From: an uncultured virus (IMG/VR IMGVR_UViG_3300021255_003627)
Lineage: Duplodnaviria > Heunggongvirae > Uroviricota > Caudoviricetes
DNA length: 20,000 bases
Strand: one strand, 5' to 3'
IMG/VR virus record: IMGVR_UViG_3300021255_003627
The number at the start of each line of letters is the position of its first letter. Positions within the stretch are counted from its first letter, which is position 1. Below, piece by piece: positions 1 to 20,000 of this stretch. Made by a program: the position numbers and the translations under genes. The notes below the pieces were generated by a model. The model did no database searches and was not told the DNA's origin. It saw nothing but the letters and a program-made list of their open reading frames with translations.

Positions 1-2
1 CA

Positions 3-842
3 AAGTGTATCAATAGGGTTAAGCCAAATGATGTTGTGACAATAACAAGTAAGTTACACGGGACATCAATCGTTATTGGCAAACTTCACGTGAAGACACC
101 AATCAAATTACCATTCCACAAGTACATTTGGAATAAGTTCGTTGATTTGACAAGACTATTCAAACCATACCGTTTTACAGACTACATTGTGGAGTATGGT
201 AACGTAACCTCTTCACGCACTGTCATTAAAAACCAATATATCAACAAACAAGTCAAAGAAGGGTTCTACGGAGTTGACATATGGACGGAGTATGGCAACT
301 TGATTTATCCTTTCATTGACGAGGGCATGACAATCTATGGCGAGATTGTTGGGTACATCACCAATTCTGACAAGATGATTCAGAGTGGTTATGACTATGG
401 CTGTGAAAATGGAGAGAACAAGTTGATGATATACCGCATTACCACGACCAATGACGATGGCACTAAACACGAGTGGAACGTCATCGAAGTCAAGGAGTGG
501 ACCGAAAGGCTGATTAGTGAACATCCTGAAATCAAGGATAGAATCCACGTTATCGATTTGCTTTATCATGGTACGCTTGCAGATTTCTACCCAGAGATTT
601 CAATTGAGAGTCATTGGCACGAAAATGTGCTTGAAGCCATGAGGAATGACAAGAAACGGCTGAATATGGAAAAGAACGACCCTATCTGCAAAAACAAAGT
701 TCCGTTCGAGGGTATTGTGCTTCGCATTGACAATGACGAACTTGCAGAGGCGTTCAAGTTGAAGACTCAGAAGTTCTTGTCAAAGGAACGTGAAAGCATT
801 GATGCTGGTAAAGTCGATATTGAAATGGCAGACACTTATTAG
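3..842 (+). CDS. ATP-dependent RNA ligase (Rnl2/DRB0094-like nucleotidyltransferase), 5'-truncated by window edge
   Basis: Frame is open from position 3. Motif I-like TSKLHGTS, motif III-like TIYGEIVG, motif IV FEGIVLR, motif V FKLK. Confidence 0.8.
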   Translation, partial: KCINRVKPNDVVTITSKLHGTSIVIGKLHVKTPIKLPFHKYIWNKFVDLTRLFKPYRFTDYIVEYGNVTSSRTVIKNQYINKQVKEGFYGVDIWTEYGNLIYPFIDEGMTIYGEIVGYITNSDKMIQSGYDYGCENGENKLMIYRITTTNDDGTKHEWNVIEVKEWTERLISEHPEIKDRIHVIDLLYHGTLADFYPEISIESHWHENVLEAMRNDKKRLNMEKNDPICKNKVPFEGIVLRIDNDELAEAFKLKTQKFLSKERESIDAGKVDIEMADTY

Positions 843-848
843 TTGTCA

Positions 849-1157
849 TTAGAAAAACGGATTGTTTGACAAAGAATCAATTATGGTTTGATACTTTTGG
901 CATGTCTCTTGAAAATCGTTTACATCGTCATGGCATAAGTCAAACCATTCCCCGTTAATCCTTGAGGAGTTGAACCGATTGTGAAGCATTGTTTCAAGTT
1001 TAAATGGCTTATCGGTCTCAAAGTTGTCCTTTAAGTAGATGACGGAAGAGTTGCCAGTTTGCAACTGCTTGATTCGTTTGCCGATGTCCGATGAATTGGT
1101 TGAACCAATTTTATATCCTTCTCGCCCCATCTCTTTAAGAAGATAAACGTATCCCAT
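849..1157 (-). CDS. GIY-YIG superfamily (T5orf172-like) protein
   Basis: GYVYLL...YKIGST...KRIKQLQTGN...LETMLH...GEWF pattern typical of T5orf172/MUG113 domains. Confidence 0.85.
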   Translation of the reverse strand: MGYVYLLKEMGREGYKIGSTNSSDIGKRIKQLQTGNSSVIYLKDNFETDKPFKLETMLHNRFNSSRINGEWFDLCHDDVNDFQETCQKYQTIIDSLSNNPFF

Positions 1158-1200
1158 GTCTAAAAAATAGTTAAAAATGGGAAGATGTTAAAGGTTTTTA

Positions 1201-1231
1201 TTGGTTGGATGGAATATTTTCCGTATATTTG
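1201..1231 (+). promoter_or_regulatory. Bacteroidetes sigma-A type promoter
   Basis: -7 TATATTTG at 1224-1231, imperfect -33 (TTGG at 1201-1204), TTTTCC just before the -7 box as in the other copies. Confidence 0.65.
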
Positions 1232-1277
1232 CAACAATAACAATTTTTATTAACAAAATAATAAAGGAAAAAACAAA

Positions 1278-2060
1278 ATGAAGAAAATTATTTTTATGCT
1301 TTTTGTGGCTATGTTTAGTACAGAAAGTTTTTGCCAAACTGAACCAGATTTTGCAATGGAACCACACGTTTTTAACTTCGCAGACTCCACCTTTGAGGTA
1401 CCCCTACCTTGTGAGAGGACCTATGTGCGTGGAAAGGCTGACGCCTCATTGTATATTTTTGGTGTAGGAAAAACTAGTGTTTATCGTTACATTGATGGAG
1501 AAAAATCACCTTTAGAGATTGACAAAAACGTTAGTGGCATTATCATCAATACAGACGGTGAATCACCAGTACACACCCTTTCCATCAACAAACTTGAAAT
1601 ACTAAAGACAAAACGAAGATGGAAAACTCATGAAAGTGGCACTTTTACGGGGTCGTCATACGGTACAGATGCCTCTGTTGGGTTGAAGTATAAGAAATAT
1701 GGCAAGAATTCCGTTATCATCAAAACTTCTGATTTGTCACCAGGGGAATATTGTATTACTGCTATCAACATCAAAACTACCACAAACAATTTTAAAGCAT
1801 TCACATTCAGAGTTAAAGGTGTAATCATAGATACCTACGAGAAATATTATGTTCGAGTTGTTGGAGGAAAAGGCGAAACTCTTCATATCCACAACACATC
1901 GGGTGACCTCATCCAAACCATTGACATTAAAACTGACGACGAGCGATTTAGACCCAAATTAAAGAAGAAAAATTCTTACATTTTAAAAGTTGGGTCGTCA
2001 GAAGAAAAAATTTCAATTGATAGGAATGGTTTTGTTTCAATTGACACTTCGTTTTTGTGA
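1278..2060 (+). CDS. Secreted hypothetical protein
   Basis: 260 aa ORF with signal peptide MKKIIFMLFVAMFSTESFC, beta-rich sequence, downstream of a promoter. Confidence 0.75.
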   Translation: MKKIIFMLFVAMFSTESFCQTEPDFAMEPHVFNFADSTFEVPLPCERTYVRGKADASLYIFGVGKTSVYRYIDGEKSPLEIDKNVSGIIINTDGESPVHTLSINKLEILKTKRRWKTHESGTFTGSSYGTDASVGLKYKKYGKNSVIIKTSDLSPGEYCITAINIKTTTNNFKAFTFRVKGVIIDTYEKYYVRVVGGKGETLHIHNTSGDLIQTIDIKTDDERFRPKLKKKNSYILKVGSSEEKISIDRNGFVSIDTSFL

Positions 2061-2110
2061 TACCACAAAGAATTGTAAAACATTTGAATAATTTTTAATA
2101 TATTTATTTT

Positions 2111-2281
2111 ATGTACACAATTATTTGTTTAATCATTTTTTTTGGAATGTTTGTGGCAGTGAATGTGCCAAAACCTTGTACCGAAGAGACAAAAAAATCT
2201 TTGATTCCAGTCTTCCTCGTCGCGTTGATTGTTTCAGTTTTGATTGACATGTTTATTTTTCTACTTTGCTACGTTTTTTGA
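2111..2281 (+). CDS. Small two-TM membrane protein (56 aa, not in ORF track)
   Basis: MYTIICLIIFFGMFVAVNVPKPCTEETKKSLIPVFLVALIVSVLIDMFIFLLCYVF; two hydrophobic segments; stop is 2 nt before the rtcB ATG. Confidence 0.6.
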   Translation: MYTIICLIIFFGMFVAVNVPKPCTEETKKSLIPVFLVALIVSVLIDMFIFLLCYVF

Positions 2282-2283
2282 TT

Positions 2284-2820
2284 ATGATTGAAATTAAAGG
2301 AAAACATTGTAAGGATTTGAAAATCTTTACTGACAATATAGAGGAAACGGCTTTATCCACTTTATACAAAGTGGCAGATGAAGTTCCGTATGAGAACACT
2401 AAAATACGAATCATGCCAGACGTACATCAAGGCGTTGGCAACACAGTTATTGGTTTTTCTTGTCCTATTGACCTCGAAAACGGTTATGTATCGGTACAAG
2501 CGGTTGGGTGCGATTTAGGCTGTTCGGTAAGTGCTTGGTTTTATGAGAAGCCGATTTCAGACGACAAGATACAAGAGTTTGAGCACAAAATCCGAAAGGT
2601 CATACCGTTTGGTTTTAACATCAATCAGAAAAGCAAGGTTGATGTGAAGTGCCTAATCAAGGAAATAAACAAGTCAATACAACGCATTGTGTCAAGACAT
2701 CCGATTCTCTCTGATTATTCGATTGAGTTCAAGAGTGAGAGAGACCTTGAAAAATGGTGTGATAGGATTGGTATGGACTATGGTGTATTCCTAAAATCCA
2801 TCGGAACTGTTGGCGGTGGT
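2284..2820 (+). CDS. rtcB: RtcB 3'-phosphate/5'-OH RNA ligase, exon 1
   Basis: IRIMPDVHQG, AVGCDLGC and SIGTVGGG motifs; ends immediately before the conserved NH. Confidence 0.95.
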
Positions 2821-3728
2821 GAAACGATTGCCACCGTGTGAGTTAATAGCTCACAGTAGTTAAATTCGTCCAAATCGGTGGAGCCTGTGACGGTAATACC
2901 GAGGGAAGTGCTCTGACAATAGTCAACACCCCGTAACGAGCGGAGGGACTTGAAATGTCGTTTTAAATAGGCATAAGGTGCGCTCTGAACTATAGAGAAA
3001 AAGAATCTATAGAGAATGTCAGAAATGAGCATTCCAATTAATATTGAAAATGACCACTTCTTCATTATTATTTATAATATATAAGTAATAATATGTTGAA
3101 TAAAGACAAGAGTTATATTTTTGGTATTTTAATAACAGATGGTAGTTTATATTTAACCACTAGAAATAGGGGGAAAGTAACATTAGAAATCTCTAAAAAA
3201 GACGAAGATTTAGTTGATAAATTAATCAAATTAGTTCCGTTTTCGACTAAAAGTACTAGAACTAGAAAAACTAATTTTTGCGCAAGTGGTACTGACTTTG
3301 TTTCTTTTAAAAATTATAGGAGAGAATTTAGAGAAAATCTAATTGAGAATGGCTTCCCAACAAAAAATAAAGCAATAAACGCATCAACTCCTTCTGAAGA
3401 ATATGATGAAGTTTCTTTTTGGAGAGGCGTTATTGATGGGGATGGAAGTATAGGCGTGACTAATAAAAACGAGCCATTTGTTTCTCTAGTTACAAAAAGT
3501 GAAAATCTTAAAAATAAATACTTAGAATTTTTACACAAAAATTTTGGAATAGCCAAAAATGTAAACAAGAACAAAAGAGACAATGTATACAATATTGTTG
3601 TAAAAAATAAAAACGCTAGAGACTTAGTTGATTTACTATACAACAATAAAGAAATACATCTTAATCGTAAATATGATAAAGCAATGTTTATCCTTGAAAA
3701 TTTTCAATATTAATTAGTAACAAATTTG
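2821..3728 (+). ncRNA. Group I self-splicing intron in rtcB (908 nt)
   Basis: Exon ends in U and intron ends in G. P1 CGGTGGT(2814-2820)/GCCACCG(2830-2836) with U.G at the splice site. P10 GATT/AATC. P4 TCGGTG/TACCGA. P7 ACGAGCG(2936-2942)/CGCTCT(2981-2986). Removal restores in-frame GGGNHY. Confidence 0.93.
3093..3713 (+). CDS. Intron-encoded two-motif LAGLIDADG homing endonuclease
   Basis: YIFGILITDGS and FWRGVIDGDGS motifs, C-terminal LYxxxxxxLxRK; lies in the 3' (P9) region of the intron; AT-rich. Confidence 0.93.
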   Translation: MLNKDKSYIFGILITDGSLYLTTRNRGKVTLEISKKDEDLVDKLIKLVPFSTKSTRTRKTNFCASGTDFVSFKNYRREFRENLIENGFPTKNKAINASTPSEEYDEVSFWRGVIDGDGSIGVTNKNEPFVSLVTKSENLKNKYLEFLHKNFGIAKNVNKNKRDNVYNIVVKNKNARDLVDLLYNNKEIHLNRKYDKAMFILENFQY

Positions 3729-4517
3729 AATCATTACGTTGAATATGATGTAAACGAAGAGTTAGGAAAATATTGTATTTGTGTGCATTGTGGTTCTAGA
3801 AACTTGGGTCAAAAGGTCTTTAAGTATTGGGATAAGATTGCAAAAACCATGTGCATTTCAAAGGATGAAATGAGGGCAATTACTGATGGGGTGAAGGCGA
3901 CAGTGAAAGATAAGACCATCCTTTCGAAAGCAATAAAGGAAGCAAGGGAGGAATATCTTAAGGGTAGGATACCAAACTTCTTAAATGGGGAAAACATGTA
4001 CAAGTACTTGATGGATGTGGCAGTTGCCCAAACATATGCAAGAATTAATCACGAGACGATTCAAGAACAAATATCAGAAATTTATATGTTTTTGTCGAAG
4101 GGTGCAAAGGTTGTAGATAAAATCTACACCACCCACAATTATGTTGACTTAGGTGATATGGTTCTGAGAAAAGGCGCAGTTCGTTCATATATCGGAGAGA
4201 GGCTGATTATTCCTTTTAACATGCGAGATGGTATAGGAATATTTGAGGGAAAATCAAATGAGGATTGGAACTGTACAGCCCCGCATGGATGTGGAAGGCT
4301 TTACAGCAGAAGTAAGGCAAAAGAGCAGCTTAGCGTGGAAAACTTTAAGACAGAAATGGCTGCGGCTGGAATATACACAACCACAGCAGATGCCTCCACT
4401 TTGGATGAGGCACCTCAAGCCTACAAGTCTTATGAAGAGATTTTGGAGTTGATTGAGCCTACAGTTAATGTGCTCTATCTGATGAAACCAAAAATCAATA
4501 TCAAGGCATCGGAATAG
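3729..4517 (+). CDS. rtcB: RtcB exon 2 (spliced product about 441 aa)
   Basis: NHYVE, VHCGSRNLG, THNY, LRKGA, IIPFNM, TAPHGCGR, DEAPQAYK and C-terminal NIKA motifs. Confidence 0.95.
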   Translation, partial: NHYVEYDVNEELGKYCICVHCGSRNLGQKVFKYWDKIAKTMCISKDEMRAITDGVKATVKDKTILSKAIKEAREEYLKGRIPNFLNGENMYKYLMDVAVAQTYARINHETIQEQISEIYMFLSKGAKVVDKIYTTHNYVDLGDMVLRKGAVRSYIGERLIIPFNMRDGIGIFEGKSNEDWNCTAPHGCGRLYSRSKAKEQLSVENFKTEMAAAGIYTTTADASTLDEAPQAYKSYEEILELIEPTVNVLYLMKPKINIKASE

Positions 4518-4995
4518 TGCCATCGATTTTCTCTTTTAAGAAATGTGTGAAATATGGCTTTGGTTTTGATTGGTAATACTCTTTCGCCCATTGGCGTTTT
4601 GTTTTAAGTGGTATCCCCTCTAGTTCTTTCCATAGCCATACGCTACCATTTTTACAATAATCCCAATTGTCTTGTTGTAGGTATGCCTCCATTTCCATAG
4701 GTTCAAACTTGTATGGGGCATAAATGTCAACAAATATAAGTGGTAGGTTTTTTATCCATTCCCATACATATGTGACATAAAATCTAAACCAAGAGTCTTT
4801 TGTAGACTCTGCTTGTCTTATATGTATGGTCTCATGCGATTTTAGTTGAGAGTCAATCTCGTCGCTTTTGTTAAGGTCGTCTGCGTCATTCTTTGTCTTG
4901 CAGTACGCATAACCTTTCCAAACAAAACACTTGAAATTTGGTGGCAATATCCATGCTTTTTTGCCTTTGACACATTTGAATTCGCTAGGTTTCAT
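4501..4995 (-). CDS. HExxH-motif (zincin-like) phage protein
   Basis: HETIHIRQ followed by a MEMEAY motif. ATG at 4995 preferred over the TTG at 5028. Confidence 0.65.
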   Translation of the reverse strand: MKPSEFKCVKGKKAWILPPNFKCFVWKGYAYCKTKNDADDLNKSDEIDSQLKSHETIHIRQAESTKDSWFRFYVTYVWEWIKNLPLIFVDIYAPYKFEPMEMEAYLQQDNWDYCKNGSVWLWKELEGIPLKTKRQWAKEYYQSKPKPYFTHFLKEKIDGTIPMP

Positions 4996-5014
4996 GTTTT
5001 TTTGAGATAAATAT

Positions 5015-5045
5015 TTTGTTTTTTCCAATTTTTTACATATATTTG
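5015..5045 (+). promoter_or_regulatory. Bacteroidetes sigma-A type promoter
   Basis: TTTG(5015-5018)-N19-TATATTTG(5038-5045). Confidence 0.75.
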
Positions 5046-5063
5046 CACTAAATTAAACCATAA

Positions 5064-5327
5064 ATGGATTTGGAGAGTGTAAAAAACCATATTGGGGTGA
5101 ATGAAGTTTCATATGGGAACATTTCAGCGAGCGAACTTGTCAGCATATGTTCACACGTCCACGTTGGCCTTGAAATCGATAAAGGTTCTCTCGACTATTT
5201 TTATGAAATAGATGTCGAAGAGATTTTGGAATCTGACATAACGACTGAAGATTTGGCATTGATGCAAAGTCAAGGTTGGGCATTTAATGAAAACAAGACG
5301 AAAATAATACTTTTTTTGAAAACATAA
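5064..5327 (+). CDS. Hypothetical acidic protein
   Basis: 87 aa ORF between a promoter and ssb with tight spacing. Confidence 0.7.
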   Translation: MDLESVKNHIGVNEVSYGNISASELVSICSHVHVGLEIDKGSLDYFYEIDVEEILESDITTEDLALMQSQGWAFNENKTKIILFLKT

Positions 5328-5332
5328 AAATC

Positions 5333-5743
5333 ATGATTTATTCTGAAGTAATTGGTCGGCTAGGTGCTGACTCTGAATTGAAAACATCAAAAAACGGAAA
5401 CAAGTTTGTATCCATGAGAGTGGCCACAAATGACTATGTAAACAACGAGAACGTGACCACGTGGGTAAATGTTATGTGGAGTGGCGATAGGGCCGTAAAA
5501 ATGCAAGAACACCTAAAAAAGGGTAACTCGGTAAGTGTTCGCGGAGTGCTTAGAACCACTATGTACAAGACGAGGAACAATGAGGATGCCGTGTCGCTTG
5601 ACATTTTTGCCGATAGGGTTGATTTTGTTGGCGGCGGAAGTGGAAACACACAGTCGAATGCAGAATCTGAGGCACCAAAGACGAACACAAAGGCTGAGGT
5701 TGCCGATACGAGTACGACTACTGTTGACGATTTACCATTCTAA
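5333..5743 (+). CDS. ssb: Single-stranded DNA-binding protein
   Basis: IGRLGAD, VATN, TTW, LKKG..V.V.G OB-fold motifs and acidic C-terminal DDLPF. Confidence 0.95.
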   Translation: MIYSEVIGRLGADSELKTSKNGNKFVSMRVATNDYVNNENVTTWVNVMWSGDRAVKMQEHLKKGNSVSVRGVLRTTMYKTRNNEDAVSLDIFADRVDFVGGGSGNTQSNAESEAPKTNTKAEVADTSTTTVDDLPF

Positions 5744-5818
5744 AGGAGAAGAGGTATTCTCATCCTTTCATAGACCAAGTTGTTAAGTACTTAATCGTAC
5801 CCAAATCAATTGATAGTT

Positions 5819-5850
5819 TCTCCAAGCCGTTTTGCGACTTGGAGAGATTT
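5819..5850 (+). terminator. Stem-loop, probable terminator after ssb
   Basis: TCTCCAAG(5819-5826)/CTTGGAGA(5838-5845); U-tract is weak. Confidence 0.45.
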
Positions 5851-5901
5851 GTATGTGGCCGAGGAATTGCGACACCAAATGTCTAAAAAAAGTTAAAAGA
5901 T

Positions 5902-5932
5902 TTTGCCAACTAATCTTTTTTCCATATATTTG
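5902..5932 (+). promoter_or_regulatory. Bacteroidetes sigma-A type promoter
   Basis: TTTG(5902-5905)-N19-TATATTTG(5925-5932). Confidence 0.75.
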
Positions 5933-5966
5933 CAAGGAAACATTTACAATAAACATAAAAGCAAAT

Positions 5967-7202
5967 ATGAGTAAAGAAATGCAAATGGAGTTCGTTAAGA
6001 CAGTGTCCAATGAAAATGAACCGACAATGACACATGAAGTACATGAAGGAACACAGATAACAGAAGCGCCTAAAACAACTAGTGTGCGAGTGTTAGGCGA
6101 TGATGGCTCGGTTAACGTCGCTTCCCTAACCACAGACAAGCGAGCATATTACCACGAGATTAGTAAAGTTCTTGATGAAAAGGACTTGACTTCTGTAACA
6201 ACCTATGGCTCTGACTTGCAACGCGCAATGGGCAACTACTCAAATGTTTTCCTAAAGCAATCGTTTAATTCCGAAAACGGGGTTGAAACAACACAACTGA
6301 TTTCAAATTTGCTCGGTGAGTTGCATGAGGTCAACATTGACGACCTTGAGGCACCGAACGCTTGGAAAAGGTTCTTGGCTAAGGTTCCAGGTGTTAGGAA
6401 ACTTATAGTGAGCGTTGAGCAAATCAAGGCGAAATATAACACCATTGAGAAGAATATTGATTCAATTGTTGGTAAACTTGAGGCTAGCCGTCAGATTGCG
6501 TTACGAGACAACAACCTATTGCAGAAACAGTTTGAGGACAACTGTGATTACGTTGACCAACTCGAAGACCTCATTGTTGCTGGAAAAATTAAATCCGAGG
6601 AACTAGGTGCAAGAATCGGAAGCATGAAAGCGAACCGAGACTTGCATGAGGACTATGAGATTGGTGACATTGAGGAGTATAAAAATTCGCTCGACAAGCG
6701 TTTGAACGATTTGTGCCTCCTTCGTCATGCATTCAAACAGTCGCTAACGCAAATCCGCATCATTCAGCGGACAAACATGATGAATGCCAACAATACCGAG
6801 ACACAGATTGCAATGACAATTCCAGTATGGAAAAACCAATTGTCCCTCGCAGTTGCTCTGTATGACCAAAAAAAGGCACTTGAAGTTTCAAGTAAAGTTT
6901 CAGAAACAACAAATAAGATACTTCTTAAAAACAGCGAGATGATGAAGACCCAAGCCATTGAGGTGGCAAAACAATCTCAGCGTTCCGTCATCGACATTGA
7001 CACATTGCGCAAGACCACACAAGACCTTCTTGAAACGGTCGAGGGTGTTCAGCGAGCAAATGAGGAAGGTGCTAAGAGACGTGCAGAGGCTGAGGTGGAA
7101 CTCAGAAGGCTTGAACACGAAATGACCAAGTCGGCAGTAGGCGTCAATAATACGACGCAACGCATTGTTGCCAAGGAACTTAAGAGAATAGAGCAACATT
7201 AA
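5967..7202 (+). CDS. telA: Toxic anion (tellurite) resistance protein, TelA/KlaA family
   Basis: Coiled-coil protein with YGSDLQ, KYNTIEKNIDSI, QIRIIQ..N, TIPVWKNQL and VIDIDTL motifs. Start placed at the ATG after the promoter. Confidence 0.88.
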   Translation: MSKEMQMEFVKTVSNENEPTMTHEVHEGTQITEAPKTTSVRVLGDDGSVNVASLTTDKRAYYHEISKVLDEKDLTSVTTYGSDLQRAMGNYSNVFLKQSFNSENGVETTQLISNLLGELHEVNIDDLEAPNAWKRFLAKVPGVRKLIVSVEQIKAKYNTIEKNIDSIVGKLEASRQIALRDNNLLQKQFEDNCDYVDQLEDLIVAGKIKSEELGARIGSMKANRDLHEDYEIGDIEEYKNSLDKRLNDLCLLRHAFKQSLTQIRIIQRTNMMNANNTETQIAMTIPVWKNQLSLAVALYDQKKALEVSSKVSETTNKILLKNSEMMKTQAIEVAKQSQRSVIDIDTLRKTTQDLLETVEGVQRANEEGAKRRAEAEVELRRLEHEMTKSAVGVNNTTQRIVAKELKRIEQH

Positions 7203-7238
7203 AAACGATATTGAAACATTTAACACTGTTTGTTTAGT

Positions 7239-8300
7239 ATGATGACTTCAGAATTGGCACCTCCGCGTGGTGTTAAATATATGACCTTCACACCTCCAAG
7301 GAGAGCGAGGGTGTATTTAGCCGACAGTCAAATCGAATTGGTTGACCACACTAATATGGGGGTGGTAAATGAAGATGTAGATGGCACCGTCATGTTTAAG
7401 GTTGGCGACTATTATACCCTATCTAATGTTGCTTGTGATGGGTTTGAGGGTAAGACTAAAACATATGAGTTGGTCGCAATTGTCGACAAGTTTTACGACG
7501 TCGACATTGACTCAGTCGTGGTAAAACAAGTTGACGGGGATAAAGGAACTGTTTTCACACTATCGAAAAACGATTGTAATTTCCTTGGCATAGATTATGA
7601 AAAGGGCTTACAGATGTTCCCCATATCGTTAAACTGGAAACACGTAGAAAGGACTGTAATTCCGTTTGACAAAAACAATTTGGGGAGCGTTCCGTTGAGT
7701 AAAGTCGATGGTACGGTAAGACACATCCTTATTAAGTTAAAAGGTTTCAAGTGGTTTCACGACCATGTCTACATGCTTACGCCAGAAGGGTCAATTGTTT
7801 TGGAAACCGATTTTGTAACGTCACTAAGTGTGTCACTCAAAAAACCACTTGTTTGTGCCAATGGTTGTTATGCGCAAAGTTTGTCCTTAAACAAGGGCAC
7901 TTTGATTAGGCACCGAATAGTTATGCCTAATGGAATAACATTCCCAAGGGGTGGAATGATTTCCACGGAGAATGAAATTTTCATTTTACTTGAATTAAAG
8001 TCCTCCTCGGATGACTTTTTTTTGGGGGTACAGCGACAACATCTTGACGGAATTAAGGTGAGCGATATGTTTTCAGTTTCTTGGGAGTATTCACCTAAAA
8101 GGGAGGAATATGTGAAGAAAATGGTTGTTGACGAGTTTCAAGCACAAAATGGAGCAAGAAACACGAAACTCCATGAAGAAATAGCCGATATATTACTATT
8201 AAGCAGAAGGATTCGCGCCCAAGCTGATAGTATATCAGATAGATTACGATTAGAGAAATCCTTGGCTCGTAGCATTCCATACTACTATTGGCATCTTTAA
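7239..8300 (+). CDS. Hypothetical protein
   Basis: Long ORF (~353 aa) with no recognised motif. Confidence 0.7.
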   Translation: MMTSELAPPRGVKYMTFTPPRRARVYLADSQIELVDHTNMGVVNEDVDGTVMFKVGDYYTLSNVACDGFEGKTKTYELVAIVDKFYDVDIDSVVVKQVDGDKGTVFTLSKNDCNFLGIDYEKGLQMFPISLNWKHVERTVIPFDKNNLGSVPLSKVDGTVRHILIKLKGFKWFHDHVYMLTPEGSIVLETDFVTSLSVSLKKPLVCANGCYAQSLSLNKGTLIRHRIVMPNGITFPRGGMISTENEIFILLELKSSSDDFFLGVQRQHLDGIKVSDMFSVSWEYSPKREEYVKKMVVDEFQAQNGARNTKLHEEIADILLLSRRIRAQADSISDRLRLEKSLARSIPYYYWHL

Positions 8301-8346
8301 ATGTAGAATTACGAGAAAACTTATAGCATTTTCAATTAAAAGTGAT

Positions 8347-8721
8347 ATGAAGATAGTTAACAGTCCTAGTTTTATTAATGGTATTAAAGTGGCCAAAGAC
8401 TATGGTGAAGTTATTGAGTCTTTAAAGAACAATGAACTAGTAATGCACTATGAATATGGGGACTCGCTCAGCCCACTCTTGAACAGCGGTGAATATGCGC
8501 TTATTAAGCCTTGCAAGCCAATTGAAGTGAAACGAGGTGATTGTGTATTTTGCGAGGTACAAGGGGTTTTGATGGTTCACCAAGTCTGGGAAATCTCCGA
8601 TGCTAGCCACACAAATGAACTGTGGTTCAAAATTGGAAGCAGTATGAATACCATATACGGGTGGACAAAAAAAATATACGGCATCGCAAAAGGAACCGAC
8701 GTCTATCAAGGACTTTCTTGA
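8347..8721 (+). CDS. S24/S26-family peptidase-like protein
   Basis: GDSLSPLLNSGE resembles G-x-S-M-x-P-x-L-x-x-G-D; KRGDCVF and VHQV (Ser-His type). Confidence 0.65.
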   Translation: MKIVNSPSFINGIKVAKDYGEVIESLKNNELVMHYEYGDSLSPLLNSGEYALIKPCKPIEVKRGDCVFCEVQGVLMVHQVWEISDASHTNELWFKIGSSMNTIYGWTKKIYGIAKGTDVYQGLS

Positions 8722-8749
8722 TATATATTTTCCGTCACAAAAGCCAAAG

Positions 8750-8807
8750 CAATGATATAGGGGTTTGACTACGTAATCGGTCGACCCCTATATCATTGTT
8801 TATATTT
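8750..8807 (+). terminator. Long stem-loop, probable terminator
   Basis: Perfect 14-bp inverted repeat CAATGATATAGGGG(8750-8763)/CCCCTATATCATTG(8785-8798) followed by a T-rich tail. Confidence 0.65.
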
Positions 8808-8833
8808 GTTTGGTAATGATATTTATTTTTGTT

Positions 8834-9040
8834 ATGAGAAAGAAAATTTATGTAGAGCCGTTTTGTGAAACCGTCCCAATGGGTGACGGAATTCGTATTT
8901 TACTCTCTTCAAACATTGGTGACGCTGGTAGTGCCAATTACGGCGGTGACGTTGGCGGTGATGAAGCAAAGGGTATTTTAGATGAACATGAGAAACTGTA
9001 TGTAACAGAAACTTCTTGGGACAATTATTCAGAGTGGTAA
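8834..9040 (+). CDS. Small peptide with YxxP leader, Gly-rich core and Trp/acidic tail
   Basis: MRKKIYVEPFCETV...ILLSS...GGDVGG...WDNYSEW; 14 nt upstream of the lipoprotein gene. Confidence 0.7.
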   Translation: MRKKIYVEPFCETVPMGDGIRILLSSNIGDAGSANYGGDVGGDEAKGILDEHEKLYVTETSWDNYSEW

Positions 9041-9054
9041 ATTCTTACAAAAAC

Positions 9055-11121
9055 ATGAACAAATATCTTTTTACTTTGTTGTTTTGTGTGGTGATGGTCG
9101 GTTGCGCTGAAAATGCTTCAGAACCATTTGTTCCAACACAAGACACTCTCGTGTGTTTTACTTCGACAGATGAAGAGAGCACTAGAACTGCAATGTACCC
9201 TAACGGTAGGTTTAAATGGGTCAACTCATCCGATGGTGATGTGACCATAACTGACCATATCTATGTCATTAAAGATGATGGGGACACTGTTAAATCGAAA
9301 ACCATGGAGATAATCAATGATGATGAAACGAAGGCAAAGTTCTACTTATCTGGAACCTTTAACAAACCTCTGTACGATATTATCTATAATGGTTCAACGA
9401 TTAACGATGAGGAAAAAAACTGTGTTGGCTTGGTCACAGTAAAAGACGAACAAGTACAGTTCTATCCAAACAACTCAACGCACCTTGGACTTAACGGAGA
9501 CTGTGCAATTGCAAAAGCAAGAAAAGACAACAACGGAGGTTACTCGTTCAAACTAGAACACCAAATGGCCTATCTTATGTTTGAGCCTAGAATGAACCTT
9601 AACAAAAAAGCAACTGTAAGGAAGATTAAGGTAATCGAGGAAAATGGCAAGAACTTGTGCGGCACATTAACCATAGATGCGAATGGGACAAGCAGCACCG
9701 TGTTATTCAATGGAAAAAGTGAGATAACTTTGTATTGCGGAAAGGATGTCAAGGCCGTTGATAACGGCGAAATGGATGCCAATGTAGCCACGCAAAACGG
9801 CTTTGCGGTTAATTATGATTTGCCATATGATGAAATCTATGGGGAACAAGAAAAGGAAGACAACCCTAGGGCTTTTATGGTCATTGTTCCAGGACAATAT
9901 AAATTAACCTTTGAATATGAGGTTGAATCATCTTCGTTCTACGAGCAACATGCCTCGCACAACACCGCTTTAACCGAGTGGCTACCAAGAAAGACTGGGT
10001 ACATTTCCAAGCAAGTTAGAAAGAATGTTGATGTCACATTCGAGAAAAACCAATACTATAGAATACGCCATAAACTATCCGACACTCAAATAGAAATTGA
10101 TAGCGACAAGATTTACAAATTTGAAGAATATTATATGTGGGGCGGCAAAAAGTGGTTCTGGAACGACGCAGAAACTTATCCGCTAAAATATGACGAGTAT
10201 CAATCTCAAGGTGCACCAACACAAGGAAGCAGTTCATGGTTCTTTGATGAACTTGAATATGGTGATGTGATGTTCGAACTCCACAGCGGCGGCGGCACAT
10301 ATGATTGGGGTAAAAGTGAGAATAGGGTAATGGGTAAATGGTATAGACACAAACTAGCGAACAACAACCAATCTGAAGCGTGGTCTCCAACTAAAACGCT
10401 TACGGCCAACCAAATGAGTTATTATGTTATATACGGCGATGCCCATTACGATAATACGACACCTTGGAAACTATTGAAATATGGTGGCTATAATGGTCAT
10501 GGTGGGAACGACACCTTGTTAGTGTGCTACGGTGGAGTATGGTTTAAGAAGAAAGCCAAGATTGAATCTGAAGGGCACTCATTCCCTAACGAAAAAGAAT
10601 GGGAAATAAATAACAACCCAAACCAAGTAGCGGCTCCGTTTATACATGACGAATCGGCTGGACAAGCCAAGCAGCCATTTGAAGGCGTTAGATACAACTT
10701 AAGGTACTGTGCACCTTGGACAAACTACAGATATACTTATACCAACTACGACGATTTCAAAAGCACTAATGTATGGAAGAAACCATGGGAACTTGATGAA
10801 AGCAAGGACTCGACTGACTATTTCTTCGTCCCATGTCTAGGGCAAATTATGTACAATTCCCAAAAGACACCGAATGTCCCGACATTCACGTTGGTTGGCG
10901 CACAAGGCTTTTATTGGACGAAAACACCACTTATGTATAACATAGGTGCAACATCGTTTTTCTATTACCCAAATAGTTTAACATACGATTATTCTAAGGT
11001 AGAGAACGATAATGCGTTCTACCTTAATATCCATTATAACTATGTGGCGTTGAGTTGGCAGCAAAGCGGTGTTCATGTCAAGAACGGAATGCGTATAGCA
11101 AACACAAGTATGTTTAAATAG
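9055..11121 (+). CDS. Fimbrillin/type V pilin-like lipoprotein
   Basis: Lipoprotein signal MNKYLFTLLFCVVMVG-C, STR/T propeptide-like site, W...D.I.V, F.LEHQMAYL.F and L.G motifs as in Bacteroidales fimbrillin-family proteins; aromatic-rich C-terminal domain with GFYWT. Confidence 0.72.
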   Translation: MNKYLFTLLFCVVMVGCAENASEPFVPTQDTLVCFTSTDEESTRTAMYPNGRFKWVNSSDGDVTITDHIYVIKDDGDTVKSKTMEIINDDETKAKFYLSGTFNKPLYDIIYNGSTINDEEKNCVGLVTVKDEQVQFYPNNSTHLGLNGDCAIAKARKDNNGGYSFKLEHQMAYLMFEPRMNLNKKATVRKIKVIEENGKNLCGTLTIDANGTSSTVLFNGKSEITLYCGKDVKAVDNGEMDANVATQNGFAVNYDLPYDEIYGEQEKEDNPRAFMVIVPGQYKLTFEYEVESSSFYEQHASHNTALTEWLPRKTGYISKQVRKNVDVTFEKNQYYRIRHKLSDTQIEIDSDKIYKFEEYYMWGGKKWFWNDAETYPLKYDEYQSQGAPTQGSSSWFFDELEYGDVMFELHSGGGTYDWGKSENRVMGKWYRHKLANNNQSEAWSPTKTLTANQMSYYVIYGDAHYDNTTPWKLLKYGGYNGHGGNDTLLVCYGGVWFKKKAKIESEGHSFPNEKEWEINNNPNQVAAPFIHDESAGQAKQPFEGVRYNLRYCAPWTNYRYTYTNYDDFKSTNVWKKPWELDESKDSTDYFFVPCLGQIMYNSQKTPNVPTFTLVGAQGFYWTKTPLMYNIGATSFFYYPNSLTYDYSKVENDNAFYLNIHYNYVALSWQQSGVHVKNGMRIANTSMFK

Positions 11122-11142
11122 TAAAGACATATGAGTGACGAT

Positions 11143-11176
11143 AAACCACCACCCAACCAAGGTAGGTGGTTTTTTT
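11143..11176 (+). terminator. Rho-independent terminator
   Basis: AAACCACC/GGTGGTTT stem followed by a T run. Confidence 0.7.
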
Positions 11177-11205
11177 ATGAAAATATGTTAAAAGTTGCAC
11201 GATAT

Positions 11206-11237
11206 TTTGGTTATTTGAAAAATTTTCCATATCTTTG
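11206..11237 (+). promoter_or_regulatory. Bacteroidetes sigma-A type promoter driving the RNA island
   Basis: TTTG(11206-11209)-N20-TATCTTTG(11230-11237). Confidence 0.75.
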
Positions 11238-11246
11238 CAATACATA

Positions 11247-11460
11247 AAGAGTGGACGTTTAGAGAAACGAGAATGAGCTTACTATTCCCTGAAGTCATGT
11301 CTAAGACATTCAAAGTAAGTAAGCCTTATAGGGAAGGCAAGTATTCTGAAACGCAGTATTGTGAGCGCGTCGGTTGTTTGTGGCGCGGTGGTAGCAAAAA
11401 CGTGAGACGTTGACAAACACCCAATGTACCTTGTTCGGTTTAAACTACCTTCCCACTCTT
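11247..11460 (+). ncRNA. Candidate structured ncRNA of unknown class
   Basis: Starts ~9 nt after the promoter; closing stem AAGAGTGG/CCACTCTT; several nested internal helices; no credible ORF. Confidence 0.5.
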
Positions 11461-11497
11461 GTTTTAGGGTATCATCAGTAGTAAATGATTTAATCAC

Positions 11498-12088
11498 GCA
11501 ATAGTGGTGGAATTAGGTAGACACGAGGGACTTAATGAAAATTTGAGTGCATAGGCGAGAAATCCCTATGTAGAATCTCCTAAATTCGGTGGAAATCCTT
11601 TCCTCAACCTCCCAATACGAAATCTGTTATAGGGACACCGTGGGAACAGAACACTAACAAATAATGTGTAAGGACTATACCGAGCGAAAATGAGAAACAT
11701 TAGTACAGATAGTTCAAATGGAAATAGAACGCTCATAATCGTGTAGAGACTGAACGGGAGATACCTAAGTTGAAATTTATATAAACGAAGGAAGTGCCGA
11801 GTTAAGAACTTTGTTTATGTATCTTGCAAGAATTTCAATATGGTACTGAGACAGCCCAGACCACAACAAACAAAGTATTTACACTGGTCAACGATTCTAA
11901 GGTACAGAGGGGTGTAAATAGCAAATCATAAAATCTCAGAAGGCTTCTGAAATAGCGTAAGATGCGTAAAGTGCTGACCCAAGAGCAGTCGTAACGGTTT
12001 TATGAGCTTTGTTTGGCTATGGTAACATAGAGTGGCAGGAAAATCCCTTGGCTATAAAGCCGTATGAGTTCGAGTCTCATCTATTGTA
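11498..12088 (+). tRNA. trnL: tRNA-Leu(UAA), exons 11498-11533 and 12040-12088, interrupted by a group I intron
   Basis: Acceptor GCAATAG/CTATTGT+A; D-arm GTGGAATTAGGTAGACAC; after splicing AGGGA-CTTAAAA-TCCCT; long variable arm GGCT..AGCC; T-arm ATGAG-TTCGAGT-CTCAT; CCA not encoded. Confidence 0.93.
11534..12039 (+). ncRNA. Group I intron (506 nt, no ORF) in the tRNA-Leu anticodon
   Basis: Inserted after U34 and ends in G. P1 ACTT/GAGT(11545-11548) with U.G. P3 TCTCCT/GGGAGA. P4 TTCGGTG/TACCGAG. P7 GAGACTG(11746-11752)/CAGCCC(11852-11857). Confidence 0.9.
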
Positions 12089-12192
12089 CATGTAATCTAT
12101 AAGCGAAACAAAATTACATATTGTGGAAACCAACAGCAATTATCTTTAACGTTTTTATAGTATGGGTTAGAAAAAGAAGGTTTCCTTTTTAC

Positions 12193-12264
12193 GGTTTTGT
12201 TAGTTCAAAAGAAGAACGTGAGATTGTGGCTCTCAAGACGGTGGAGCGTTACCACCACAAAACC
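12193..12264 (+). tRNA. trnH: tRNA-His(GUG) with non-canonical D and T loops
   Basis: G-1:C73; acceptor GTTTTGT/ACAAAAC; D-arm GTTC-AAAAGAA-GAAC; anticodon arm TGAGA-TTGTGGC-TCTCA; T-arm GGTGG-AGCGTTA-CCACC; all four stems fully paired. Confidence 0.85.
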
Positions 12265-12323
12265 CTATGATGATTAACTTTGGTATATAATTACCTTGAT
12301 TTTGAAAATAATAGATGTCAAAA

Positions 12324-12355
12324 TTTGCTTTATTGAAAAAATTTTTATATCTTTG
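12324..12355 (+). promoter_or_regulatory. Bacteroidetes sigma-A type promoter
   Basis: TTTG(12324-12327)-N20-TATCTTTG(12348-12355). Confidence 0.75.
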
Positions 12356-12363
12356 CACTGTTT

Positions 12364-12606
12364 ATGGAATTGAAATATATTAGAGGCTGCGTCCATGACA
12401 ATATATTAGTGGATGGGGTACAAGAGATGAATATTAGTGATGAGGAAAGGAAAATTGTTTTAGAGAAAATAGCCAAATCTTTGAAACCAAGTGACCTAAA
12501 CATCCTCTTGCAAGAGATAATCCCGATATTTGGGGAGTTAGAGTCGAGTGATGGCCCTTGTGAAAGTTGCGGTGACTATGTTGATACATATGTGCTGCAA
12601 GTATGA
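12364..12606 (+). CDS. Small Cys-containing hypothetical protein
   Basis: 80 aa; GCVHD and PCESCGD suggest metal binding. Confidence 0.7.
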   Translation: MELKYIRGCVHDNILVDGVQEMNISDEERKIVLEKIAKSLKPSDLNILLQEIIPIFGELESSDGPCESCGDYVDTYVLQV

Positions 12607-12679
12607 CCCATCTATCAATTTCAAATGAGAAAAGTTTTTCTAAATAATTAATTTTAAAATTGCAAAACAAAAAAAATTT

Positions 12680-13735
12680 ATGAAAAGACTAATTATTTTT
12701 ATGTTTGCACTTGTCAGTGCAGTTGTTGGTGTAAAGGCACAAACTACAATTGAGGAAGGAAAGTTGTTTGACAACATGCATATTACGATTCAAGGCGGCG
12801 TGTCAACCCCACTCAAACTTAGTTCTGTCTTCCCGATTAACCCTTCGGCAACTATTGCTGTAGGTAAGTGGTTCACTCCCGTGTTTGGCGCTGAAGTTGA
12901 GGGCACCGCTTGGTTTGGTAGTGTTGATTCGGATGGACATTGGGATTGGGATGGAACGGCCCACAATTTTGTTCGTGGTTCTTATGTTGGAGTCAACGGT
13001 TTGACAAACCTCACAAACCTTTTGTGTGGTTATAATGGAAAACCTAGGGCGTTTGAAGTCGGTACACAAATTGGTCTTGGTTGGTGCCATCGTTACACTC
13101 CTAATAACGCTGACAAAAACCGTAATGGTGTTGGTGTGAAGACTGGTCTTGACCTCGCATTCAACCTTGGAAGCAAGAAGGCTCATACGCTTAGTATACG
13201 CCCAGCGGTTCTTTGGGAGATTGCAAACCATTGGAATAAGGTTCAGTTCAATAGGAACAAGGCACAACTGTATCTCGGTGTTGCCTATACCTACCATTTT
13301 AAGAACAGCAATGGAACCCATTATTTTAAGACGCATGATATTGGTGAACTGAATGCACGAATCAACTACCTAAAGGGTCGTCTTGATGAGTGTGAAGGCA
13401 GAGAACCTAAGGTCGTTGAAAGGGTCGTAGAAAAGACCGTCAATGTTGTCACGGATAGAACTTGGGTCGTTCAGTTTGCCAAAAATTCGTATGAACTTAC
13501 CGACGAAGCGAAGAAGGTGCTTGATGCAATCAAGGCAAACGAGGTGGTTGACATAGTTGGAACCGCATCTCCAGAGGGTGAAATGGAACACAATAAGCGT
13601 TTGTCAGAGCAACGAGCTGCCAATGTAGCCGATTATCTTTCCAAGCGCGGCGTAAAAATCAACTCTTGGGGTGGCAAGGGTGTGATGATTGGAGAATCTA
13701 CGAACAGACTTGCCATTGTTACGGTTTCCGAATAA
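12680..13735 (+). CDS. OmpA-family outer membrane protein
   Basis: Signal peptide, beta-barrel with VGKWFTPVFG, coiled linker, C-terminal OmpA_C motifs VQFAKNS, GTASPEG and N..LSEQRA..V..YL. Confidence 0.92.
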   Translation: MKRLIIFMFALVSAVVGVKAQTTIEEGKLFDNMHITIQGGVSTPLKLSSVFPINPSATIAVGKWFTPVFGAEVEGTAWFGSVDSDGHWDWDGTAHNFVRGSYVGVNGLTNLTNLLCGYNGKPRAFEVGTQIGLGWCHRYTPNNADKNRNGVGVKTGLDLAFNLGSKKAHTLSIRPAVLWEIANHWNKVQFNRNKAQLYLGVAYTYHFKNSNGTHYFKTHDIGELNARINYLKGRLDECEGREPKVVERVVEKTVNVVTDRTWVVQFAKNSYELTDEAKKVLDAIKANEVVDIVGTASPEGEMEHNKRLSEQRAANVADYLSKRGVKINSWGGKGVMIGESTNRLAIVTVSE

Positions 13736-13764
13736 TGAATCTTAACATTTGTTTAAAAATGTTT

Positions 13765-13802
13765 AAATGTGGGGTGATTTTTTTGTCGCCTCACATTTTT
13801 TC
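13765..13802 (+). terminator. Terminator hairpin after the OmpA gene, overlapping the next promoter
   Basis: AAATGTGGGGTGA...TCGCCTCACATTT followed by Ts. Confidence 0.6.
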
Positions 13803-13812
13803 CATATATTTG
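13782..13812 (+). promoter_or_regulatory. Bacteroidetes sigma-A type promoter
   Basis: TTTG(13782-13785)-N19-TATATTTG(13805-13812). Confidence 0.75.
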
Positions 13813-13849
13813 CCAAAGAAATATTTTTTATTATTAAGCAAACAAAGTT

Positions 13850-14617
13850 ATGGCAGCGATAGATAAAATTTATTTGAATGGGTCTTATAATGATTATAAA
13901 GAATTTGTTGATTGGTGTAATAAGCAACCTCTTCTTTATGATAAGTATAATAAACCTTGTAGGATTTCTTCTTATGCTTATAAGCATGCTAAAGAAGATT
14001 GGCAACCTGGAAGAGTTGTATTTATGGGCCCATATTATGTAGATGCCTATCTTATACGAAACTGCCCTATTGAAGCTGTCCAAGAAGAACTAATGCTTAA
14101 CTATGGACATTGGTCACAGAGAAAGATTAACGATGCCTACGAGATAGTTTCCAATCGTACCGAGGAAAACAAGGAATACTTTACATGGCTTACCATTGAT
14201 GACTTCAAAATTGTGGATGGTGTAATTACAATGCCAAATCTTGAGAAATCAGATTATCAAAGAATAAAAGATGGAGAAATGTATGTTTCTCCAAAAAGAG
14301 AAGTCTATGAATATGGAAAACATTTTAGATGTACTAAACATCCGAAATATAAGTACAATACTCCTTTTGCATCTAAATGTTGGCACATAGATATTGAAAT
14401 CCCAAATCACGATTATATGTGGTACCATAAAAACCATAATTCTTGGGATTTTTATGATGAGTTTGTAATCAGTGATTGGTCTTCAAACACAGCCTTTTGC
14501 AAGTCTATTAAGGCTCTTAAGAGATTAATGTTAAAGTGGAAACTTCCAATAGGCACCGTTGTTAGAGCAAGAGGACGTTATATATTTGATGATTATGAAT
14601 TTGTAATTACTAAATAA
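13850..14617 (+). CDS. Hypothetical phage protein
   Basis: 255 aa aromatic-rich ORF following a promoter. Confidence 0.75.
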   Translation: MAAIDKIYLNGSYNDYKEFVDWCNKQPLLYDKYNKPCRISSYAYKHAKEDWQPGRVVFMGPYYVDAYLIRNCPIEAVQEELMLNYGHWSQRKINDAYEIVSNRTEENKEYFTWLTIDDFKIVDGVITMPNLEKSDYQRIKDGEMYVSPKREVYEYGKHFRCTKHPKYKYNTPFASKCWHIDIEIPNHDYMWYHKNHNSWDFYDEFVISDWSSNTAFCKSIKALKRLMLKWKLPIGTVVRARGRYIFDDYEFVITK

Positions 14618-14627
14618 AAAGATAATA

Positions 14628-16616
14628 ATGATGAATAAATCTGAAGATTTCCTTAATAGAATGCAAGGACTCCTTGATAGTGCTAAAAAACAAGGACGTG
14701 TTATTGTTCGAGTTGAGGATATTGAAAATACTTTCCCAGAACTTGAGTCAGAGGAGGAGAGAATACACAAACTCGTAACTAAAATAGTTGATTGGTATAA
14801 TGTAAGACATCAATATTTTACAGAGATACCAAAAGAGAAAGTAATGGCTTGGCTTGAAAAACAAGGTGAACCACAAGACAAAGGCGAAATCTCTGATGGT
14901 TACCATACCTTCAACGAACTCTACTATTATCGCATGCTTTACAACGCAGCTTTCTTTAATATGCTACCAAAAGAGTGGGTACATAAGAGCAAGAAACATA
15001 ATGATGGGGAAGAGTGTTTTGGTGGTGGTTGGTTTATTGTAATGGCTAATCTTCCTACAGGACAAATAAGTAATCACTATGAGATTAAGGATTGGGATTT
15101 ATTCCAAATTCCTGAAAAGGAAATAGCAGATAAATGGGATGGACACACCCCACAAGAAGCAGCCAATAGGTTACATAAATATCTGCTTGAAGAACAAGAA
15201 TCTTGTGAGCAGAAGAAAGTTTCAATTTGGAAACATTGGGGTGGGCATGGAATTGCAGGTAATGGAGAAGGTAAAACAATCTATTTAATAAAGATTGGTA
15301 ACACATATAGCCTCAGTTCTTGCCTTGGTGTTGAGTGTGACTACATAGAATTATCTGAATTAGATAATTTGATGCTTGAAAAGCAAGGTGATACAAATGA
15401 AACTATCAACAGGGATGAGTTTGCACAAGATGTTCTAAGAGGGGCTGCTATAAACCTTATCACTTGGATAGATTATAATGCAGCAGAAGGCAATATGTGT
15501 CTTTCTAACATGGAATGTAAGGATATTGAGGATGCCTTAGTTAGTGGTGATTGGGATAAGATATATGCTTATGTGAAGAAGAAACTTGAAAAGCAAGGTG
15601 AACAGAAGCCCATTATCGAAATGAAATCACCAGAAGAAAGCCTTGGAACATCTTCAAAAGAATATAACGAGATTGTTAATGAGTGTCTTTATGGTGAATC
15701 AAATTCTCCTGACAAGGTTGAGCCGAAATTTAAAGTAGGTGATTGGCTTGTTCAAAATGAAAGAAGAAATATTATTAAAGTTGTTGATGCCACCCCTCTT
15801 GTTTATAAAGTTGTTGATATTTTAGGGTATCACCATACAATAACAGATGATAGCATCGAGAACAACTATCATCTTTGGACTATCCAAGATGCAAAGGACG
15901 GTGATGTGCTTGTTTGTAAGGGAAATATTAAAAATTCAAATGGAATTAAATACGAAAGAATATGTTTATTTAATAGCCTTGACAACGCTTTCTTTACATT
16001 GACAAAAACTTCTAATTACATAGAAGAGTATGACGTTGATGTAAATATTGTTCATCCAGATAGTACTGTTCCTGCAACCAAAGAACAGCGTGATACTCTA
16101 ATGAAAGCAATGGCTGATGCAGGATGGGAATTTGACTTTGAAAAGAAAGAGTTGAAGAAGATTGAGGATGAAGAACATAAGAAGAACATAAATGGTGAGG
16201 ACGATGGGATAGACAGTTTGCGCCATGCAAAGAATATTCTTGAAAAGACTCTTGATAGAAGTAAAGAACAGTTTTTAAGTTTTCAAATACAAGCTTATCT
16301 AAACACAGCAAGTGATGAGTTGTATGCTAAAGGAAAATCTCTTTATTCTGAAGAAAGGCTTGAAGAAATACACAAATGTATGCTAATGTGGCAAACGTTA
16401 CATAATGCTTATTTTTATCAGAAACCAGCTTGGAGTAAAGAGGATGAAAATATTAGGCAGTGGATTATATCTGATATAGAAAAACTATTCGTTTTGAATA
16501 AAAAATCATCTTTTATAGTTAATAAAGAAATTAATTGGCTCAAATCCCTTAAAGACAGAGTGCTGCTGCCTAATTCGAGTGAGGGGGACCAAATGAAAGT
16601 ATTTATTGGTTTATGA
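14628..16616 (+). CDS. Modular hypothetical phage protein with LEKQG-delimited modules, including a SDGYHTF...WDGH domain
   Basis: 662 aa; three LEKQG linkers plus LEEQE; PKFKVGDW and LWTIQDAKDGDVL segments. Confidence 0.8.
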   Translation: MMNKSEDFLNRMQGLLDSAKKQGRVIVRVEDIENTFPELESEEERIHKLVTKIVDWYNVRHQYFTEIPKEKVMAWLEKQGEPQDKGEISDGYHTFNELYYYRMLYNAAFFNMLPKEWVHKSKKHNDGEECFGGGWFIVMANLPTGQISNHYEIKDWDLFQIPEKEIADKWDGHTPQEAANRLHKYLLEEQESCEQKKVSIWKHWGGHGIAGNGEGKTIYLIKIGNTYSLSSCLGVECDYIELSELDNLMLEKQGDTNETINRDEFAQDVLRGAAINLITWIDYNAAEGNMCLSNMECKDIEDALVSGDWDKIYAYVKKKLEKQGEQKPIIEMKSPEESLGTSSKEYNEIVNECLYGESNSPDKVEPKFKVGDWLVQNERRNIIKVVDATPLVYKVVDILGYHHTITDDSIENNYHLWTIQDAKDGDVLVCKGNIKNSNGIKYERICLFNSLDNAFFTLTKTSNYIEEYDVDVNIVHPDSTVPATKEQRDTLMKAMADAGWEFDFEKKELKKIEDEEHKKNINGEDDGIDSLRHAKNILEKTLDRSKEQFLSFQIQAYLNTASDELYAKGKSLYSEERLEEIHKCMLMWQTLHNAYFYQKPAWSKEDENIRQWIISDIEKLFVLNKKSSFIVNKEINWLKSLKDRVLLPNSSEGDQMKVFIGL

Positions 16617-16783
16617 AAAGAATTGGTTTAAAGTTCTACTCTTACATTGGTAAGAATAAGTTGTGTGATGGACTAACTCTTACGATACTTCCGACGGTGA
16701 TGGTTTGCTCAGACGATTACGAGTTTACGCTTATCTTCGGTTGGCTTTTTTGGCAACTTGACGTCTATTACACAAAAAAATAG
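16613..16783 (+). CDS. Small hydrophobic hypothetical protein (56 aa, not in ORF track)
   Basis: ATGA overlap with the upstream stop; MKRIGLKF...ILPTV...FGWLFWQLDVYYTKK. Confidence 0.55.
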   Translation: MKRIGLKFYSYIGKNKLCDGLTLTILPTVMVCSDDYEFTLIFGWLFWQLDVYYTKK

Positions 16784-16850
16784 GTCTTTGAATGACCATT
16801 TAAAGCGAGAGACAAATATTATAACAGAAAAAACAAATACTTAGTTAACC

Positions 16851-17420
16851 ATGAATTTTAACACAAAAGAATACGAAGGTTCAATACTTAAACGTATTGA
16901 CGCCTCTATGAACGAGACGATGGAGAGTCTTTCCAAGTGTGCAAAAACTATTAGCGAGGAAGGGGATAAAACAATAGAAATTCTCATTGAAGAGTCTAGT
17001 CTTAAAGTAGTCCTTGGTGCGCTTAAACTGATTAAGTCAGAACTTATAAGGGCATCCAATATCAACCACAACACAAACAAAGATTACCTTAACACTAACG
17101 TCGAGGAAGTTAAGGTTATGCTTAAACTCGCTAGCGACCATAAAGAAGCGATGGAAGCCTACAAAAAGGCGAACAACGAAGAATTATACGGGAAGGAGGA
17201 GGCAGAACTTGAGGTTATTGAGGCTTTTACCCCAAAGCAGCCGACAAATGAGGAAATTATAGCATTCACCAAAGAAGTCATCGATGAGTACCTATCAACA
17301 AAGGAGGACGGCTACACCCTAACAATTAGGGATATGGGTCAAATTGTCCCGAAGGTAAAGGAAAAATACCCTAACGTCGACGGAAACTTGATTAAAAACA
17401 CTTTAATTGGGAAAAGTTAG
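16851..17420 (+). CDS. yqeY: GatB/YqeY-domain protein
   Basis: LKLIKSEL, EAYKKANNEELYGKEEAELEVIEAFTPKQ and DMGQIV match the YqeY pattern; extra N-terminal segment. Confidence 0.8.
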   Translation: MNFNTKEYEGSILKRIDASMNETMESLSKCAKTISEEGDKTIEILIEESSLKVVLGALKLIKSELIRASNINHNTNKDYLNTNVEEVKVMLKLASDHKEAMEAYKKANNEELYGKEEAELEVIEAFTPKQPTNEEIIAFTKEVIDEYLSTKEDGYTLTIRDMGQIVPKVKEKYPNVDGNLIKNTLIGKS

Positions 17421-17521
17421 CCAACAAGTCATTGATAGACTTCCATAAGAAAATCTTAAAAATTTTGGCTTTTTGAAAACTTACATTTGACCTAAACGTA
17501 GTAAGAGAGCAAACCAAAACT

Positions 17522-17632
17522 ATGACACAAGAAGAAAGAGAAAAAAAGAGACAAGAAACTCTTAGAAAGATGAGAATGTATGGACTACACGCAAGTGAGG
17601 TAGATATTTTGGAAGAAGCGGGAGAATTATGA
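17522..17632 (+). CDS. Small hypothetical protein (36 aa)
   Basis: MTQEEREKKRQETLRKMRMYGLHASEVDILEEAGEL; ATGA overlap with the next gene. Confidence 0.45.
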   Translation: MTQEEREKKRQETLRKMRMYGLHASEVDILEEAGEL

Positions 17633-18141
17633 AACAAGAAGATAAAGAACTTTCATTTATAGATATTAGCGGAAGATTACATTATGGTGTTATAGTCAAT
17701 TATAAAGAAAATGAGTATGACCACCGTGAATGGAAAATTACTACTCTGCACACTCTTAGCTATAGCCAAAGTGGTACTCTAATAGATACAGACTATGATG
17801 GTTGGATTAGTTATGAAGAACACGAAGGATGCGGTATGTCAACTGGTTCAAGACCTTTCCGTTTAGGAGAAGTTCTTCCCTATCTCCGTCCAATGTCTTC
17901 TATGACTGAGGAAGAATGGGAAGAATTAAACTGCATTGGCTACATTGTTCCTTTATATGATGGATGTTTTGGTGTAGATATAAGAGCATATTTAAAAAAT
18001 AATCAGCCGCACTATAGGAGATTTAGTGAATTTTCTACAATAGAGGATTGGTTCAATGCTCATCACTTCGATTATCGCGGACTCATCGAAAAGGGACTTG
18101 CATTGGAAGCACTAGAAGGAATGTATAATATAATAAAATAG
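17629..18141 (+). CDS. Hypothetical phage protein, YLRPMSSMTEEE family, copy 1
   Basis: Paralog of 18828-19313. Confidence 0.8.
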   Translation: MKQEDKELSFIDISGRLHYGVIVNYKENEYDHREWKITTLHTLSYSQSGTLIDTDYDGWISYEEHEGCGMSTGSRPFRLGEVLPYLRPMSSMTEEEWEELNCIGYIVPLYDGCFGVDIRAYLKNNQPHYRRFSEFSTIEDWFNAHHFDYRGLIEKGLALEALEGMYNIIK

Positions 18142-18147
18142 AAATTT

Positions 18148-18282
18148 ATGAAATGTATTAAGTGTGGAGAGGAAATTTCCTCTGATTGGTATTATAAGAA
18201 AAGTGGAAAGTGTGGTTACTATACTTACGTAGGCTATTGTGATACGTGTGAAGACCTTGCAAGATATACTGGAAACTTATAA
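18148..18282 (+). CDS. Small zinc-ribbon protein (44 aa, not in ORF track)
   Basis: MKCIKCG...YCDTCE, two CxxC pairs; fills the gap between flanking genes. Confidence 0.65.
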   Translation: MKCIKCGEEISSDWYYKKSGKCGYYTYVGYCDTCEDLARYTGNL

Positions 18283-18300
18283 ATAGAAATAGAATAAGTT

Positions 18301-18642
18301 ATGACACAGTACATAAATAAAGCCGCAGTAATAGCGGAGATAGAGAGAATTAAGAAAGAAGAATGTCCTACTGATTCCTACGAAGGAAGATGTAAGTTAC
18401 TATGGTTTGAGCAGTTTCTTTCTTTCATCAACACTCTTGAAGTAAAAGAGGTAGACTTGGAATTAGAAAATGAAAATAACAACACTAAGATTGCTATTGG
18501 AACTAAAATCCGTTCAAAGGCAAACCCAGATGTAATTCTGAGAATTATTTCTGACGATTGCCATGAGGATGAGTTTGAGTGTTCAAACGGTAGTGTATTA
18601 TCATTAAAACAAATCGAAAAATATTATGACATCATAATTTAA
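18301..18642 (+). CDS. Hypothetical phage protein
   Basis: 113 aa, same strand and tightly packed. Confidence 0.7.
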   Translation: MTQYINKAAVIAEIERIKKEECPTDSYEGRCKLLWFEQFLSFINTLEVKEVDLELENENNNTKIAIGTKIRSKANPDVILRIISDDCHEDEFECSNGSVLSLKQIEKYYDIII

Positions 18643-18653
18643 ACGGAAAAGAT

Positions 18654-18797
18654 ATGACAATTAATGTTGATAATGGCAAAATTGATAAAGAGTGTGAATT
18701 AAATCGTGTCTATAGTTGCTGTGGTTGCGAACATTATTATGATGAAAGTGATACTGTATGTAAACGTGGTTGTCCACATTATTTTTACTGTATGTAA
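18654..18797 (+). CDS. Small Cys-rich protein (47 aa, not in ORF track)
   Basis: MTINVDNGKIDKECELNRVYSCCGCEHYYDESDTVCKRGCPHYFYCM; 3' end altered by a duplication. Confidence 0.55.
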   Translation: MTINVDNGKIDKECELNRVYSCCGCEHYYDESDTVCKRGCPHYFYCM

Positions 18798-18819
18798 ACG
18801 TGGTTGTACACATTATTTT
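18752..18819 (+). repeat. Tandem duplication, 2 x 34 bp
   Basis: TACTGTATGTAAACGTGGTTGT(C/A)CACATTATTTT at 18752-18785 and 18786-18819, one mismatch. Confidence 0.95.
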
Positions 18820-18827
18820 GGAAAATT

Positions 18828-19313
18828 ATGACACAAGAAGAAAAATCATTGCTACTTCAAGACCTTTGCGGAAGGTTGCCTTATGGGGTAATTGTTAGAC
18901 ACGCCGACCCACTTATTGACAATGATGGCAATGAGACTGGTGAGTTTTGGCATAAAAGGGGATACTTATGTGACGTTACTACATTGGATGATATGACCAC
19001 TACAATAATTGAAAGTGAAGGCAGTGATGAAGAGGGATATGAACATATATGTTTTTTGGAAAGGACTCTGCCATATCTCAGACCAATGTCTTCTATGACA
19101 GAAGAAGAAAAGAAAGAGTTATTGCAAATATCAAATTTTATCTCTGATATTGATGATGATTTTATATATCTTATTGAAAGAGCTTTAATTGATATAGTTG
19201 ACATTGTAAATTTTATCAATTGGCTCAATGCTCATCATTTTGATTATCGCAATCTTATAGAGCGTGGCTTAGCCATTGAAGTAACAGAAGAAAATAACCC
19301 ATATAAAGAATAA
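18828..19313 (+). CDS. Hypothetical phage protein, YLRPMSSMTEEE family, copy 2
   Basis: Shares GRLxYGVIV, PYLRPMSSMTEEE and NAHHFDYRxLIExGLA with 17629-18141. Confidence 0.8.
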   Translation: MTQEEKSLLLQDLCGRLPYGVIVRHADPLIDNDGNETGEFWHKRGYLCDVTTLDDMTTTIIESEGSDEEGYEHICFLERTLPYLRPMSSMTEEEKKELLQISNFISDIDDDFIYLIERALIDIVDIVNFINWLNAHHFDYRNLIERGLAIEVTEENNPYKE

Positions 19314-19318
19314 AAATT

Positions 19319-19513
19319 ATGGAAGAATTAAGAGAATTTAGGGGCTATTGGCACGGAAGATTGTTGTATACGTTTCCACTACATTGGGTGGACAACATTA
19401 AAGTAAAGGATGGCGTAATGATTGTATCTTACTATGATGAGATGCAATATAACACCGAAACAGGAGAAGAACCTCTTGTAGAGATACGAGTAGATGAAAT
19501 CAATGTTAAGTAA
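19319..19513 (+). CDS. Hypothetical protein
   Basis: 64 aa, tightly packed on the + strand. Confidence 0.65.
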   Translation: MEELREFRGYWHGRLLYTFPLHWVDNIKVKDGVMIVSYYDEMQYNTETGEEPLVEIRVDEINVK

Positions 19514-19530
19514 TCATCGTAAATTATACT

Positions 19531-19866
19531 ATGAATAAGATTTGCACCTCAATAGAACAATCAAAAAAACTAATAGAGTTGGGGATTGATAGGAAAACCT
19601 CAGATATGTATTATTGGTGTGGTGAAGACCTAAGAATAGGTGGATATAAGGCACAAGATGAAGAATATGATGTTTCTGCTTGGAGTTTATCAGCACTATT
19701 AGATTTAATGCCAGTATATGGATATTATCCTGAATTATGCAGGGGTAGAGAAACTCATCTATATTATATGTGGATTGAAGATACGTTTGACACTCAAACA
19801 TTTGATAATCCTATTGATGCGGCATTTGAAATGGTTTGTTGGATATTAGAAAATAAGAAGATATGA
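19531..19866 (+). CDS. Hypothetical phage protein (TSIEQSKKL...AWSLSALL type)
   Basis: 111 aa; ATGA overlap with the next gene. Confidence 0.75.
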   Translation: MNKICTSIEQSKKLIELGIDRKTSDMYYWCGEDLRIGGYKAQDEEYDVSAWSLSALLDLMPVYGYYPELCRGRETHLYYMWIEDTFDTQTFDNPIDAAFEMVCWILENKKI

Positions 19867-20000
19867 TTATAGAAGATTATTGCTCTTATGAAGTAGCCAA
19901 GCTGCTTAAAGAGAAAGGATTCAATGTTCCTTTGTGGCTTTATTATGACCAGAATAAAGAAATAATATTAGCATCTTGGAGTGGATGGGAAGAAGATTGG
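19863..20000 (+). CDS. Hypothetical phage protein, 3'-truncated by window edge
   Basis: MIIEDYCSYEVAKLLKEKGF..., frame open to the window end. Confidence 0.65.
   Translation, partial: MIIEDYCSYEVAKLLKEKGFNVPLWLYYDQNKEIILASWSGWEEDW

Follow-up and report, generated by a model that had tools for sequence, protein, structure and literature searches.

A probable mobile group I intron within the GGGNH codons of rtcB in a large phage from ruminant gut metagenomes

The window analysed here (the whole 20,000 nt stretch of IMG/VR record IMGVR_UViG_3300021255_003627, from an uncultured virus) contains a gene for the RNA ligase RtcB that is split into two parts. The explanation that best fits the evidence, to which we assign a probability of roughly 0.88, is that rtcB of this large phage, which comes from metagenomes of ruminant gut, carries a mobile group I intron inside its GGG|NH codons, at positions 2821–3728. 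The main parts of the locus are:

2284–2820, + strand: rtcB exon 1; 179 codons, the last three GGC GGT GGT; Pfam RtcB, 8.9e-10; phrog_1075 profile positions 57–205
2821–3728, + strand: proposed group I intron; 908 nt, terminal G at 3728
3093–3713, + strand: LAGLIDADG homing endonuclease gene, inside the intron; 206 aa, two motifs; Pfam LAGLIDADG_3, 1.9e-13, and LAGLIDADG_1, 4.3e-05; phrog_4645, 7e-24
3729–4517, + strand: rtcB exon 2; opens AAT CAT TAC (N-H-Y); Pfam RtcB, 2e-35; phrog_1075 profile positions 206–443

The break in rtcB (2820|3729) divides the GGGNH motif, leaving its Gly codons in exon 1 and its Asn-His codons in exon 2. A PHROGs search showed the N-terminal half to stop at position 205 of the phrog_1075 profile and the C-terminal half to pick up at position 206; exon 2 also matched RtcB chains in the PDB (E about 3e-06). 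In-silico excision of 2821–3728 generated a 441-aa RtcB with no internal stops, which aligned over residues 1–441 to the proteins of three viral-contig relatives (L001, 59%; L002, 51%; L003, 45%) and contained the motifs PD.H (at 45), GCD..C (75), GGGNH (177), H.GSR (199), THN (314) and PHG.GR (364). The catalytic roles of these motifs are assumed to be those assigned in the P. horikoshii and E. coli literature. The joined exons are, as judged from profile and motif content, a full-length RtcB RNA ligase. The gene was uninterrupted in all four close viral-contig relatives (L001–L004), where the two halves abut at DNA reading GGT|AATCA (locus position 4000|4001), and the tblastn matches of exon 1 to these relatives ended precisely at the junction.

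The insert has a complete group I architecture, which comprises P1, P2, a pseudoknot of P3 with P7 around P4–P6 and P8, the P9.0–P9.1 segments, P10 and a terminal G. Its parts are listed below, where A3 and A7 are the two covariation alignments:

2814–2836 (2814–2820/2830–2836), + strand: P1, exon strand with internal guide; 7 bp, U2820.G2830 at the splice site
2826–2829, + strand: P10 intron strand GAUU; pairs with exon 2 bases 3729–3732 (AAUC), 4 bp
2837–2855, + strand: P2 hairpin, loop with conserved UAAU; compensatory changes in 6/6 pairs
2865–2871, + strand: P3 5′ strand, partner 2946–2954, 2-nt bulge; 96–98% of cells paired, 1–2/7 pairs covary
2872–2874, + strand: J3/4 (AAA), directly after the P3 5′ strand
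2875–2902, + strand: P4 (2875–2880/2897–2902) and P5 (2883–2885/2892–2894), with an A-rich internal loop
2903–2932, + strand: P6/P6a/P6b; 85–89% of cells paired, 3–4/6 pairs covary
2938–2942, + strand: P7 5′ strand, partner 2981–2985; 100% of cells paired, 3/5 pairs covary
2946–2954, + strand: P3 3′ strand (A3, A7)
2955–2974, + strand: P8 hairpin; 100% paired, 3–4/5 pairs covary
2975–2980, + strand: J8/7, after P8
2981–2985, + strand: P7 3′ strand (A3, A7)
2988–2989, + strand: P9.0 5′ strand; partner 3726–3727, immediately before the terminal G
2990–3012, + strand: P9 hairpin; 100% paired, 6/7 pairs covary
3014–3034, + strand: P9.1 hairpin, GAAA tetraloop at 3022–3025; 99% paired, 7/8 pairs covary
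3036–3051, + strand: P9.2 5′ strand; 16-bp perfect helix with 3700–3715, looping out the endonuclease ORF
3700–3715, + strand: P9.2 3′ strand, overlapping the end of the endonuclease ORF
3717–3728, + strand: conserved 3′ tail GUAACAA..G, ending in the terminal G

A sequence-only reading of this stretch had proposed that cutting out 2821–3728 restores GGGNHY, and that the intron has a 7-bp P1 with the splice-site U.G, a 4-bp P10, P4, P7 and a terminal G, and encodes a LAGLIDADG ORF. These claims all stood: GGC GGT GGT and AAT CAT TAC can be read directly at the two borders of a stop-free 441-aa ORF, the structural parts are present as described, and the ORF has two motifs and the LAGLIDADG_3 match listed above. 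P2, P3, P5, P6, P8, P9, P9.0, P9.1 and P9.2 are additions to that list.

Two of the seven P1 pairs covaried in both A3 and A7 (C-G/U-A and U-A/A-U), at exon wobble positions, and cyanobacterial copies provided a third pair type, G-C. The splice-site U.G was conserved in 9/9 sequences of A3 and 11/12 of A7. P10 is 5 bp long (UGAUU/AAUCA) in most relatives; covariation is impossible for this helix because its exon strand is invariant. The P9.0 pair 2989/3726 was A-U in six of 11 introns, U-A in three, G-C in one and broken in the remaining one (L027). The four columns of the P9.1 loop were invariant in the nine rows of A3 and the 12 rows of A7, and GAAA was found in 12/12 CM-aligned rows of alignment A5. 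Both the GTAACAA of the 3′ tail and the terminal G were present in 11/11 introns. When anchored, P9.2 formed a helix of 6–17 bp in all 11 introns, with unrelated sequences, while 110 non-cognate pairings averaged 3.2 bp (maximum 7). Unanchored RNAduplex comparison with shuffled sequences was significant for only two introns, those of the window (z -5.0) and L007 (z -5.7); z values for the other nine ranged from +0.8 to -2.0. The intact endonuclease ORF is housed in the P9.2 loop, clear of the core; in relatives lacking an ORF, P9.2 is a plain short hairpin.

The first 288 nt of the intron folded with a z value of -4.9, none of 200 shuffled versions being equally stable. Covariation was analysed on plain MAFFT alignments of nine (A3) and 12 (A7) sequences, with a hand-made model of 60 pairs in 10 helices. 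In A3, 96.4% of cells were paired as against 37–42% in slid controls, a comparison biased towards the structure, since the model was initially derived from the window sequence; 35 of the 60 pairs were changed on both sides. In A7, 96.0% of cells were paired and 36 of the 60 pairs showed compensatory changes. None of 500 shuffles scored as high in either alignment, although related sequences may beat shuffles even where there is no structure. P6 and P2 were only 85–92% paired on the MAFFT alignments, partly from misalignment. Unaided, RNAalifold recovered P1, P4, P5, P7, P9, P9.1 and a portion of P8; 24 of its 48 pairs were compensatory. These results establish the group I fold, which compensatory changes have preserved throughout the family of introns at this site.

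An insert of this kind might be thought to be no intron at all, but an intein or a free-standing endonuclease cassette lodged between the two gene halves, and this endonuclease lineage does occur free-standing near rtcB elsewhere. However, the insert is out of frame, with the frame of exon 1 running into a stop at 2841; further, the 272 nt that lie 5′ of the endonuclease ORF form a conserved RNA structure with covariation, and P1, P10, P9.0 and the terminal G fix the exact boundaries. Such an explanation is therefore extremely unlikely. The out-of-frame insert and the group I fold rule out an intein specifically, while a group II intron is ruled out by the absence of a reverse transcriptase and, again, by the group I fold.

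The Infernal scan with group I models that the earlier reading had suggested was negative for the window itself and positive for a homolog at the same rtcB site. The Rfam group I model (RF00028) gave no match to the window at the gathering score, nor at E ≤ 10 in scans of 2700–3850 and 2805–3095. It also missed nine of the 10 viral same-site relatives, four more family members and eight cyanobacterial copies. The single element detected among the 23 family elements scanned was that of L022, which scored 68.4 bits (gathering score 50; E 2.6e-15). R1, a covariance model built from the window's intron family, matched the same L022 element at 75.7 bits. Since both R1 and RF00028 match this element, the window is indirectly tied to the curated group I family. 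Read through the L022 alignment, RF00028 has the same helices in the same order as the window family, and P7 of the window aligns to P7 of RF00028; they differ in that the window yields no RF00028 match at E ≤ 10. The standard Rfam model thus overlooks an entire sub-family of group I introns from bacteria and phages, and rtcB is for this reason annotated as two fragments, as in published jumbo-phage tables.

An alternative is a decayed relic unable to splice, with rtcB either a pseudogene or made as two polypeptides that then associate. In its favour, the core goes unrecognised by Rfam, a TTG at 3726 is a conceivable start codon for the C-terminal half, and four relatives (L008, L017, L035 and L036) carry degenerate endonuclease copies with in-frame stops. 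Among the sequencing runs searched, no RNA run was listed as containing the stretch, and neither RNA run X21 nor DNA run X7 yielded any sequence aligning to it. Such a relic is very unlikely given that both exons are open and conserved with all motifs present, and that all helices are intact in the window and under compensatory evolution in the family. In addition, the intron is identical in a second metagenome (X2), with no differences listed within 2821–3728 as against nine in exon 1, and the active site itself would be severed if the halves, divided within GGG|NH, were separate polypeptides.

In a sheep-gut metagenome (run X4), one contig joins position 2820 straight to exon 2, while others span both intron junctions; the intron is missing from record 7 and present in records 6 and 8. 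The endonuclease has 155 homologs and keeps all 31 columns that are invariant in their alignment (A2), including D16 G17 and D115 G116, which fall within its two LAGLIDADG motifs. The coexistence of precise intron-less and intron-plus alleles, together with an intact endonuclease, shows that the intron is mobile in populations. These precise alleles in one metagenome bear out the earlier description of the element as a mobile group I intron, and the survey of rtcB alleles proposed with it recovered both forms (empty sites in L001–L004 and the X4 contig, and same-site introns in relatives).

It had further been suggested that splicing gates RNA repair, the availability of guanosine or GTP controlling the production of a GTP-dependent ligase. 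The one point in favour of this is that both reactions use guanosine nucleotides, a coincidence. The intron is absent from L001–L004, from the X4 allele and from a 440-aa unsplit RtcB of a Jug phage, and homing elements generally insert in catalytic codons, according to the available part of PMC2814812. In related genomes the site is found empty, occupied by an ORF-less intron, occupied by an endonuclease-bearing intron or occupied by a degenerate copy; the pattern is that of the full cycle of a selfish homing element. Nothing points to regulation, and gating is very unlikely.

Under the mobile-intron reading, the rtcB pre-mRNA would self-splice by guanosine-initiated two-step transesterification, restoring the 441-aa RtcB. 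Homing would follow from cleavage of the intron-less gene by the LAGLIDADG enzyme, at GGT|AAT or close by, with the intron then copied in during repair. The location of the site within the most conserved catalytic codons may reflect the choice of target by the endonuclease rather than regulation of RtcB. There was no sign of a new mechanism.

The introns at the same site were found with the endonuclease alignment as the query; a single endonuclease protein used as the query gave no confirmed loci. The window core showed 69–77% blastn identity to relatives in nine loci. ORF-less family introns of ∼250 nt were found in 27 large viral contigs, some of which match published ‘Jug’ phages; in introns such as that of L083, the exon translations match Jug-phage RtcB sequences. 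Family members are also present in the chromosomal rtcB of filamentous cyanobacteria. In the pattern scan of viral contigs, 12 of 50 matches had no model match at E ≤ 1 and are non-members, close to the number expected by chance by our own estimate. The scan of cellular genome contigs gave at least 120 stretches; among the 80 examined, eight were real and 72 had no model match, so the cellular count is a lower bound. With blastn, none of 50,697 phage records matched the locus as a whole, and the core alone gave only short chance matches (best E 0.07). A related intron in L104 lies in a gene for which no Pfam or PHROG match was found. The intron family is widespread but undescribed in the literature found.

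The same endonuclease lineage also lies free-standing beside intact rtcB in other contigs, and was found in free-standing, intronic sense, intronic antisense (once) and degenerate states. Its tree indicates at least three switches between the free-standing and intronic states, with L020 (intronic) and L030 (free-standing) as sisters. These observations raise a broader proposal, for and against which the odds are about even: the GGG|NH codons may be a long-lived homing hot spot across unrelated hosts, occupied by one Rfam-invisible ribozyme family both in contigs of jumbo-phage size from gut and rumen and in the chromosomal rtcB of filamentous cyanobacteria, with one LAGLIDADG lineage that has shuttled repeatedly between two locations, one outside the intron as a free-standing neighbour of intact rtcB, the other within the P9.2 loop (in sense orientation, with a single antisense case). 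If true, the ORF-less, endonuclease-bearing, antisense, degenerate, empty and neighbouring free-standing forms would provide a natural series for how a ribozyme that lacks an ORF and an endonuclease that is free-standing and pre-adapted come together as a mobile intron, and for transfer between phages and cells.

The element is judged to be a genuine mobile group I intron; such elements are of a known kind, but rtcB is new among their host genes, and an RNA-repair ligase is thereby added to the genes that group I introns have invaded. No description of rtcB as a group I host was found in the literature searched. The available text of a 2014 review of bacterial introns (PMC3984707) gives flagellin, recA and nrdE as protein-coding hosts, and ‘RtcB’ occurs in it zero times. 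The novelty expected by the sequence-only reading holds in that no paper was found to name rtcB as a group I host, but rtcB fragments broken at the same site already appear in table S4 of PMC12880540. That work, in the parts available, reports 2513 group I introns in 136 of 139 genomes of Jug phages of Bacteroides/Phocaeicola, many in essential genes, with metatranscriptome reads supporting 37 of 76 predicted introns; terL, nrdD and DNA polymerase are the genes named in its main text, where RtcB does not appear. In its table S4, RtcB N fragments end in GGGE* and C fragments begin with what reads as a translated intron tail and then NHF, the same break point as in the window. Judging by IMG/VR look-alikes, the Jug-phage rtcB introns are ORF-less and ∼250 nt long, whereas that of the window carries a LAGLIDADG gene and comes from ruminant samples.

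The intron of phage T4 nrdD (sunY) with I-TevII likewise has its ORF 3′ of the catalytic core; in both cases a long-range pairing therefore brings back the 3′ splice site. The endonuclease family, host gene and core sequence of sunY are, however, different from or unrelated to those of the window. Collaborative homing of cyanophage psbA and F-CphI (PMC3984707; see also PMC6083498) likewise involves a free-standing endonuclease and an ORF-less intron at one site; in the present family too, the free-standing gene neighbours rtcB, whose conserved site is occupied in other genomes by an ORF-less intron. The rtcB case differs in having free-standing, sense, antisense and degenerate states within one LAGLIDADG lineage, the targets of the free-standing copies being putative. 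PhiPA3 gp210 is likewise an intron-encoded endonuclease in an essential gene of a jumbo phage; a role in competition was shown for it, in the part of PMC11620839 available, while the window offers only coexisting intron-plus and intron-less alleles.

RtcB inteins are likewise selfish elements in a catalytic motif of RtcB with a LAGLIDADG-type endonuclease; unlike the window intron, they act by protein-level splicing, in frame, and lie in a different motif (near the Asp-x-His/Cys site). An intein is known from archaeal RtcB, and a 506-aa Jug-phage RtcB fragment matches PI-PfuI.

The sequence-only reading held that the rtcB gene of the window (2284-4517) is split at its GGG|NH motif, and that removal of 2821-3728 restores this motif. 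Direct reading of the + strand agreed: exon 1 ends in GGC GGT GGT (2812-2820), exon 2 starts with AAT CAT TAC (3729-3737), and the last base of the insert is a G. Each flanking ORF matched the RtcB Pfam family (8.9e-10 for the N half, 2e-35 for the C half), while the profile of PHROG family 1075 (‘tRNA splicing ligase’) covered the N half with positions 57-205 and the C half with positions 206-443; since positions 205 and 206 abut across the insert, the break is clean. Joining the exons in silico produced a 441-aa ORF with no stops, which aligned over its full length to uninterrupted relatives (59, 51 and 45% identity) and carried the expected RtcB motifs (GGGNH at residue 177), presumably with their usual catalytic roles. 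The two halves adjoin without an insert in all four close relatives among viral contigs (L001-L004; contigs of 127-412 kb), where the junction DNA is GGT|AATCA. An intein was ruled out, because the frame of exon 1 meets a stop at 2841.

An Infernal scan with the Rfam group I models, proposed earlier as a check, found no match in the window at the gathering score, nor at E ≤ 10, even with the 291-nt core alone. The case for a group I intron was therefore built from structure and comparison. Folded by hand, the intron adopts a complete group I layout, and every part previously noticed in it (P1 with its U.G, P10, P4, P7, the terminal G and a LAGLIDADG ORF) was found.

Helices and junctions of the window intron (hand fold, + strand)
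2814-2820/2830-2836, P1, with U2820.G2830
2837-2855, P2
2865-2871/2946-2954, P3
between P3 and P4, J3/4, AAA
2875-2902, P4-P5
2903-2932, P6
2938-2942/2981-2985, P7, crossing P3
2955-2974, P8
2988-2989/3726-3727, P9.0
2990-3012, P9
3014-3034, P9.1, with a GAAA loop
2826-2829/3729-3732, P10

The G+C content was 0.43-0.52 in the core versus 0.20-0.38 in the ORF part, and the core fold was more stable than 200 of 200 shuffles (z = -4.9). The ORF (3093-3713), which matched LAGLIDADG_3 (1.9e-13), LAGLIDADG_1 and phrog_4645, is flanked by a perfect 16-bp inverted repeat (3036-3051/3700-3715). A 13-bp AT-rich hairpin (3064-3092, 92% complementary) ends at the endonuclease ATG and might limit translation of the endonuclease. 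The 3′ tail GUAACAA (3717-3728) was unchanged in 11 of 11 introns, and reading by eye showed it in copies from cyanobacteria and in those without an ORF as well; J2/3 (2856-2864) offers two possible registers for pairing with this tail.

A large protein collection yielded 155 endonuclease homologs, and the alignment of 31 of them, used as a query, led to 76 viral loci. For nine of these, the DNA directly upstream of the endonuclease was 69-77% identical to the window core. With near-duplicates counted, 12 loci had an intron at the same rtcB site, with a common layout of exon GGNGGNGGT, intron ...TAACAA..G and AAYCAY. The 60 pairs of the hand model were counted on plain MAFFT alignments of same-site introns, with no fitting to structure.

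Pair counts on alignments A3 (9 sequences) and A7 (12 sequences)
Standard-pair cells, hand model: A3 96.4%, A7 96.0%
Standard-pair cells, 3′ partners slid: A3 37-42%, A7 37-41%
Pairs changed on both sides: A3 35 of 60, A7 36 of 60
Shuffles at or above the observed values: A3 0 of 500, A7 0 of 500

Compensatory pairs occurred in each of the ten helices, one or more per helix (at least two each on A3); covariation affected nearly every position of P2, P9 and P9.1, and in P1 it followed the Gly-codon wobble bases. RNAalifold, a program unable to represent the pseudoknot, independently recovered P1, P4, P5, P7, P9, P9.1 and part of P8, and 24 of its 48 pairs were compensatory. The closing helix P9.2 always occupies the same place, beginning immediately 3′ of P9.1 and extending up to the conserved GUAAC, yet its sequence differs in every intron; anchored there, it measured 6-17 bp in each of the 11 cognate pairs, against a mean of 3.2 and a maximum of 7 in 110 non-cognate pairs. 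The P9.0 pair adjoining the terminal G was A-U in six introns, U-A in three, G-C in one and broken in one. These counts carry two caveats, the relatedness of the sequences and the use of a single member to draw the structure model; even so, it is hard to account in another way for the slid controls and for the replacements at helix level.

R1, a covariance model of the window's family, found three more divergent introns at the same site, L022 (75.7 bits), L023 and L027 (47 bits). The first of these was also matched by Rfam RF00028 (68.4 bits, gathering score 50; E 2.6e-15), whose annotated helices agree with those of the window fold. Because both models match L022, the window element is homologous to a certified group I intron that shares its insertion site. 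The group I identity first proposed is thus borne out by the complete fold, the covariation and this homolog. L022 was the only family member recognised by Rfam among those scanned: nine of ten viral relatives, four further family members and eight cyanobacterial-type copies gave no match. The window's sub-family sits in a blind spot of the Rfam group I model.

A motif scan of viral contigs returned 50 matches: nine known contigs, 29 new members according to the model, and 12 non-members. Among the new members, 27 occupied the same rtcB site as ORF-less introns of ∼250 nt, in contigs of 148-401 kb; P9.2 is a simple hairpin in one such example (L083, 1450-1700). One new member, L082, has the endonuclease. 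Another, L104, scored 159 bits as a member of this ribozyme family; its intron (1451-1700) lies in a gene other than rtcB, for which no Pfam or PHROG match was found; a GIY-YIG/HNH-type endonuclease gene follows this intron on the opposite strand (L104:1749-3083). Bacterial genomes gave at least 120 matches, and the 80 examined included at least eight true introns (173-185 bits; L139, L146, L164, L172, L173, L181, L182 and L208). Among the matches listed, seven of the eight were in records titled filamentous cyanobacteria (including Anabaena cylindrica, Nostoc spongiaeforme, and Stigonema, Microseira, Symplocastrum and Rhizonema MAGs) and the eighth (L146) in one titled ‘uncultured bacterium’. 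All eight lie at the same GGG|NH site of a chromosomal rtcB, with inserts of ∼237-1054 nt, with or without endonuclease, and a third P1 pair type. Three of these eight listed copies contain the endonuclease (40-43% identity); others retain only its first codons, which suggests decay. The survey of phage rtcB alleles earlier put forward as a check has yielded empty, ORF-less and endonuclease-bearing forms.

The stretch was present, whole or in part, in 20 DNA runs from 11 studies of sheep, goat and bovine gut metagenomes, and was matched in no RNA run. Contigs of four runs (X2, X4 and X7, DNA; X21, RNA) were compared with the window; those of X21 and X7 did not match it. In X4, a 79-nt contig (record 7) joins 2784-2820 directly to exon 2, and further contigs cross both intron junctions (2784-2855 and 3531-3770). 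Of the first 12 exon-2 letters of the intron-less contig (3729-3740), 4 differ from the window (N-H-Y kept, V to C), against only 2 of 67 flanking bases; a co-conversion tract or divergence of the target site could account for the exon-2 differences. X2 also has the intron, and the differences listed for it number nine in exon 1 and none in 2821-3728. This shows that the intron is polymorphic for presence and absence, with precise boundaries, and that it varies less than its exons, as recent spread would lead one to expect; both observations support the mobility attributed to the element. The pattern is a DNA polymorphism and has no bearing on splicing.

Among the 34 closest endonuclease loci (L005-L038), 27 had rtcB within 2.5 kb. 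In about 14 of these 27, rtcB is uninterrupted and the endonuclease gene is free-standing, just upstream, downstream or divergent (L011, L015/16, L024, L025, L026, L028-L031, L033-L036 and L038); the uninterrupted junction was read directly in six, and Rfam found no intron in these loci. In L022 the intron (2376-3443, -) contains an endonuclease gene (2501-3061, +) antisense to both intron and rtcB. In a quick maximum-likelihood tree of the endonucleases (SH-aLRT support only, midpoint root), intronic and free-standing copies were intermixed, and well-supported branches forced at least three switches between these states; L020 (intronic) and L030 (free-standing) were sisters at 96. The tree and the locus states fit the idea, published in PMC3984707, that free-standing endonucleases pre-adapted to an intron site become intron-encoded, the targets of the enzymes here being putative. 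The endonuclease relatives L008, L017, L018, L019 and L037, which lack rtcB nearby, adjoin other genes of RNA repair (calcineurin-like phosphoesterase, RNA ligase or RlaP-like). The reading frame is broken or contains a stop in L008, L017, L035 and L036.

The exon translations of L083 are RtcB sequences in table S4 of PMC12880540, on the jumbo gut (Jug) phages. This table lists RtcB N fragments ending in GGGE*, C fragments that open on the translated tail of the intron and continue with NHF, unsplit RtcB of 439-440 aa and an intein-bearing form of 506 aa; the paper reports 2513 group I introns in these phages, and RtcB is absent from its main text. The rtcB N half is further interrupted by ∼0.9 kb in several large contigs with an ORF-less intron (L084:306-1039 and similar, such as L083, L090 and L105). 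This interruption matches the 506-aa intein-bearing fragment of that table; a single rtcB then contains an intein as well as a group I intron.

The best reading of the window element is a group I intron of the ordinary selfish, homing kind, phenotypically neutral because it is predicted to splice out. The suggestion that it gates RNA repair found no support, since the site shows a full cycle of gain, decay and loss, and close relatives have functioning alleles that are intron-less or unsplit. The open-access literature, including PMC7824862, PMC5871332, PMC8421152, PMC11835236 and PMC3984707, yielded no description of a group I intron in rtcB. The element is of interest for its distribution across hosts, its place in a blind spot of Rfam and its series of endonuclease states.

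In the window, rtcB has RNA-repair and tRNA genes in its neighbourhood; these and other genes of the window are listed below.

3-842, Rnl-type RNA ligase, truncated at its 5′ end by the window edge
849-1157, - strand, T5orf172/MUG113 (GIY-YIG-like) gene
5333-5743, SSB
5832-7202, TelA
12194-12265, tRNA-His(GTG)
12680-13735, OmpA-like protein
16851-17420, YqeY-like protein

A pair of paralogous genes (17629-18141 and 18804-19313; 38% identity, E 2e-24) weakly matched phrog_10841, and both carry the motif LPYLRPMSSMTEEE.

Follow-up and report, generated by a model that had tools for sequence, protein, structure and literature searches.

The 20,000-nt stretch of an uncultured virus analysed here (the window; IMG/VR IMGVR_UViG_3300021255_003627) carries, just ahead of a tRNA-Leu gene, a segment that a preliminary description had presented as a structured RNA of ~215 nt at 11247-11460, heading the tRNA transcript. 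Does a non-coding RNA gene lie there, and if so, where does it begin and end, to which family does it belong and what may it do? We hold it to be very highly probable that a real structured non-coding RNA gene of a new family is present on the + strand at ~11272-11465. The features at and around it are collected in Table 1. Judged from sequence comparison, a conserved core of ~190 nt would correspond to a proposed mature RNA of about 194 nt; element lengths run from about 170 to 194 nt across the relatives and the window, and the ~215 nt first assigned have to be shortened to this core.

Table 1. Features at and around the RNA element, with positions in the window
Feature	Position	Strand	Evidence or remark
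Promoter-like site: TTTG 11206-11209, 20-nt spacer, TATCTTTG 11230-11237	11206..11237	+	pattern match
5' leader, window-specific: AAGAGTG(G) strand and CGTTT-AGAG-AAACG hairpin	11247..11271	+	no relative has it
Conserved RNA core	11272..11465	+	covariance model R1 match 11273-11462, RNA-library contigs
P1 hairpin: GCTTAC/GTAAGC base, TAT/GTA (relatives TAGT/ACTA), loop, TGAA/TTCA, variable tip	11277..11324	+	
P2 closing helix, 5' strand GGGAAGG	11331..11337	+	pairs with 11448-11454
Small hairpin after P2: ATTCTG/CAGTAT, 5/6 pairs	11343..11359	+	by eye in window
Hairpin 1: CGCGTC/GGCGCG, 10-nt loop with TGTTTGT 11375-11381	11366..11387	+	loop pairs with 11413-11419
Hairpin 2: GGTA/TACC around AACGT/ACGTT (11399-11411) and ACAAACA (11413-11419)	11390..11430	+	
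Single strand AAACTAC, then P2 3' strand CCTTCCC 11448-11454	11442..11454	+	conserved
CACTCTT outer-helix 3' strand (window-specific), G, TTTT run	11454..11465	+	string located
tRNA-Leu(UAA), 506-nt group I intron	11498..12089	+	ARAGORN with introns allowed
tRNA-His(GUG)	12194..12265	+	standard ARAGORN, Rfam

Known families, folding energy and the overlapping reading frame

Searches for known RNAs returned nothing on the element. With Rfam 15 (4227 models) at gathering thresholds, tRNA-His was the sole match in the window; at E<=10 over 11000-12500, a comparison that the preliminary description had proposed, no family fell within the element, and two sub-threshold sRNA matches stopped at 11248 and 11251. 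The same models at E<=5 gave only the flanking tRNAs and chance matches in eight related loci. ROOL (RF03087) and GOLLD (RF01998) matched neither the element nor these eight loci, the YrlA and Y_RNA models matched neither the element nor related loci, and no TROVE (Ro) domain was found among 20 window proteins. ARAGORN made no call on the element, the Rfam tRNA clan was absent there, and the group I intron model RF00028 matched only at 11524-11801, inside tRNA-Leu (29 bits; cut-off 50). With no Rfam 15 match and no ARAGORN call, the original view that the RNA is not a tRNA, tmRNA, RNase P RNA or group I intron holds. By eye, the conserved strands yielded no consistent core for a hammerhead, HDV-like or RNase P-like reading, and these were set aside. 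Among 50,697 phage records, blastn of 11230-11480 gave no match at E<=1, and a wider stretch matched only by the start of tRNA-Leu and its intron, in two records of one 735-kb phage whose tRNA-Leu/intron locus is without the leader RNA. We found no description of this RNA in the literature. A published catalogue of viral candidate RNAs contains motifs of 29-151 nt (PMC10690425). The core motifs are absent from the searched part of its supplementary text, and the RNA may have been listed there earlier in part.

Thermodynamics by itself would not carry the finding. The minimum folding energy of 11247-11460 was -57.3 kcal/mol (z = -1.67; 9/200 shuffles as good) and the core 11272-11465 gave z = -0.96 (36/200 shuffles as good), values that are unremarkable. 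Folding no better than shuffled sequence had been named as a refuting outcome; the energy is indeed not better, but comparison with homologues does support an RNA, and it is this comparison, not folding energy, that is decisive.

The element is overlapped in the window by an ATG-initiated open reading frame of 46 codons (11273-11413), and a 46-aa peptide encoded there was weighed as a rival account of the locus. The start position reads TGG, CGG or TAG in 16/25 relatives, a stop is reached after 0-36 codons in 24/25, and the substitutions in the element track base pairing, not codons; we regard the peptide reading as refuted, its probability being close to negligible. Strong covariation (below), a reading frame that is not conserved and the lack of a matching Rfam 15 family together bear out the earlier proposal of a novel structured phage ncRNA.

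Relatives, fold and covariation

Relatives were reached by two routes. Relatives of the TelA protein led to nine viral contigs, in which the element was found by nhmmer, and a degenerate pattern recovered 7 loci from viral and 27 from metagenome contigs, one of the pattern-found loci (L033) being identical to the window. There are 25 distinct complete relatives in addition to the window, from uncultivated phage and metagenome contigs, and, as the preliminary description had suggested that homologues be collected and examined for covariation, it is of note that they share a common fold with changes on both sides of its helices. A covariance model (R1), built from 13 relatives, found 28 elements in 31 sources searched, with the window scoring 47.5 bits (E 1.3e-9). 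Two further R1 matches, one antisense over P1 and the adjacent tRNA and the other a 12-bit fragment, are regarded as spurious. Exactly one R1 match was present per phage record in five records of 171-413 kb, four of them complete at 295-413 kb, and the P1 internal-loop module in these five phage records returned the element itself and one unrelated string. We take the element to be a single-copy gene that very large, uncultivated gut phages of one clade keep within their tRNA gene region. Other routes were empty: the 701-aa and 351-aa neighbour proteins had no relatives in viral contigs, and an exact 24-nt element pattern had no match there. Across 185,579 bacterial and archaeal species genomes, a strict pattern gave 0 matches and a loose one 17, with 0 confirmed by the model at the pattern site.

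Every helix string named in the preliminary description is located at the position given for it, and the relatives separate those that belong to the family fold from those that do not (Table 1). At the 5' side, P1 has an invariant base, GCUUAY/GUAAGC followed by UAGU/ACUA, with base pairs constant in 28-29 rows; the originally described GCTTACT (11277-11283)/AGTAAGC (11318-11324) helix is accordingly kept as GCTTAC/GTAAGC, but is invariant. Above it lies an internal loop that is TCCC versus AA in the window and 3-against-1 (CCC versus A) in the family, then an upper stem that covaries (columns 20/52 and 22/50), and finally a tip that varies freely and that four short variants close with a GAAA or GUAA tetraloop. 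The ATGTC (11297-11301)/GACAT (11305-11309) pairing first proposed as an enclosed helix is present but sits within this variable hairpin tip. A linker, CCUUGU, lies between P1 and the closing helix P2. The latter reads GGAGAG/CUCUCC in the family and GGGAAGG/CCUUCCC in the window, with both-side changes at 7/7 pairs, which confirms the helix described as GGAAGG (11332-11337)/CCTTCC (11448-11453).

P2 spans about 110 nt of enclosed sequence, within which there are a small hairpin, a long-range helix P3 bearing hairpin 1, and hairpin 2. The small hairpin has a counterpart in relatives, GTCTT-TTT-GAGAC, that is 95.7% paired with both-side changes at 2/5 pairs; both-side changes were seen at 7/8 pairs of P3 and 3/3 pairs of hairpin 1. 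On the 3' side, A(A/T)ACT(A/G)C is present in 26 complete elements, the same motif having served as the end anchor for extraction, and a T-run directly follows P2 in nearly all family members. Because many U-G pairs (for example, in 19 rows at column pair 10/64) would read C-A on the opposite strand, the RNA is assigned to the + strand. Several further pairings, namely CAAG/CTTG, GTAAG with a 3' CTTAC-like stretch and TTGAT/ATCAG, were not kept across types by eye, and the variable triplet before AAACTAC (CAG, TAG, TTG or ATG) did not track the anticodon of the upstream tRNA.

Three of the originally listed pairings fall outside this fold. The outer strands AAGAGTG (11247-11253) and CACTCTT (11454-11460) are there as strings, as are CGTTT (11256-11260) and AAACG (11265-11269), but both pairings are confined to the window and its identical copy L033; the upstream strand of the former and the whole of the latter lie before 11272, where two RNA-library contigs begin. 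The leader 11247-11271, absent in 25/25 relatives and carried only by the window and L033, is therefore unsupported as a part of the mature RNA. The alternative pairing TTCCCT (11285-11290)/AGGGAA (11330-11335) fails in the relatives, where TAGTCCCT stands against CGGAGAG and the two are not complementary by eye.

The fold was supported by two alignments. In the model-fitted alignment of 30 rows, which favours the structure and includes two doubtful matches, 93.0% of cells were paired compared with 34-49% when the partners were slid, both-side changes occurred in 25/42 pairs compared with at most 7 when slid, and 0/500 shuffles reached any of five measures. For 13 close relatives in a plain MAFFT alignment, 94.4% of cells were paired (33-44% slid), with both-side changes at 10/43 pairs (at most 2 slid), and here 0/500 shuffles reached four measures and 206/500 reached 'further pair types'; these shuffle counts are not probabilities, as the sequences share kinship.

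The interior of the element comes in four recognisable versions, each of which has complementary loops in hairpins 1 and 2, spelled with differing letters. Ten representatives carry ten different loop pairs (loop 1/loop 2: GGUCG/CGACU, GGUUG/CAACU, GCUG/CAGC, GGUAG/CUACC, UACCC/GGGUA, UACCG/CGGUA, UGACUA/UAGUCA, UGUCUGA/UCAGACA, AACUAG/CUAGUU and, in the window, UGUUUGU/ACAAACA), complementary over 4-7 bp in 10/10. The window pair has 7-bp complementarity and a duplex energy of -10.0 kcal/mol. Mean duplex energy was -6.83 kcal/mol for cognate and -2.37 kcal/mol for non-cognate pairs, and 0/20000 permutations reached the cognate sum, in a test that used one representative per loop-pair version (10 of 26 elements) with loops delimited by hand. 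These ten covarying loop pairs indicate that the TGTTTGT (11375-11381)/ACAAACA (11413-11419) pairing of the preliminary description is real and covarying, as a loop-loop kissing contact and not as the nested helix that it had been taken for; AACGT (11399-11403)/ACGTT (11407-11411), which this helix had been said to enclose, is present but forms a sub-hairpin of hairpin 2. Covariation of this kind fits intra- and intermolecular pairing alike.

Gene neighbourhood and RNA libraries

Where a promoter had been noted ahead of the element, a promoter-like site, TTTG-N20-TAnnTTTG, lies at 11206-11237. This pattern has 2 sites in the window (11206-11237 and 12324-12355) against 0.24 expected, and its consensus, TTTG-N20-TATCTTTG, is what we take to be a Bacteroidota-type promoter. 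The same stretch, of 35-55 nt, repeats many times in related phage loci. On the other side, the 37-nt gap to tRNA-Leu is as described, the tRNA starting at 11498 when the element is ended at 11460.

The window order is RNA ligase, RtcB split by a LAGLIDADG endonuclease ORF, SSB, TelA, three unknown genes, the promoter, the RNA, tRNA-Leu, tRNA-His, the second promoter-like site and an OmpA-like gene. A related 412-kb phage (L007) has RtcB, SSB, TelA, two unknown genes, two tRNA-Glu, an endonuclease gene, tRNA-Gln and the RNA, and beyond it a 145-aa ORF, six more tRNAs and an OmpA-like gene; RtcB, SSB, TelA, the tRNA region with the RNA and the OmpA-like gene are therefore common to both in this order. 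In 24/27 related loci the RNA has a same-strand tRNA-Gln upstream of it. This tRNA ends 1-4 nt before the RNA in 10/27, where the window instead has the promoter and a 25-nt leader; most other loci have about 230-460 nt between the two, and the stretches read end in a tRNA-like 3' part by eye. Heading a tRNA transcript, as the RNA was first described, thus fits the window, where contigs bridge it to tRNA-Leu, but is peculiar to this phage. The downstream neighbour varies among a protein gene, an intron-bearing tRNA and, in the window, tRNA-Leu: in many relatives the 145-aa ORF begins about 15-25 nt past the T-run, and further tRNA-like genes stand 3' of the RNA in three loci (L026, L002 and L040). 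Next to the RNA, no partner protein was conserved. In this block the window phage has far fewer tRNAs and has kept the RNA behind a promoter; that most block tRNAs were lost and the RNA was retained with a promoter speaks for an importance of the RNA itself.

Sequence-read archives contributed contigs as well. Of the 21 runs listed, 18 were RNA libraries from ruminant or other gut samples according to their records, and four RNA runs were examined. Contigs covering the element with zero differences were found in 3/4 runs, from three studies of sheep-gut RNA libraries: X1 over 11298-11549 (part of a 297-nt contig), X2 over 11272-11511 (a whole 240-nt contig) and X5 over 11272-11465 (194 of 196 nt); X8 gave no contig on the element. 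The X1 and X2 contigs join the RNA through the T-run to the 5' exon of tRNA-Leu, X1 extending into the intron. Those of X2 and X5, from different studies, both begin at the 5' edge of the core, and that of X5 ends in the T-run. As contigs show neither strand, true ends nor level, and DNA may be present in RNA libraries, these ends hint weakly at a mature RNA of about 194 nt. None of the four runs covered the protein-coding flanks 10800-11183 and 12080-12271, an absence that is not counted as evidence. Very high depth was seen over 11504-12079, with many contigs at 90-99% likeness, which probably includes introns of other organisms.

Possible roles and known systems

Taken together, we consider it moderately probable that the element specifies a stable, trans-acting RNA of an uncatalogued family that is released by tRNA processing. 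It would be transcribed with tRNAs, from its own promoter in the window and behind tRNA-Gln in the relatives, and would be excised either by the enzymes of tRNA precursor trimming or by a different endonuclease; once excised, it would act in trans. Because the lower stem and internal loop of P1 are conserved beyond what pairing needs, the invariant loop is the obvious candidate site at which a partner, protein or RNA, would dock, and the kissing-loop domain may form a rigid, nuclease-resistant body. The place between RNA-repair genes (RNA ligase and RtcB) and tRNAs points, as a guess, to a role in tRNA biology or translation; our guess would be the handling of tRNAs and translation by the phage, or the countering of host attack on them.

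The same placement could instead reflect a cis-acting end-piece of a tRNA operon, serving as a terminator and/or a shield against 3' exonucleases and as a positioner of the processing enzyme, with no role in trans. The RNA of the relatives is the last piece of a tRNA block, set tightly behind tRNA-Gln in the 10 loci above; P2 is followed by a T-run and then a protein gene, the X5 contig stops within this run at 11465, and a T-run after P2 in nearly all members is equally expected of a cis-acting 3' element. We nevertheless judge it unlikely, since the window RNA lies upstream of its tRNAs with the X1 and X2 contigs passing through the T-run into tRNA-Leu, tRNA-like genes follow the RNA in L026, L002 and L040, the invariant internal loop and the covarying kissing loop far exceed the needs of a terminator, and P2, with about 110 nt enclosed, is unlike an intrinsic terminator hairpin. 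That the element regulates the gene downstream in cis, as a riboswitch or otherwise, is very improbable: the short distance from the T-run to the 145-aa ORF in many relatives would suit it, and junctions with kissing hairpins resemble known aptamer architectures, but the downstream neighbour differs among members.

Bolder readings make the RNA an active player in phage tRNA biology, either as a ribozyme of a new class, self-cleaving or processing tRNA ends, that cuts at its 5' edge, or as an RNA-only assembly built through the covarying loops; taken as one proposal, we find this distinctly unlikely, and if it were true, huge gut phages would carry an RNA with which their tRNAs are made, guarded or delivered without dependence on the host. 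Self-assembly, with loops pairing between molecules into dimers or larger RNA-only assemblies like those of ROOL and GOLLD, is in our estimate improbable. The covarying loop pairs are compatible with it; the kissing loop of ROOL, first read as tertiary, proved quaternary, and both ROOL and GOLLD, which phages encode, frequently lie near tRNA islands (10.1101/2024.12.08.627333). The hairpins of the element, however, stand side by side on one junction and their arm lengths look matched by eye, as an intramolecular contact needs (type A: P3, 9-10 bp, less a 3-bp hairpin, versus 5-6 bp for hairpin 2; window: 6 bp versus 4 bp), and the element is 3-4 times smaller than ROOL or GOLLD. Slightly less probable again is a self-cleaving ribozyme, a larger analogue of theta, that cuts its own 5' edge and thereby frees the 3' end of an upstream tRNA or sheds a leader. 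RtcB and RNA ligase, both encoded nearby, join ends of the type that ribozymes leave; the 5' edge is 1-4 nt from the 3' end of tRNA-Gln in 10/27 loci, and two RNA-library contigs begin at 11272 although the window has no upstream tRNA, which is a weak hint in the same direction. Host-enzyme cutting after the tRNA, however, explains the position equally well, 0 ribozyme families of Rfam 15 were matched at E<=10 or E<=5, and the covariation-supported helices give, by eye, neither an HDV-type nested double pseudoknot nor a hammerhead core.

Set beside known systems, the genomic niche is a known one, and the RNA family itself is not in Rfam 15. T4 RNAC and RNAD are small non-tRNA RNAs from a phage tRNA region with unknown roles (PMC3014915). 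The element is likewise a small RNA of a phage tRNA region, linked here to tRNA-Leu by contigs that show neither strand nor ends; it differs in having no blastn similarity to the 50,697 phage records and in host clade and phage size, a comparison made at the level of sequence. ROOL and GOLLD share with it being phage-encoded near tRNA islands, having kissing loops and lacking a known function, but they reach roughly 500-800 nt or more, whereas the element has about 190 nt and matches neither model. Theta ribozymes, which are minimal HDV-like ribozymes, also sit flush with phage tRNA 3' ends in mammalian-gut phages, but no HDV-type model matches the element and the topology differs: the HDV nested double pseudoknot (P1, P1.1, P2, P3 and P4) contrasts with a coaxial hairpin and a kissing-loop junction, and the space between P1 and the helix after it is, by eye, too short to hold a P2 strand. 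Theta ribozymes are also roughly three times smaller. Purine riboswitch aptamers and natural hammerheads have junctions organised by loop-loop contact of two neighbouring hairpins, and the element resembles them in its closing helix and two side-by-side hairpins with pairing loops; it differs in the additional P2a, P3 and separate invariant 5' hairpin, in having no sequence or model match, and in not being placed as a cis-regulator.

Large tRNA sets and RNA-repair enzymes are part of the gene content of huge phages, and no role has been assigned to the small non-tRNA RNAs of phage tRNA regions since T4 RNAC and RNAD. Should the element act on tRNAs or on host defences against them, an RNA component would be added to the phage tRNA and RNA-repair gene sets; it would be of greater interest if catalytic, self-assembling or directed at tRNAs. 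Because it is short (about 190 nt), single-copy and syntenic, with a covariation-defined fold and presence in RNA libraries, it is suited to structure determination, pull-down and cleavage assays. A weak model match also lies at 512645-512817 of the 735-kb phage LR756501 (18.3 bits, E 0.06 for that record), where the P1 motif is absent and the closing helix, the T-run and the AAATGAGGGAT motif are present.

Interrupted tRNA-Leu and the promoter-like consensus

The tRNA-Leu(UAA) of the window was not called by standard ARAGORN, and the Rfam group I model RF00028 scored only 29 bits on its intron, against a cut-off of 50. Many RNA-library contigs stacked on this intron with 90-99% likeness, and the back-joints found in them (~12035-12043 to ~11539-11545) could represent circular intron forms or arrangements of other organisms. 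A long promoter-like consensus, consisting of TTTG, ~20 nt of A/T-rich sequence and TATCTTTG with conserved flanks (35-55 nt), was present in numerous copies across related phage loci (L002-L010), and is likely a promoter class specific to the phage.

Features of the window and of related loci (L handles)
Feature	Location	Remark
RtcB, N-terminal part	window 2266-2841	ORF
LAGLIDADG endonuclease ORF	window 3093-3713	between the two RtcB ORFs
RtcB, C-terminal part	window 3726-4517	ORF
Promoter-like consensus	window 11186-11240 and 12324-12355; many sites in L002-L010	long
tRNA-Leu(UAA)	window 11498-12089	interrupted by a 506-nt group I intron
YqeY/GatB-like protein	window 16851-17420	PHROG label 'tRNA amidotransferase'; few kb downstream
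tRNA with anticodon CUA and tRNA-like genes with two-base 'anticodon'	L041 258-332; L007 16340-16409; L026 1932-2002; L029 1971-2042	

Variant and candidate RNAs in related phages

The related locus L003 (14123-14280 and 18788-18843) carried a copy of the element without the 5' half of P1, its 5' hairpin, apparently lost by a deletion between TAT repeats, together with a separate P1-type hairpin elsewhere; this lone internal-loop hairpin (TAGTCCCTGAAGGGATTCAAACTA) was set within a different helix, GAGGC/GCCTC, and apparently sits in an interrupted tRNA. In three further loci (L014, L022 and L041), an insert of ~130 nt closed by AAATGGGTA/TACCCATTT separated the element from the preceding tRNA upstream, and is possibly another small structure of its own.

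Two stretches of the 735-kb phage LR756501 were also of interest. Near 190 kb (L001, ~1784-1975), a ~190-nt stretch lying after an intron-bearing tRNA-Leu displayed a closing pair, GGAAACCCTG/CAGGGTTTCC, and a T-run; it matched neither an Rfam family (E<=1) nor R1, the covariance model of the element family built from 13 relatives, and is possibly another orphan RNA. On the minus strand at 512645-512817 (L071, 1501-1673), R1 gave a weak match of 18.3 bits to a sequence that has a closing helix, a T-run and an AAATGAGGGAT motif and lacks the P1 motif, a possible distant relative of the element's 3' domain.

Split RtcB and tRNA-related genes

RtcB was uninterrupted (455 aa, 7548-8915) in L007, a relative from a 412-kb phage, and the split RtcB of the window (2266-4517) probably reflects an invasion of the intron or intein type. 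Relatives also carried a CUA-anticodon tRNA, an amber suppressor labelled Pyl by ARAGORN, and tRNA-like genes whose 'anticodon' has two bases; together these are a hint that phages of this clade recode stop codons or have odd tRNAs. The YqeY/GatB-like gene is one more tRNA-related gene in the window's region.
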